The position numbers and the translations under genes are program-made. Source: Calditrichaceae bacterium (GTDB taxonomy: Bacteria > Calditrichota > Calditrichia > Calditrichales > JBFXGD01). From it: a stretch of 64,000 bases of DNA. Location: assembly GCA_050173015.1 (NCBI GenBank), contig JBFXLE010000003.1:192001-256000 (forward strand), read 5' to 3'. This document shows, in pieces, positions 1 through 64,000 of this stretch; within the stretch, counting starts at the first letter, position 1; the number at the start of each line of letters is the position of its first letter. Under the pieces are notes generated by a model. That model did not search any database. It had not been told where the DNA came from and was given only the letters and a program-made list of their open reading frames with translations.

Positions 1-513
1 TTATTTAAAAGTATCATCCAGCGCATCACCCAGGAGGGTGCTAAAATCTGAATCGATAATATTTGAATCTTCAGAATCATCTCCGGATTGATCTTCCAGC
101 ATTGAAATAAGATCTTCAATCGCTTTTTTGGTATAAATTCGAATCAATCCCAATGTCACGCTTACATCGAATACGACAACCAGGAAAAAGTTATCACCGA
201 CATTGGAAAGATACACATTTCTTTTTTCCCCCTCATGAAAAAGCAGTTTAAATTTCGCTTCTTCACCTACTAATTTAGCCATTTCAGATGTTGCGGCAAA
301 ATCACTCGCGGCAAGGGCGGAAAGCACAGTCGTATTCATATCTTCCGTGTTTCCACGCTGGCTTATCAACTGACCGCTCATATCCGCAAATAATATCGCT
401 GATGCTTTAGTTTTGTTCGCAAGCTCAGACAATACCTTTGTGATACCGTCATATTGTTTACCGTTTAATATGACCTGCCGGCTTCCATCTTTGAGTTTTC
501 TTATTTGTACCAT
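1..513 (-). CDS. mglB: Roadblock/LC7 domain protein, MglB-like GTPase-activating protein
   Basis: Roadblock signature (ILFADMSGQLIS..G; LSALAASDFAATSEMAKLVGE..FKLLFHEGE..NVY; LVVVFD..VTLGLIR) closely resembling MglB; acidic C-terminal tail; stop codon at 1-3. Confidence 0.8.
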   Translation of the reverse strand: MVQIRKLKDGSRQVILNGKQYDGITKVLSELANKTKASAILFADMSGQLISQRGNTEDMNTTVLSALAASDFAATSEMAKLVGEEAKFKLLFHEGEKRNVYLSNVGDNFFLVVVFDVSVTLGLIRIYTKKAIEDLISMLEDQSGDDSEDSNIIDSDFSTLLGDALDDTFK

Positions 514-533
514 AAAATTTCCCTCACTCTTAT

Positions 534-1292
534 TTAAATACGCAAGGTTTGACGTTTTTTGAGACGATCTAAGGCAATTTTCACACTTTCCCGCAATCTT
601 TCTAACGCCTCACCCAGGCTTTGTATTTCATCATTTGTTTTTACAAAGATTTTCTCATCAAGATTTCCCTGGCTGATATCGTCAGCTTTCCTTGTTAGAT
701 ATAAGATAGGCTTAATTATCCGATTTGCAAGAAATATTACAATAACAATCCCTATAAAAGTTATACTCAATATTGTAAGGATTACAATAAAAATTGTTGT
801 CCTGACCGTCTCGTCAACATATGCCTTTTTCATTCCGACACGAATATAACCCAAATAGCCATCCTGAACCGGACCCGTTATATCATAACATGTTAAGTCA
901 TTGTCCTGCAATGTAATTAGCTCAGGCAGTTCATCGACCGTTCGTCCTTCCAGACTCTTGTTTTTCAGTACTTCGGGAACCTGCCCGTTATATGTATCTG
1001 CTAAGATACGTCCTTCGCTGTCATGAATCAATATGTATTCAACACTTTCAAAATTTAAATCACCCGTAATCAGGTGCCTTAAACCAATCTCATCCTCCGC
1101 CAGGATAAGTTCCGCGGAAAAGCTCGACAGGTTAACGGCTATCGTTCTGCCGCGTTCAATTAATTCTTTTTCAAGGCTTTCACTCACGGTCTTATTTACG
1201 ATGAAAACGATGAGAAGCCCCAGCAATAAATTACTGATGATCAAAATACTGCTTATTTTCCATTTTAAGCTGATAAATTTCACTTTACTCAA
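534..1292 (-). CDS. Membrane sensor-like protein: TM, periplasmic Cache-like domain, TM, HAMP; no output domain
   Basis: Two hydrophobic helices; HAMP motif IIKPILYLT..ADDISQGNL...NDEIQSLGEALERLR; protein ends about 15 aa after the HAMP. Confidence 0.8.
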   Translation of the reverse strand: MSKVKFISLKWKISSILIISNLLLGLLIVFIVNKTVSESLEKELIERGRTIAVNLSSFSAELILAEDEIGLRHLITGDLNFESVEYILIHDSEGRILADTYNGQVPEVLKNKSLEGRTVDELPELITLQDNDLTCYDITGPVQDGYLGYIRVGMKKAYVDETVRTTIFIVILTILSITFIGIVIVIFLANRIIKPILYLTRKADDISQGNLDEKIFVKTNDEIQSLGEALERLRESVKIALDRLKKRQTLRI

Positions 1293-1794
1293 GTCCTTTT
1301 TTGATATAGTTTAGCATGACACTTTGAAATTTTATTTTTTTCTCGCCATCATTAATTTCATCGCTGATCAATTCAATCAGATCAGGTATTCGCTCCGCCA
1401 TAAACTTATCCGTACCTTCACCCATTTCAATGAGCGTGTCTTCAATAAGGAACGGCGCTACCGGCCCTATTACCGCCATTAATTCTTTTTCAAGATTTTC
1501 AAAAAACTCATGATTCACCAATTTGGTTTGTGGCTTTTCAGTCGATTGTATTTCAATCAGACCTTTTTCAAGTAATCCGATAAACAGACCAATCGCCTCT
1601 TCCTCCGTCAAAGCAAGGACCTGCGCGATATCATCAAGGCTTTTATTCCCGTCAACCTGGGTAATTACTGCCCACTCCGCAGACCTTAATGTAACATCGG
1701 TCGGTGATTTTGAACCCGTCAGCCCGAATATGACGTGCGAATGAGGAATAATGTCTTTGTAATCTTTTTTATCCACAGGTAAAATCCATTTCAA
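1285..1794 (-). CDS. Hypothetical protein; winged-helix-like module of the type found C-terminal to DUF4388, plus a helical tail
   Basis: EWAVITQVDGNKSLDDIA...LLEKGLIE and IGPVAPFLIED motifs; TTG start; overlaps next gene by 8 nt. Confidence 0.6.
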   Translation of the reverse strand: MKWILPVDKKDYKDIIPHSHVIFGLTGSKSPTDVTLRSAEWAVITQVDGNKSLDDIAQVLALTEEEAIGLFIGLLEKGLIEIQSTEKPQTKLVNHEFFENLEKELMAVIGPVAPFLIEDTLIEMGEGTDKFMAERIPDLIELISDEINDGEKKIKFQSVMLNYIKKGLE

Positions 1795-1809
1795 AATAGC
1801 TGAAAAATT

Positions 1810-2247
1810 TTATCTCAGCTTGTTGATAAGCCGGACTTCGTTTTCGTCCAGCTCTCCTTTATTTATATGATATGTTTTATCTGCCGTCTGATCCTTTATC
1901 GCTTTTGTCAGCTTTTTATCCTCAAGAAGGTTTGCAAGAGCCACATTTAATGTAATACGTAACAGAGATAAAACCTTGGGAGTTTTGCAAAGAATTACCA
2001 ATAACATATTGTTGGTATATCTGCAAATCACATACTGATCCTGCCAGTAAAATTCGATCTCGGTAATAGTCAGACTGCGTAAATGATAACCGGAAAGAAT
2101 CCTGAGAACATGCACTGTTAGTTGTTCAAGAACGGCATCCTTTTCGTCAATTCCTAATTTTTCAATGACATTTCCGCGTCCCGAAGCGATATATACGCCT
2201 CGGACACCATCGATATTCAAAATTTCCTGCAGCCATCTGTCAGTCAT
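1810..2247 (-). CDS. Roadblock/LC7-like protein (divergent)
   Basis: LQEILNIDGVRGVYIA..G N-terminus and LLVILC...LSLLRITLNV C-terminus typical of roadblock folds. Confidence 0.6.
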   Translation of the reverse strand: MTDRWLQEILNIDGVRGVYIASGRGNVIEKLGIDEKDAVLEQLTVHVLRILSGYHLRSLTITEIEFYWQDQYVICRYTNNMLLVILCKTPKVLSLLRITLNVALANLLEDKKLTKAIKDQTADKTYHINKGELDENEVRLINKLR

Positions 2248-2292
2248 CTGATCATTCCTTAATTTCTGCAGATTTCAACCATCCCTGAATTA

Positions 2293-3306
2293 TCAGGCAA
2301 TCTCTGTGCTGAAATATTCTCTTAATTGTATTTTATCAATTTTTTCCGAATACTCCTCGACGAAAGCGTGGATTAGTAAATCCATAAAGGAGTACTTTGA
2401 TGTTTTATCGTCAATTAATGGCTTAAGTTGAGTAAAAACATTCGCAATCATCGATCCAAAATCAATTTTTGTAATTGAGTCAAGCCCTGTGAATCGATTT
2501 TGCCCGTAATGAACATCATTCACATTCAGTGTTTTGCAGCTTTCTTCCCAAAGCGCTGAAAAAAGAGCTTCCATATCTTCATTTTCGTTTAATGAATCAA
2601 TCGCGTTAACAATACGATTTTTGAGCTCAAGCACAATTTCTGATATTTCAAGCAACTCAAGCAGCTCGGAAAATTTCTGACTTTCCTCATATGAACGCAG
2701 CGCGTCACAACTTTCAAGCGAAATATCGGTGCTAATCGTTTCTGCAATCTGTAATATTTTTTTGAACAAACGGGCCTGTCCTCTTTCAAAGACCTGTTTA
2801 CCCGCATTGTTATTCAGGACCGCGGCAGCTATCCCGCCGTTCATCAAATAAATTGAAGCCCTTGCCTGCTGATCACCAAATATGATATTTATAAATCCAT
2901 AATCTGTTTTCCTGGATGATTCCTGGATATACTTTTCCAGGGCATTACTGTTTAGATTTTGTTTCTCGTCAAGTATTTTATTCTGGAACATGGCCAGAAG
3001 GAAAGGGACCAGCTCATAATCAACTAAAAAAGTGCTAATGGATCCGTCTTTCTCTCTAAATCGGTTATAAATACCTAATAATGCCTGTATCCCCGATTCA
3101 ATCTGCTTCCCTTTTTGTTCATATGCCTGAACAATATTTCCTGTATCAAATATTAAAAAACCTTCATAACCCCAAAATTCCAGCTTCAAATACCCTGAAA
3201 AACGGGATTCCTTGAGATCTTTGATCAGCAACCACATATGTGTATACTGTGTTGCCAGGTTCTTATGCTGCGGTTCCCCCGTTATGACTAGCACATTTGT
3301 ATTCAT
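2293..3306 (-). CDS. Hypothetical protein with DUF4388/DUF2226-like N-terminal module
   Basis: LIKDLKESRFSGYLKL...EGFLIFDTGNIVQA, with a degenerate second copy (DYGFINI...ASIYLMNGGIAAA); TAATG coupling to upstream gene at 3306. Confidence 0.6.
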   Translation of the reverse strand: MNTNVLVITGEPQHKNLATQYTHMWLLIKDLKESRFSGYLKLEFWGYEGFLIFDTGNIVQAYEQKGKQIESGIQALLGIYNRFREKDGSISTFLVDYELVPFLLAMFQNKILDEKQNLNSNALEKYIQESSRKTDYGFINIIFGDQQARASIYLMNGGIAAAVLNNNAGKQVFERGQARLFKKILQIAETISTDISLESCDALRSYEESQKFSELLELLEISEIVLELKNRIVNAIDSLNENEDMEALFSALWEESCKTLNVNDVHYGQNRFTGLDSITKIDFGSMIANVFTQLKPLIDDKTSKYSFMDLLIHAFVEEYSEKIDKIQLREYFSTEIA

Positions 3307-3950
3307 TAACCCATTGCCTGTTTTATCAGTGGTAAGATGACATCCAGCTTTGTTTTATCGTTTAAAACCATGATGATTAAGAATTGATTATAGGAAGTGA
3401 CAACATATCTCAAAGAACCAACAAGAACACTTACGAATTCCGGCTCGGTTACACTCATAATATCAGCAATTTTACCGGCTTCAAGCATCGAAAAGGCATG
3501 AAGCGCTTCATTATCCTTATCAGAATCTTGTTCGCTTTTCGCAATCAGAGTGCCATCCCGTTCAATCATTTTTACAGACTGAACCCCTTTTACCGTAAGC
3601 AGCCTTTCAAACAACCGGTGGAATCTATGCTCCGGCGCCTCATCGGCATTGTCAAGCTGATGCAAACCTTCCAGCAACAAACTGTTCCAGCTTGTTTTAA
3701 TCGTCTTTACCGGGGCGTGTACATCGCTTTCCACTTTAAACGTTCCGTCATACAGCGTCAACAACCTGTAAACCGCTTTCTCACCTATCTCCGGCTCAAA
3801 TTCCGCGTGAACAACCTGACCGTTTTCAAAATAAATAAATCCAAACTTGCCGCCACGCTCTATTGTCAATTTAGCCGTGTTGCGTTCCATGCAATTTAAC
3901 TGGATTAAACTCGGAAGTTTTAGATCCTTTAAGTTTCCTACTAATGCCAT
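3306..3950 (-). CDS. DUF4388 (PatA-N) domain protein with C-terminal roadblock-like domain
   Basis: GNLKDLKLPSLIQL...GFIYFENGQVVHA...GEKAV...GTF...LLLEGL is the DUF4388 pattern; LLTVKGVQSVKMIERDG is roadblock-like. Confidence 0.8.
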   Translation of the reverse strand: MALVGNLKDLKLPSLIQLNCMERNTAKLTIERGGKFGFIYFENGQVVHAEFEPEIGEKAVYRLLTLYDGTFKVESDVHAPVKTIKTSWNSLLLEGLHQLDNADEAPEHRFHRLFERLLTVKGVQSVKMIERDGTLIAKSEQDSDKDNEALHAFSMLEAGKIADIMSVTEPEFVSVLVGSLRYVVTSYNQFLIIMVLNDKTKLDVILPLIKQAMG

Positions 3951-3951
3951 T

Positions 3952-4317
3952 TTATCCCAGTATGTCTAGTACAATTTTTTTAAATTCTTTCATTTCAAAT
4001 GGTTTTTCTATGTAAAACCTGGCGCCAAGCTTTAATACTTCATCACGTCTGTCACTCGATCCATATGCTGTCATGATCACAACTTCCGTTCGCGGAAAGT
4101 CATTTTTGACTCTTTTTAGCAAGTCGATACCACTCATGCCGGGCATTAAAATATCGGTTATGATCAGATCAAATGGATTATCCTGAATTTTTGTGAGGGC
4201 CTCATCACCTGAATTGGCAGTGATGACTTCGTAGTCATTATCAGATAGTATAAAACTCTGATAGAGACTAAATGTTAAAGTCTCTTCATCATCAACAATG
4301 AGTAGCCTTTTTGCCAT
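3952..4317 (-). CDS. Single-domain response regulator (CheY-like)
   Basis: LIVDDE, DLIITDILMPGMSG, IMTAYG and KPF motifs. Confidence 0.95.
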   Translation of the reverse strand: MAKRLLIVDDEETLTFSLYQSFILSDNDYEVITANSGDEALTKIQDNPFDLIITDILMPGMSGIDLLKRVKNDFPRTEVVIMTAYGSSDRRDEVLKLGARFYIEKPFEMKEFKKIVLDILG

Positions 4318-4319
4318 GC

Positions 4320-5567
4320 TTAAACCTGTTCCGTTTTATTATTGAGTACTACCGGCAAATAAATACTAAAAACCGCTCCTTCGCCCTGCCGGGATTGAAC
4401 TTCGATCTTGCCATTATTTTCTTCCAGCAACCGGGTAGAAATGGACAGTCCCAGTCCCACGCCATCCGCTTTTGTTGTATAGAACGGATTAAATATTTTT
4501 TCATGTTTTTCGACAGGGATACCCGGTCCGGAATCTTTAATCCTGACATACACCACGGTACGTCCCTGCTGATTTTCACTTAACCGGATTCCATCGGTTT
4601 CACCGACTTCCACCTGAATCTCACCGCCTTTTGGCATGGCTTCGGCCGCATTGATAAACAAATTCAGCACAACCTGTTCAATCTGACTTTCATCTGCAAA
4701 AATTTTATGCTTATTTTCCGAAAAATTCGTTCTGTACTGTATTTTATGTTTTTTAAATCTGCTCGCCATTAAAAGGTAAACACCGTCAATAATATTTTCA
4801 ATATGATGAAAGTCCTGCTTTGGCTTGTTTGGCCTTGCAAAATTAAAAAACCTTTTCAGCAGCTCATTACTTCTGTCAATTTCCTTTACAATTCTCGTCA
4901 CTAACTGTGTTCTGAAGTTATCCTCATTATAACTATCTTCGAGCACTTGAGCGGAAGCTTTAATTCCTGCGAGCGGATTTCTTATTTCATGGGCAATTCC
5001 CGCCGCCAATTCTCCGAGTGTGGCCAGCCGGTCCATGCGCTCAATTTGTTTCCGTAAGGTAGTAATATAGGTGATATCACGGAATATGAAGATTATCCCA
5101 TCAAAAGTGTGATCATCCGATTGTTTTAACAACGTCGTGCTAAAGCCGATGGGTATTAACTTTCCGTTACCCGAAACAAGCTCCGCCTCCTTACTCTCAA
5201 ACATGGCTTTTTCATCGACAATTTCCCGGATGATCCGGCGGATCAAATCTTCGTCATCAAAAAGAAGCTCGACCTTTTTGCCAAGAATTTCATCACTGCC
5301 ATACTCCAGTATTTCAAGCGCGGCCCGATTCAGAAATGTGATGTATCCTTTCATGTCTATCGTGAATATACCGCTGGATATATTTTGAGTGATACCTTTG
5401 TGAAACCGGAAAATTTTCTCCAGATCGCTGTACCTTTTCAGCAATAAGTCATATTTTTTTTTGAGAGTTTCGTGAACCTCGCTATTCGGCTGATTGCCAT
5501 CCAATTCCGCGAGAATTTTGTTAATACGGGAAGCTGCTTCTTTTTTACTCTCAAAACGTTTGCTCAT
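4320..5567 (-). CDS. Cytoplasmic PAS-domain histidine kinase (NtrB-like)
   Basis: PAS domain, H-box LAAGIAHEIRNPL, N-box QVVLNLFINA, G1 DSGPGI, F-box IFNPFYTTK, G2 GVGLGL; no TM helix. Confidence 0.95.
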   Translation of the reverse strand: MSKRFESKKEAASRINKILAELDGNQPNSEVHETLKKKYDLLLKRYSDLEKIFRFHKGITQNISSGIFTIDMKGYITFLNRAALEILEYGSDEILGKKVELLFDDEDLIRRIIREIVDEKAMFESKEAELVSGNGKLIPIGFSTTLLKQSDDHTFDGIIFIFRDITYITTLRKQIERMDRLATLGELAAGIAHEIRNPLAGIKASAQVLEDSYNEDNFRTQLVTRIVKEIDRSNELLKRFFNFARPNKPKQDFHHIENIIDGVYLLMASRFKKHKIQYRTNFSENKHKIFADESQIEQVVLNLFINAAEAMPKGGEIQVEVGETDGIRLSENQQGRTVVYVRIKDSGPGIPVEKHEKIFNPFYTTKADGVGLGLSISTRLLEENNGKIEVQSRQGEGAVFSIYLPVVLNNKTEQV

Positions 5568-5677
5568 TCGGCTATCTTTATTGCTGACTCTGAAAAATCT
5601 ATGGGATATGTGACTATTTTTTATGGAATTTAAAACTTTATTTTAAAGATTTCATCGCTTGATTGCAACTGTTTTAT

Positions 5678-8125
5678 TCAACCAAGCAGGGTTGGATCAA
5701 CATCAACAACAACTTGAATACCGGATTGCCGGTTATTATAGAATGGAGTCATCAACTTCTGTAAAATTTTTTTTGTCCGGTTTCCCGATGGATCTGTCTG
5801 AGGATTTAATTTAATATTGACCTGCCACTTATAGAGGTTATTCACTCTGGGGATGACAGAAGGAGCCGGACCTATCACTTCACAATATCCGCGGGCGTCT
5901 CTGCGGGTCCGTCCCGCAATTTTACGGGCTGTCTCGATGGCATCATTCATTTTTTCGGCAGAAACAAGAACTTGAATGATCTTGTAGAATGGAGGATATT
6001 TAAAATTTTTGCGATGCTCTAATTCTTCATTATAAAATCCGATGAAATCGTGGTTGCGGGCATGCTGAATCGCATAATGACTGTAAACATAGGTTTGAAT
6101 CACCACTTCACCCGGCTTTTTCCCTCTACCCGATCGGCCCGAAACCTGTGTAAGCAGGTGAAAAATCCTCTCAGATGCCCGAAAATCCGGCAGCGAAAGC
6201 CCTACGTCGGCGGATATGACGCCGACCAATGTCACATTGGCGAAATCAAGCCCTTTCGCGATCATCTGTGTTCCGAGTAAAACATCGGCATCACCGTTAG
6301 CAAATGATTTTAGAATGGTGTCGTGCATATTTTTGCCCCGCGTCGTATCCTGATCCATACGCAGAATTCTTATTTCCGGGTAGCATTTTTGAAGCTCCTG
6401 CTGGATTCTTTGGGTACCGATACCTTTGTATTTTATCTGTTCACCACCGCATGATGGACAATCCGTATAGGCAGCATGATGATAGCCGCATAAATGACAT
6501 TGAAGGGATTCGTTGAAGGAATGATAAGTGAGGCTCACTTCACAATTTGGACAGGCCGCAATAAATCCGCATTCCGTACACTGTAAAAATGATGAATAGC
6601 CTCGTTTGTTTTGTAAAATTAAAATTTGTTCTTTCTTATGCAGTCTTTCGTCTATTTTATCCAATAATACTCTGGAAAAAAGATTGGTTTCTCTCTCCTG
6701 GCGGCCCTTTTTTTGACGCATATCCACAATATGCACTTCAGGCAATTTGATATTTTCGACCCGGTTTTGGATCCGGAGCAGTCTGAACTTGTTTTTTGAC
6801 ACATTAAAATAAGATTCCATGCTGGGTGTTGCCGATCCCAGGATTATTAACGCCTGATTCATTCGCGCCCAGTAAATGGCCACATCCCGGGCATGGTAGC
6901 GCGGCGTGATATCACTCTGCTTATAACTTGATTCGTGCTCTTCATCAACGACTATCAAACCGATATTTTTTAATGGCGCGAATAAGGCCGAGCGCGGCCC
7001 CACCACAATTTTAACTCGATCCTCATAGCAAGCCATCCATGCGTCAAATCGTTCCCCGACCGACATTTTACTGTGAAAAACGGCAATTTGATCTGAAAAA
7101 ATATTCTTAAACCTGCTTACCGTTTGAGGCGTCAGTGATATTTCCGGAATTAGAATTATGGCGGTCTGTCCGCGGGAAATAACCTTTTTTAGCACTTCGA
7201 TATAGACCTGAGTTTTCCCGCTCCCCGTAATTCCGTGCAACAAAAAAGTAGCGAATTGACCGGTTTCCATTTGCAGCGCCACCTGTCGGACAGCATTCTC
7301 CTGCTCATCCGTAAGGACGATTTCCTTAATATCTTCATGATAATCAAATTCCGGCGCGCGTTCAACCTGCATATCGGAAACATCACATATACCCAGGTTT
7401 TTCATTTTTTGAAGCGTGCCCGTAGCCATTTTAGTTTTTTTTAAAAACTCAGACATCAGAATATCTTTACCGGCATTGTCGAGCAGATAATCATCTACTT
7501 CCGGACGTCGCTTCACATATTTCAGGAAATCATCAAAATTTGTTTTTATTGTAACATAATCAACCGGAACGGATACAAATTTTCTGGTTAATATTCCAAC
7601 CCTTTGCTGCTTTCTTTCCACGTCTCGTTTTACAAGCCCCTTTTCTTCAAGAACTTTAAGATTGTTGTAAAAGGATCCCTGTCCATTTTTTTTCCTGTAA
7701 TAGTCTTTTGATTTGCCGGGATTGGATCCGATTAACAGGTACAGATCTCTTTGGCGCTCTGATAATTTCTTATCAAAATTTACCTCAGAAATACTAATAT
7801 ATTCCTTGTCTTCCGTATCTATTCCTTTGGGCAATGCCATCTGGACGGTCTGCCCCAGGCCGGAAATATAATAATCGGAGATCCATTTCATCAGCTCGAG
7901 CATACGTTCCGAGATAAGCGGCTTATCATCAAGTATATCGATAATGTCTTTTACCGAACTGTATTCAGATTTATTTGTTAAGACGGTAACAACACCGGTG
8001 ATATTTCGTTTTCCAAAAGGCGCGAGGACACGCATACCGGGCTCTATCCGATTCAGCTCCTCCGGAATCCTGTAAGTAAAAGAATGATTTATCGGTAAGT
8101 TAAAAACGACTTCTGCAAATGGCAT
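5678..8125 (-). CDS. priA: Primosomal protein N' (replication restart helicase)
   Basis: GITGSGKT, PEISLTPQ, DEEH, four CxxC zinc motifs, GTQMIAKGLDF, QVSGRSGR. Confidence 0.97.
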   Translation of the reverse strand: MPFAEVVFNLPINHSFTYRIPEELNRIEPGMRVLAPFGKRNITGVVTVLTNKSEYSSVKDIIDILDDKPLISERMLELMKWISDYYISGLGQTVQMALPKGIDTEDKEYISISEVNFDKKLSERQRDLYLLIGSNPGKSKDYYRKKNGQGSFYNNLKVLEEKGLVKRDVERKQQRVGILTRKFVSVPVDYVTIKTNFDDFLKYVKRRPEVDDYLLDNAGKDILMSEFLKKTKMATGTLQKMKNLGICDVSDMQVERAPEFDYHEDIKEIVLTDEQENAVRQVALQMETGQFATFLLHGITGSGKTQVYIEVLKKVISRGQTAIILIPEISLTPQTVSRFKNIFSDQIAVFHSKMSVGERFDAWMACYEDRVKIVVGPRSALFAPLKNIGLIVVDEEHESSYKQSDITPRYHARDVAIYWARMNQALIILGSATPSMESYFNVSKNKFRLLRIQNRVENIKLPEVHIVDMRQKKGRQERETNLFSRVLLDKIDERLHKKEQILILQNKRGYSSFLQCTECGFIAACPNCEVSLTYHSFNESLQCHLCGYHHAAYTDCPSCGGEQIKYKGIGTQRIQQELQKCYPEIRILRMDQDTTRGKNMHDTILKSFANGDADVLLGTQMIAKGLDFANVTLVGVISADVGLSLPDFRASERIFHLLTQVSGRSGRGKKPGEVVIQTYVYSHYAIQHARNHDFIGFYNEELEHRKNFKYPPFYKIIQVLVSAEKMNDAIETARKIAGRTRRDARGYCEVIGPAPSVIPRVNNLYKWQVNIKLNPQTDPSGNRTKKILQKLMTPFYNNRQSGIQVVVDVDPTLLG

Positions 8126-8164
8126 GTTCTAAAATTAGTTATTTGAATGACTAAAGCAATAGAG

Positions 8165-8190
8165 AAAAAAAAGGCGGGTTAAAACCCGCC
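8165..8190 (-). terminator. Intrinsic terminator after rplI
   Basis: Minus strand GGCGGGT-TTTA-ACCCGCC followed by a T8 run. Confidence 0.85.
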
Positions 8191-8196
8191 GGTATA

Positions 8197-8640
8197 TTAT
8201 TCCTTTACAACCCAGACTTTTACAGTAGCTTCAACTTCGCTATGCAATTTTATTGGTACTGAGTAAATCCCGAGAGATTTGATCGGTTCTTCGAGTAAAA
8301 TCTTGCGTTTATCAATCTCATAACCCTGATTCGTCAGAGCTTCTGCAATATTTTGTGAAGTAACGGACCCAAACATTTTATCTTCTTCACCAACCTGAAC
8401 GGTTATGGTGCATGAGACATTTTCCAGTTTGTGAGCGAGTTCTTCTGATGATTTTTTAGCCTTGCTCTGCAATAGCGTCAATTGACGAACTTCATTTTCA
8501 TATTTGTTTACATTTTCCTTGTTGGCAATATATGCCACGCCTTTTGGCAGCAGATAATTACGGGCATAACCATCTTTTACAACCACCATTTCACCCGCCT
8601 TACCCAAGCCTTTATAATCTTCGCGTAGAATGATTTTCAT
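8197..8640 (-). CDS. rplI: 50S ribosomal protein L9
   Basis: MKIIL...LGKAGEMVVVKDGYARNYLLP; KMFGSVT; PIKSLG. Confidence 0.98.
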   Translation of the reverse strand: MKIILREDYKGLGKAGEMVVVKDGYARNYLLPKGVAYIANKENVNKYENEVRQLTLLQSKAKKSSEELAHKLENVSCTITVQVGEEDKMFGSVTSQNIAEALTNQGYEIDKRKILLEEPIKSLGIYSVPIKLHSEVEATVKVWVVKE

Positions 8641-8668
8641 AGCAAAACACCTTCATTTTTTCTAATTA

Positions 8669-8896
8669 TTAACGAGTAAAATCGGCCACAAAAGGAATTA
8701 AGGCCAGATGTCTGGCGCGTTTGATTGCCAGTGCTAATTGTCTCTGATGCTTGGCACATGTACCCGAAGTGTGACGCGGTATTATTTTACCTTGTTCAGT
8801 AAGATAACGTAAAAGCTGACGTTCATCTTTAAAATCGATATAAATATCACCAGCTTCGCAAAAATGACATACACGTTTTCTTTTCATCTTTACCAT
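8669..8896 (-). CDS. rpsR: 30S ribosomal protein S18 (zinc-binding Cys-containing type)
   Basis: CHFC...IDFKD...[27 protein letters not shown]; start moved to ATG at 8896 to avoid overlap with rpsF. Confidence 0.95.
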
Positions 8897-8909
8897 TTTG
8901 TTCGAATCT

Positions 8910-9356
8910 TTATTTCTCATTTTCACCCTCTGCTGGCTTATTTTCACTCTCATTGATTACTTCTTCAACTTCTGTAGTTTCCGCTTTTTCCGGAACGACT
9001 GTTTTTTCCGCTTTCTCCGCTTTTTCAGCTTCCCGGCGTTCTGCCTTCTGTTCCATAACTTTCAATTTGTTTTTGTCAAAAATATAAGTCAGGTAACGAA
9101 GAACCTTATCGTTGAAGTTATATTCACTTTGAAGTTCTTTGGGGATATTGCCGTTTCCTTCAAATTCGATGGATACATAAAATCCATATTGTTTCTTCTG
9201 GATTTCGTAGGACATCCTCTTTTTACCCCATTTTTCGATCTTGCGAACGGTACCGCTCTTCTCTTTTATAATATTGGTAAACCGTTCCACCGCAGAATCA
9301 ATCTCCTTCGGCGGCACCAAACTATCCATGATAAAAATAGTTTCGTAAATTGCCAT
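8910..9356 (-). CDS. rpsF: 30S ribosomal protein S6
   Basis: YETIFI...[12 protein letters not shown]...GFY...VLRYL; SD AGGAGG; low-complexity AEK tail. Confidence 0.96.
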
Positions 9357-9406
9357 AAAACCTCCTTTGGTCTGACGATTCCATCCACTTTAGATGGAAT
9401 AGGATT
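9357..9406 (-). promoter_or_regulatory. Putative S6:S18 ribosomal-protein autoregulatory leader
   Basis: Minus strand aaTCCT-ATTCCATCT-aaagt-GGATGGAAT-cgtcagaCCAa-AGGAGG-tttt-ATG: TCCT can pair with the SD, with an inner hairpin and an unpaired CCR next to the SD, as in known S6:S18 leaders. Confidence 0.6.
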
Positions 9407-9428
9407 AATTGAACGTAATCTATCTAAT

Positions 9429-11447
9429 TTATAAGAGTGGTGCAATAACCAATGCAACCACGGACATTAATTTTATCAAAATATTCAGTGACGGACCGGC
9501 TGTATCTTTGAACGGATCGCCCACTGTGTCGCCGACAACCGCCGCCTTGTGCGCGTCAGAACCTTTACCGCCATAAGCTCCGCCTTCAATATATTTTTTC
9601 GCGTTATCCCAGGCGCCTCCGGAATTTGCCATAAATATCGCCAATGATACACCGCTTACCGTGACACCGGCAAGAAGACCGCCCAGCATTTCAGCGCCAC
9701 CAAAGAATCCAAAAAGGACCGGGGTGAAAACCGCAAGTAATCCGGGTACTACCATTTTCTTTATAGCAGCGGCAGTCGAAATATCCACGCATCTGGCAAA
9801 ATCGGCATCCGCTTTGCCTTCCATAAGACCGACGATTTCTTTGAACTGTCTGCGGACTTCCGCAATCATTTCATAAGCGGCTTCGCCAACAGCCTTCATC
9901 GCGTAAGATGAAAACAGAAAAGGCAGCATGGCTCCGACAAACAAGCCGGCCATAACTGACGGGGAAGCCACGTTAATTGAATCAATCCCTGCCGTGGTCA
10001 TAAACGCGCTAAATAAGGCGAGTGCCGTAAGCGCGGCGCTTCCGATTGCAAAACCCTTTCCGATGGCGGCGGTGGTATTTCCAACAGCATCAAGTTTATC
10101 CGTACGCTGACGGACTTCTTTTTCAAGTCCGGCCATTTCCGCGATTCCGCCGGCATTGTCCGCAATCGGACCGTATGCGTCAACCGCTAACTGAATTCCG
10201 ATAGTGGCGAGCATACCAAGCGCCGCAATCGCTATTCCATAAAGTCCCGCTTCGGCAAAAGCTATCATGATGGCAAGAGCAATAACAATAATCGGCAAAG
10301 CGGTACTCAACATACCGGTTGCCAATCCGGATATAATATTTGTCGCGCTTCCTGTTACTGATGCTTCCGCGATCTTTTGCGCGGGTGTTCTCGATTCAGA
10401 TGTATAATATTCGGTTAACATACCGATTGAAATTCCACCAAGCAGGCCGGATACCATCGCCCAGTAAATTCCCAGCGCATTTTCATCAATATAAGCCTGG
10501 ATGACAAAGTAGGAAATAATTGCCATAAATATACCGGCGCCGAAAGTTCCGATATTCAGCGCTGTTTGAGGATTACCTCCTTCTTTCGTTCTTACGAAAA
10601 AAGTCCCGATAATCGAAACAATAATCCCTACGCCTGCCAGCACCAGAGGCATAATCACATGGTTTAGCGAAATAACCGCGCCAAGCACCATGGAGCCAAT
10701 GATCGCGCCCACATACGATTCAAACAGATCCGCGCCCATTCCGGCGACATCACCGACATTATCACCGACATTATCTGCAATAACTGCCGGATTACGAGGA
10801 TCATCTTCGGGAATTCCCGCTTCCACTTTTCCGACAAGATCAGCGCCAACATCAGCGGCTTTGGTATAAATCCCACCGCCTACACGGGCAAATAATGCTA
10901 TTGAACTCGCTCCAAGCGAAAAACCGCTCAGGATAGGCATTACCTGATTTTGCAGGACAACCAAAGATGTGGTATCAAACATCTGTGAATACAACAGAAA
11001 CAACCCGCCAAGCCCCAGAAGCCCAAGACCGACAACGCTCATACCCATCACAGAACCGCCTGAAAACGCAACAATCAGAGCCTCTGACAGGCTCGTCCTA
11101 GCCGCATTTGTTGTCCGAACGTTCGCCACAGTCGCCACCCGCATTCCAAAAAATCCCGCGAGAGCGGAACTTACCGCGCCTACGACAAAGGATAGAGCAA
11201 CAAGCTGTGTTCCTTTCTGTAAATTACCTGCCACCAAAGCAATAGCCACGACCAGAACAAATATCGCCAGAACTCTGTACTCTCTGGTAAGAAACGCCAT
11301 GGCTCCATCGCGGATATTACCGGCTATTTTAACCATTTTTTCCGTGCCGCTATCCTGCTTGTTAACCCATAACGATTTCCAAAAAGCAAACATTAACGCC
11401 AGTATAGCAGTTCCAATTGCAAACGAGACGTTGAGAGTTATATCCAT
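9429..11447 (-). CDS. hppA: Membrane-bound pyrophosphatase, K+-dependent, probably Na+-translocating
   Basis: [35 protein letters not shown] (Ala, K+-dependent), [16 protein letters not shown]; start set at ATG 11447 after GAGGT. Confidence 0.95.
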
Positions 11448-11460
11448 ACCTACCTCTTGA

Positions 11461-12039
11461 TTAATTTGTATTGGCATCCAGGAAATTTCTATTATACTCA
11501 TTCATTGCGCGATCAATACCTTCATCAAGCCAGATTTTGATTCCGTCACTTGCATGTTTCAGAACAAGTTCAAGTTTTTGCTGCTCATCTTTACCAAAAC
11601 TTGAAAGAACAAAATCGATCGAGTCATCAAAGTCTCCGCCTATCCCTATTCTCAACCTGTTAAAATTTTGAGTTCCGAGATGGGCGATGATTGATTTTAT
11701 ACCATTGTGGCCGCCATCACTTCCCTTACGGCGGAACCTTAATACTCCTAATTGAAGATGAAAATCATCGTAAACGACAAGTATTTCATCTTCCCGGACA
11801 GAAAAATACTCCATGACCTGCCCGACCGCAGCCCCGCTGTTATTCATATATGTCGTGGGCTTTACAAGAAGTACTTTATGCCCGCGCAGGTCCAGTTCAC
11901 AAAAATAATAATCCCCTTTGCCCGGGCGAAAGGGGATATCTAAATCTTTTATTATATAGTCTAAAAGGATAAATCCTATATTATGGCGGGTTGAACGATA
12001 GCGAATACCGGGATTGCCTAAACCAAAAACTACCTCCAC
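11461..12039 (-). CDS. pth: Peptidyl-tRNA hydrolase
   Basis: [39 protein letters not shown]. Confidence 0.97.
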
Positions 12040-12054
12040 TGCCCTTCTTTCTAT

Positions 12055-12696
12055 TTACTTTTCAGAATCTTCATCATCTTTCGCGCGAGCAGTGATTACT
12101 TCAGGTTCAGCGGATTCTTCTTCAATCTCTTCTTCTTCCTCTTCAACCTCGATTTCTTTTGGTGCCGCTACAACGCAAACCATATCTTCCAGATCGTCAA
12201 AAACTTCCATATTTTCAACTTTAATATCCTTAACACGGATGGAGTCCCCGATCTCAAGAGCACTTATATCCACCTTGATATAGTCAGGCATATTTTTAGG
12301 CAGTACCTCAATATCCAGCTCATGTTTCACTATGTTGAAATTACCCCCGGCTTTAATTCCCGGAGCTTCTCCCTCAAAATGAAGGGGTACTGTCACCTTA
12401 AGAACGTGCCCCGCGGCAACTCTTAAAAAATCTACATGCAATACTTTTCCCGTCACCGGATGATATTGAATTTCTTTAATAACCGCCTGTTTTTCTTTGC
12501 CTGCGACTTCCAACTTAATAATTGAATAGTCTTTTTTTAACATCAACTCTAGTTGATGAGCATCAAGTATGAGCAGTGCAGGATCCTTATCCTGACCGTA
12601 TAGAATTGCCGGAACCTTCCCTTCTCTTCTTAATCCACGGGCAATTACTTTTTTATTTCCGCCGCGTTTTTCGGCATTTAGCATTATTTCCGACAT
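12055..12696 (-). CDS. rplY: 50S ribosomal protein L25 / Ctc
   Basis: LRREGKVPAILYG, KEIQYHPV, HVDF, long Ctc-type C-terminal domain, acidic tail. Confidence 0.96.
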   Translation of the reverse strand: MSEIMLNAEKRGGNKKVIARGLRREGKVPAILYGQDKDPALLILDAHQLELMLKKDYSIIKLEVAGKEKQAVIKEIQYHPVTGKVLHVDFLRVAAGHVLKVTVPLHFEGEAPGIKAGGNFNIVKHELDIEVLPKNMPDYIKVDISALEIGDSIRVKDIKVENMEVFDDLEDMVCVVAAPKEIEVEEEEEEIEEESAEPEVITARAKDDEDSEK

Positions 12697-12718
12697 TATC
12701 AGCTCCTATATTTTTTAC

Positions 12719-12746
12719 AAAAAATGCAAACCATCCAAGCTTGCAC
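12719..12746 (-). terminator. Possible terminator between tRNA-Gln and rplY
   Basis: Minus strand TGCAAGC-ttggatg-GTTTGCA followed by T6. Confidence 0.5.
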
Positions 12747-12761
12747 TCCAAAATTCAATCG

Positions 12762-12833
12762 CTGGGGTGGAAGGACTCGAACCTCCGAATGGCGGGACCA
12801 AAACCCGCTGCCTTACCACTTGGCTACACCCCA
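12762..12833 (-). tRNA. tRNA-Gln (anticodon TTG); CCA not encoded
   Basis: Reverse complement TGGGGTG TAGCCAAGTGGTAAGGCA GCGGG-TT-TTG-GT-CCCGC CATTC GGAGG-TTCGAGT-CCTTC CACCCCA G folds as a canonical cloverleaf. Confidence 0.97.
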
Positions 12834-12859
12834 ACTTCCATAAAAAGGAATAGATTTTG

Positions 12860-12888
12860 AATTTAAGATTTCAAATATGTGATGTCAA
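12860..12888 (-). promoter_or_regulatory. Sigma70-type promoter for tRNA-Gln
   Basis: TTGACA-N17-TAAATT on the minus strand, about 27 nt upstream of the tRNA. Confidence 0.7.
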
Positions 12889-12976
12889 GATCAATATCAA
12901 TTTTTTAACTTAAAAAATTTATTGATCCAACTCAATAAATATATGTCTGAGGGTGATACGACCGGGATGATTATTC

Positions 12977-13414
12977 CTATCCCAGTTTACGAATAAGTAT
13001 TACATCGTTTCCGATAAAATCATCGATTAAAAATCCGCAGTTTTTCAACATTTTGATACTCGGTATATTATAACGGTTCACATGACAGTAAACTGTATCA
13101 AATACACCTTTTAATTTATTCAGCAGCAGGCTCAACGCCAGGGTGCCAATCCCTTTGCTTCGGTTTTCTCCCACAACCATCAGAATCTGCGCTTGCTTGC
13201 GAACCTGATCTTTTTCTTCGGTAAAAACTTTTATATCACCTACTAATTTATCTTCATTATAAATTTCATAATACTTTTTGTAAACCGGCTTAACCGGATC
13301 ATTTTTTACCTGATCGTGATAGCTGATAAATTTTTTTATCTGCGGATCATCAAGCCATTTTTTCCGCACGGCGTTAAAATCTATCTGATCAAGTTCTATT
13401 AGTTTAATATCCAT
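12977..13414 (-). CDS. GNAT family acetyltransferase (RimJ/RimL-like)
   Basis: NRSKGIGT motif A and NIPSIKMLKNCGF motif; start at 13414 or 13423. Confidence 0.75.
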   Translation of the reverse strand: MDIKLIELDQIDFNAVRKKWLDDPQIKKFISYHDQVKNDPVKPVYKKYYEIYNEDKLVGDIKVFTEEKDQVRKQAQILMVVGENRSKGIGTLALSLLLNKLKGVFDTVYCHVNRYNIPSIKMLKNCGFLIDDFIGNDVILIRKLG

Positions 13415-13559
13415 ATTACACATCCGGCTTAGATGTAAATTTAAGTTTTTCTTCCTTAAAAATGATTATCGATCAAACTTTATAAAATTATAGAATTTTT
13501 TTCATTTTTTCAATACTTGCTTCACCAATTAATCAGAATTATGATGATATTTTAGTTTT

Positions 13560-14468
13560 CTAAAACCGCATCATAAATGAGAAACGATGTGTATTTCCCA
13601 GATCATAATCATAAGGAACAAACGCGTAATCAAATCTGAATTTCTCATATTTCACACCGATCCCTGCTGAAAGATTTGTATCATTATTTCCCGTCATCAA
13701 ACCGGAGCGAAAGGATAAATACTCTTTTATATCAATTTCAGCTCCAACCCGAATGTATGTGCTTTCATCAAGGATATGTTCTAAATCGGCGGTGAGTAAC
13801 GGTTTTCTGTCAATAATCTTAAACGGCAATTTATACGCAAAACCATTCCTGAATATCACCGGCAGAGATGTGGCTTCCTTTTTCAGCTCAGACATTCTTC
13901 CGATGTTCCGGAAGGTAAATCCCCAGTCCAGACCACTTAAAATTTCACGTTTCTGAACACCAACGTCCATTGCCCAGCCCGGTGCGGAATAAAGATAGTA
14001 TTCCTCATACAAATATTTAACTGTTATACCCGCGAGCCAGTCCCCAAAAAACGTCGACGCATAGCTGACAGAGGCGCTGATATTGACAGCATCCACATTG
14101 CCGTCCGGTTCAGTGTCCGGGACATTACCCCTGATTTCAACTCCGGGAATCGTCATAAGATTTACCGAAACACCAAAATTATGCCTGCCTTTTTTGAAAT
14201 TAATGGCGGCAAACTGCTGAGTAATATCAAGAAGCCATTGATTATGCATCACGATCATTGAAGAGCCTTCAGCAGCCGCTAAACCGGCCGGATTCCAAAA
14301 AGACGCTCCCGCATCGGAAGCCAAAGCAGTAAATGCCCCGCCCATTCCCGCGGCCCGGGCGTCAACATCCAGTTTAAGAAACGCCATCCCGTTGCCGCCC
14401 GCCTCCCCGGCTTTTAATCCGGCTGAAAGACCCGCGATCAGAATTAAAATTATTAATCGTTTTTTCAT
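13560..14468 (-). CDS. PorV/PorQ-family outer-membrane beta-barrel
   Basis: FLKLDVDARAAGMGGAF, ASFWNPAGLA, RFDYAF...LGNTHRFS, C-terminal Phe; signal peptide from ATG 14468. Confidence 0.85.
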   Translation of the reverse strand: MKKRLIILILIAGLSAGLKAGEAGGNGMAFLKLDVDARAAGMGGAFTALASDAGASFWNPAGLAAAEGSSMIVMHNQWLLDITQQFAAINFKKGRHNFGVSVNLMTIPGVEIRGNVPDTEPDGNVDAVNISASVSYASTFFGDWLAGITVKYLYEEYYLYSAPGWAMDVGVQKREILSGLDWGFTFRNIGRMSELKKEATSLPVIFRNGFAYKLPFKIIDRKPLLTADLEHILDESTYIRVGAEIDIKEYLSFRSGLMTGNNDTNLSAGIGVKYEKFRFDYAFVPYDYDLGNTHRFSFMMRF

Positions 14469-14487
14469 ATTATTTTCCAAAAATTTA

Positions 14488-15429
14488 TTATCTGATATAA
14501 ACCTGCCATGAAAAAATATGGCTGCTGCCCTCATCAACAACACTCGGTACAAACGCATAATCAAGATGTGACAAGAACCGGCTTAGTTTGAAATCCATAC
14601 CCAGTCCCACTTCCGGTTGATCACCGTTCAAACCGAGTCTCAGGGCCAGATTTTCTCCCTGAAGGGCTTCAAATCCTATATGATGATCATAAGAGCCCTT
14701 GTCACTCCATTCAAAATCGTACAGCGCGCGAAGCCATGGATATGGCGTGATATAACCAATACCGACACGATACGTCACCGGGAAATAATCAATGGTGGTC
14801 CCGCCACGCTCAAAAATATTTTCCGTATTGGCCTCCAGTTTTGAACCCACATCTTTCACAACCGCCGCCATTGTAAATTTTTCATTATACCGGTACACCG
14901 CTCCGAAATCACCGCCCACCCCTTTTGAAGAATAATCAAATGAATCGGTACCGTCATTAATATATTCAAGTAATAATTTTAATGACACGCCTATCGATAA
15001 TTTAGATCCGAATTTTCTGCCAAAGGTGAAGTAAACGGCGTTTGCCGAGTGATTTATTTCCCCGGTATTCTGACCGATACTGTTATATGATGATAGATTA
15101 TCCACTCCGCTCTCGATCCAACCAATAGAAAACCCGGCGCCTGGCGGCACTTTCATACTAAATCCCACATATTGGTAACGTCGGTCCTGTGATAAAAAAC
15201 TGTAAGAGAGTGAAACCACCTTATCTTCAATCATCCCGACCAGCGCGGGATTATAAAAGAACGAAAATCCATTCGGCTTATCCGCCACGCCGGCATCCCC
15301 CAGGGAAATTGATCGCGCGCCAAGTCCCATTCTCAGAAATGATCCCGCATATCCGCCATTTTCGTCCGCCATTCCCGACGAGAATGTAAGAAGAATAAAT
15401 ATGATCAGAACCGCAATTTTTTTTATCAT
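14488..15429 (-). CDS. PorV/PorQ-family outer-membrane beta-barrel (second paralog)
   Basis: FLRMGLGARSISLG, FYNPA, LDYAF...GSSHIFS; signal peptide. Confidence 0.8.
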   Translation of the reverse strand: MIKKIAVLIIFILLTFSSGMADENGGYAGSFLRMGLGARSISLGDAGVADKPNGFSFFYNPALVGMIEDKVVSLSYSFLSQDRRYQYVGFSMKVPPGAGFSIGWIESGVDNLSSYNSIGQNTGEINHSANAVYFTFGRKFGSKLSIGVSLKLLLEYINDGTDSFDYSSKGVGGDFGAVYRYNEKFTMAAVVKDVGSKLEANTENIFERGGTTIDYFPVTYRVGIGYITPYPWLRALYDFEWSDKGSYDHHIGFEALQGENLALRLGLNGDQPEVGLGMDFKLSRFLSHLDYAFVPSVVDEGSSHIFSWQVYIR

Positions 15430-15442
15430 TAAGATTTCCGCC

Positions 15443-16903
15443 TTAATTTATCACAACCAATTTACCCCAGGTCACCTTGCCGCCGATTTTTGCGCGAAAG
15501 AAATACACACCGCTGGCAACGATTTCTCCATCACTGTCCCGCCCATCCCATTTTGTGCTACGGTCTGAATCATTTGTTGAAATATAGGCGTGATTATCCC
15601 TGATTGTAGTGACCTCTTCCATCGCGAAATTATATACTTTTATTTCCACATCGACAGATTTTGTGATATCATACTGAAAACGGATATAACCGTTTCTCGC
15701 TGGAGAAAATGGAGATGGATAGGCATAGACTTCCGGTTCTTTCCGTAGTTTTGTCGATACAAAAGACCGAATGACATTCCATGTATTGCCATTGTCGGCA
15801 GTTACCGCTATTCCATCCGCGCTGCCCAGCCAAAGCCTCGTTACAGCACCTGTTTTCTGAACTGCTACCGAATAATATTCATCCGAGAGTATTTCCTCGC
15901 CCGTGTTGGTATCTCTGACCGGTGGGACTACATACCATGAATACCCGTCATCTTCGGAGATAAACAACCCTTCATCCGCCGCCACGTAAATACGCGCTCC
16001 GTCAAACGCGAAATTGTGAGCAAATATCCCCGGAAGCATAACATCCCAGGACAAACCGCCGTTTGACGTTTTGCTGACCGCTCTGAGTTCGTTTGTGGAA
16101 TTTGACTCAATTGTCGCCGCCCAGATCGTGTTATTAAATTCCTGGTGCGCCAAGGCGACCACAAAATTTCCTGAGATGGGATTTTCCTGATTTTCATGCG
16201 TAAAGACCTGCCATGTCTCCCCTCCATCCGCGCTTTTACCGATACCGCCGGCAGTGCCGACCCATAAATTCCCGTTTTCAGAAATCACAGAAAACGCCAG
16301 ATGAATAACATTATCATTTGCCGCCCGGAACGGCTGACCGTCAATGGTTCTGACCGTCCAGGTATTCCCCATATCTGTTGATTTTCTCAACCCGCCGGCC
16401 CAACTCGTAATCCAGACCACGGAGTCCTGAGCGGCAATGTCATAAGTAACGTTAAAAATGGGAGTCGTCGTAGGACTGTATTCCGTAAGATCTACAGGAT
16501 CAACCGGTTGAGGCATACTCGTCCAGGTCTTTCCGCCATCCGTCGTATAGCTCAGACCGCCTCCCGCGGGCAGGTCTTCACCCTGAGCAGCCGTATCAAA
16601 CGCGGTCGAAATCCAAAAAGTGGAATCATTGGTGATGGCCATTGCCGCGACACCGCCCTTGGCAATATATTGCTTACTTGAATAGGTCTGCCAATAATTT
16701 CCGAAATCAGCGCTTATATTCAGGCCATAACCCGTCGCGGCGCTGATTGTTGAATCACGCGCAACAAAATCAACGATTCCGTTTCCATAAAGATAGCCGT
16801 TAAAAACATTATCCGGATCATCCGAAATCTGATAGGTCTTTTTATAAATACCCTGCGCCAACAGGAAACCCGTGAGGAGAAAAAGCATGATAACCGATTT
16901 CAT
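15443..16903 (-). CDS. Secreted BNR/Asp-box beta-propeller with C-terminal FlgD-Ig/T9SS-type sorting domain
   Basis: Repeated S/T-x-D/N-x-G-x-x-W boxes; C-terminus YAYPSPF...IKVYN...WDGRD..G..VASGVYF...KLVVIN. Confidence 0.8.
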   Translation of the reverse strand: MKSVIMLFLLTGFLLAQGIYKKTYQISDDPDNVFNGYLYGNGIVDFVARDSTISAATGYGLNISADFGNYWQTYSSKQYIAKGGVAAMAITNDSTFWISTAFDTAAQGEDLPAGGGLSYTTDGGKTWTSMPQPVDPVDLTEYSPTTTPIFNVTYDIAAQDSVVWITSWAGGLRKSTDMGNTWTVRTIDGQPFRAANDNVIHLAFSVISENGNLWVGTAGGIGKSADGGETWQVFTHENQENPISGNFVVALAHQEFNNTIWAATIESNSTNELRAVSKTSNGGLSWDVMLPGIFAHNFAFDGARIYVAADEGLFISEDDGYSWYVVPPVRDTNTGEEILSDEYYSVAVQKTGAVTRLWLGSADGIAVTADNGNTWNVIRSFVSTKLRKEPEVYAYPSPFSPARNGYIRFQYDITKSVDVEIKVYNFAMEEVTTIRDNHAYISTNDSDRSTKWDGRDSDGEIVASGVYFFRAKIGGKVTWGKLVVIN

Positions 16904-16948
16904 CTCTTCCTTTCGCTCAAAATTTATTCCAGAGAGTTAATGATCAAA

Positions 16949-18115
16949 TTAATAAACCAACAGAGAATCAACTATTTCCGGGCTGAGCTGTCCCACTTTG
17001 TCCCTGGAATTAAAATGCAATTTATATAAACCTTTTTGATTACTGCTCTCCAGCTGGATGATCAGCGAAAACAGGCCGTCTCCCGCCTGATCATCTCCGT
17101 AAAAGCTGCTGCCGTCATCATTTAGTTCAAATTTAGCGCCGCCGCCGCTGAATGTGCCGTCCGGTTTTTCCATCCTGAAGTAAACAGAATCGATATCGCT
17201 AAGTCCCTGCGGATCCCCTGCCAGGGCATGAATCTGTATTTTTTCCTTTCCGCTGGGTCCTGTGGGAAGCTTCACCGAATCCGGCAGTTCGGTTTCATAA
17301 ATAATCCCGTTCATATTTTCCAGAAAGATGAGTCTGCTGACAGAAGCGCTTTTCTCGTTAAATTCATCATTTGCTATAAATTCCAGATTGTAAAAACCCT
17401 TTTTCGATGCGGAAAAAGATGAATCCATTTTGAATGAAAATATGGAATCTGCCGCTGTCACATCACCATGTGCAGCGAAATTTCCGTCATTATACATGTT
17501 GAGCGTGCTGATTATAAAAGTGTTCTCCGCGTCTTTGATATTAAAATAGACGCTTCCGGCCGACGGCGCGCCGGTGCTGTCCACAGCGGTGACATAAAGA
17601 TATTCTGCGGTAATACCGCTTTTTAACGTATCCGGTAGCACCGTATTTGTGACGCGGATATTCCCGCTGAAATCAAAAATCACTTCTCTGGACAACGGAA
17701 TGGAAGTGTTCCCGTTTTTATCTTTTGCGCTAAAGACGAATTTGTATAGCCCCGCTCCGGTTGTTAGTTGAGACGGTGTGAATCGATTACTGAATATCCC
17801 GTCCTTTGCCAGCACATCTCCGGATTGCTGATGATAGTAAGATCCGTCATCATAAAGCGAATCCCTAAAAACCGCAATCCCTGAAATATTTTGCAGTTCA
17901 AAGGTTACACTTTCAAGCTCATCGAGTCCCTGCGGATCATAAACCTGAACCTCAACAAGATTCTGATTTTGTGATGATAAATTCCAGCTTTCATTCATCC
18001 AGGTGGCAAGAATTTCCGGATCACTCCCGGCTTGAATCCCATTTTCATCATCCGAACACGAAAACAGCAGAAACATTCCCGGCAAAATAATAAATATTAA
18101 TATTTTCCTGATCAT
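16949..18115 (-). CDS. Lipoprotein with three choice-of-anchor-X-like Ig domains
   Basis: Lipobox LLFSC; three copies of L/M-x-D/N-D-G...GD..A.D.IFS; start set at ATG 18115. Confidence 0.7.
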   Translation of the reverse strand: MIRKILIFIILPGMFLLFSCSDDENGIQAGSDPEILATWMNESWNLSSQNQNLVEVQVYDPQGLDELESVTFELQNISGIAVFRDSLYDDGSYYHQQSGDVLAKDGIFSNRFTPSQLTTGAGLYKFVFSAKDKNGNTSIPLSREVIFDFSGNIRVTNTVLPDTLKSGITAEYLYVTAVDSTGAPSAGSVYFNIKDAENTFIISTLNMYNDGNFAAHGDVTAADSIFSFKMDSSFSASKKGFYNLEFIANDEFNEKSASVSRLIFLENMNGIIYETELPDSVKLPTGPSGKEKIQIHALAGDPQGLSDIDSVYFRMEKPDGTFSGGGAKFELNDDGSSFYGDDQAGDGLFSLIIQLESSNQKGLYKLHFNSRDKVGQLSPEIVDSLLVY

Positions 18116-18193
18116 TGAATCACCTGTCTGTTTTATTTTCGGCATTTAATTTTTCGATCACCCGTCGTAACATACATAATTTTGTCTCAACAA

Positions 18194-19126
18194 CTAAAGT
18201 GAATCATCGACCATTGCCTTTAGCAATCCATAGCGGATACCCCGGTCGCTGACATTAACCGTATCTATTTTCCTGAGCTCAAGCATGGTCAAATAAATGA
18301 GTAACCCATAGAGAATGACGTCTTCGCGGCCTGATTCAAGACCCGGCAAATTTTTACGTTCTTCGATGGTCATCCCGTTAAGCGTATAGAACATCTTCCA
18401 TATTCCGTCTCTGCTGAGTCTGTACCCGTTAATTTTTAACGGATCGTACTCAGTCATTTTCTCCCGGATGGCGGCAATCGATGACATTGTGCCGCCGGTG
18501 GCCACAAAGTTTATATCACCCTCTATATCCCCGAGAAAATTCAGCTCTTCCATTTTTAACTTTATATACGCGATTGCCTTTAGTCGGTCTCCACTGCATA
18601 GCGTATCTTTCATGCCCATAATTTCTCTCAGCGTGACAACACCAATAGACAAAGATTGATAATTATGAATTCGGTCTTTTTCTCCCAGGGTCACTTCTGT
18701 ACTTCCGCCGCCCACATCCATGACCAGAATTTTATCATTCACATGCGTCAGCCCGTCCAGCACTCCAAGATACCCGTATTTTGCTTCATCTTCGCTGCTG
18801 ATAATCTCGGTTCTAATCCCTAATTCCTTTTCGACCCTTTGCTTGAAATCTTCGCTGTTTGATGCTATTCGCAGAGCCGCGGTAGCGATTAGTTTCACCC
18901 GCTCCGGTTTGAATCGCTTTATGATCCTCAGATACTCGTCCAACACTTTGATCGTGCGATTTATCGCGTTGTCCGCTAAGCGGCCGGTTAACTGTAATCC
19001 TTCCCCGATTCGTGTTACTCTGAATTCATGATGCAGAGCTTCAACCCGCTTATCAGCAGCGATCTTCCCGATTAACAGTAAGACTGAATTTGTTCCCAGA
19101 TCTATGACCGCGTATGTCGGACTCAT
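18194..19126 (-). CDS. ppx: Ppx/GppA phosphatase (short form, no HD domain)
   Basis: AVIDLGTNS, ATAALR, EDEAKY, DVGGGSTE, GGT, GIRYG. Confidence 0.9.
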   Translation of the reverse strand: MSPTYAVIDLGTNSVLLLIGKIAADKRVEALHHEFRVTRIGEGLQLTGRLADNAINRTIKVLDEYLRIIKRFKPERVKLIATAALRIASNSEDFKQRVEKELGIRTEIISSEDEAKYGYLGVLDGLTHVNDKILVMDVGGGSTEVTLGEKDRIHNYQSLSIGVVTLREIMGMKDTLCSGDRLKAIAYIKLKMEELNFLGDIEGDINFVATGGTMSSIAAIREKMTEYDPLKINGYRLSRDGIWKMFYTLNGMTIEERKNLPGLESGREDVILYGLLIYLTMLELRKIDTVNVSDRGIRYGLLKAMVDDSL

Positions 19127-19127
19127 A

Positions 19128-19985
19128 TCATTTTCTGCCTAAAACAAGCGCCATCCACTCTTTACGCTGTTCCTTTTGAATCAAAATCCACCCTTCCTTC
19201 CCGTAGGCTTCCATAATAACATCTTCATCGAGAACAAGTAATCCTGATAAAATTAATTTGCCTCCGGGATTCAGAAATCCGGAAAAACTTGAAGCAAGCT
19301 CGAGCAGCACGTTCCGGTTAATATTTGCCACAATAATGTCAAACCGGTTTTTTCCCACATCTTTCAGCTCGCCGGTAAAGCAGGTAATTTTTTTTGAAAC
19401 TCCATTCAGCCCCGCGTTTTCCAGAGTATTTTCGGTCGCCACATGGTCATTATCGAAGGCTATCACCGGATTCGCGCCCAGCATTGCGCCGTAAATGGCA
19501 AGAATCCCGCTGCCTGTTCCCGCGTCCAGCAGACTCTGATCCGCCCGGAGATATTTCTCGAGCATCATCAAAATAAGCTGAGTGGTCTCATGATGACCCG
19601 TTCCGAAGGCCATTTTGGGTGCGATGGTAATGACTGTCTCGCCGGGATTAGGTGAATAAGTATCCCAATCCGGTTTGATTATAATATTTTGGCCAAGATG
19701 AAATATTTTGAAGCTCTCCTTCCAGGCCTCATTCCAGTCTTCATCGGGCAAGTCGGATATTTCAATCTTCGGCTCACTTTGTTCCGGGAGATTTTCCGCT
19801 AAATATTGCTTAAGCAGATGAAATTTCTCCTGATTCCATTCCCCTGAGTTAAAATAAACAAAAAAATCATTTTCACGTTCAAAAACCCCCTCCGAACCCA
19901 GCGCGAACAGATAGGGAGAAAGCCATTCCAGATTTTTTGGATCCATGATAATTTTTATTTCAAGCCAGTCTTGTTTGTTTTTCAT
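19128..19985 (-). CDS. prmA: Ribosomal protein L11 methyltransferase
   Basis: EDWNEAWK, PKMAFGTGHHETT, LDAGTGSGILAI, IIVANI, LILSG. Confidence 0.96.
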   Translation of the reverse strand: MKNKQDWLEIKIIMDPKNLEWLSPYLFALGSEGVFERENDFFVYFNSGEWNQEKFHLLKQYLAENLPEQSEPKIEISDLPDEDWNEAWKESFKIFHLGQNIIIKPDWDTYSPNPGETVITIAPKMAFGTGHHETTQLILMMLEKYLRADQSLLDAGTGSGILAIYGAMLGANPVIAFDNDHVATENTLENAGLNGVSKKITCFTGELKDVGKNRFDIIVANINRNVLLELASSFSGFLNPGGKLILSGLLVLDEDVIMEAYGKEGWILIQKEQRKEWMALVLGRK

Positions 19986-20031
19986 TTGCGAATCAAACCC
20001 TGTATATGATTTTTATATGAATCTAACTAAA

Positions 20032-20937
20032 CTATTTTTCGTTGTATATGACCTCGAGCATAACCTGACCGACCGTTTGAAGACTTTCTGAACTGCATTT
20101 ATCAGGCGTATCCTCCCGGGTATGCCAGTAACCGTGATTTTTATCCGGATACTCAAAGTCGATCACATCAATGCAGGGAATTCCACCTTCAATCAGAATA
20201 ACATGATCATCATTGATATATTGTCCGACGCGTCGTTCAAACTGATAGGCGCCGATGCTTTCGGCGGCTGACCATACTTTGTCCACGATATGTGGCGCGG
20301 ACTGTTGTGAAAATCCCTCTATGGGCAGACTTAGATTCGCGTCACCTATCATATCAAGCAGGATTCCGTAACGCGGTCTGTAATTGCCCTTGTTTTTGAC
20401 AAAATGACGCGATCCCAGAAAGTATTCTTCAAGGTGGCCCTCGGGTCCATAGTCCTCGCCGTCAAATAAAATCAAATCAACACCCACTTCCGGCGGATTG
20501 CTCTTTAGGTGATTAGCGATTTCCAACAACACCGCCACTCCGCTCGCGCCGTCATTGGCACCCGGTATCGGGCGATCCTTATCGCCTTTCCGATCCATAT
20601 CGGCAAACGGCCGCGTATCCCAGTGAGCCGCGAGAAAAATTCTTTTACCGGCTTTACTATTATACGACGCGATAATATTTGTTAGCGGAACAGTTTTTTT
20701 GTTTATACTGTCATAATGAATAAATGGCTGTAAAATTACGCTGTCAGCCGTTTTTTCAAGCTCCATTTTCAGATAATTCAGACACTCTTCATGCCCTTTG
20801 CTTCCCGGATTCCGCGGTCCGAAATCAACCTGCTTAACCAGATAGTCAAACGCCCTTTGACCATCAAACTGAGGCAGCGCCTGTGAACAAAATGTAAGAT
20901 TGCCCAACAGGAACAGAAAAAAAATACGCCTGGACAT
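20032..20937 (-). CDS. M28-family lipoprotein, glutaminyl cyclase-like
   Basis: Lipobox-like LTFC; QVDFGPRNPGS, AHWDTRP, GANDGASG, FDGEDYG, LLDMIG, DDH, WHT. Confidence 0.8.
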   Translation of the reverse strand: MSRRIFFLFLLGNLTFCSQALPQFDGQRAFDYLVKQVDFGPRNPGSKGHEECLNYLKMELEKTADSVILQPFIHYDSINKKTVPLTNIIASYNSKAGKRIFLAAHWDTRPFADMDRKGDKDRPIPGANDGASGVAVLLEIANHLKSNPPEVGVDLILFDGEDYGPEGHLEEYFLGSRHFVKNKGNYRPRYGILLDMIGDANLSLPIEGFSQQSAPHIVDKVWSAAESIGAYQFERRVGQYINDDHVILIEGGIPCIDVIDFEYPDKNHGYWHTREDTPDKCSSESLQTVGQVMLEVIYNEK

Positions 20938-20965
20938 GTCATCACTCCTTAAACTACAGAATCAT

Positions 20966-23900
20966 CTAATCCCTGATCGCTATATTTACATTCATTCCAA
21001 ATTCACTATGTGTATAGGTACCTGAAATTTTGTTTTCAGTAGCTCCGGTTTCGAAGAATAAACTGCCCTGTACTTTGGTATTAAAGCGGTAGCTTGCCGA
21101 AGGTCTCAGCTTCCAGGACTTATTATTTTGTTTCTCTTCAAAATTATCCTGATCGAATTGTTTTTGGAATGTTGTATTTTGTGAACGATCAAAAGTCAGA
21201 CTAAAATTCACTTCATTTTTAAAAGATTTCGATTTGAACGGCCAGATCGGTATCCTGAAGCCGGCTGTTTTCGCGTAACTCATTGTGATTGTAAGCGAGC
21301 TTGTTTCCGTTTTTGTCGCGCCGGCGCCGGAATTATAAGAGTAACTTGTACTTTCGGTACGTCTGATATTTCCGGAGACTCCCCATACCGTGCGGATGTT
21401 AAATCCGACTAATGGCTGCCAGTTACTGCTGAACGATTGAGACGTAGGCACAAAACTGCCGTCCAGCTTAAGAGATTTGTTTTCTGTGTATTTCCCGGAA
21501 TGTCCGTGATCAACAGTCACGGATTGAGCAAATGTCGGGAAAAACAGATATTTCTCCACGCCTGACACCTGCACATTCCAATCCGGTACAAACCGGCGTA
21601 AATCGGCATTTAATCCTTTAAAATCTGTAAGTGGATCATCACCCAGCGCCAGGAATGAAATGGACCGGTTTCCCGACCGGTTATTTCCGTAATCTGAACT
21701 TGATTCCGATTCTGAAAAATCATGATTGAAGGTGGCCTTTATATTCTTAGCAAAATTATAACTTGTGGATGTTCTGATAGAGCGGGTCTGACTAATGCTG
21801 GGGCCTATTAAATTAATTCCGTCATCAATCAAGCTTGAATCCTGGCCGACTCCGGTGCTGGTCGTAAATCCGAACTGATACTGCCAGTCAGGTATATCAT
21901 TCAGATAAGGATTTGAGATATTATCATCTATGGAGTAGTTCATCTGGATGCTCTGCCACGAATCAAAAAACTTGTACAGAAGAATCAATGGATTCGGGAA
22001 ACTTTTTTTGTCATCTTCATCTTTTTTATCTTTTTCGGGATCAGTCTGGGATTGCGGGGTGGGCCGGCCTCTGCCCGCGGTTGTCCTTTTCTTTGCCTTG
22101 GGAGTGTAAATGCTATTCACCAGCGTGCTTGGATTCAGGGTCAGTCCAATACGCTTTCCTACTCTGCTGGTACTTTGCTTGTATTGATAATTATTCGTCA
22201 GAGAATAACTAAAATTCGAATTGTACGAAAAATCAGTTTTCAGCCATTTGATGAGGTTCGGTCTGTAGTCCGCGCCAAAACTTTGATTAATATCGGTATC
22301 AAGCCCGAAATTAAATTTTGTGAAAATCTCTTTAAACATATCTTCGTGTTTCAATCCGACATAATCAGCATCCGCCCGATGTGATCTAGAATAGGTAAAA
22401 TTCAGGCTGTTAAACATCCGATATCCCGAATTAACCGATCTGGTTGAAGAGGTATTTATGGTCCTCTTGTTTTCTGCGGAGGATCTGCGGAGAAGGTCTG
22501 TTTCCACATCCGAAATATCCAGCGACAAATTAATATCATTTGGCGAATAATAGAGTTTTTCATCACTCAGTTTACCAAGAAGCGGAATTCTTTGTGTAAA
22601 CTTAAATGGAGACACAAAGTTATTCTTTCCAAACGGGATTTTATATCTAATTGACTCTTTATACTGCTCCGAGTCATTAAATTTTGTTTCCCAGTCACTG
22701 CTGTGTTTTTTTGAATAATCAAAATCAAGCACGAGTTCATCAACTGTATAGCGATAATACCAGGATTTCGATTTTGATCTTTTACGGATAGTCGTGCCGA
22801 CGCCAAGAACCTCGCTGTATGAGACCTGATCATCCAATTCCGGAGGCAGATCGCGAACACCGAACAAAGATTTCAATTTTTTGTCAAAGGAGTCATTCTT
22901 ATACCCGGTAAGAATATCCGTTCTCGGGAAGTACTTAGGCACATTTCTGCTGTAAGAGGCGCGCGCGTCGATCGGTATGGAGATGTCCCATGCGTCCGGC
23001 AGAAATTTATCCAGGGTGAACGTTCCTGAATAATTTTGTCTTTCGAGGGTATTGCCCCCTCCGAACTGAGTACCGATATCATGATAGTCCGCGTCTTTAC
23101 TTTCCCATTCAGCATTAAATCTTAAAAGATCCGCTAATTTAATATCCGTCTTCAGACGCAAAGCTGTGGCGTTTTCCCTGCGTACCTCAGAGAGACGCAT
23201 TTCATCGAGCCAAATCTCACCTGTAAAACCGAAGGAGTCCTTATTTTTGACACCTATTATAAAATACCTGATCGTGTTAAGGCTCGGAGCGCCCTTTACT
23301 TTATAATAACCTCCCGGAGATGAGCCAACCAGAGCATACTTATTTTCGCTGAATTTTACCTGTGAAAGTTCATCGAGATCGATATCCAGTTGATTCAGCG
23401 TGCTCCATCCCCTGTAAACATCCTGACCGTATTCATAATAGTTGTTGACATCCGATCCGAATCGCAAATAGAACCTGATATTTGAGCTGTCTCCATCATC
23501 CGGATTTAACGGTAGACTGCGATCGCCGTGAATAAACATTTTTAGCCGTTTGTAATTAACGAGCTCCATGGCGCTGTACAATGTTTTTTTTGCTTCAGCC
23601 ACATAGCCGGCCGGGAAATCGGCAAATTTGAGCACAAGCGATTGCTCTTTTGAAATCGCGTCGGTGATGCGGTCACGCTCCCCTGCCACTCCCGGGGGTG
23701 ATGTGTATGGTTCAGGACCACCAGGTATTTCATCAACATTCTCTTCGGTATTATATGTGGCAAGCGTAAAGACGGAATCTGACTTTACAAAAGTCGCGGA
23801 ATCATTTTCGGCGATACCTGTTTCTTCCCACTCATTGCCGACAAAATCAAAAGTCGCTATAAGGATCCTTGTTCTTTCTGCCGGAATATCGCTAACCCAG

Positions 23901-26900
23901 AGGCGCGTGTAAAAAATTTGCTGAAAATCCGGATCGGGATTACCGATTTTCCTCGTAAAATCTTTGAGAGGTATTCTGAATTGCCGCCAGCCTTTTTCAG
24001 TCGCGCCCGCAACCCATCCTTTTGCCTTCAGATCATTCGGATCTAAGGAAAAGGTATATTCAAAATAATCATTAAACAGATTGAGCTGGCCGTCGCCATC
24101 CAGGTCTTCTGTATCAGGATATCTCGCGCCCTGAGCATTACCGTTTCCTTCCGTTCCGTTAATGCCGTCATAAAGGACGCCATCGAAAACATTAGTCGCG
24201 CCGGTTCTTGGTTCATTCCAATTATCAAAGGGATCATCTCCCGTCAAACCGTCCTTTATACCGTCAAGACCGATATCTTCCCCGTCATCCAGCAATCCGT
24301 TATTATTGCGATCTTCTGTATTCAGCCCACCCCGGCTGAACTCGTTTCTTATCGTAGAGCCTTTTTGATACCAGTCTTCAGAAATACGCCCGATATCAAT
24401 ATTTATCGTGCCTTCTGTTCCCTGAACCCACAATTCGATATATTTTGTTTTTTGCTGATCGGCAAAACTGGCCGTCGTACGCATCACCCCCGCCCACGCG
24501 CTATCCGGATCGCTGGCCGAATCACGCCAGTATTCTAATCCAAGCACATCGGTTGTCTGTCCCGTTTGCGAGTTGACATCCCGGTCGGGCCAGATGTCCT
24601 GAATGGCGACCTGAGTGTACGGATTAAACCAGACAAGCCGAGACCGGGCATTATTCACAACCGTATCTATCTGTGTGACACCTTCGCCCAAATTGGGTAA
24701 AACCACCGGCGGGCTCGCCATTGTCCATGTCTTATAACGGATTCCGAGCGTTGTAGTCCGCTTGCTTGCTTCGAAATCGTCAATATAGGCGACACCATCT
24801 TTATCGCCGGTACTCTCGTTATTAAGAGTATTCGGATCTGGCAATACCTGAGCAAACTCGGTCTCTATATTAACATATGAGTCTTCATTCGTTTCAACAA
24901 GCGGAATAGCATCCACCATTTTTGTCAAAAAACGAGGCCGGAATTTAAACGCCGCGTTGATATCCCAGACCAGGTTTCTGAAAGGTTCCTGACCTACACG
25001 AACCCGCTGATCAATGGTCGATTTATTTAAGTACAGCCCTGTAAATCCTATAAATGAGTCATCCCAAAAACGATATTCAGCGCGTCCTCCGAGAATGGTC
25101 TTTTTATCCAATTGAAACAGGTTTGCGCGTTCATATTTTATTTCTATATTTGAGCTGCTGCGCTTAGCTTCATCCGAAAGCAGAGTTAGCTGACCACTGA
25201 AATAATCGATCATATAATCCATGTCCCTTTGCAGCGATCGCCCATTTAGCGTGACAACTTCACTGCCCTCCAGCACATAAAAACCAAGATCATAAGTTGA
25301 TCTTGTACTCTTGGAGGTAACAATCATTTCAAACTTACTTTGCGTAAGCAGTTCCTGTGTATTCGTATAGCTCGTATTGTATATGTCAACTTTATATTTT
25401 TCAGGAAGAGATTCAACTTTAAACGGACTTCCTTCATCCGGATTGTATGGTTTTAGTGACGGGAAAATAAGGACACCGTCAGCCGGATATGTCGTATTCG
25501 GATTCCAATCGGCTTTCTCATCACCGCCTTCAATCGAATTACCGTTTTCATCAGCCACATCCAGTCCCATCAGGTTCAGAAAGGAACGGTCGATTCCTTC
25601 CGGATAGGCTTCCTGATTACCGGTTACATTGTACTGTATTCTCAGATCAAAGCCTTCACGTTGTATATTGCTTCCCCCAAGAGAATAGACATTGCGCATC
25701 ATAAGCGGCCAGGTATCCGCGTAAACATCTGTAGGCTGCATTGCCCGGGGTTTAATCATTTTCAGGATAACAGACTGACTTGTGTCCGCAAGATCCTCGT
25801 TAAGGGTTCCTACCTTCAGACCATTAGAAGTGGCATAGGCCACCGCGAGTATATCATTTGATTCGACCCCCTGGTTAAGAGTAAAATACCCCCTGTATTT
25901 ATCGAAAGTATAGTCCTTATCTGGGTCAAGACGTTTAAAATATCCCTTATCTGTCCTGCCGTCCACTACCTGAATCGTATCTGTATTCGCGTTTAGATAT
26001 TCATTGGGATTCAGGACAGCCCAGCCGCTTCGGGCATCATTATCGGAAAGGGCGGTCGATTTATAAATATCAAGCTGGCGAAGATCTGTCCCGCTTATAT
26101 ACGTGAACGGTTCATTCCCGTTAAATCCCTTTTCAAACTGCTCCAAATATGATTTATCAACAAAAAAGTATCTGTTTTTAATAAACTCATAATCTTTGAT
26201 CGTAGTTTTGGATTCACTCGCGTTTCCCGATAATTTGAGTTCCTGCTGTTGACCTTTCTCGAGGGAAGCTATTGTCGTGACATAAAAGTTTCCGATTTTC
26301 AGATCGGCTTTCAGACCAAACAACCCCTTGTTTGAACCTCCAAAGATAACATATTTCGTGGAAGGCAGAGATAAAGAAACATTTCCGGCCTCTATTTTTT
26401 GAACTATTTCATCCTCATCACCGTCATACCGTAATTTGAGAGTGTTTTCGATATCTGTCACCGCTTCACTGTTCTGATCAACAGAAACCGTAACTTTTTC
26501 ACCGATTTTACCCTCGACCGTGAATTGTTGTGTCTGATTGAACTTGGGACTAAATGATGTTTTGTTCTCGGACGCGGAAGTTGCAGAACCTGATCTCTTT
26601 TCTGTTCTTCCGGAAAGATCGAATGTGATATTTCCGGTCACGCGCAAACCGATTCGGTCAGAACCGAATATTCTGGTAAAAGTTTTACTCCGGATTCTTA
26701 TGGGGATATCCAGTTTGATCGCTCCAAATTCCTGCTCAGTCTGTTGCCGGAATTTATTCAAAACGGTTTTTTTCCATTGTTCTCTGCGGTCAAACTCAAT
26801 TCTTAAGCGGACATAGGCATCCAAATCGATTACCGCCGGCAGATAAAACTCAACACCGTCCAATGCTTCCATTATCGAGATATACTCTGCCGTGGAATCC

Positions 26901-27121
26901 ATTTTGACTTTCCGGACGTAAGATTTTGGGGCGCGCGCAAAAAAAGTGGAATCGGCGGCATACCCTTCCAACCCGAATAATTCAGGTTCAAACAGAGTTA
27001 CCGTTTTAGGCGGAGGCGGGACCCGAAGCCCCGGCTGGGTATAACCGTTTACTGTGATAAAAAACAGAATACCGGTTAAAATGACGAAGGATAGAAGCCC
27101 ACATCTTTTTTTGTTGCTCAT
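20966..27121 (-). CDS. sprA: Cell surface protein SprA (T9SS translocon-like)
   Basis: About 2050 aa; FTRIFGSD..., GKIGEKV, LRYDGDEDEIVQKIEAGNVSLSLP, GLFGLK, GSEVVTLNG..L..DY.IDY.SG, YIDDFE, GEIWLDEMRL; beta-rich C-terminus; start likely ATG 27121. Confidence 0.9.
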   Translation of the reverse strand: MSNKKRCGLLSFVILTGILFFITVNGYTQPGLRVPPPPKTVTLFEPELFGLEGYAADSTFFARAPKSYVRKVKMDSTAEYISIMEALDGVEFYLPAVIDLDAYVRLRIEFDRREQWKKTVLNKFRQQTEQEFGAIKLDIPIRIRSKTFTRIFGSDRIGLRVTGNITFDLSGRTEKRSGSATSASENKTSFSPKFNQTQQFTVEGKIGEKVTVSVDQNSEAVTDIENTLKLRYDGDEDEIVQKIEAGNVSLSLPSTKYVIFGGSNKGLFGLKADLKIGNFYVTTIASLEKGQQQELKLSGNASESKTTIKDYEFIKNRYFFVDKSYLEQFEKGFNGNEPFTYISGTDLRQLDIYKSTALSDNDARSGWAVLNPNEYLNANTDTIQVVDGRTDKGYFKRLDPDKDYTFDKYRGYFTLNQGVESNDILAVAYATSNGLKVGTLNEDLADTSQSVILKMIKPRAMQPTDVYADTWPLMMRNVYSLGGSNIQREGFDLRIQYNVTGNQEAYPEGIDRSFLNLMGLDVADENGNSIEGGDEKADWNPNTTYPADGVLIFPSLKPYNPDEGSPFKVESLPEKYKVDIYNTSYTNTQELLTQSKFEMIVTSKSTRSTYDLGFYVLEGSEVVTLNGRSLQRDMDYMIDYFSGQLTLLSDEAKRSSSNIEIKYERANLFQLDKKTILGGRAEYRFWDDSFIGFTGLYLNKSTIDQRVRVGQEPFRNLVWDINAAFKFRPRFLTKMVDAIPLVETNEDSYVNIETEFAQVLPDPNTLNNESTGDKDGVAYIDDFEASKRTTTLGIRYKTWTMASPPVVLPNLGEGVTQIDTVVNNARSRLVWFNPYTQVAIQDIWPDRDVNSQTGQTTDVLGLEYWRDSASDPDSAWAGVMRTTASFADQQKTKYIELWVQGTEGTINIDIGRISEDWYQKGSTIRNEFSRGGLNTEDRNNNGLLDDGEDIGLDGIKDGLTGDDPFDNWNEPRTGATNVFDGVLYDGINGTEGNGNAQGARYPDTEDLDGDGQLNLFNDYFEYTFSLDPNDLKAKGWVAGATEKGWRQFRIPLKDFTRKIGNPDPDFQQIFYTRLWVSDIPAERTRILIATFDFVGNEWEETGIAENDSATFVKSDSVFTLATYNTEENVDEIPGGPEPYTSPPGVAGERDRITDAISKEQSLVLKFADFPAGYVAEAKKTLYSAMELVNYKRLKMFIHGDRSLPLNPDDGDSSNIRFYLRFGSDVNNYYEYGQDVYRGWSTLNQLDIDLDELSQVKFSENKYALVGSSPGGYYKVKGAPSLNTIRYFIIGVKNKDSFGFTGEIWLDEMRLSEVRRENATALRLKTDIKLADLLRFNAEWESKDADYHDIGTQFGGGNTLERQNYSGTFTLDKFLPDAWDISIPIDARASYSRNVPKYFPRTDILTGYKNDSFDKKLKSLFGVRDLPPELDDQVSYSEVLGVGTTIRKRSKSKSWYYRYTVDELVLDFDYSKKHSSDWETKFNDSEQYKESIRYKIPFGKNNFVSPFKFTQRIPLLGKLSDEKLYYSPNDINLSLDISDVETDLLRRSSAENKRTINTSSTRSVNSGYRMFNSLNFTYSRSHRADADYVGLKHEDMFKEIFTKFNFGLDTDINQSFGADYRPNLIKWLKTDFSYNSNFSYSLTNNYQYKQSTSRVGKRIGLTLNPSTLVNSIYTPKAKKRTTAGRGRPTPQSQTDPEKDKKDEDDKKSFPNPLILLYKFFDSWQSIQMNYSIDDNISNPYLNDIPDWQYQFGFTTSTGVGQDSSLIDDGINLIGPSISQTRSIRTSTSYNFAKNIKATFNHDFSESESSSDYGNNRSGNRSISFLALGDDPLTDFKGLNADLRRFVPDWNVQVSGVEKYLFFPTFAQSVTVDHGHSGKYTENKSLKLDGSFVPTSQSFSSNWQPLVGFNIRTVWGVSGNIRRTESTSYSYNSGAGATKTETSSLTITMSYAKTAGFRIPIWPFKSKSFKNEVNFSLTFDRSQNTTFQKQFDQDNFEEKQNNKSWKLRPSASYRFNTKVQGSLFFETGATENKISGTYTHSEFGMNVNIAIRD

Positions 27122-27560
27122 TAAATACAAGTTTCGATCACCAGGAGTTTGTTTTAATAAAGGCAATTAACCGTAGCAATAGATGTCTATGGGCTACCTC
27201 TTTTTTATTATACCATAAAAAGTAAAAAATATACGCTGACCAGTCTTTTAATTCAAGTTAAATTTGCTTCCCGCATTGATTGTCTGCTAAATAATACAAA
27301 ATTCTTGATCTTCTGTCATCTAATCTGATCGGCATAAAATCAAATTTATTAAACGGAGGATCTAAAATTTAATTTAAGCGGGAAATTCACCTGCCATATA
27401 CCTATACTTATACTTTTTGAAATCACCGGGTGTCCGTTAAAAATATATATATTTATTCAAAGCCTTTAAAATCAATTAATTAGCGCATAAAGTTAAAAGA
27501 CTTATACGGGAAATTGTTTAGTTTGGATTTTAATGGGAGTTTTCTTAAAATATTAGTCAT

Positions 27561-29039
27561 ATGAAAATACTAACCCGATATATAATTAAAGAACATATAG
27601 GTCCTTTTTTCTTTGCTCTTTCGGTTATCATGTTTATTCTTTTAATGAATTTTCTGGTAAAATACATCGGGCATATTTTTGGAAAAGGACTGGCGATCTT
27701 CACAATTTTTAAACTGATTGCCCTTAATCTGGCATGGATGCTTGCTCTTGCCGTACCAATGGCAACTCTTGTGGCGGTGCTTATGGCCTACGGGCGATTC
27801 TCCGCTGACAATGAAATAACAATACTTAAATCCAGCGGTATAAGCATCTTTAAAATCATGAGGCCTTCCCTTTACCTTGGACTCCTACTCACCCTAATCA
27901 TGGTCTATTTCAGCGATCAAATCCTGCCTGAATCGAATCATGAAGCCCGGAGAATGTTCCAGGCAATCAGGCGAAAAAAACCGACTCTGCAGCTCGAAGA
28001 ACATATATTTTATGATCTTTCCCGTTTTTCATTTGTGGTTGATCAGATTGAAAAGCCCTTGCAGGATGAATGGCTGGGTTTAAACAGCCTGCTTGGACCG
28101 GAGTACAGTAATCCGGATGATCTCGAGCGGCTGCGAAACATTACTATCTTTGACCGCACCGACCAGGGCAAAACAACCACAATTATTTCCGAAGAAGGAT
28201 TTATGGTTTACTCCAGACCGCGGAAATCATTGGTATTTACCCTCTTTAATGGTGAGTTTCACGAGATTGATAATGAGAAACTGAGTGAATATCAGCGGTC
28301 AAATTTCAGCAAACATATCGTTTACATACCGGCTGATGATTTTGAACTTGAGCAGGAAGAGGACAGCTACCGGGGCGACCGGGAAATGAATATAAAAATG
28401 ATGCAGGCAAAAATCGAAGAAACCAGACAGCAAATGAGCGATCAGAAGAATAAGATCGGTGAAAATATTGATAAAAATTCCGAAAACCTCATCCGTCTCC
28501 TAAAAGAGATGGAATCTGATAGCAGCGTGCTTCCGGCCGATAGCGCGATGATTGCCTCCATCGACACGGTAAAATGGAAAATAGCCAACAGGAAAGCTAT
28601 CAATCAGACCGACCGGTATTATCAGAGAATGCGCACCAATCAAAATCTTGTAAAAAATAATGAACAAACGATCAATAAATTCAGTGTCGAGGTTCACAAG
28701 AAAATATCTATCCCGTTTGCGAGTATCGTTTTTGTTCTTATCGGAGCGCCGCTGGGGATAATGGCCAGGAAAGGCAGTATGGGTATCGCAATCAGTATGA
28801 GTATAGGTTTCTTTTTATTGTATTGGGTGTTTCTTATCGGGGGAGAAGATCTTGCTGACAGACGTCTCCTGACGCCCTTTTTCGCCATGTGGGCGGCCAA
28901 CATAATTGTAGGAATCGGCGGGATTTATCTGACATGGAGAGCCATAAAAGAAACATCTTTCATCAACTGGGGGAAACTGCAATCCTTTTTCAAATGGGGT
29001 AAAACGCCGACGCGGAATTCCGGGGAGACAAACTCTTAA
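27561..29039 (+). CDS. lptF: LPS export permease LptF
   Basis: RYIIKE..GPF, GRFSADNEITILKSSGIS, VEVHKKISIPFA..VFVLIGAPLG; long periplasmic insertion. Confidence 0.88.
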   Translation: MKILTRYIIKEHIGPFFFALSVIMFILLMNFLVKYIGHIFGKGLAIFTIFKLIALNLAWMLALAVPMATLVAVLMAYGRFSADNEITILKSSGISIFKIMRPSLYLGLLLTLIMVYFSDQILPESNHEARRMFQAIRRKKPTLQLEEHIFYDLSRFSFVVDQIEKPLQDEWLGLNSLLGPEYSNPDDLERLRNITIFDRTDQGKTTTIISEEGFMVYSRPRKSLVFTLFNGEFHEIDNEKLSEYQRSNFSKHIVYIPADDFELEQEEDSYRGDREMNIKMMQAKIEETRQQMSDQKNKIGENIDKNSENLIRLLKEMESDSSVLPADSAMIASIDTVKWKIANRKAINQTDRYYQRMRTNQNLVKNNEQTINKFSVEVHKKISIPFASIVFVLIGAPLGIMARKGSMGIAISMSIGFFLLYWVFLIGGEDLADRRLLTPFFAMWAANIIVGIGGIYLTWRAIKETSFINWGKLQSFFKWGKTPTRNSGETNS

Positions 29040-30118
29040 TGTTTCATCTTACAGACAGATATCTGACACGTCAGTTCGCGATCAATCTATTTATAGCAAT
29101 TGTGACATGGATTGTTATTTTTCTTGTTGTGGATATTATTGAACATATCTCAAAATTTCTTGACCGGGGCGCGACACTCAGTCAGTTCACATTATATTAT
29201 TTGTATTATATCCCATATATCATCAGTCTTACCCTGCCTGTTGCCATGCTGCTTGCTACATTATTTTCACTCAGCACGTTTGCCCAGCATAATGAAATTG
29301 TCGCGCAGCTTTCTTCCGGAATCAGTTTATACCGGATATTAAGCCCGTTATTTTTTCTTGCCTTTATGATAAGTATAGCGGCCGGTTTTTTTAACGAGAT
29401 TGTCGTTCCCGAAGCGAATCAGCGAAGATACGATATTTACCGCTATGAAATTTCCAAAAATCCGAGAACCTCCGGCACCTCACGGTCAAATATCTATATT
29501 CAGGATTCCGCCAACCGCAAATTCGTAATTAAATATTTTAACAGCAAATCCAACGAAGCAAGCAGTGTCAGCATACAGACGTTTAAAGGCGCCGTTCTTG
29601 TCGAACGTCTGGACGCGAAGAAAATGTTATGGAAAGACAGTCATTGGCTGTTAAGTGAAGGAACCGTAAGGGACTTTTCGAAGGATCACGAAAGTATTTA
29701 CACTTTTACGGATTCAACCCTCACCGAATCAAGGGTAACACCAGAAAATTTAATTGATATACAAAAGAAACCGGAAGAAATGAGTTTTGAGGAGCTTAAT
29801 CGCTTTATTTCAGAATTAAAGGCCATCGGTGCAGATGTAAGAAAATGGCTTGTAGAAAGACATTTGAAAATCGCCATGCCGTTTACTAATTTTATTGTCG
29901 TATTGCTGGGCGCGCCACTCGCATCGAGAAAAAGACGCGGCGGCATCGGGCTTAATTTCGGACTGAGTCTTCTGGTCAGCTTTATTTATTTTATTATCAT
30001 ACGAACCGGGCAGGTTTTTGGCCATCAGGGAACTCTCGATCCCTTTATCGGCGCCTGGCTGGGAAATTTAATTTTTGTTTCATTGGGTCTGATTTCATTG
30101 TTTTCAGTGCAAAAATAA
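29039..30118 (+). CDS. lptG: LPS export permease LptG
   Basis: DRYL, HNEIVAQLSSGIS, PEEMSF.EL, KIAMPF..LLGAPL, AWLGN; TAATG coupling with lptF. Confidence 0.88.
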   Translation: MFHLTDRYLTRQFAINLFIAIVTWIVIFLVVDIIEHISKFLDRGATLSQFTLYYLYYIPYIISLTLPVAMLLATLFSLSTFAQHNEIVAQLSSGISLYRILSPLFFLAFMISIAAGFFNEIVVPEANQRRYDIYRYEISKNPRTSGTSRSNIYIQDSANRKFVIKYFNSKSNEASSVSIQTFKGAVLVERLDAKKMLWKDSHWLLSEGTVRDFSKDHESIYTFTDSTLTESRVTPENLIDIQKKPEEMSFEELNRFISELKAIGADVRKWLVERHLKIAMPFTNFIVVLLGAPLASRKRRGGIGLNFGLSLLVSFIYFIIIRTGQVFGHQGTLDPFIGAWLGNLIFVSLGLISLFSVQK

Positions 30119-30157
30119 TCTAATTATATAGATACTAAACAAAAAGAGATCTACGAA

Positions 30158-32383
30158 TTGTCGAAACACAAATACGTGCTTTCTCTTCATTACTTATATT
30201 TATTTTTGCTTCTGCTGTGTATTTTGGCGCATGCGAATGATCCCAAATTTGTCATACAACCCGCGTATTTCGATTCCGGGATAAATATTGACGGATACCT
30301 GAACGAACAAGTCTGGAAATCGGCCGCTCAAATCAGAAATTTTTACACTTATCAGCCGGTGGACGGTCATCCCGCGGAAGATCACACTGCCGCCTTAATT
30401 GGATATGACCGAAATAATCTTTATATAGCGCTCATCTGTTTCGACCGGGAACCTGAAAAAATACGAACGACCCTCAGCAAACGTGATGATATTTTTACGG
30501 ATGATCTTATTCTTCTTTATATTGATACGTTTAATGAAGGAAAAACCGCTTATCAATTCGCTTTCAACCCTTATGGGATTCAGGCGGACGGCTTACTGAC
30601 TGAATACACCAGCGAAGATTTTAATCCTGACTTTATTCTGTATTCAAAAGGCAGAATGATCAAAAACGGCTACATTATTGAAGCGAAAATACCATTTAAA
30701 AGTCTGCGGTTTCCCGAAAAAGATATCATGGACTGGAAAATAGGTATTTTGAGAATCATTCAACATAGCGGACAGGTGCTGGTCTGGCCGGCCATATCTC
30801 TCGATTCCCCCATGTTCATAGGACAATTCGGAACACTAAAAAATATCTCTCATATCAAAGGTGGCAGCCGACTTGAAATTTTGCCGGAAATCGCGGCGAT
30901 TCAGGAGGGTTCCATTGAAGAAAACGAGTTTGAAGATCACCCCGCTCAGGTAGAAGCAGGTCTGAACATCCGTTATGGTCTGGCTTCTGATTTGAGTCTT
31001 GGCCTTACGGTAAATCCTGATTTTAGTCAGGTGGAAGCGGATGCCAATAAAATAGATGTTAATCGCCGCTACCCGCTCCGGTATAATGAAAAAAGACCTT
31101 TTTTTCTTGAAGGGGTAGATCTTTTTCAGACTCCGATAGAAGCGGTTTATACAAGACAGCTGCTCGATCCGCTCTGCGGTGCTAAAATTACAGGCAGAAT
31201 GGGAGATTACTCCATAGGAATTTTAAGCGAAGCCGATCAGTATGAAGGAAGCTCTGATTTTCTGAACTCACTTGACATTGATCCTGCCCTCAATAATAAA
31301 TATCGTGATAAGTATACGTTTAACCATATATTGAGAGTGAAACGTAACTTATCGCCGCTTTCATTCATAGGTTTACTTGTCACTGACAGGGAATTTAGCA
31401 ATACCTACAACCGCGTCTATGGGGCGGACGGTCAATTTGCATTCAGTGAAAATTATGTTTTGACATTTCAGGGATTGTTCTCACAATCAATGCCTGTCAC
31501 CGGATCCGGATATATAGAAGATCCGGCATTGTTCGCGTCTCTATACCGGGGCAGCCGCAATTTTAATTTTCAGTTTTATTATAATGATATTTATCCTGAT
31601 TTCGTAGCCGCGAACGGTTTTATTGAACGGACCGATGTGAGGGAAGCAGGCCTGCAAATATGGTATGACTTTTTATGGCATGAACATTTTCTGCAAAAGG
31701 TGACTCCATCTTTCTATTACAGCCAAATTTTCGATCACGAGAGCAATTTAATAGAAAACAGTATCGTTCCTTCTGTTTCGGTTGATATCAGAACGCAGAC
31801 ATCGCTGAAATTTCAGTATTACTACCAAATGGAAGAATACTTTTTGAAGGAATTTCCAAAAGATCATTATTCTGTGACTCTTGACAACAAATCCTTATCA
31901 TGGCTTCACGCCAATCTTTACGCAGGCACCGGGGATGAAATATATTATTACGGAACCCCCGCCTTTCTCGGAAAATCAATATACATCACCGCCGATTTCA
32001 CCCTGAAGCCGGCCAGGAATATTTCCAATGAAATTAGTTTTAAAACTTATCAGTTTGATGGCACTCAAAACAATTTGGATCTCTATCTAAGGCAGAACAT
32101 ATACAGGCTGCGCTCAAACTGGCAAATTACCCGGGATTTATCACTGAGATTAATTATCGAAAATATCGATATCAAGCAATCTAACACGGTTTACTCTGAA
32201 TCAAATACGATAGATTTTAATTTACTTTTTAGTTACAATCCATCTCCCGGAACTGTTTTTTTCCTTGGGTATAATGATCAGCAATACCACAAAGATCATT
32301 ATACGGGCGGTTGGTTTCTAAAAGATTATCAGCGGTTTGAACGAGGCTTGTTCGCAAAATTTTCTTACCTGTTTCGTTTATAG
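30158..32383 (+). CDS. CBM9-like domain + DUF5916 outer-membrane protein
   Basis: IDGYLNE.VW, YD..NLY, AYQFAFNPYGIQAD, EAKIPFKSLRF, TVNPDFSQVEAD, EKRPFFLEG; C-terminal KFSYLFRL. Confidence 0.8.
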   Translation: MSKHKYVLSLHYLYLFLLLLCILAHANDPKFVIQPAYFDSGINIDGYLNEQVWKSAAQIRNFYTYQPVDGHPAEDHTAALIGYDRNNLYIALICFDREPEKIRTTLSKRDDIFTDDLILLYIDTFNEGKTAYQFAFNPYGIQADGLLTEYTSEDFNPDFILYSKGRMIKNGYIIEAKIPFKSLRFPEKDIMDWKIGILRIIQHSGQVLVWPAISLDSPMFIGQFGTLKNISHIKGGSRLEILPEIAAIQEGSIEENEFEDHPAQVEAGLNIRYGLASDLSLGLTVNPDFSQVEADANKIDVNRRYPLRYNEKRPFFLEGVDLFQTPIEAVYTRQLLDPLCGAKITGRMGDYSIGILSEADQYEGSSDFLNSLDIDPALNNKYRDKYTFNHILRVKRNLSPLSFIGLLVTDREFSNTYNRVYGADGQFAFSENYVLTFQGLFSQSMPVTGSGYIEDPALFASLYRGSRNFNFQFYYNDIYPDFVAANGFIERTDVREAGLQIWYDFLWHEHFLQKVTPSFYYSQIFDHESNLIENSIVPSVSVDIRTQTSLKFQYYYQMEEYFLKEFPKDHYSVTLDNKSLSWLHANLYAGTGDEIYYYGTPAFLGKSIYITADFTLKPARNISNEISFKTYQFDGTQNNLDLYLRQNIYRLRSNWQITRDLSLRLIIENIDIKQSNTVYSESNTIDFNLLFSYNPSPGTVFFLGYNDQQYHKDHYTGGWFLKDYQRFERGLFAKFSYLFRL

Positions 32384-32411
32384 TGAATTATTTACCGGAG
32401 GAGGATTCAAA

Positions 32412-32978
32412 ATGCGCTCATCAAATGCGGGTCTGATCCTTATTGTTTTAGGATTATTATTTTTACTCGACAATATGGGATATATCGATTTTGGCGATAT
32501 AATGAGTACCTACTGGCCATTGATTCTTGTACTTATTGGTATAAGAATCATCCTGACGCATAACCGGGATGAGTCAGGAAGAGATTCTGCCAAAAGTGCC
32601 GGACCATCAAAAAGAAGTGGGATTAATGATTCCGATTACAGCAATGTCATGGGTGATGTTCGCATGAATTTCGCGAAAAAAGAGATCGCTTATCAGACAG
32701 TGAACAACATTTTTGGAGATATAGATCTCGATTTTTCGGAAAGCAAACTTCTCGCGGACGCATCGGTAAAAGTATCCTTGATTTTCGGAAACATCCACAT
32801 AAAACTTCCTAAAAATACTAAGGCGGATATCGAAGGAAGCAATATCGCGGGGGATATTCAAATCTTTCAGCAAACCGAAAGCGGATTCTTTAAAAATATA
32901 CGTTATGGGGATAAAAGCGCCGGAAGTGTTCGATTTAAAGTATCTGTGATCTTTGGCGATATTCGCGTGATTGATTAA
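32412..32978 (+). CDS. LiaF/LiaI-like cell-envelope stress protein (DUF5668 + DUF2154-like)
   Basis: GLILIVLGLLFLLDN...YWPLILVLIG followed by FGDI beta repeats; SD GGAGGAGG before ATG 32412. Confidence 0.75.
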   Translation: MRSSNAGLILIVLGLLFLLDNMGYIDFGDIMSTYWPLILVLIGIRIILTHNRDESGRDSAKSAGPSKRSGINDSDYSNVMGDVRMNFAKKEIAYQTVNNIFGDIDLDFSESKLLADASVKVSLIFGNIHIKLPKNTKADIEGSNIAGDIQIFQQTESGFFKNIRYGDKSAGSVRFKVSVIFGDIRVID

Positions 32979-33022
32979 ATATTTATCCGCTCGACTGAGT
33001 TCGTGGATACAATTAGAATTAT

Positions 33023-33056
33023 AAAAAACCCGGAGCCTTTTAACAGACCCCGGGTT
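33023..33056 (-). terminator. Intrinsic terminator between convergent genes
   Basis: Minus strand AACCCGGGGTCT...AGGCTCCGGGTT-TTTT. Confidence 0.65.
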
Positions 33057-33061
33057 ACTTT

Positions 33062-34519
33062 TTATCTGCCCCTCTCTATAATCTTAATGGGAGTACCAGC
33101 AGGAATATTTTCATCCAATTCTTTTCCGTTCATCAGAGCAAGCTCTTTCCATAATGCTTCTTCAACCCCGAAGTCCTGGAAGGCCAGTTCCAGCATCCCG
33201 GCTTTTACTGTTCTTTTTATCCGGATCCGGTCCGGTTTCACCTCAAGTTTTGAGCGATCGGTTAAAAGATTGAATCCATTCATCGTGTTTTCAAAGCTGC
33301 GACTGTATTTTTCATAGTCCTGCAGAGACGTCAACCCATGAAATGTAAATATCTGATTGTCTTTCATGATAAAATAAGACATCACCTGGATTACTCCCTG
33401 ATCCGTTGTAATTTTTGAGACCACTTTATAAGCCCGGAAAGCATTGACCTTCAGGTCATTTTGATATACGGCCACAGCCTTGTTTTTTGATATGAATTTT
33501 TGCGCTGCCGCAAGAGGAGATGAGCCTTCCTCCAGCGTAAATAAAATGACCGCTTCTCCTTTGCCCGCGATTATCTGGACCTGAGTAGGTAAATTATTCA
33601 CCTTCCATCCGGTTGGCGCGGGAAACTGAAATTGTAACCCGGGATGATAAAAAACACCCTTTTCCACAAAGCCCTGACGCGGATCTTCACCATAAACAAG
33701 ACCGTCGATCTTACTCATGTACTCATCGCGATTTATTTTGAAATCCGGTCTGTTTATTTTTTTCTGCCACAGAGCCGCTTCTTTCCGGATATCCCCTACC
33801 CGGTTCTCAGGATTTGGGTGAGTTGAAAACCAGCTTGGCAGACCTTTTTCATCTTCTTTTTCTGACATTCTATCGAGGGTGATAAAGAAATTTGCCATCT
33901 CTCTTGCGTCATATCCTGTTTTGGTGGAGTATTCAACACCGAGATCATCCGACTGTCTTTCATTATCTCTGCTGAATTTTAGAAAAAGCACGCCGACTCC
34001 CATTTCCGCCAGTCCCGCGTATTTACTGAATTCTTCAGAAAACACCGACCCCAGCCCCAGGCCTAATTGCGCCAACTGCCCCTTACTGTACTGTTTTGCC
34101 GAATGGCGGGCGGTGATATGCCCTATCTCATGTCCCACCACTCCGGCAAGCTCCGCTTCATTGTTCAGGTAGGCGAGTATGCCCCTGGTGATATAGACAA
34201 AGCCTCCCGGAACCGCGAAGGCGTTAATAACAGGACTGTCCATCAATTTGAATTCATATTTTAATTCAGGACGGTGGGAAACTTTTGCCATTTCCTGTCC
34301 CAGCCGATCTAAATAGTTATGAAGTTCCTTGTCATCATAAACCCCGTAAGTTTCAACCACCTGTTTATCCGATTGAATTCCCATTTTAACTTCATCAGAA
34401 TCGCTTAGCAGCATCAGCTCCCGCTTCCCGGTAACGGGATTGACCGCACAGGAAGCAATCCATAAGATTAAATTGAACAGAATAAATATTTTCAGAGAAT
34501 TTAGGGCGTGACCTGACAT
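33062..34519 (-). CDS. M48 family zinc metalloprotease lipoprotein
   Basis: Lipobox IASC-AVNPVTG; NAFAVPGG; HEIGH; FSRDNERQSD; STHP. Confidence 0.9.
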   Translation of the reverse strand: MSGHALNSLKIFILFNLILWIASCAVNPVTGKRELMLLSDSDEVKMGIQSDKQVVETYGVYDDKELHNYLDRLGQEMAKVSHRPELKYEFKLMDSPVINAFAVPGGFVYITRGILAYLNNEAELAGVVGHEIGHITARHSAKQYSKGQLAQLGLGLGSVFSEEFSKYAGLAEMGVGVLFLKFSRDNERQSDDLGVEYSTKTGYDAREMANFFITLDRMSEKEDEKGLPSWFSTHPNPENRVGDIRKEAALWQKKINRPDFKINRDEYMSKIDGLVYGEDPRQGFVEKGVFYHPGLQFQFPAPTGWKVNNLPTQVQIIAGKGEAVILFTLEEGSSPLAAAQKFISKNKAVAVYQNDLKVNAFRAYKVVSKITTDQGVIQVMSYFIMKDNQIFTFHGLTSLQDYEKYSRSFENTMNGFNLLTDRSKLEVKPDRIRIKRTVKAGMLELAFQDFGVEEALWKELALMNGKELDENIPAGTPIKIIERGR

Positions 34520-34821
34520 TATTATCTCCTAAATTTTGAGTTTCTTATTCTATCGCGAACTATAATATAATTTATGATAAGCAAAAAAAGTTCGCAATAT
34601 TTACAAAATGATTACATAGAGCAAGAAAGATTGATGTGTAACAAACGGCCGGCGCAACTTTAATATTCCGTCAAACAAACAGGCGGCACTGTCAGAATTT
34701 ACCAAACAAATAATTAATGAATCAAAATACAAAAAAAGCATTAAAACGATGTAAAACGCGCATTCAGGCCTATTGAACTATAGTAATCTGATAATGCGCC
34801 GAAAATAATTCATAAAAGATG

Positions 34822-34850
34822 TTGACAAATCAATTTCAGCTATTTATATT
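34822..34850 (+). promoter_or_regulatory. Sigma70 promoter of tetR operon
   Basis: TTGACA-N17-TATATT. Confidence 0.8.
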
Positions 34851-34863
34851 GAATCATGATTCA
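34850..34863. promoter_or_regulatory. Putative TetR operator 1
   Basis: Perfect palindrome TGAATCATGATTCA over the predicted transcription start. Confidence 0.75.
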
Positions 34864-34881
34864 TTAATCAAGGAAATAAAC

Positions 34882-35472
34882 ATGAGAACGCGCGAAGGAA
34901 ACAAAGAAAACGATATTCTTGAAGCTGCAATACAGATATTTGCTGAAGCCGGCTATCATGGATCGAAAATTTCTAAGATTGCGGAAGTCGCCGGAGTAGC
35001 AAACGGAAGTGTCTATCTTTATTTCCGGAATAAACAGGACATTCTTGTAAAAATCCTTGAAAAACTCTGGGAAAAACTGGCAAAAGATATTCAGAAACTG
35101 GTTGATCAAACTGATTTAGATCCCCTTGAAAAAATTGATGGCATGGTGGATAAGGTTTTTGACACTTTTACTTCAAATCCAAATCTGGCCATCGTTGTCA
35201 TCAATGAACATAATCAAATGATACAAAGGGGTGTTGATGATTTCGCCAAACAGTATGAGAAATTTCTCGATGCCTGTCGTAAAGTATTTTCGGAAGGTGT
35301 TGAACACGCTTATATCAATCCAGATCTCGATGTAAAAGTGTTTTTGCACTTCGTTGTCGGCGGACTTAGACATCTGATTAATTTATGGGCGGGTAATCCT
35401 GATATTCTGCCTTTGCAGAAGATGCGTGATAATATAAAATACCTGATCCGCCATGGTGTGATAAAATGGTAA
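34882..35472 (+). CDS. TetR/AcrR family regulator
   Basis: ILEAAIQIFAEAGY...IAEVAGVANGSVYLYFRNK HTH; start ATG 34882 after AAGGA. Confidence 0.93.
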   Translation: MRTREGNKENDILEAAIQIFAEAGYHGSKISKIAEVAGVANGSVYLYFRNKQDILVKILEKLWEKLAKDIQKLVDQTDLDPLEKIDGMVDKVFDTFTSNPNLAIVVINEHNQMIQRGVDDFAKQYEKFLDACRKVFSEGVEHAYINPDLDVKVFLHFVVGGLRHLINLWAGNPDILPLQKMRDNIKYLIRHGVIKW

Positions 35473-35496
35473 TTTTAAGGTAATTTTTTTTAATAT

Positions 35497-35518
35497 TTAA
35501 TGAACATTGAGTCATTAA
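35497..35518. promoter_or_regulatory. Putative TetR operator 2, upstream of tolC-like gene
   Basis: TTAATGA-N8-TCATTAA; shares TGA-N8-TCATTAATCAA with operator 1. Confidence 0.65.
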
Positions 35519-35536
35519 TCAATTTTGGAGATTTCA

Positions 35537-37033
35537 ATGCGTTTTAGAACCGGAATAAGCATCATCGTTGGATTGTTGTTTAGCTCAGGCATATACCCTG
35601 CTCGTGTGGATGCGGGAACACTCCCATTAAACACCGCGATCGATATTGCTCTTGAAAACAATAACAAAATCCGACAATATAATGAGCGTTTTGAACAAAA
35701 ACGCTACGCGGAAAAAGAAGCATTGGGTAATTTCTTCCCCACTGTAAAAATACAGGCAACTTATAATCATCTTAACGATCCGCTGCAAATTGACCTTGAA
35801 CCAATCCGCGAGGCAATGATTCAGATCCAAAGCGGTAATCAGGTTGAATTTGCAAATACCTATTCCCTTCTTCAGGGAAATTCAGCATTGACAGATGCGG
35901 AACGCGGCGCGTTATACGATCAGTATTACGGTCAGTTGGACAGCGCCATTCCACCTTTTGTCGATACATTTAAAAATCAGGATTATCGGACGGCATCTAT
36001 ACAGGTGACACAACCCTTATTCACTGGCGGCAAAATCATCGCCGCCAAACGATACGCCACGGCCGAGTTAAACACATCGAAAGAGGAGCTTCGGCAGACA
36101 GAAAACGGAGTCATACAGGATGTTATCAATCAATACATGAATGTGCTTTTACTTAAAAACGTCGTTCAAACACGGATAGAAGCCCTCGACGGTATGACAA
36201 AGCACAAAGAAAACGCCCAGCTTCTTTTTAATGAAGGACTGATCGCGCGGTACGATTTGTTCCGGGCGAAAGTGGCTGTATCCGATGCGGAACGCGCGTT
36301 GTTCGATGACCAAAGCAACTTATCCCTTGCCATGATCGCTCTTAAAAACACACTCGGATTAGATGAGGATCTTGAACCCGAGGCCGTCTCCGATTCACTT
36401 TTGTACAGATTAATGGACAGAAACCTCGGATCATTCATTAATCAGGCCGAACTGAACCAGCCGGTACTTCAAATACTGAATTATAAGGGGGTCAGCGCCC
36501 AGCAGAACTATGTCGCGCAACGGGCTGATTTTTTTCCCACCATCGCGGGTTTTGCCAAATATGAGATGGTTCCCGAGGATCTATCAAGTTTAGAACCAAG
36601 ATGGGTGGCCGGTATACAGTTGAATTATACGCTTTTTGAAGGATTTAAAAACAAAAACAGACTGCAATCCGCAAAACATATTAAGCAGGAAGTCACATAT
36701 CTTCAGCAGGATACAAAACGGCAGATTGATTTATGGGTGGAGAAATCCTACAGAGATCTGCGTAATAATGAAACCCGTTACATCAAACTCAAATCCGATA
36801 TCGCGCTGGCCAAAGAAAATTTGAGACTGAACGAGAAACGGTTTGAAACGGGACTGGGTACATCTCTCGAAGTCATCGACGCGAATCTCTCCCTGCAAAA
36901 AAGTCAGATAGAGCGATTGCTTTCGCTCCATAATTATTATCAATCCATGTCATCATTATATACGGCAGCCGGCAATCCCATACAACTACTTGAATTCTGG
37001 AATAGCGAAGGGGTACAAAATGAAGCTCACTAA
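35537..37033 (+). CDS. TolC-family outer membrane efflux protein
   Basis: AIDIALENN, FFPT, QPLFTGG, RFETGLGTSLEVIDA; signal peptide; start ATG 35537. Confidence 0.9.
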   Translation: MRFRTGISIIVGLLFSSGIYPARVDAGTLPLNTAIDIALENNNKIRQYNERFEQKRYAEKEALGNFFPTVKIQATYNHLNDPLQIDLEPIREAMIQIQSGNQVEFANTYSLLQGNSALTDAERGALYDQYYGQLDSAIPPFVDTFKNQDYRTASIQVTQPLFTGGKIIAAKRYATAELNTSKEELRQTENGVIQDVINQYMNVLLLKNVVQTRIEALDGMTKHKENAQLLFNEGLIARYDLFRAKVAVSDAERALFDDQSNLSLAMIALKNTLGLDEDLEPEAVSDSLLYRLMDRNLGSFINQAELNQPVLQILNYKGVSAQQNYVAQRADFFPTIAGFAKYEMVPEDLSSLEPRWVAGIQLNYTLFEGFKNKNRLQSAKHIKQEVTYLQQDTKRQIDLWVEKSYRDLRNNETRYIKLKSDIALAKENLRLNEKRFETGLGTSLEVIDANLSLQKSQIERLLSLHNYYQSMSSLYTAAGNPIQLLEFWNSEGVQNEAH

Positions 37034-38012
37034 AAACAAATTAATATTGTCCATACCATTAATAATAACCTTGATTTCAGTTCTCATTCTGACCATACAG
37101 GCATATTCGATCGACACGGTTATCATGACCGGTCTGGTGGAAACAACAGAAATTGATATCGCCTCTAAAATTCCCGGTCGCATTGAAAATATTTATGTGA
37201 GAGAGGGAGACGCTGTTACAAAAGGTCAACTGATAGCGAATTTGGAAAGCAAGGAAATTGATGCCAAAGTCGGGCAGGCCCGCGGAGTAATGCAGGCGGC
37301 CGCCGCTAAACTGGAAATGGCCCGGAACGGAGCGCGTCCGGAGGAACGTGAAGCAGTTGAAAAAATGTACATGCAGGCGGTCCATCAGTATGATCTCGCT
37401 GAAAAAACATGGAAAAGAGTTGAAAGTGTATACAAAGACAGTGTGATCTCCACCCAGGAGCGCGATCAGGTGGAATTTCAATATAAAGCAGCCAGAGAAC
37501 AGATGGATGCTGCCCGGGCGAAATATGATATGGTCAAAAAAGGCGCGCGGCAGGAAGAAATAGCAGCCGCCGGGGGACTGTTTCTTCAGGCTCAAAGCGC
37601 GTACCAGGAAGCGTTGGCTTATCAGGAAGAAACCCGGCTGATTAGTCCAATTTCAGGCGAAGTATCCGCTCGGATTACAGATCCCGGTGAAATTATTGCA
37701 GCCGGCTATCCTGTTTTTTCCGTCACCGATACTTCCGATGTCTGGGTTGTGCTGCAGATTCGCGAAAATATGATGAGTTATATAAAAAAAGATCTGATGG
37801 TCAAGGGAGAAATTCCGGCGCTTGGGATGGATAGCGCGGATTTTAGAGTGAGCCATATCGCCACCATGGCAGATTTTGCAACCTGGCGCGCGACAAATCA
37901 GAAAGGCGATTTCGATCTGAAAACATTTGAAATCCACCTCCGTCCATCGGAGAAGATAACCGGATTACGGGCGGGTATGACGGTCCGCCTTAAATTTATA
38001 GAAAATTATTGA
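37020..38012 (+). CDS. HlyD-family periplasmic adaptor
   Basis: IASKIPGRIE.I.V.EGD.V.KGQ, GARPEE, SPISGEV, ADFATWRAT, GLRAGM. Confidence 0.92.
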   Translation: MKLTKNKLILSIPLIITLISVLILTIQAYSIDTVIMTGLVETTEIDIASKIPGRIENIYVREGDAVTKGQLIANLESKEIDAKVGQARGVMQAAAAKLEMARNGARPEEREAVEKMYMQAVHQYDLAEKTWKRVESVYKDSVISTQERDQVEFQYKAAREQMDAARAKYDMVKKGARQEEIAAAGGLFLQAQSAYQEALAYQEETRLISPISGEVSARITDPGEIIAAGYPVFSVTDTSDVWVVLQIRENMMSYIKKDLMVKGEIPALGMDSADFRVSHIATMADFATWRATNQKGDFDLKTFEIHLRPSEKITGLRAGMTVRLKFIENY

Positions 38013-38021
38013 GACGCTGAA

Positions 38022-39215
38022 ATGTTAACTATTTACTCAAAAGCTATTCGTAATGTTATGAAGCGGGAATTCATAAGGATCGCTGAACGCAAGACTCTGT
38101 ATTCTTTAATGATTATACTCCCTATGATCCTGTTTTTGCTTTTCGCCCTCATCTATAAAAACCGGAGTATAGAAAACCTTCCGGTGGCGATATTCGACGA
38201 AGACAATTCAGCGCTTTCCAGATTGGTGATTCAATCGGTTGAGTCAACTAAATCAATGAAAATAGACCGCTACGTTCATTCCATCGATGAGATTCGTGAA
38301 TCGATGCTGTCCGGGAAAATACAAGCGGGTTTTTATATTCCGCGCGATTTTTCCAGTGAGATAAAAAGCGGAAAATCGACCCGTATGGTGGTTTATAAAA
38401 ACACCAATAATCTCATTATAGGAAATCTGATTTATAAAGATGCTCTGACCATTACTAAAACTGTTTCCGGAGGTGTCTTACTAAAAAAATTACCCTCTGA
38501 GGGTATGTCTGAAGACCAGGCAATGAATATTGTTAACCCGATCCGGTTGGAAACACAGTCCCTGTTCAATCCCGCATACAATTACGAGAATTATCTTGTG
38601 CCCGGATTGATGCCGGTAATGCTTCAAATGATTATTATGATATCCGGCGTGCTTATTATCAGCTCCGAATACACACACCGCACAATAGATGAATTGTTCA
38701 AAACAGCCGATAACCTGGTTCTGGCCGTTTTTCTGGGGAAGTCCACTCCTCACCTGCTTATCTATACGACCATGTCTTTAGGAATGATCGGGATTATTTT
38801 TCCACTTTTCGCGATCCCGTACTCGGGATCTGTAGTTACCGGTCTTCTGTTTTTGATATATTTTATAGCTGCCAATTTCTTTTTGGCCATGTTTTTATCC
38901 ACACTCATCCATGACCAGCTGCTTGCGACCGAGATCGCCGTATTTTTTAATACACCGGCATTTATTTTTAGTGGATACACTTTTCCTCTTTCGAGTATGC
39001 CCGGTCTTCACAGTATTTATGGTCAGATGATGCCGTTTACTCATTTTCTGAGCGGTTTTCTGAAAATCTATCAGATGAACGCCCCCAACCGGTATTTGTG
39101 GCCGGAAGTCCAAGTGCTTTCACTTTTTGTCTGGGGGTCCATCGCGTTAAGCTTAATCGCAATCAAATATAGAAAAAGCCATCTACCGGCCCTGACCGGA
39201 GGGGGGACGGTATGA
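38022..39215 (+). CDS. ABC-2 type permease (YbhS/YhhJ-like)
   Basis: LPVAIFDEDNSALSR, FNP..NY..YLVPG, FSGYTFP. Confidence 0.88.
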   Translation: MLTIYSKAIRNVMKREFIRIAERKTLYSLMIILPMILFLLFALIYKNRSIENLPVAIFDEDNSALSRLVIQSVESTKSMKIDRYVHSIDEIRESMLSGKIQAGFYIPRDFSSEIKSGKSTRMVVYKNTNNLIIGNLIYKDALTITKTVSGGVLLKKLPSEGMSEDQAMNIVNPIRLETQSLFNPAYNYENYLVPGLMPVMLQMIIMISGVLIISSEYTHRTIDELFKTADNLVLAVFLGKSTPHLLIYTTMSLGMIGIIFPLFAIPYSGSVVTGLLFLIYFIAANFFLAMFLSTLIHDQLLATEIAVFFNTPAFIFSGYTFPLSSMPGLHSIYGQMMPFTHFLSGFLKIYQMNAPNRYLWPEVQVLSLFVWGSIALSLIAIKYRKSHLPALTGGGTV

Positions 39216-40447
39216 AAAATCTGAATTTAAAAATTACAGGCTTTAACAGGGTACTTCTGCGCGAGATTCAGCTAATAAAAAGTGATATCAACATCCTCAT
39301 GGTCATTCTGCTGGCGCCGCTGTTTTACGCGTTTTTCTATCCTTCTATCTATGTGCATAAAACCGAGCATGATGTACCGATAGTCGTTGTTGATCAGGAC
39401 AAATCCGCGCTTTCTGCCGACCTGATCCGGTATCTCGATATCCATCAACTTACCAAAGTGACGGAAACAGTAACCGATCTGGAGCAGGCCAAAGACCGGA
39501 TATACAGCATGGCCACGGAAGGAATTATTTACATTCCCGATGGTTTCGAAAGTAATCTCAAAAGCGGCAGTGGAACTGATCTGAAAGTTTATATCAATAC
39601 CAATCGTTTTTTGATCTCAAATGATATCAACAAAGCGGTAAACGAAGTGATCGGCACAATGGGCGCCGGAATCCGGCTAAGTTACTTCCGGACAAACGGG
39701 AACAGCTTTGAACAGGCTATTGAGCTGATCGAACCGGTTCGCGGAGATATCAGACCGATGTTTAATCCATCTGAAAGCTACGGCGATTTTTTAATTCCCG
39801 GGCTCCTGGTTTTGATCATACAGCAAACCTTATTGATCGGACTTTCCGAAAGCATGGCCAAAGAGCGTGAAAAACATACACTCGGCAATCTTTTTGAAAC
39901 CGCAAACAGGAGTATCTGGGCAACAATCGCGGGCAAAGCGTCATTTTTTATTCTGCTGTTCGGCTCATATAGTTTTTTTATGTTTACGGTTCTTTTCAAA
40001 GTGTTCAAGCTAAATTTTGCAGGAAGTAAAAGCGCGCTCTTTGTCCTTACATTTCTTTTTCTGCTCTCGGTCATATTTCTGAGTCTTTTTGTTTCATCAT
40101 TTTTTAAGCGAAAAATTCTATCAATGCAATTTTTCGTATTTACGTCCTATCCGATTTTTCTTTTATCCGGTTACAGCTGGCCTCTGCAATCCATGCCGGC
40201 AATGTTAAGGACGTTCGCGTATGTGTTACCCGGAACCCCTTACCTGAACGCCGTTGTAAGAATTACTCAAATGAATGCCGGATGGAATCATATTTTGCCT
40301 GAACTTCTACTGCTCGCGATACTGACTCTCTCAGGCCTTCTACTTACGAGATTAAGAATGAAACAGCTGATAAATCAGGAACTGAATGAGAATCTTCAAT
40401 CACCTTTCTTCGGAATGATGTCATTATTCAGGCTAAAAAGGAGTTAA
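39212..40447 (+). CDS. ABC-2 type permease (YbhR-like)
   Basis: VPIVVVDQDKS, FNPSESYGDFLIPG..IIQQT, LSGYSWP; ATGA overlap with previous gene. Confidence 0.88.
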   Translation: MKNLNLKITGFNRVLLREIQLIKSDINILMVILLAPLFYAFFYPSIYVHKTEHDVPIVVVDQDKSALSADLIRYLDIHQLTKVTETVTDLEQAKDRIYSMATEGIIYIPDGFESNLKSGSGTDLKVYINTNRFLISNDINKAVNEVIGTMGAGIRLSYFRTNGNSFEQAIELIEPVRGDIRPMFNPSESYGDFLIPGLLVLIIQQTLLIGLSESMAKEREKHTLGNLFETANRSIWATIAGKASFFILLFGSYSFFMFTVLFKVFKLNFAGSKSALFVLTFLFLLSVIFLSLFVSSFFKRKILSMQFFVFTSYPIFLLSGYSWPLQSMPAMLRTFAYVLPGTPYLNAVVRITQMNAGWNHILPELLLLAILTLSGLLLTRLRMKQLINQELNENLQSPFFGMMSLFRLKRS

Positions 40448-40557
40448 TTATCATGAATATAAACTTATCTAAAACAACAACAATTCTGCCGACTCAGATT
40501 GCAGGGTTTGCGGAATATACATTCAATAAACGCAATAAACACTTAAAGGAGGTCGTT

Positions 40558-41088
40558 ATGAAACGCCTTGTATTATTTTTCAACATTTTTATGATGGTAT
40601 TTGCTTCATCTTTGTTCGCCCAGGACGGCAAGTTTTCTGTTGGTATCGTTACATCTCATTATAGTGATTATGATTCTGACAGCCACTTTTCGGCGCTTGA
40701 TAATCCCACAGGGATGGGGATACTCGTTGGATACCGGATTAGCGAAGATGTTTCCCTGGCATTGACCAGTGAATTTTTTACCGGTGACATGGAAAACAAT
40801 ACCGGATCGGAAGATGTGATCCGTACATCCTTATCCGGTTTTTTCTTCCCGTTCAATTTCAATACTGTTAATCCTTATCTTACGGCCGGAGCAGTTTTAA
40901 GCAATAGCAATAAGGATTATGACAACGGTGATTCTATCAGTAATTCTAAATTGATGAGCAGGCTTGGCGCGGGTATTGATGTGCCTCTTGTACAGAGATT
41001 AAGTCTGAATGCCGATCTCGGATTCTATGGCCATAACTTTAAATATACCGGCTGGGTTCAAAGTCTCGGCTTACGTTTTGCCTTCTAA
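40558..41088 (+). CDS. Small outer-membrane beta-barrel (OmpA-like membrane domain / porin family)
   Basis: Signal peptide, GILVGY, NPYLTAG, GAGIDV, C-terminal LGLRFAF; SD AAGGAGG before ATG 40558. Confidence 0.75.
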   Translation: MKRLVLFFNIFMMVFASSLFAQDGKFSVGIVTSHYSDYDSDSHFSALDNPTGMGILVGYRISEDVSLALTSEFFTGDMENNTGSEDVIRTSLSGFFFPFNFNTVNPYLTAGAVLSNSNKDYDNGDSISNSKLMSRLGAGIDVPLVQRLSLNADLGFYGHNFKYTGWVQSLGLRFAF

Positions 41089-41108
41089 CGAAACCGGGTT
41101 AGTTAATG

Positions 41109-41143
41109 AATTCCTCCCCGCGAATGCGGGGAGGAATTTTTTT
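41109..41143 (+). terminator. Strong intrinsic terminator
   Basis: AATTCCTCCCCGC-GAAT-GCGGGGAGGAATT followed by a T run. Confidence 0.9.
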
Positions 41144-43254
41144 TATTTCAAAGTTTTTTGATTCTCGGATTGATTTTTATAATATTTTTTCAACCCATTA
41201 TAGAGCCACCGGGCCATTTCCTCAGCAGGCGGAAAATCAACAATTTGCAAATCAAGCGCTACAGCCGCCTTATTTGTGTTTCTGATTTCCGGAATATCCA
41301 TATTCTGCTCCACCGATATCTTATACACCGAATTCTTAAATTCATTGAGCAAAGCATCTGAAATATCAACACCTTTCATATTACCGGGATATGTTGTCGC
41401 CTTTATTTGATCAGGAAGATTTGTTGCTTTTGTTACCCCGAACCTCAGATACCACCCTTCAGGAAATTTATTGATCCTTTTAATCCGGTCATCAACGGAC
41501 AGATCAGAATTATCCTCCCGGACCATATAAACCGTCATACCCGCGAATTTCAATTTTTCGCTCAGATATTTCACCACCTGGAAATTATAGACAGATGCTG
41601 TCATGGAATCGTTTATACCCGCTCCTTTTTCGGAGCCTCCGTGCCGAGCGTCGATAACAATACTTTGATCAAAGAATAAACCATCCTCCACTTCCCTTAA
41701 ATCAAAATTCATTAAGGTTGTTTTATCGCTTTCAATCGCGATGTTGGTTTCCTGAGGGAAATACCCCCTTTTTTGCACCCGGATGGTATAATTCCCCTGA
41801 GGCATGCCTGTCAAAAAAAACCTTCCGTCAAAATCCGTTCGAGTCAGCAGACTGTCACAAGCGTAAATTTCCGCATCAGGCAGAATCGTTCCTGCTTTAA
41901 GACTGCGAATTTCACCCTGGAAAATACTTATCCCATCAGAAACGAACCGGATCATAAGGGAATCAACCGCGCTGTCCGCCTCAGCATATAGCCACATGGC
42001 GGAATCAAAAGGCGTACTGTGCAGATAGACGCGCGCGGAACCTCCCCGGAGCAATCCTTGTTTGGTTTCGAGACTGCCCCCATAATTGGAAAATCCAAAA
42101 TTAACGCCATCCCAAACCGGCTGACTATCTTTGTCAAGGAACAAAACATCAACCGGCAGATAGGAGATCCCGTCCGCGAGGATAGCCGCTGTCGGGATGG
42201 AAAAACGGATACCTTTTGCGGGAGATGACACGATAAAATTAATTGGGCGCTGTAAATTACTGTTCTTAAATAAATTGACCAGATCAACATCCACGGCGTG
42301 CTTTCCATTTGTCAGTGAAGAATCAACCGTGATCGTTATTCTGGCGGAATCCGGTTCAAAAGTAAACGGGACTTTACGCCCGTCAACACGTACATCCATC
42401 AGGCTGCTAAACAATCTGAGTCTTTCTGAATCGCGTCCGTTCCTATTTCTCAACCCGTCATCCACTTTCAATTTCAACCGGGGCATTTTCGAAATACTGA
42501 CTGAATCTTTACCCGCCAACCGGGCAGATGGAATTCCGCTCTTTGCGTATCTGGCAAGTCCCAGAAAAATACCATATGCTTCTCTCTTATTGTATTCTTT
42601 ATCCTTGAGCCGCTTTTCCTCCCGTCTGTTTGAATGGAAAGAGCTTTCGCATAAAATAGCGGGGATTTTTGTGGTTCGGAGCAACCCGAAACCCGCGGGA
42701 TAAATCTGCTGATCGGAATGAAGACCATCCGGGGAAATTTGCGGGAGACGCAAGGCGTCCACCAACCCGAAATAAACATTTCTCGCGATATCCATACTCG
42801 CGGGCGAAAGATCGGGATGGATATGATAGTAAACGGATACAAAGTTGGTGTTTGGATTTGCGGAAGCGTTATGATGGAGCGATATCAGAAAATCGGCGCC
42901 GGATGTGTTAGCTATATTCGCCCGGTCAGCAAGACTTACATAAACATCATTCGTCCTGGTCAGAACCACTTGCACACCTGCTTTTTCCAGAAATGATTGA
43001 AGATACAAAGCGACACGAAGATTTACTTCTGCTTCCCGAAGCCCTGAGGGCCCTCGCTTGTAGTCCTTTATCTGACTCAGTCCACCGTGCCCCGGATCAA
43101 TAACCACCTTGAATCCCTGCAAATATTTAGCGTAAACCGGTGTCGCGAAATACTCATCGGGAAGATCAGTCCAGACCTTCTCTTTCGACCCGATCCAGGC
43201 GCAGGATGAAACCAACAAACCGATAAACAGCACACTGAAGAATCTGACGTTCAT
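41143..43254 (-). CDS. N-acetylmuramoyl-L-alanine amidase lipoprotein (Amidase_3, Ig/carboxypeptidase-regulatory-like domains, degenerate second amidase domain)
   Basis: Lipobox VSSC; IDPGHGG, EAEVNL, SLHHNA, AILCESSF; second IVIDARHGG domain near the C-terminus. Confidence 0.85.
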   Translation of the reverse strand: MNVRFFSVLFIGLLVSSCAWIGSKEKVWTDLPDEYFATPVYAKYLQGFKVVIDPGHGGLSQIKDYKRGPSGLREAEVNLRVALYLQSFLEKAGVQVVLTRTNDVYVSLADRANIANTSGADFLISLHHNASANPNTNFVSVYYHIHPDLSPASMDIARNVYFGLVDALRLPQISPDGLHSDQQIYPAGFGLLRTTKIPAILCESSFHSNRREEKRLKDKEYNKREAYGIFLGLARYAKSGIPSARLAGKDSVSISKMPRLKLKVDDGLRNRNGRDSERLRLFSSLMDVRVDGRKVPFTFEPDSARITITVDSSLTNGKHAVDVDLVNLFKNSNLQRPINFIVSSPAKGIRFSIPTAAILADGISYLPVDVLFLDKDSQPVWDGVNFGFSNYGGSLETKQGLLRGGSARVYLHSTPFDSAMWLYAEADSAVDSLMIRFVSDGISIFQGEIRSLKAGTILPDAEIYACDSLLTRTDFDGRFFLTGMPQGNYTIRVQKRGYFPQETNIAIESDKTTLMNFDLREVEDGLFFDQSIVIDARHGGSEKGAGINDSMTASVYNFQVVKYLSEKLKFAGMTVYMVREDNSDLSVDDRIKRINKFPEGWYLRFGVTKATNLPDQIKATTYPGNMKGVDISDALLNEFKNSVYKISVEQNMDIPEIRNTNKAAVALDLQIVDFPPAEEMARWLYNGLKKYYKNQSENQKTLK

Positions 43255-43329
43255 ACTTCCTTTCGAATCAATATCAACTTCTAAATGTAATAATCACAAG
43301 GGCATATCATCCGGCCCGGGATTGCCCGA

Positions 43330-46300
43330 CTAAATTTTCAAAGTATCATCCTCTGTTTTTGGAAAACCCGTTCGTAAATCTTTTACAAGACCGGAATACT
43401 TTTTTTCCACCTTGAATCCAAACCGGTAAAAATACTCAGGTCGCAGAAAGGCCGTGGTCACCAGTTCAACATACTCATCCCGCAGCCGGTTAAAGAATTC
43501 ATTCATGATACCTTCGCTGATTCCTTTCCTGCGGTAGCGATTCGAAACTACAATTTTTTCCATATAAACTGTTTTTTCATCTATGTAGCTGTAAAATAGT
43601 CCGCCGATGATGTGTCCCCGTTCTGAAACAGACACCAGAAAACGATGTTCCGGCCGGAAGTTCACCGGAAGACTTGCTTCAAGAAACAACTGATGCAGCC
43701 GGGATATTTCTTTTGGTGAAACCGGTCGCCTTACCTGAAAAGGCACCCCGTCATAATCATCCATTCGCACGACTACATCCGCCATTGAACCGCCGTCGCT
43801 AAGAGTGCTCACAAGAATCGCCGAATCTGTCGGCTTTAGATGCGGGTAACTGAGACGTGTTAGGAAGAAGGCCTCTTTTTCATTCAAGGTATATTCTTTC
43901 TGCACACTCGACAACAGGGATAGCGTCTCTTCTGTGGAGATATGTTTTTTATGTTGCTTTCGTACAATATCCATCATCTCTTCCTTCAACTGCCCGGAGG
44001 AATCGGCAAAAACAGTTTCCAGGAAAAACCGGGTCCGTGTTTCAGGATATTGACGATCCAGTTCCTGAAGTTGGTAAGTATCCGAGAGTTCATTAAGTGT
44101 CCTCGCCTGCGCGGTAAACGCGGCATCCTTGCTTATATTATACCAGCGGTGGAATCGCTTGATCGCAAAATACAATTTCTTAGGGACAAATCCGTTTTTC
44201 CTGGTTTGTGTCATGAACTCATTCAGGGAATCGGCGAGATTGTTCATGGGACACGGGATTTCTGAATTTTTTACCTCGCGGTAGATCTTTTTTAGTAATT
44301 TTAACCCGTTTTCTTCCCCCAGCGCGTCAAGTATCCCCGAAAAAACATAATTACAAAATGATTCTCTCTTTATAAAAGGATACTGTTCCTCGGAAGTTTT
44401 AATAAACTGCTCCGAAAAATCATGCAGCAACTCAACGGCGTTCGTGGTTGCGACACGCTCTGCTATGGATATAAACCGCACTCCTGTCTGATAATCATGG
44501 GAGGGAACAATGATATTATTAATCGATTTATCCGTCAACGCCATTTTATACCCCGTGCGTCTCCAGAAACTAATGTGGGCGGCCATTGCCGTCCGTATAA
44601 AAAACGGCCATAAGTAAAACAATCTTCGATTCATCTCTTCATTCTTCTTACGGATTCCTCTCTGCATTATTTTTCCGACGGAATCTCCGGAAGCAAACTC
44701 TTCGCTCCAGAGGTCATATTCTCTCCAATACCCTCCAAAATCATCCACAAGGCTCAATCCGTCCTTTGCCGCGCCTGCATGTATCAGCCAGTTCATTTCG
44801 GAAAGAATCTGTTCGGTGGGATAATTTTTATTCAGGTTCAGAGTAATATCGTAGCCGCCCTGGTATCTTGTTTGAACGGATACGCGATAAACAGATTTCT
44901 CGTTTGAACTGCTTAGCTGACTTACCCAAATTCCACCCGGCGGTATATCATATAAACGTATCATGTTTCCGTTTGAGAAAAGAAAAATCGCTTCTCTCAG
45001 GATGGAAGTATTAGTGATGGCATCCAACTGACGCTGTCTGTCTGAGTCGGGTATATCCTGTTCAAATATGATGACGTCCGACCAGCGGTATTCTTCACCG
45101 GTTTCCACATCAACCGCCACAGTCTGATTACTTCCCAACCAGTCCCGGAAACCATCCAGAAGTTTAATTCTTGCTTGCGAGGCTAATTCTGAAAGCTGCT
45201 GCCAGTCATTCCGAAGCTGATATTTAACGATGAGCTGGCGAACACGTTTGTAACGGGTAGGATGATAAATACCGTAAGTTGCCAGCAACTGAAACAGGGA
45301 AGGCAAAGCGGTTTTTTGCAAATTCGCTTTTTTTGACAATCCGGTTAATTCACTCTTGATAGCCGCGTAAATCGCATTGAGATTCTCATCGCCTCTGCTT
45401 GCTTTTACAATGTCTTCAATCAGTTCATTGTCGATAATTTCCGCATCATCACGAATAAATATCTTCAGAAACCATTCGAAGTTTTTACCTTTGAAAATCG
45501 GCAGGCCAAGTTTGAATAATTGTCTGCGGATCCCGGCATGAATACTAAAATTCGGCCGGGATATTAAATCGAGCGCCAAACTGTAAATCGGAAGATTTTC
45601 ATCTTCAAAAATCATGGCAAGATAATCTATTCCGTAAGCAGCCTCTTCAAAATTGCCGGATCGCAAATGTATCGCTGCCAGATTCAGCCCCATTAATGAT
45701 TTTTCCCCGCCGGATAAAACCATGTTCATAAGATCCAGTAAACGGCCGTTCAGGTCAACCGGCCCGGTCGTGGAATAATATTGAACAAGTTCATTCGAGC
45801 CGTCCAGGCGGTACCATTGAAATATGGCATCTCCTGCGAATTCAATCAGCTTTGTATTCCCCAGCCAATAAAGAGGATTGGCGAGGAATATCTGAAAATC
45901 AATATAATTGCGTTCTATTTTGTAGTTAAAATCACCGATCTGAAGTATTTCAGGACGTCCGTCATTCTGTTTTATTCTAAGTACCTGATCGTATTTTGGT
46001 ATAGAAAGCCCATCGGCGGTCGTTTTGATATCACCTTTGAGACACCCTTTTTCTCTCAGGAACCAGTTCGGGACACGTATCTCCGTCTCTCCCCACAATA
46101 AAGATGTATAATTTTTCGTATACATCAAATTGATGATATCATTAAAGTTGTTTTCGATCACACGGCGCTTGTAAGTACCTTTTGGTGTTAATTCTCCCTC
46201 TTCCGCGGTGAAAGGACGGTCGATAATTCTGAAATCGACAATGCGTTCGTATGGCGCGAGAAATTTATTAACGGTAACGACAACAGAAGAAAAGTAAGCC

Positions 46301-48198
46301 TGCTTTTCGGCTTCATCCATTCCTTTTAAAGCTGTAATTACTTTCTCCTCATCCGGATATATGAGGACAGTGTTGTACTGCCGGTGATCGCCTACCAAAA
46401 ACACCTGTTTTATGAATTCAAAATCCCGGAAGTAATTTTCAATTTTCTGCGGCGCGATCGTCTCACCTTTGACATTTTTATAAATTTCTTTTTTTCGATC
46501 GATTATTTCATAAAACTTATTTTCATCCTGTTTCATCACATCACCGGTGGGAAACCAGCCGTCCGTGAAAGCGTCCTCGCCTGATTTTAATCCATAATAT
46601 CCCATCATTACATAAGCGCCTTTGATGAGAAGTTCACCGTCATGTCCCAGTTTCACATCAATTCCCGGAAGCGGCCGGCCAAGAGAATTTGGAAGATATT
46701 GTCCCGGAGGAGTCATGGTGATACCCCCTGTTGCCTCGGTCATTCCAAATCCGCTCATCACTTCAATTCCATATCGCTGGAAGAACTGAAATACATCCGG
46801 CTCGAGATATCCTGCCGCAGAAAGTCCCCAGGCCAGTTTGCCGCCCGTTGCCTTTTTTACGGCTTTTTTAATTATCTTTTCATCATCAAATTCAATATCC
46901 GTTTTTTGAGAAATATATTCATATAGCTGATACCATTTTTTGGGAATGCTGATAAATACCGTGGGTTTCAGCCGTTCCATATTATCAAGCATGGTTTCCA
47001 GCGCGGGATTCTCCATAAATCCATACTCAGCGCCCCAAAAAACAGATCCAAGCATCTCTAGATATCTTCCGAAGGTGTGGAATAGCGGCAAATAGGCCAG
47101 AAACCGATCCTGATGTCCTATTTTCGGCAATGCCATCGCGCGACAAAATCGTTTATACACCAGATTCATGTTTGAAAACATAATGCCTTTGGGGTCGCCT
47201 GTGGTACCGGACGTGTACATGATTGTGGCAAGCTCATCTATCTTTATGTTTTTTTGAAGGGTCAAATAACTTTGTTCCGGTAAACTGATCCCCCGCGCCA
47301 CCATTTCCTGAAAGGTCATCACCCAGTCTTCTATGCTGCTGCCTTCCATGAGAACAACGTTTTTAAGATGCTTAAGATTTTTTCTGACTGATTTTACTTT
47401 TGCCAGCTGTTTGTCGTTCGCTACAAAAACGACGGATGCTTCTGTTTGATTGAGAATGAATTCCACATGCTGTTCAACTGAATTTGCCGGTATCATTATA
47501 TTTACGATCCCGGTTGTCAGGCAGGCTAGATCAAGAAGAGCCATATTCAGGCTGTTTTCCATCAGAAATGCTACTTTGCCGGGTTTATCACCATTCTGAA
47601 GCGCCAGTTTCGCCAGACCAAACGAGTACCTCTTTACAAGCTCATCAATCTGATTCCATGAATAATCTGTCTCAGTATTGCCATGAAACACCTTAAAAAG
47701 AACTTTTTTATTGTATTCCTTCACCCGCTGCCTGAACATCGCGGCCACATTAAAATTACTGATCACAATCAGTTTATGAATAAGAAATTCCCATTTTTTT
47801 TGTTCATAAATCTTGATCAGAAATTCTGACTGACGAAAAACATCAAGATAACTGTGAATTAATTTACAGGCCGCCGTCTGCCGGTCATAGTCCCTTTCTG
47901 AAACAATGCTTATCAGATATTCGCCAAACCGGTAATAGATGTCGGAATCCAGTTTTTGCGCCAACAGGACAATCATTTCATTGAGTCCGGCTGATTCAAA
48001 GATTTCGTTCCAGGTATGTATTAGCTCCGGATACTGTTTAAACAGATCTGCTTCCACCACCTGATTAACTGAATCATTTATGGATTTACCAAAACTTCGC
48101 CTGTTCTCCGCCGGCAAAGCATCAACGCCCGCCTGCACCGTCTCATTAATAAAATTGGCGTGACTCATTATTACCGCTTTATTTTCTCTTGTAGCCAT
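43330..48198 (-). CDS. Long-chain acyl-CoA ligase-like AMP-binding domain fused through about 800 aa of unknown sequence to a C-terminal GNAT
   Basis: YTSGTTGDPKG, GFGMTE, GWFPTGD, IIDRKKE; C-terminal EKIVVSNRYRRKGIS...FYRFGF. Confidence 0.85.
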   Translation of the reverse strand: MATRENKAVIMSHANFINETVQAGVDALPAENRRSFGKSINDSVNQVVEADLFKQYPELIHTWNEIFESAGLNEMIVLLAQKLDSDIYYRFGEYLISIVSERDYDRQTAACKLIHSYLDVFRQSEFLIKIYEQKKWEFLIHKLIVISNFNVAAMFRQRVKEYNKKVLFKVFHGNTETDYSWNQIDELVKRYSFGLAKLALQNGDKPGKVAFLMENSLNMALLDLACLTTGIVNIMIPANSVEQHVEFILNQTEASVVFVANDKQLAKVKSVRKNLKHLKNVVLMEGSSIEDWVMTFQEMVARGISLPEQSYLTLQKNIKIDELATIMYTSGTTGDPKGIMFSNMNLVYKRFCRAMALPKIGHQDRFLAYLPLFHTFGRYLEMLGSVFWGAEYGFMENPALETMLDNMERLKPTVFISIPKKWYQLYEYISQKTDIEFDDEKIIKKAVKKATGGKLAWGLSAAGYLEPDVFQFFQRYGIEVMSGFGMTEATGGITMTPPGQYLPNSLGRPLPGIDVKLGHDGELLIKGAYVMMGYYGLKSGEDAFTDGWFPTGDVMKQDENKFYEIIDRKKEIYKNVKGETIAPQKIENYFRDFEFIKQVFLVGDHRQYNTVLIYPDEEKVITALKGMDEAEKQAYFSSVVVTVNKFLAPYERIVDFRIIDRPFTAEEGELTPKGTYKRRVIENNFNDIINLMYTKNYTSLLWGETEIRVPNWFLREKGCLKGDIKTTADGLSIPKYDQVLRIKQNDGRPEILQIGDFNYKIERNYIDFQIFLANPLYWLGNTKLIEFAGDAIFQWYRLDGSNELVQYYSTTGPVDLNGRLLDLMNMVLSGGEKSLMGLNLAAIHLRSGNFEEAAYGIDYLAMIFEDENLPIYSLALDLISRPNFSIHAGIRRQLFKLGLPIFKGKNFEWFLKIFIRDDAEIIDNELIEDIVKASRGDENLNAIYAAIKSELTGLSKKANLQKTALPSLFQLLATYGIYHPTRYKRVRQLIVKYQLRNDWQQLSELASQARIKLLDGFRDWLGSNQTVAVDVETGEEYRWSDVIIFEQDIPDSDRQRQLDAITNTSILREAIFLFSNGNMIRLYDIPPGGIWVSQLSSSNEKSVYRVSVQTRYQGGYDITLNLNKNYPTEQILSEMNWLIHAGAAKDGLSLVDDFGGYWREYDLWSEEFASGDSVGKIMQRGIRKKNEEMNRRLFYLWPFFIRTAMAAHISFWRRTGYKMALTDKSINNIIVPSHDYQTGVRFISIAERVATTNAVELLHDFSEQFIKTSEEQYPFIKRESFCNYVFSGILDALGEENGLKLLKKIYREVKNSEIPCPMNNLADSLNEFMTQTRKNGFVPKKLYFAIKRFHRWYNISKDAAFTAQARTLNELSDTYQLQELDRQYPETRTRFFLETVFADSSGQLKEEMMDIVRKQHKKHISTEETLSLLSSVQKEYTLNEKEAFFLTRLSYPHLKPTDSAILVSTLSDGGSMADVVVRMDDYDGVPFQVRRPVSPKEISRLHQLFLEASLPVNFRPEHRFLVSVSERGHIIGGLFYSYIDEKTVYMEKIVVSNRYRRKGISEGIMNEFFNRLRDEYVELVTTAFLRPEYFYRFGFKVEKKYSGLVKDLRTGFPKTEDDTLKI

Positions 48199-48280
48199 AA
48201 AACCAGACCCTTCTGTTTTTGAAGGAAAAATACTGAAATTCAGGAAAAAAACTTATATTGAAATTAAGAATAAACTAAGC

Positions 48281-48317
48281 AAAAAAAAACGGGATTGAAA
48301 TAATTCAACCCCGTTTT
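48281..48317 (-). terminator. Intrinsic terminator after the DUF4097 gene
   Basis: Minus strand AAAACGGGGTTGAA...TTCAATCCCG followed by T9. Confidence 0.8.
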
Positions 48318-48339
48318 CCGGTGTTATTTGGTTTGGTAG

Positions 48340-49143
48340 CTATTTTTTATACAATTTTATGCTTCCGTTAGTTGTTTTTAAATATATCTGCGCCCCACCC
48401 TCGTTAATCATTCCGGACACCATTCTCTTTGATTCACTGTAATATTCGGTGACAGGAAGCTCGCAATCGATACTCCCGTTCGTGGTCTGAGCCTTGAAGT
48501 CAGCATTCAGGTTCTCAGGAAGATAGATCTTAATCGAACCATTGGTGGAGTTGAAGGTCATATCGTCATCCGGATAGACTTTTTCGAAAGACGCGTTGAT
48601 TTTGCCGTTAGTCGTCTTACCTCGAACCAATCCGCTCACATCATCAGCTTGTATATTCCCGTTGGTCGTCTCCAGTCTTAACCGCCCTTCACAGCCGTCC
48701 AGATTTATTGAGCCGTTCGTTGAATGAATATTCAAATCCATTTTTTCCGGTACATTTATCTCATAATTAACGGAATAATTGTTATCCCCGCCGCTTAAAA
48801 GCCAGGAAAAAAACCCACTGCCACCATGTTTTTTGTGGGGTTGACTGGTGATAATCTCAACCTTACTCCCGGTCTGAAGAATATCAATCTCCAATTCTTT
48901 CATCATCTCGCGTGCTTTATCCATATTGGATGAACGTACTTTTTTATAGGCAATGATTTCAATTTCATTTTTATCCCATGACCGGATATCGATACTACCA
49001 TTCGTATTTTCAAGAATAAGGAGTTCTTTTCCTTCAGACGGAATCCTTTTTTTGAATGTCTCCTCCAGTGTCGCCGCGTGGAGCAAAGATGTCAATAAAA
49101 TAATATTCAAGACAAAGAACAGGATAATCGTTGATCGTTTCAT
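48340..49143 (-). CDS. DUF4097 beta-strand-repeat secreted protein
   Basis: Signal peptide; many (S/T)TNG(S/N/K)I repeats. Confidence 0.85.
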   Translation of the reverse strand: MKRSTIILFFVLNIILLTSLLHAATLEETFKKRIPSEGKELLILENTNGSIDIRSWDKNEIEIIAYKKVRSSNMDKAREMMKELEIDILQTGSKVEIITSQPHKKHGGSGFFSWLLSGGDNNYSVNYEINVPEKMDLNIHSTNGSINLDGCEGRLRLETTNGNIQADDVSGLVRGKTTNGKINASFEKVYPDDDMTFNSTNGSIKIYLPENLNADFKAQTTNGSIDCELPVTEYYSESKRMVSGMINEGGAQIYLKTTNGSIKLYKK

Positions 49144-49161
49144 GACACACTCCTGATTTAT

Positions 49162-50922
49162 TTATTTATCAAGACGGAAAATGGTAATACCCCAACTCGT
49201 AGGATCGTGAGGTTGAGTTGCATTCCAGTTGTAATAGGAATGACTGTCATCAGAACGGAAGTGAACGCGATAGGTACCGGAATCTAAATTAATCACAGTA
49301 TCAACCTTTCTGTTCTTTTTTGAGCCTCCGGCGTTTTCAGTATCCCTGTATCGCATTTTCCATACGGTATCGCCTGTATTTACATCCTCAATCCATCCGT
49401 AATCGTACATCTCATCCCAATCACCTTCACCGATCGCATAAATACGCACCCGCGACTTCTTTTTGATCGTAAACTGTTTTTTTACATGTTCATCATCACC
49501 AATCCTGGTGAGTTCAGCCAGAATATTATCATTCTTTGTCGTAAAAGTGTCTATACGTTCTGCTGCCTTGTTATCCGCTACAGGGTAAATGGCGACTCCC
49601 CAGGATTCGGCATCTATGGGTGGACTGGTATTCCAGTCTTCGTAGGAATGTGAATCGTCACTCTGATAGTGAAGCATATACTCACCCGGACTCAGCTCAA
49701 CAACCTGATCCAACATCCTGTTTTTACTGGCGCCACCGGCCGCGATAGTATCTTTGAATCGCATTTTCCAGATAATTTGCCCGGTTTTAACGTCTGTGAT
49801 CCACCCATAATCAAACATTTCTCCGTCTCGGCCTTCTCCAAGAGCATAAATTCTGAAATTTGATTTTCTGTTTACCCTGAAGCCTTCTTCGTGATAATCA
49901 TTATCACGCACTCTTGAAATTCTGACGATTGCGTTTTTTTCAGACTCTTCAAATTTTTTCACGGCAGCGCGGTCAAAATCCGGATTCTCGGGTTGAATCG
50001 AAAGACCCCAGAAATAAGGATCATAGGGTGGATTCGCGTTCCAGCGCGCGTCGGAATGATTATCATCAGATTTATAATAGACGATATAGTTTCCGGGGGC
50101 AAGACTGATCTTCTTTTCAAATACCAGATTTTTCACCGCCCCCCCGGCATACTCTGAATCCTGTTCCCTCATTTCCCAGATTTTTTCCCTTGTTTTCGCG
50201 TCCACAATCCACCCAAAATCGTACATCTCCCCTTTAAAACCTTCCCCTAACCCGTAAACAACAACATTTAACTGTTTTGTTAATGTGAATCCCCTGCTCT
50301 CATAGGCGCGATCCCCGATATCCGTCAAACTGATGATTGCCGATTCTTTGAGAGCCTTTTGATATTTTCTGACCGCTTGTTCATTTAATACGGCATCTAC
50401 CCCGCTCACCTGAACCAGCCATTTATTTGAATGATCTTCCCACCAGGTATCGGATCCGAAAATTTTATCCATCAGGCGTCCGAAACTCAAAAAACCATCC
50501 CCAAAACTAAAATATGTTGGTTCTACGGCGGCGAAATAAAGCTCATATTCACCGGCCGGCAATTTGACTTCACCTCTGAATTCCCTGTTCCATTTGTCCC
50601 ACCAGTCCGTTTTTGAATTATCCTGAGTCATGCGCCAGACCATTTTTCTGGTTTTCGCGTCAATGATCCATGCATAAGCAAAAAGATTAAACTTATCTTC
50701 CTGGAAACTATGAATTCTTTTAATCGTCTTATCGGCTCCGGCTCCAATCGCGTGTATTTTTAGGGTCCGGGGAGAATTAAGCGTAAATCCCGCCAGATTT
50801 ACCTGTCCTTTATCCTTGTCAAAATCTTTTAACTCAACCGACTGATTTTGGGCAGTCAGTTGAGGCGTAGCCAACGCAATGACCAGCAAACCAGTGAATA
50901 TTATAATGAAATTCTTGTTCAT
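49162..50922 (-). CDS. Secreted protein with four tandem ~135-aa repeats of unknown function
   Basis: Signal peptide; repeated GEG..EM.D.GWI..W.M..AGG..KN..G.Y..SDD.HS..WN..P.D..WG (first copy degenerate). Confidence 0.8.
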   Translation of the reverse strand: MNKNFIIIFTGLLVIALATPQLTAQNQSVELKDFDKDKGQVNLAGFTLNSPRTLKIHAIGAGADKTIKRIHSFQEDKFNLFAYAWIIDAKTRKMVWRMTQDNSKTDWWDKWNREFRGEVKLPAGEYELYFAAVEPTYFSFGDGFLSFGRLMDKIFGSDTWWEDHSNKWLVQVSGVDAVLNEQAVRKYQKALKESAIISLTDIGDRAYESRGFTLTKQLNVVVYGLGEGFKGEMYDFGWIVDAKTREKIWEMREQDSEYAGGAVKNLVFEKKISLAPGNYIVYYKSDDNHSDARWNANPPYDPYFWGLSIQPENPDFDRAAVKKFEESEKNAIVRISRVRDNDYHEEGFRVNRKSNFRIYALGEGRDGEMFDYGWITDVKTGQIIWKMRFKDTIAAGGASKNRMLDQVVELSPGEYMLHYQSDDSHSYEDWNTSPPIDAESWGVAIYPVADNKAAERIDTFTTKNDNILAELTRIGDDEHVKKQFTIKKKSRVRIYAIGEGDWDEMYDYGWIEDVNTGDTVWKMRYRDTENAGGSKKNRKVDTVINLDSGTYRVHFRSDDSHSYYNWNATQPHDPTSWGITIFRLDK

Positions 50923-50937
50923 AAAGTCCCATCCTTG

Positions 50938-52530
50938 TTAAAATGGCTTTGTCAATCTGAATATGACCTCGATGGGCTCATTGTTCGTATCCAGTCTCTT
51001 CGCGAAGCTCAAACGGTATTCACCGGACCAGCTCGTAAGCGCTAAACCTATATCAGATTTTATATTGTTTATCGTGAGATTTGAGAATCCTTCATACCAT
51101 TTATCATCTTCCGGATTATTCACAAACCACGCCTTACCCATGTCAAAGAAAAGAATGTACCGCATCCTGTCTAAAAACAGTAAATTTGCCGATACTGTTT
51201 TCGGGCTGATATTGTATTCAAAATTGGCAAGTACCATCCGGTCACCCGCGTATTCCTTATGATCAAAACCGCGCAATGTGCTTAATCCGCCGATCTCATA
51301 CCACTTCTGTACCGGCAATTCGCCTTCCGATGACCCAATTTTCAGACGCATATCAAGCCGTTCATTGCCACCAAATTTTTGATAACGCCGCAGTTCAAAA
51401 ATATACTGATTAAAATAGAAATCACTTTCCAGATCAGAATTTGACATTTCCATTGAAACCAAACCATACCAGCCGCGCCGAGGAAGTTTTTTGTTATCAC
51501 GTGTGTCCAGATACAGTTCTCCGTAAATACTTCTCATGTTGCCTTCATTTATGAGAGGATTGGGCTGAAAATCTTTGTCCCCGCCAAAAAGGGCCCAGTT
51601 CGTATTTCTTTTAACGGATTCATAATCATCATTACGATAGGCCAGCGTACCCTTAAAAAAAATGGAGATATTTTGACTCATATGAAATTCATAACCCGTG
51701 CGTCGAAAATAATCCTGGAAATCTTCATGTATCAGGAAAGACGCGAGACTGTTTTCCATTGGGGTGATCAGCCAGTCATCTTTTGTATCAGTCAAATCAT
51801 GCACCTTGGCGCCAATTTCAAAACGGTAATCTTTTTGGTTGATCAGCCAGCGGTCCACTCCGATTTCGTAACGCCATTTTTTTTCTTTAAAACCATATCC
51901 TCCAAATCCGTGCATGGAAAAATATCTGTTTTTACCACTGATCTTTTTGGGAACTCCTAGTCCCAGGAAAACGCCCTGAACTCGATTATACCGCAGGATG
52001 AACTCATCATCCCAGCCTCCTAAAGGCAACGTACTGTATGAACCGTAAAATCGCCTCGACCAGTTCCAGTCCCACCAGTCATCATTACCCACATCATACT
52101 CATCATCCCATTCAGTGCGGGGGAAAAGATTTTTTGCCCGGGTTTCGACCTGATTACCGGTAATCGTACTCTTTTCATCTTGATAAATACGGCCGTTTAT
52201 GCTGGTCACATTCCCGTAGATTCTTCCTGTCTGACCGGTTCGCACATCCCCCAGAATCACAACCACATCGCCGTTGACCTGACCGTTTACGGATAAATTG
52301 CCCTTTACGACCACTACATTTCCGTCAATAGTGTCGTCTTCTGCGATAACCTTGTCGTCTGTATAGCGGTATTCGTCTCTTGTTTCATCGCTTAAATACT
52401 TCTCTTTTGCCCGTTTTTCAACTTTGTTAATATTTGGAATATCTTCATCGAAATCCTGTGTATAGCCGGTCCCATAACAGAAAAAAACCACTGCAGTTAA
52501 TAAAAAAAGTCTTTTGGTTACAAAAAACAT
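50938..52530 (-). CDS. Omp85/BamA-TamA-like barrel with bactofilin-like beta-helical N-terminus, no POTRA
   Basis: GNVVVVKGNLSVNGQVNGDVVVILG repeats; RYNRVQG, LPRRGWY, IGGLSTLRGF, AGDRMVLANFEY, C-terminal Phe; start ATG 52530 after GGAGG. Confidence 0.75.
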   Translation of the reverse strand: MFFVTKRLFLLTAVVFFCYGTGYTQDFDEDIPNINKVEKRAKEKYLSDETRDEYRYTDDKVIAEDDTIDGNVVVVKGNLSVNGQVNGDVVVILGDVRTGQTGRIYGNVTSINGRIYQDEKSTITGNQVETRAKNLFPRTEWDDEYDVGNDDWWDWNWSRRFYGSYSTLPLGGWDDEFILRYNRVQGVFLGLGVPKKISGKNRYFSMHGFGGYGFKEKKWRYEIGVDRWLINQKDYRFEIGAKVHDLTDTKDDWLITPMENSLASFLIHEDFQDYFRRTGYEFHMSQNISIFFKGTLAYRNDDYESVKRNTNWALFGGDKDFQPNPLINEGNMRSIYGELYLDTRDNKKLPRRGWYGLVSMEMSNSDLESDFYFNQYIFELRRYQKFGGNERLDMRLKIGSSEGELPVQKWYEIGGLSTLRGFDHKEYAGDRMVLANFEYNISPKTVSANLLFLDRMRYILFFDMGKAWFVNNPEDDKWYEGFSNLTINNIKSDIGLALTSWSGEYRLSFAKRLDTNNEPIEVIFRLTKPF

Positions 52531-52577
52531 ATCTGCCTCCACAAAGATTGCGATATGGGTATTTTATTTCGTATAAG

Positions 52578-52605
52578 TTTACGCATGTTCATATAAAAAG
52601 TTACA
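52578..52605 (-). promoter_or_regulatory. ECF sigma factor-type promoter
   Basis: TGTAAC-N16-CGTAAA on the minus strand, matching the AAC-N16-CGT ECF consensus. Confidence 0.55.
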
Positions 52606-52762
52606 TTCACCTCCATTAATATGTACTTTTTACAAAATCGTGTGTGTGAATTTTGTGAATTGTTTTGATTTTCTTTTAAACCGCGTCATTTTTATTTTTT
52701 ATCAATCAATAAAAAACCTATTTTTAGAAATTCTAAAAAAATGCAAATCGTTAAAGGGAAGC

Positions 52763-53920
52763 ATGAATCTGTTAAAAAAAGACCCGATGTACAGATTTTT
52801 GATGGTACTTACAATTGCTTCGGTTTCCGGACTGCAAACATGGCGTACTCTGTTTAACAATTTCGCCGTTGATGTCGCTAATCTGGATGGCAATCATATA
52901 GGAATGATTCAGGCTTTCAGGGAAATACCTGGATTTCTGGCATTGCTCGCTATTTTTGTGATGCTGTTAATCCGGGAACATAAGCTTTCTGCTTTATCCA
53001 TCGTCATTCTTGGTGCGGGTGTGGCGCTGACAGGGTTTTTCCCTTCCTATTCGGGTCTGCTCATAACTACAGTCGTAATGAGTTTTGGATTTCATTACTA
53101 TGAAACCACCAATCAATCGCTTACATTGCAGTATTTTGACGCCGATACTTCGCCTTGGGTTTTTGGCAAGCTCCGAAGCCTGGCGGCGGCATCCAATATC
53201 GCCGTAGGCGTCATCATATATCTTATCTCGCCGATTTTATCGTTTCTTCAATTATTTCTGCTGATTGGAGGCATCATCGTTTTGATGGGATTGTGGGGTA
53301 TAAATCAAAATCCCGTAAAAGAAAACATAATTCCTCAGCGAAAAAAAATCGCTTTCAGAAAAAAATACTCACTATATTATTTTTTAACGTTCATGGCCGG
53401 AGCGCGCAGACAGATTTTTGTGGCTTTCGCGGTTTTTCTGCTTGTAAAAAAGTTTAACTACACGGTCCGGGAAGTCACAATATTGTTTATTATTAACAAT
53501 ATTATAAACTTTTTTTTAAGCCCGGCCATCGGAAAGGCGATAATCCGATATGGTGAACGTAAAGTATTGTCATTGGAATATTTTAGCCTGATTTTTATTT
53601 TTATTGCCTATGCTCTGACAGAATCAAAATTACTGGTGGCGGGGTTGTATATCCTTGATCATATTTTCTTCAACTTTGCCATTGCCATCCGGACCTATTT
53701 TCAAAAAGTGGGTGATCCCGCCGATATCGCGTCCGGGATGGCAGTAGGTTTTACCGTGAACCACATCGCGGCGGTCTTTATACCTGTTTTAGGTGGGCTG
53801 TTGTGGATGATTGATTATAGAATTCCGTTTCTGGCGGGCGCTTTCATGAGTGTAATTTCACTAACCGCCGCGCAATTCATAAACGCAGATGCGCGAAAAA
53901 TTGAACAGGTTTCCGTATGA
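52763..53920 (+). CDS. MFS transporter
   Basis: About 12 TM helices; REIPGFLAL, GARRQIF, NHIAAV; start ATG 52763 after AAGGGA. Confidence 0.85.
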   Translation: MNLLKKDPMYRFLMVLTIASVSGLQTWRTLFNNFAVDVANLDGNHIGMIQAFREIPGFLALLAIFVMLLIREHKLSALSIVILGAGVALTGFFPSYSGLLITTVVMSFGFHYYETTNQSLTLQYFDADTSPWVFGKLRSLAAASNIAVGVIIYLISPILSFLQLFLLIGGIIVLMGLWGINQNPVKENIIPQRKKIAFRKKYSLYYFLTFMAGARRQIFVAFAVFLLVKKFNYTVREVTILFIINNIINFFLSPAIGKAIIRYGERKVLSLEYFSLIFIFIAYALTESKLLVAGLYILDHIFFNFAIAIRTYFQKVGDPADIASGMAVGFTVNHIAAVFIPVLGGLLWMIDYRIPFLAGAFMSVISLTAAQFINADARKIEQVSV

Positions 53921-54088
53921 TTCAAATGAATTGGGCAATTACGCCAAAACCGGAAATTTGAAACTATTGAAACAAAATTTGCGTTCATCAAAAAGCATAT
54001 GTCGATTGACGCGATGCTAAGACGTTTTGAAATTTAGAACATTTATTCAGAGTTGTAATTTAAGAATCACATATACAGGAAGAACTCA

Positions 54089-56104
54089 ATGAAAAAAACT
54101 GGTTATATTCTGATTTTTATTCTCAGCGCCGGAGTTTTATTTGCAAATCCCTCGTCAAACACAGATTTGCGCTTCAAGACTCTCCGGCCGGAATCTTTCC
54201 ATCCGCGTGTGGAACAACTTACAACGCATCTGTTAATGAGAAATCATTACAAAAAAACCACGCTTGATGATTCGTTATCTTCCAAGATATTTGACGAATA
54301 TATTAAAACACTTGACTTTAACCGAAGTCATTTTCTTTCGTCGGATATCGAGAAATTTGAAAAATACAGATATCTTTTTGACGATTTTCTTCAGGACGGA
54401 AATTTAGACGTGCCTTTTGAAATCTTTAATCAGTTTCAGATGAGATTAGACAACCGTATGGAATACGCGTTAAAACGTCTGCATGAAAATTTTGATTTTA
54501 CCATAGACGAAGATTATTACCCGGACCGCGAAAATGCCCCATGGGCCGAAAACGAGGAGCAGCTCAATAACATTTGGGACAAGAGATTAAAATCGGAAGC
54601 GCTTAATTTAAAAATAACCGGTAAGGACTGGGATTCAATTGTTGAAATCCTGGAAAAAAGATATAAAAATATCCGGAATATGTTGAGTAAATATCAAAGT
54701 GAAGATGTCTTTCAATTGTACATGAATTCCTTCGCGGCGACACTGGATCCTCATACCAATTATTTCTCACCGAAAGCAAGCGATGATTTTAAAATTCAGA
54801 TGAGTCTCTCTTTAGAGGGAATAGGCGCGGTACTCAGAAATGATAATGATTATACCCAGGTTGTTGAAATCGTTCCCGGAGGTCCGGCTGACAAGACAGG
54901 CCGCTTGCACCCGAACGACCGGATTACAGGAGTCGCGCAGGATACAGACGGTGAAATGGTAGATGTGATCGGTTGGCGCGTTGATGATGTGGTCCAGCTT
55001 ATTCGTGGGCCTAAAGCATCAACGGTACGACTCCAGGTTCTGCCGGTAGATGCCGATCCGCACGCTCCGCCGATTACCGTTAAAATCGTACGCGATAAGA
55101 TCAAACTTGAAGACCGCGCCGCAAAAAGCGATACATTGGAATTAATGCATAATGGCAAGCCTTTTCGATTGGGAATAATTGATATTCCCGCGTTTTACTT
55201 TGACTACGAAGCTCAGCAACGGGGAGACAAATCCTACAAAAGCACTACACGTGATGTTGAGCGCCTGATAAATGAACTTAAATCTGCCGGTATCGACGGG
55301 CTAATCATAGATTTGAGAAAAAACGGGGGCGGTTTTTTGAGCGAAGCGGTGGAATTAAGCGGATTATTTATTAAGGACGGCCCCGTTGTCCAGGTTCGTG
55401 ATTCCGGGGGAATGGTAAAGGTCGAGAGGGATATGGATCCTCAGATTGCCTATGACGGTCCTTTGGCGGTAATCGTGGATCAGTTTAGCGCGTCCGCATC
55501 TGAAATCTTCGCGGCTGCAATTCAGGATTACGGCCGCGGAATTGTTCTCGGCAGCCAAACTTTTGGCAAAGGAACGGTTCAAAACGCGATCGATCTCAAC
55601 CGGTTTTTCCCCCATAGCCCAACAAAATACGGACAGTTAAAACTAACCATTGCAAAATTTTACCGGATCAATGGCGGAAGCACGCAGCATATAGGTGTTT
55701 TACCGGATATTACTCTGCCAAGCCGGTATAAACATGAAGAAATAGGGGAAAGTTCTCAGCAGAACGCACTGCTCTGGGATAAAATATCTCCTGTGAACTA
55801 TCATGCTTATGGTTCTCAGATTGTGTCATTATTGCCCGAATTAAAAGTAAAGCATCAGATAAGAATAACCGATGATTCTGATTTCAAAAGCTTTATGGAT
55901 CAGATCGAAAAATACAAGAAAAAACGGGAACAAAAATCGGTGTCTTTAATGGAATCCAAACGGCTAAAGGAGATCGAAGAAGCCAAGTCCGGGAAAGATT
56001 CTGACAGTGATGATGAAGATGCGCCTTCTGATAAAAAAGACCTGATTCTTTTTGAATCAGCTCATATTTTAAGCGATTATATTTTACTTTCTCATACAAA
56101 TTAA
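54089..56104 (+). CDS. prc: Carboxy-terminal processing (tail-specific) protease, S41A
   Basis: LDPHTNY, PDZ LEGIGA, IIDLRKNGGG, SASASEI, FGKGTVQ, FYRINGGSTQ. Confidence 0.93.
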   Translation: MKKTGYILIFILSAGVLFANPSSNTDLRFKTLRPESFHPRVEQLTTHLLMRNHYKKTTLDDSLSSKIFDEYIKTLDFNRSHFLSSDIEKFEKYRYLFDDFLQDGNLDVPFEIFNQFQMRLDNRMEYALKRLHENFDFTIDEDYYPDRENAPWAENEEQLNNIWDKRLKSEALNLKITGKDWDSIVEILEKRYKNIRNMLSKYQSEDVFQLYMNSFAATLDPHTNYFSPKASDDFKIQMSLSLEGIGAVLRNDNDYTQVVEIVPGGPADKTGRLHPNDRITGVAQDTDGEMVDVIGWRVDDVVQLIRGPKASTVRLQVLPVDADPHAPPITVKIVRDKIKLEDRAAKSDTLELMHNGKPFRLGIIDIPAFYFDYEAQQRGDKSYKSTTRDVERLINELKSAGIDGLIIDLRKNGGGFLSEAVELSGLFIKDGPVVQVRDSGGMVKVERDMDPQIAYDGPLAVIVDQFSASASEIFAAAIQDYGRGIVLGSQTFGKGTVQNAIDLNRFFPHSPTKYGQLKLTIAKFYRINGGSTQHIGVLPDITLPSRYKHEEIGESSQQNALLWDKISPVNYHAYGSQIVSLLPELKVKHQIRITDDSDFKSFMDQIEKYKKKREQKSVSLMESKRLKEIEEAKSGKDSDSDDEDAPSDKKDLILFESAHILSDYILLSHTN

Positions 56105-56106
56105 TG

Positions 56107-56136
56107 ATAAAACCGCTGACCTCCCGGCGGTTTTAT
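56107..56136. terminator. Bidirectional terminator between prc and ogt
   Basis: ATAAAACCGC...GCGGTTTTAT. Confidence 0.75.
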
Positions 56137-56145
56137 TTATCCGTT

Positions 56146-56619
56146 TCAGATCAGAATGGCTTTTTCATGTCTGAGAAGCCATTCTTTTCGATGGATGCCA
56201 CCGGCGTATCCAATTAATTTTCCGTCAGTTCCGATCACCCGGTGACAGGGAATAATTATTGCAATGGGATTCTTTTTATTAGCGAGACCCACCGCGCGGA
56301 CAGCTCCCTTGTCTCCAAGGCGCAACGCTATATCCGAATATGATACCGTCTTCCCGTATGGGATTTCTGTTAATTTTTCCCATACTCTCTTTTGAAATTG
56401 AGTTCCCCGCGGATCCAATTCCAAATCAAAATCATGACGCATACCTGAAAAATACTGATTCAACTGATCAATCGTTTTTTCAATTACCCGGTTTGACTTT
56501 TCCGGTCCGGGTGTCGTCGCTTCATTGACAAATTCCAGGCTAATCAGGGCGTTATCCGATGCTGATATTCTAAGAATACCGATCGCTGACTGATAATTTG
56601 CTGAATATATATTTTCCAT
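56146..56619 (-). CDS. ogt: Methylated-DNA-protein-cysteine methyltransferase
   Basis: GTQFQKRVW, IPYG.TVSY, RAVG, IIPCHRVIG. Confidence 0.96.
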   Translation of the reverse strand: MENIYSANYQSAIGILRISASDNALISLEFVNEATTPGPEKSNRVIEKTIDQLNQYFSGMRHDFDLELDPRGTQFQKRVWEKLTEIPYGKTVSYSDIALRLGDKGAVRAVGLANKKNPIAIIIPCHRVIGTDGKLIGYAGGIHRKEWLLRHEKAILI

Positions 56620-56649
56620 TGCGGTTAATATACATGATTCGGGATTTTA

Positions 56650-57927
56650 TTACGATTCTTTTCTTTCGATTTCCCTGATTTTAAAATAAAGCGCGACAAC
56701 AAGTAAAGTAATTATGGTCGTGGCGAATCCCAATCCCATTCTTCTCGTTTTACTTTCCTTTATTTCTGAATCAGCAAGAATGATTGCATCCCGTGATTTT
56801 TTTATTCCTTCTCCTGTTTTCCGGCCGATCCGGACCGGATCAAACGTATGCACCAAGGTTCTGGCTTCTATCAGACTCTGATGCGCTTCCTGGAGAAGAA
56901 AGGCGATATCCACATCATCCATACCGATTTTTTGAACTTCTCGCATTTTTGTTTCGGCCGAATCATACGCGCTTGTTGTACGGGTAAGATGCTCATGAAT
57001 TTTTTGGGCTGATATATATCCGGCGTCTCCTTTTGTATGGCAATTCACACAAACAGATTCGGCCCCGACACCCGCCATGGCATCCGAAGTCTTTTCGATT
57101 TTATGATTTCCATGGCATTCTTCGCAGGCATGAAGCTGCAGATTATCAAACTCAGTTGCCATTTTTGATGATGAAAAGTATTGCATGTTATTTACATGAC
57201 AGAGCCCGCAAACATGACTGATTGAGGAAATACCGGGCGGCATGGCGCCATGATTTCCGTGACAGTCGTTGCACGACGGCGCTCCTGTATCCTGATTTTC
57301 CAGAAGCGCTTTGCCATGAACACTGCCCGCAAAATCAGCATATTGGTTTACCGGAATTTTATATTCCTTCATATACTCCGCGTTGCCATGGCATGTATTG
57401 CAGGTCTCCGGTACATTCAGAGCGTAAACCCATGAACGCGAATCGTCAACCGCGAAAATGGAATGAGCGCTGTGACAGCTTACACAATCAGCGACTTTTT
57501 TGTCCCCCTTCTTAAGTTTCTGGCCGTGGATGCTTGTATAATATTGCGCGACCTGGTCTGTTGGGCTTTGCGGTTTATATTTTCTCATAAATTCTATTTC
57601 TGAATGGCACCTGCCGCAAAAATTAGGAATATTTTTCTTGTCCGGGACTCCCCGGTACCCGGCCTTATTTGACATCGCATCGTCCATATCTTCCTTTGAA
57701 GGATCTCCGCCGTGACATCCGGAGCAGGATAATCCTAATTGCAGGTGAATATCTTTTAAATTATAATCTTCAGGTAAGACCTCCGATTCAATATGGCATT
57801 TGACGCACTGATCATCACTAATCTTAACCAAAACATCCTGTGTGTATAAATGCTGATTCATCAGAACCACAAGGAATATCAAAAAGTGTATACAAATAGC
57901 GGTTCGTTTATAAAATAAATGCATCAT
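56650..57927 (-). CDS. Nonaheme cytochrome c with C-terminal membrane anchor
   Basis: Nine CxxCH motifs (CVKCH, CSGCH, CGRCH, CVSCH, CNTCH, CNDCH, CGLCH, CEECH, CVNCH); signal peptide; C-terminal TM; start could be 57939, 57927 or 57924. Confidence 0.9.
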   Translation of the reverse strand: MMHLFYKRTAICIHFLIFLVVLMNQHLYTQDVLVKISDDQCVKCHIESEVLPEDYNLKDIHLQLGLSCSGCHGGDPSKEDMDDAMSNKAGYRGVPDKKNIPNFCGRCHSEIEFMRKYKPQSPTDQVAQYYTSIHGQKLKKGDKKVADCVSCHSAHSIFAVDDSRSWVYALNVPETCNTCHGNAEYMKEYKIPVNQYADFAGSVHGKALLENQDTGAPSCNDCHGNHGAMPPGISSISHVCGLCHVNNMQYFSSSKMATEFDNLQLHACEECHGNHKIEKTSDAMAGVGAESVCVNCHTKGDAGYISAQKIHEHLTRTTSAYDSAETKMREVQKIGMDDVDIAFLLQEAHQSLIEARTLVHTFDPVRIGRKTGEGIKKSRDAIILADSEIKESKTRRMGLGFATTIITLLVVALYFKIREIERKES

Positions 57928-57935
57928 CTCGCTCC

Positions 57936-59018
57936 TCATACTAAATATCCGTATATGGTCAGGGAGACAATATAGATTATCGCTATGCCGCCGATGGCCA
58001 TAATCAATCTGCGATGTTTTCTCGAATTGGATGAAAAGCCGAAAAACGGCAACAATAACCAGATAAAAGCTATGACCGCAAAAAACATAACCCCTACGAT
58101 TTCCCCCTCAACAAACCAGATATGTGCCGGCAAAACCTTTAAAGTTTGGAACATGAACATAAAATACCACTCCGGTCGGATGCCTTCGGGCGCCGGCGCG
58201 AACGCGTCAGCCTTCTGACCGAGCTCCCATGGAAAAAAAACAGCAAGAAATAAAAGAATGTCCAGAACAACTAACCATAACAGCGCGTCTCTCAGAAAAA
58301 AATTTGGGAAGAACGCGATGGTTTTTTTCTTCGAATCAGGCAGATTTTTGTAAAAATCCGGTTCATGCATTCCCTGTCTTTGAACAAATAAAAGATGAAT
58401 GCCGAGAAATATTGTAAAAATCGCCGGTATCAAAGCAACATGAAAACCATAGAAACGAAGCAGCGTTGCCCCGGTTACATCTTCTCCGCCACGTAAAACG
58501 ATTTTTGCGGCATTTCCGATAAGCGGCATGGCGCCGACAATATCTGTCCCTACTTTGGTCGCGAAAAATGCCAATTCATTCCATGGCAACAGATATCCGC
58601 TGAATCCGAATCCCATCACCAGAATCAACATGATAAAACCGGTCACCCATGTCAACTCACGGGGCTTTTGAAAAGCGCCTGTAAAAAAGGTACTGAACAT
58701 ATGGATGAACACAAATAACACCATCAGATTTGCCGACCAGCTGTGTATCGATCTCACCAGCCAGCCGAAATTTACTTTAATCATCAAAAATCTCACACTC
58801 TCAAACGCGCTGTCCACACCCGGCTGATAATACAGGAGCAGCAAAATTCCTGAGAAAACCTGTACGATAAATAAAAAGAGAGATACACCTCCCATATAGT
58901 ACCAAATACTATGGCGGTGAACGGGAACCCGTTTATGTTTCATATAATCCACAAGCGGACTCAGTGTGTATCTTTCATCCAGCCATTTAAAAAAACTGTT
59001 TATATTTTTATTCCCCAT
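57936..59018 (-). CDS. Cytochrome b of a Rieske/cyt b complex (b6-like and subunit IV-like parts fused)
   Basis: Four heme-ligand His (RSIHSW..IHM; GFH..GIHL), KPRELTW, GYLLPW, PEWY; start ATG 59018. Confidence 0.93.
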
Positions 59019-59019
59019 A

Positions 59020-59457
59020 TCAACCTGCCTTCGGAATGGAAATAACGATCTCATCCTTGATAAGATTTACGGTGAGTTCGTCCAGCGGTCTCGGAGGCGG
59101 CCCCGATATATTTCTTCCGCGCAAATCATAATGTCCGTTATGACAGGCGCACCAGATATGTTTCAAATCGGTGCGATACTGAACAATACAATCAAGATGG
59201 GTACATGTCGCGGCGAAGGCGCGGAATTCGCCGGACTCAAGACGAATAAGAATGACCGGTTTCCTGCCGAATTTGATGATCTTGCTGCTGTTCTTCGGAA
59301 ATTCAGAAATCATTCCGGCCTTAACCGAGTTGACATTGGCCTCCGGTACTTTCGGCGGTTTTAGATATGAAGTGATCGGGTAAAATATGCTGCCAAGCCA
59401 TGCAAGAAAACTTCCTCCGATCAGAATATTCAAAAACTTTCGTCGATCAGTAGCCAT
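59020..59457 (-). CDS. Rieske [2Fe-2S] subunit
   Basis: Tat motif DRRKFL; CTHLDC and [15 protein letters not shown]. Confidence 0.95.
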
Positions 59458-59590
59458 ATTTTTTCCTTACTCCTATGGATTTACAGAATATTGATAAAAT
59501 CTCCCTAATTCAGTCTGACCCGCTCCATAATTTTTGTTTCCTATTATTTCAATAAGCATATCCGTTAATTTCATGAATAATATATTTTCT

Positions 59591-61243
59591 TCAACTTGTT
59601 TTTAGCTTTCCCGGCTCCCCTCTTGCTCTGATTCTGGTATAAATAATCGATATGGCAATCAGAACAAGTCCAAGCACTATAAATGAGACTATTCTATAAA
59701 CAGGCTCAAGTTTTACAATACCTATGATAAAAACATACATGATGGTCAACGCGAGTGTCATCACAGCCATCCATCGGTATTTTCTGTTGTTTAAAATAAG
59801 ACTCATGATATAGTAGAATATGGCTACAAGCACCCAAGACAGACTCACAAATCCTGTCGGAACCGCATGGTAAAGCGCGTACGGGAAAATGATAAAAGCC
59901 GCGCCCAAATATGTAATTCTCATTCGTTCGGTCTTGATCTCAAGACGATGCCTCTGCCAGTTCATAACTCTCGCGCTGAGAAGCGCGACAACACCAAAAC
60001 TCAGACTGATGGCAATGACCTCATCTGCATTCAGTACATAGCCGAGAAATATCAAAAGATAGATGATAAAATTTGCTATGATAATGATCCTTGACCTGAA
60101 CCAGATAGCGGCGACAACAACAACAAGACTTTGCCAGCTCAACCAGAGAAAATAGGCCGGTTTGTCAAACTGAGATATAATTGCCGTACTCATCGCGGCA
60201 AATCCAAGGATCGAGTAAAGGAATGTTGAATACTTGCTCTCCTCTCGCAGCCAGAAAACCACACCAAGAGACAAAAAGACCAATGTTGCCACGAGATGAT
60301 ATTCCGGAAGGTTCAATTTAATACCTGCCATTGTGATCAAAAGGAACAGTGTATAACCTCCGAGACAGTTTAAAAAAGTGCTCAGAATTAAGCGGTCATC
60401 CTCTTTTTCTTCCTTACTTCTGAAAATATTTCCGCTTGCGAAAATTATGGCGTAAAGAAGTATGAATAATACATTTATGACAGGTGAATCAACCAGTTGA
60501 ATTTTATTCCCCATAAAGGGGTTATTAATAAACCATATAAAGTGAGTCAGATAGGTAAGAAAAATTCCCAATAGATAAATACTTTGCCGATGATGTCTGA
60601 TTTTATAATAAACCGCGATTGCCGACATGAGCACAAGTATGGTAAAAATCTGATAAGGTTCATCGCTCACAATAGCCGTGACATATCCAAGCGCCAATCC
60701 CAGACCGGTAAGAAAAACAGAATCACGTTTTGTCGAAGTTATAAGCACGATGGCCACAACCGCAAGCAGTAAGGCAAGAACAATCGTTTCATTGTTAATT
60801 CCCGGTTGTTCGGTAAAGAAGAAAAGACGCAGCGTTGAGAAATACAGTAGCACCAGAGCTCCGCCAAGGAAGTATTGAGAAATAAACGGAAGAGATTTTC
60901 TTGTATAATGTGAAAATCCGAAAAATCCCACGACAATCAGATACCCGGCAATACTGGGAAGAATGGCAGGGAGATTTTGATATGGGAAGGTCAGTAAAAA
61001 CACGATACCCAGCGCGAGAACGATAATACCTATTTTTGCAAACCAGAACTGACCGATCTGAAATTCCAGGTTGTCACTTTCTTCCTCGGTCCGGGCAAGG
61101 ATAACTTTCTCCGATTCCAATACTTCAGCTTCAGTGGGAGTGATCGCCAGATATGATTCTATTTTTGTGATTCGCTCTTCCAGGCGATCCAACTGTTTTT
61201 TGATTCCGGCGAGCCCCGGAGTGCGGCCTTTTGGCTGTTCCAT
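59591..61243 (-). CDS. DUF2339-like polytopic membrane protein
   Basis: N-terminal coil RLEERITKIE, LEFQIGQFWFAKIGI, many TM helices, YRIVSFIVLG; start ATG 61243 after AGGAGA. Confidence 0.75.
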   Translation of the reverse strand: MEQPKGRTPGLAGIKKQLDRLEERITKIESYLAITPTEAEVLESEKVILARTEEESDNLEFQIGQFWFAKIGIIVLALGIVFLLTFPYQNLPAILPSIAGYLIVVGFFGFSHYTRKSLPFISQYFLGGALVLLYFSTLRLFFFTEQPGINNETIVLALLLAVVAIVLITSTKRDSVFLTGLGLALGYVTAIVSDEPYQIFTILVLMSAIAVYYKIRHHRQSIYLLGIFLTYLTHFIWFINNPFMGNKIQLVDSPVINVLFILLYAIIFASGNIFRSKEEKEDDRLILSTFLNCLGGYTLFLLITMAGIKLNLPEYHLVATLVFLSLGVVFWLREESKYSTFLYSILGFAAMSTAIISQFDKPAYFLWLSWQSLVVVVAAIWFRSRIIIIANFIIYLLIFLGYVLNADEVIAISLSFGVVALLSARVMNWQRHRLEIKTERMRITYLGAAFIIFPYALYHAVPTGFVSLSWVLVAIFYYIMSLILNNRKYRWMAVMTLALTIMYVFIIGIVKLEPVYRIVSFIVLGLVLIAISIIYTRIRARGEPGKLKTS

Positions 61244-61801
61244 GAGCTTTCTCCTTGAATTTATTCGACGAATTATTGCTATATTTTCATCCAAAACACC
61301 GATTCGGGGAACCGGAAAATCAATTATCCGAACATAAGATAATTTGCTGGGGGCTCGGGAAAAACTGAAACTCGCCCGCTGTTAACTGATATTTCCCGAT
61401 ATCGTGTACTATTGCGCCCGGAATAAAAAATTGAATACTGTCAGACTGCTGACAATTAAAAATCAGATACCCGTGGAGATTGCGTAGGACTAACTGAGAG
61501 ATGATGAGTTTGTATTTTCAATGGAATTACAGGTAAGCCGGAAAAATTTGATAGAGTAATTCAAAAGAGATATGCTCTCATTGTTCCCCCCGCCTTGAAT
61601 AGCATTTTAACAATGATATTCAGATCAATAAAATGAACCTTCTTACACTTATTAAGATTTTAAACGATTCTACGCCGGTTGTCAATAAAAAAAATTATCT
61701 CCGGGTTATCGCGATAATTATGTTAAATCAGGTTGATTAATGCGATAAACCGGGGTATTCTCCCAAAATTATTAATTGATACACTCTAATAGTATTTATT
61801 A

Positions 61802-61830
61802 TTGAAACTAAATAATTTAGTTTATATCTT
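61802..61830 (+). promoter_or_regulatory. Sigma70-like promoter overlapped by a perfect 9-1-9 palindrome
   Basis: TTGAAA-N17-TATCTT; AAACTAAAT-A-ATTTAGTTT at 61805-61823. Confidence 0.55.
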
Positions 61831-61902
61831 TAGTCTGAATTTGAAACAAATTTCACTTTAAAAACAATAAAGCGTCTTATAAATAATCGAAAGGGGTATA
61901 TC

Positions 61903-63234
61903 ATGCGTTTGCTAGTATTTCTGGTGGCATTTTTGATGGCCGGGATTGGTCTGAGCCAGACAGCTCAGAGCGAGCAATCAAAATTCGCGGGAAAGTGTAT
62001 GACCTGCCACAAGGAAAAAACACCCGGTCTATACAAACAGTGGTATGAATCGGCCCACGCGCAGCATAATGTCACCTGTATCAGCTGCCATAGCGCCGAG
62101 AAAAGCGACGCGGACGCGTTTATACATGAGGGTGTCCGTATTGCCACATTGGTGACACCAAAAGACTGCGGTCGCTGCCACGCCAAAGAGGCAAAGGAGG
62201 TTCAAAATTCTTATCACGCGACCGCCGGAGAGATTCTGGATTCTAACGACGCGTATCTCGCCCATGTTGCCGGAGGCGCGCCCGTCGCTATTCAGGGATG
62301 CGAAAACTGCCACGGAGGGAAGGTAAAAATTGATCCGGATTCCCCAAACAAGCTATCAAAGAAAAGCTGGCCGAATTCGGGTATAGGAAGAATCAATCCC
62401 GACGGTTCAAAAGGATCCTGTAATGCCTGCCATACACGTCATTCATTTTCAAAAGCGCAGGCTCGTCAGCCGGAAGCCTGTTCAAAATGTCATCTCGGAC
62501 CGGATCATCCTCAGAAAGAAATATATGAAGAATCAAAACACGGAAACGCGTATTATACTAATATACATAAAATGAATCTTGATTCTGACAAATGGGTTGT
62601 CGGAGAAGATTATTACGAAGCCCCTACCTGCGCGACCTGTCACATGGCCGCCTCTCCGGGGATGAAATCCACGCATGATGTGGGTGAACGTCTCAGCTGG
62701 ACCCTGCGGCCGGTTGTCTCTGTCCATAAGGAGAACTGGCAGCAAAAACGCAAGAATATGGGAAAGGTTTGCACAAGCTGTCATGGCAATACTTTTGTGG
62801 ATGGTCATTTTTATCAATACGACGGCGTTGTTAGGCTCTATAATGAAAAATTTGCCATCCCCGCGACTGAAATCATGAATCTGGTGCGTAAGAATAAACT
62901 CCTGGAAAATCCGGCGAGTTTCAGCAACAACATCGAATGGACCTACTGGGAAATCTGGCATCATGAGGGCCGCCGCGCGCGTCACGGAGCTGCCATGATG
63001 GGTCCTGATTATACCTGGTGGCACGGTATGTATGAAGTGGCAAAACATTTCTACTTCAAACTCATTCCCGAGGCCAGAGAGTTCAAGAACAAAGAGGTTG
63101 ATGACTACATTAATAATATGCTTCAAAACGATCCGATGCATAAATGGATGCTCACCAATACCGACGAACTAAAAAAAGGTATCAAATCCGGTAAAATTCA
63201 GGAAGTATATGAAAAATTTTTCGAACAAAAATAG
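61903..63234 (+). CDS. Octaheme hydroxylamine oxidoreductase-family cytochrome c
   Basis: Eight CxxCH motifs; GSCNACHTRHSFS, CHLGPDHPQ.EIYEESKHG, APTCATCHM, HHEGRRAR.GAAMMGPDYTWWHG; signal peptide. Confidence 0.9.
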   Translation: MRLLVFLVAFLMAGIGLSQTAQSEQSKFAGKCMTCHKEKTPGLYKQWYESAHAQHNVTCISCHSAEKSDADAFIHEGVRIATLVTPKDCGRCHAKEAKEVQNSYHATAGEILDSNDAYLAHVAGGAPVAIQGCENCHGGKVKIDPDSPNKLSKKSWPNSGIGRINPDGSKGSCNACHTRHSFSKAQARQPEACSKCHLGPDHPQKEIYEESKHGNAYYTNIHKMNLDSDKWVVGEDYYEAPTCATCHMAASPGMKSTHDVGERLSWTLRPVVSVHKENWQQKRKNMGKVCTSCHGNTFVDGHFYQYDGVVRLYNEKFAIPATEIMNLVRKNKLLENPASFSNNIEWTYWEIWHHEGRRARHGAAMMGPDYTWWHGMYEVAKHFYFKLIPEAREFKNKEVDDYINNMLQNDPMHKWMLTNTDELKKGIKSGKIQEVYEKFFEQK

Positions 63235-63243
63235 AGATTGAAA

Positions 63244-64000
63244 ATGCTAGCTAAATACAACGATTTTATTACAAAACTATCGATAAATATTTATGGTAAG
63301 ACAGGCGTCGTATTAACGACGTCTGCTTTTATTACTTTCATCATTCTTGAGATTGCCCGGTTGGCAGGCGCGCTGACAAACTCGTACATTGGCCTGATCA
63401 CTTATCTCTCACTGCCGACCCTGTTTGTCATCGGACTGATTTTGATTCCCATCGGCTGGTATAAACAGAAGAAAGCAACCGGGAAACGCACCCGCGAACT
63501 ACTGAAGGAACGATTTGATTCAACGGATGTAAAAGAAAGCTTCTTCGGCTCGAAACTATTTTTGAGAATCGTTGTTCTGACTCTTGCCAACGTCCTTTTC
63601 CTCGTTATCGCAAGCAGCCAGATGCTGCACTTTATGGATGAACCGAAATTCTGCGGAACAGCCTGTCACAGTGTGATGAATCCTGAATGGGTTACATATC
63701 AACAGTCACCACATGCCCGGGTTAAATGTGTGGAGTGTCATGTCGGTGAGGGTGTTGATGCTCTGGTGGCCAGTAAACTAAACGGCGCGTATCAGATGAT
63801 TTCCGTAACATTTGATTTACTTGAACGCCCCATTCCCACACCGGTGCATCAGCTGCGTCCGGCGCGCGAGACCTGCGAAAAATGCCACTGGCCGGAGAAA
63901 TTTTACGGTAATAAGCTGAAGACAATCGTTCACTATGAAAGGAACGACATATCCACTCCGCTTTACACGACGCTTAATCTAAAAATCGATGATGGTAAGG
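63244..64000 (+). CDS. ImcH-like NapC/NirT-family membrane multiheme cytochrome c (partial, runs off the window)
   Basis: Own translation, absent from the ORF track: three TM helices, then FCGTACHSVMNPE..SPHARVKCVECH...RPIPTPV..LRPARETCEKCHWPEKF. Confidence 0.88.
   Translation, partial: MLAKYNDFITKLSINIYGKTGVVLTTSAFITFIILEIARLAGALTNSYIGLITYLSLPTLFVIGLILIPIGWYKQKKATGKRTRELLKERFDSTDVKESFFGSKLFLRIVVLTLANVLFLVIASSQMLHFMDEPKFCGTACHSVMNPEWVTYQQSPHARVKCVECHVGEGVDALVASKLNGAYQMISVTFDLLERPIPTPVHQLRPARETCEKCHWPEKFYGNKLKTIVHYERNDISTPLYTTLNLKIDDGK

Follow-up and report, generated by a model that had tools for sequence, protein, structure and literature searches.

In the window, a 64,000-nucleotide (nt) stretch of DNA from a Calditrichaceae bacterium, a single open reading frame (P0001; 43330..48198, minus strand) encodes a protein of 1,622 aa that joins an AMP-forming acyl ligase, a beta-rich domain, a helical solenoid, a probable pseudokinase, a second helical block, and a GNAT domain. 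This protein is a real, widespread, and apparently unstudied bacterial fusion. The reading that we favor, tentatively, is a self-contained protein acyltransferase that acts at citrate synthase and in which an acid-activating module of its own supplies or gates the transfer. Architecture, conservation, folds, motif states, and gene neighborhood were computed; the activity, the acid, the acceptor, and the binding to citrate synthase make up our proposal.

Extent and architecture of the fusion family

The reading frame is unbroken, and Pfam identifies both a ligase (AMP-binding at aa 156 to 535, E = 8e-65, and AMP-binding_C_3 at aa 576 to 695) and a GNAT domain (Acetyltransf_1 at aa 1513 to 1595, E = 2.7e-7), in agreement with the fusion proposed in a preliminary description of this DNA. 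That description had allowed for an assembly chimera whose homologs exist only as separate genes. Among 7,999 candidates scored, however, we found 348 homologs of the Pfam-less middle region, most of them about 1,600 aa long with ligase and GNAT domains, and the fusion is therefore not a chimera. The family has 319 representatives at 50% identity (E ≤ 0.001) and further copies in the phylum, and in run X1, which may be the window's own source, a single assembled contig covers the entire gene. The layout persists even where identity in the middle falls to about 22%, and PF00501, PF23562, and a GNAT family were present in 16 of 17 tested distant homologs of at least 1,470 aa, the remaining one having no GNAT. 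A ligase plus a GNAT in one chain is thus a conserved architecture.

Members come from several little-studied phyla: they occur in Calditrichota and Ignavibacteria, and fragments carry the names Acidobacteriota, Marinimicrobia, Gemmatimonadetes, Planctomycetes, and Anaeromyxobacteraceae. A standalone form of the ligase was also considered and rejected: among the best 120 short matches, taken from 6,808 matches in all and in many cases named "partial," the projected C termini were scattered between about aa 550 and 1135 and did not cluster where the domain ends. P0407, which looks chimeric, was the one exception. The middle region had 32 short matches. Database entries label members as long-chain acyl-CoA synthetase or FadD15, which is probably wrong for the family. 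In the literature covered, which leaves most subscription journals outside, we found no paper on a ligase-pseudokinase-GNAT architecture and no characterized function for it, a possibility that the preliminary description had raised.

The chain begins with a poorly conserved N-terminal extension (47761..48198, minus strand, as are all features given here; aa 1 to 146), in which mean column conservation is 0.29 and 2 of 146 columns reach at least 0.9. The ligase follows at 46114..47760 (aa 147 to 695; PF00501 and PF23562) and belongs to the ACSL/FadD15/CAR branch of the ANL enzymes. The next 800 or so residues had been left unassigned, and aa 696 to 1510 indeed have no Pfam family. Their predicted fold is confident and comprises a beta-rich domain without a family assignment (45709..46113, about aa 696 to 830; model pLDDT about 90), a helical solenoid (45139..45708, about aa 831 to 1020, from DSSP of the model), a protein-kinase-like fold (44164..45138, aa 1021 to 1345), and a second helical block (43834..44163, about aa 1346 to 1455, also from DSSP), 11 of whose 110 columns are conserved at 0.9 or above. 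A beta hairpin and the GNAT (43363..43833, about aa 1456 to 1612) complete the protein. The motifs quoted earlier were all located (SVYRVSV at 1102, EMNWLI at 1134, FGGY at 1154, LWSEEF at 1163, and ELTPKGTYKR at 669 to 678). An ESM Atlas search gave no usable match for the beta-rich domain, every row being below 0.9, and whole-model VIA structure searches were dominated by GNAT matches.

Between the ORF and the upstream DUF4097 gene lies a terminator-like hairpin with a 16-pair stem (48284..48319, minus strand; 14 such terminators were counted in the region, close to the mean of 11.1 in shuffled sequence), which suggests that transcription of the ORF does not simply continue from the upstream genes. 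The window neighbors (DUF4097, a 586-aa protein without a family, Omp85, and an amidase) were dropped as partners because they recur only at locus L001 and partly at L002. The PAP2, esterase, hopanoid, and pyrG neighbors were likewise set aside, being confined to Ignavibacteria-like loci.

ATP motifs, the A10 loop, and the GNAT domain

Residue conservation was counted over 173 full-length family sequences. The ligase scores 219.5 bits against PF00501 (gathering threshold, 29.9), its A3, A5, A7, and A8 motifs are intact, and its ATP motifs are nearly invariant (T329 and K337 in 172 of 173; E488, D553, and R568 in 173). No other part of the protein is as well conserved as the ANL C-subdomain (mean, 0.68). 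In the A10 loop, ELTPKGTYKR (46165..46194, aa 669 to 678), Lys and Thr are exchanged: K673 is present in 172/173, R678 in 173/173, and the canonical position, 675, holds not the catalytic Lys but Thr or Ser (171/173). The preliminary description had noticed this shift, and alignment upholds it, since four carboxylic acid reductase (CAR) sequences and the two ordinary FadD15-like ligases that the genome encodes (ELTPSLKVKR and EYTPTLKIKR) have a Lys matching T675. In the accessible text of PMC8388817, the A10 Lys is the key catalytic residue for adenylation. The fusion offers a natural experiment on whether ANL enzymes tolerate a two-residue displacement of the catalytic Lys.

The loss of Lys from position 675 would also be expected if the ANL module did not turn over at all, and instead bound a metabolite (an anionic acid, ATP or AMP, or a CoA ester) and switched the GNAT allosterically, as in Pat and PatZ; the GNAT would then acetylate citrate synthase or other enzymes from cellular acetyl-CoA. 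The accessible parts of PMC11254643 and of the PatZ preprint describe an inactive NDP-forming ligase-like domain as the regulator of Type I and II GNATs, and the kinase module of the fusion is already disabled. The near-invariance of the other ATP motifs and of K673, together with the conservation of the C-subdomain, nevertheless seems more than pure binding usually needs, and we regard a sensor without turnover as possible but rather unlikely. In the acyltransferase that we favor, the ANL module would bind ATP together with a particular small anionic acid, as its invariant motifs suggest, and would probably make acyl-AMP and acyl-CoA with K673 replacing the canonical A10 Lys.

Compared with L001, the GNAT carries 49 synonymous codon differences and 1 nonsynonymous difference, the lowest nonsynonymous share of all domains (1 of 50 changed codons). 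Its motif A (RYRRKGIS at aa 1554; R/Q-x-x-G-x-G/A) has R1556 in 148 and G1559 in 167 of the 173 sequences, with Ser (130), Gly (25), or Ala (15) at the last position. The structural matches include YhbS (Z 15.7) and Tetrahymena Gcn5 (Z 15.3), and Gcn5/PCAF proteins are among the top ones (Z 14.6 to 15.3, rmsd 2.0 to 3.2), while their sequence match is weak (E = 0.027). The general-base Glu that Gcn5/PCAF have at the start of beta-4 aligns with Y1545, where the family has His (83/173) or Tyr (62/173) and not an acid.

The fusion might act on small molecules or lipids, the ligase making an acyl-CoA with which the GNAT would N-acylate an amino acid, a polyamine, or a lipid head group; the citrate synthase neighborhood would then be incidental or a matter of precursor supply. 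In structure, YhbS, ArgA, and other nonprotein GNATs score level with Gcn5 or nearly so (small-molecule GNATs fall within 1 to 2 Z of it), an acid is kept two residues on, at the beta-bulge (E1547; E/D in 169/173), which is not Gcn5's position, and small-molecule kinases are among the nearest kinase-fold matches. Yet near the fusion, none of the genes that recur in different lineages serves tailoring, transport, or lipid synthesis, and a scaffold of 800 residues would be hard to square with a two-step reaction. We consider this reading unlikely. As a protein acyltransferase, the GNAT, whose fold and CoA-binding motif are seen, would acylate an amine, for which a protein lysine is the most likely candidate.

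Candidate acid and candidate acceptor

The helix after the P-loop carries a basic triad, K349, R350, and R353 (KRFCR, 47140..47154, aa 349 to 353), each residue of which is present in 173/173. The genome's ordinary FadD15-like ligases have N-V-E/Q-x-S/C in its place. R353 aligns with a luciferase Arg that we take to be residue 218. This Arg is listed as lining the substrate site (PMC6122825), and we infer from the alignment that the triad lines the acyl pocket. Altogether, 46 invariant positions differ from both ordinary ligases, many of them in segments that, judged by sequence alone, line the pocket. The invariant triad, which neither of these ordinary ligases has, argues for an anionic acid, and not a long-chain fatty acid, as the probable substrate.

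The preliminary description had instead pointed to fatty acids, with a ligase module of the long-chain type that would sense them or supply long acyl groups to the GNAT. FadD11 and long-chain ligases are in fact the best family matches of the ligase, the C-subdomain is that of PF23562, and Gly-Gly at 491 and 492 could leave space for a large substrate. The scores, however, are far under the curated NCBIfam cutoffs (206.9 versus 950 for FadD11 and 200.1 versus 476 for PRK06187), the triad and further invariant substitutions stand where ordinary ligases hold neutral residues, two ordinary FadD15-like genes already exist elsewhere in the genome, and no beta-oxidation gene family was among the recurring neighbors scanned. 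A fatty-acid role is accordingly improbable, although the wider proposal, an activate-and-transfer or ligand-sensing acyltransferase, is still the best class of explanation.

Of 161 homologous loci, 64 contain citrate synthase, identified by PRK09569 above its cutoff. The arrangement varies: the gene is immediately upstream in the same orientation in 49, immediately downstream in the same orientation in 3, and downstream on the opposite strand in 3. A single Ignavibacteria clade supplies most of the adjacent cases, and the set includes some duplicate loci. In the fusion tree, the linked loci are spread over separate clades, with L147, the closest relative but for L001, among them, and their citrate synthases form three clades, about 70%, 46%, and 28% identical to that of L032. 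Among 42 distant loci, citrate synthase occurs in 7, versus 6 for each of three other neighbor clusters; at 11 further loci it was absent from the nearest scanned neighbors, and L166 has one about 11 kb off. Fusion and citrate synthase distances correlate (r = 0.59 over 50 loci), for which shared ancestry alone suffices as a cause. None of the 40 copies in the phylum has a citrate synthase beside it, and in the window's genome the gene lies at 94401 to 95702 of another contig, C5. By hand count, a eukaryote-type citrate synthase is present in 13/14 genomes with the fusion in the G080 class versus 62/121 overall (both at E < 1e-100) and, in the phylum, in 34/40 genomes with the fusion and 27/38 without it; the phylum search around G081 took in only 3 genomes. 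Since the gene so often lies beside citrate synthase, its neighborhood hints at a regulatory step where the Krebs cycle begins. In E. coli, according to the accessible text of PMC11254643, citrate synthase activity responds to lysine acetylation. The genome also encodes a sirtuin, which could reverse lysine acylation.

In Aquificae, two enzymes cleave citrate via citryl-CoA. The fusion could be a partner in such a route, its ligase making citryl-CoA (ATP to AMP), citrate synthase splitting it to acetyl-CoA and oxaloacetate, and the GNAT serving as a built-in switch; three invariant basic residues would fit a tricarboxylate, and the repeated adjacency would fit as well. Citrate synthases also hydrolyze citryl-CoA, however, so ATP would be wasted, no further reductive-TCA gene recurs near the fusion, and the pseudokinase arm is left without an explanation, all of which makes this route very unlikely. 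Isocitrate lyase was not found in the 97%-complete genome, and the ATP-citrate lyase family search matched nothing anywhere, controls included, which leaves that search uninformative.

For the protein acyltransferase that we prefer, the acid would most likely be a TCA-cycle di- or tricarboxylate held by the triad, and the leading acceptor candidate would be the eukaryote-type citrate synthase. The distant architecture, ATP motifs, basic triad, GNAT codon constraint, citrate synthase adjacency, and sirtuin speak for it; the missing canonical A10 Lys, the phylum copies, the absent Gcn5 general base, and the closeness of small-molecule GNATs speak against it. More specifically, and more doubtfully, the fusion could be a dedicated writer of lysine acylation with a negatively charged group such as succinyl or citryl, an enzyme that would activate a free TCA acid with its relocated Lys, pass the thioester across the pseudokinase arm to the GNAT, and modify citrate synthase as product feedback. 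Such acylation in bacteria is regarded as mostly nonenzymatic, and should a TCA polycarboxylate prove to be the substrate, the fusion would be a concrete candidate enzyme for it.

The kinase-like domain and comparison with known systems

Structure prediction (pLDDT 93) and fold search bear out a two-lobed kinase fold where the preliminary description had seen a loose resemblance. The closest fold listed is Bud32 (4ww5; Z 12.7, rmsd 4.0, 215 aligned), and all 50 matches listed are kinase-fold proteins (Z 12.7 to 9.8, identities of 6 to 16%), with Rio and small-molecule kinases among the nearest. With motif positions assigned by the secondary structure of the model and the spacing between motifs instead of residue-level superposition, a Lys near the beta-3 position is found in 7/173 sequences, the DFG position has Asp in 0/173 and Ser in 160/173, the catalytic-loop Asp (D1223) is present in 83/173, and all three occur together in 0/173. 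Because the usual Lys and DFG Asp are absent, the domain is probably a pseudokinase; an active atypical kinase, for which one could cite the Bud32, Rio, and small-molecule kinase matches and the retention of E1134 (128/173), N1228 (152/173), and D1235, is extremely improbable in the face of those counts. Solenoid, pseudokinase, and second helical block may together form a rigid, noncatalytic arm that would couple the state of the ligase to the GNAT and might dock the target. Neither the pseudokinase state nor the citrate synthase link had been remarked on in the preliminary description.

The two-lobed fold is common to the fusion and to Bud32/PRPK, Rio, and ELK-type kinases, whereas the catalytic Lys and DFG Asp are missing from the fusion. 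PI3K/VPS34 chains, the whole-model Foldseek matches to the solenoid and kinase region, also have a helical block before the kinase, but a match this loose (rmsd of about 19 to 20) shows no relationship. The ligase shares PF00501, PF23562, and motifs A3, A5, A7, and A8 with ACSL/FadD15/FadD11 and with CARs, and differs from them in its A10 swap and in invariant KRFxR, HTFGR, SAAG, and ATGG segments. CAR adenylation domains are its best PDB sequence matches (E = 3e-27), yet CARs continue into carrier and reductase domains, neither of which Pfam finds in the fusion, whose C-terminal half is kinase-like plus GNAT.

E. coli PatZ, Salmonella Pat, and S. lividans PatA likewise combine a big enzyme-derived module with a terminal GNAT, and the GNAT of the fusion matches those of SlPatA (4u5y; Z 13.3) and PatZ (9isq; Z 12.4). 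The regulatory part of PatZ can help to form the substrate site, as the accessible part of the PatZ preprint has it. Type I and II Pat enzymes, however, are about 880 aa long with an NDP-forming module, whereas the fusion has an AMP-forming ANL module, 1,620 aa, and some 800 extra residues that include the pseudokinase. The preliminary description had drawn the same contrast, and the 9 Pfam matches at E ≤ 0.1 include no CoA_binding, Succ_CoA_lig, or ATP-grasp family, the corresponding region being ANL. Measured against the accessible portions of the PatZ preprint and PMC11254643, the fusion matches none of the five bacterial GNAT types described there and, built from three superfamilies, would be a sixth layout beside them.

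The fusion ORF and its family

The fusion is encoded on the minus strand at window positions 43330-48198 as a single uninterrupted frame of 1,622 amino acids. Pfam assigns aa 156-535 to an AMP-binding domain, aa 576-695 to an ACSL/CAR-type C-subdomain, and aa 1513-1595 to a GNAT, and finds no family between the last two. The motifs quoted in the preliminary description lie at aa 1102, 1134, 1154, 1163, and 669-678; its observation on the ORF is confirmed. A terminator-like hairpin (48284-48319) is found 5' of the gene, in a region whose 14 such sites lie close to the shuffle mean of 11.1. At window position 47631, in codon 190 by count and at a variable position, all three sequencing runs compared have C where the window has T; this is possibly a base error or a strain difference, and the frame is unaffected.

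An assembly chimera, which the preliminary description had raised, is ruled out by homologues of the same architecture across many genomes. An architecture search with aa 700-1480 identified a single-chain family of 348 proteins among 7,999 candidates scored. Among the 120 listed of these 348, most measure about 1,590 to 1,625 aa, all but one carry a ligase Pfam family, and most carry a GNAT family. An exhaustive search returned 319 family representatives (50% identity, E ≤ 0.001); 16 of 17 distant members tested, at least 1,470 aa long, have ligase, C-subdomain, and GNAT, the remaining one missing the GNAT. The middle region occurs in 40 of 78 genomes from the window's phylum, nearly always in a single open frame of about 1,600 aa, and in 14 of 121 genomes from the class of genome G080. 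The nearest named locus, at 93% identity, is a Calditrichaceae MAG; named carriers also include Ignavibacteria plus a few bins of Gemmatimonadota and Desulfobacterales, and fragments are labeled Acidobacteriota, Marinimicrobia, Planctomycetes, Anaeromyxobacteraceae, Krumholzibacteria, and Eisenbacteria. Against the closest homologue, L001, synonymous codon changes exceed nonsynonymous ones in every domain, most strongly in the GNAT (49 to 1). No study of the architecture was found in the literature covered, at the level of search listings and abstract openings and with few subscription journals. The family is real, widespread, and apparently an uncharacterized form of regulated bacterial acyltransferase.

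The best 120 shorter ligase hits showed no standalone ligase form, with no peak of protein ends at the domain boundary. One short homologue, P0407 (640 aa, on a 2.5-kb contig), has the N-terminal part of the fusion family (KRFAR) followed by an ordinary FadD15-like C-subdomain with the canonical Lys, after which it stops; either the assembly misjoined two sequences at the conserved A7 motif, or the hybrid is natural and rare. The fusion is broken into two to four ORFs, at differing positions, in L018, L020, L035, L040, L045, L048, L054, L068, L070, and L111. The adjacent citrate synthase is likewise split in L020 and L035, which fits frameshift errors in sequencing better than true breaks.

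Predicted domains and conserved residues

The ATP-binding motifs of the ligase are near-invariant across 173 sequences (T329 and K337 in 172 each; E488, D553, and R568 in all). In the A10 loop (ELTPKGTYKR), position 675 is Lys in four carboxylic acid reductases and in the genome's two ordinary FadD15-like ligases and T/S in 171 of the 173 fusions, while position 673 is S/T in ordinary ligases and Lys in 172 fusions. By alignment, the A10 Lys and T/S are exchanged across the loop between 673 and 675, bearing out the shifted Lys of the preliminary description.

At 46 family-invariant positions the residue matches neither ordinary ligase. Many of these positions lie in segments that by alignment line the superfamily acyl pocket; the segments are KRFxR (349-353), TFG (375-377), E381, GLSAAG (458-463), S482, and ATGG (489-492). 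The basic residues K349, R350, and R353 are each kept in all 173 full-length sequences. In a HMMER alignment, R353 matches a luciferase Arg on the same helix (Arg 218). PMC6122825 places this luciferase residue among those lining the substrate site. On alignment evidence, the pocket substitutions and the R353 match speak for a particular anionic substrate and against a long acyl chain.

A structure model of aa 700-1622 (108 sequences, mean pLDDT 89.3) runs from a beta-rich domain through a helical solenoid, a two-lobed domain, and another helical block to a hairpin and the GNAT. The kinase-like lobe suspected earlier is upheld: modeled alone (aa 1020-1345, pLDDT 93.2), the two-lobed domain matches kinase-fold proteins in every listed row of two structure searches, led by Bud32 (Z 12.7, rmsd 4.0, 215 aligned) and followed within about 2 Z units by homoserine, amicoumacin, aminoglycoside, and Rio kinases. 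With motif positions set by model secondary structure and the usual spacing of kinase motifs rather than residue-level superposition, a Lys lies near the beta-3 position in 7 of 173 full-length sequences, the catalytic-loop Asp occurs in 83, and the DFG position is Ser in 160 and Asp in none. We read the modeled domain as a pseudokinase.

The GNAT matches YhbS (Z 15.7), Tetrahymena Gcn5 (15.3), Ard1 (15.1), PCAF (14.9), ArgA (14.8), and the SlPatA GNAT (13.3). Motif A is retained (G1559 in 167 of 173); Y1545 aligns with the general-base Glu of Gcn5, and an acid is kept at position 1547 (E/D in 169 of 173).

Genomic neighborhood

Citrate synthase is present in 64 of 161 fusion loci: upstream on the same strand in 58 (49 without an intervening ORF), immediately downstream and co-oriented in 3, and downstream on the opposite strand in 3. 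The representative tested is of eukaryote type, over the PRK09569 cut-off. These cases come mostly from one clade, with several duplicate loci, and many loci are short-flanked. On a FastTree phylogeny with long branches flagged, they occur in the Ignavibacteria clade, a high-GC clade (L092, L094, L101, L117), L131, and L147, which is second only to L001 in relatedness to the window's protein. The adjacent enzymes form three groups, at about 70%, 46%, and 28% identity to that of the reference locus L032. Among 42 distant loci, citrate synthase occurs in 7, versus 6 for each of three other neighbor clusters. It adjoins the fusion in none of the 40 carriers in the window's phylum, including the window's genome, where it lies on another contig (C5), nor was it among the nearest scanned neighbors at eleven further loci. 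By hand counts of related, nonindependent genomes, eukaryote-type citrate synthase is encoded in 13 of 14 fusion genomes versus 62 of 121 overall in the class of G080, and in 34 of 40 carriers versus 27 of 38 noncarriers in the window's phylum. The link is recurrent but not obligatory, and we infer that its frequency clearly exceeds what chance would give for one gene.

In many Melioribacteraceae-like loci (L051:2048-3337, L042:1541-2383, and others related to them), citrate synthase and the fusion are immediately preceded by hopanoid genes, HpnE and HpnD scoring over cut-off. At L081:10072-11052 (minus strand), the gene directly upstream of the genome's citrate synthase encodes 326 aa and, judging by a motif, resembles a phosphate acetyltransferase. 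An NDP-forming acyl-CoA synthetase-like gene (ATP-grasp_5, Succ_CoA_lig) is found two genes 5' of the fusion in L101 (1151-3313), where citrate synthase is convergent downstream, and also in L124. A Macro-domain gene directly 3' on the same strand is a single case (L175:7311-7925, genome G069).

In the window, the fusion is flanked by envelope genes that accompany it elsewhere only at the closest loci. On the minus strand, 5' of the fusion, 48340-52542 encodes a DUF4097 protein, a 586-aa protein (signal peptide, apparent internal repeats, no Pfam hit at threshold), and an Omp85-family protein, a block partly retained in L001 and L002. The 703-aa lipoprotein-like gene at 41143-43254 (minus strand), 76 bases 3', has two Amidase_3 stretches and a carboxypeptidase-regulatory-like domain.

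Candidate mechanism and relation to known systems

Our best, tentative reading is that the ligase would activate a small anionic acid, the pseudokinase arm would couple the modules or dock a target, and the GNAT would acylate a protein, with citrate synthase as the leading candidate. A non-adenylating ANL enzyme, PtmA2, offers a parallel in having lost the A10 Lys. As described in PMC8388817, this Lys is the catalytic residue for adenylation and an acetylation target. The exchange could mean a relocated or a disabled catalyst, and its invariance favors relocation. A ligase acting only as a sensor, in the manner of Pat/PatZ, is the strongest rival, if somewhat unlikely; jointly, these two readings make a protein-directed GNAT under metabolite control probable. 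The boldest reading, that the fusion serves specifically to carry out negatively charged lysine acylation at TCA entry, is doubtful.

As modeled, the GNAT fold gives no means of telling protein acceptors from small-molecule ones. N-acylation of a small molecule or lipid seems rather improbable. The interpretation in the preliminary description is partly supported. Its activate-and-transfer or sensing class still explains the fusion best, but its long-chain fatty acid is not supported: the fusion scores far below curated cut-offs for long-chain ligases and carries the basic triad, leaving the fatty-acid version with little likelihood. Supply of citryl-CoA to the often adjacent citrate synthase is more doubtful still, and an active kinase can be set aside almost entirely, with beta-3 Lys, catalytic-loop Asp, and DFG Asp together in 0 of 173 full-length sequences.

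Among known systems, type I/II Pat enzymes come closest to how the fusion would work; in them, according to a preprint on PatZ (10.1101/2024.11.12.623305), PMC11254643, and PMC8556138, an enzyme-derived module is paired with a GNAT. The fusion falls outside them because the NDP-forming domain is absent, a contrast that the preliminary description had drawn correctly. By profile it belongs to the ANL superfamily yet fails at the A10 position, and it differs from long-chain ligases in missing their curated cut-offs.
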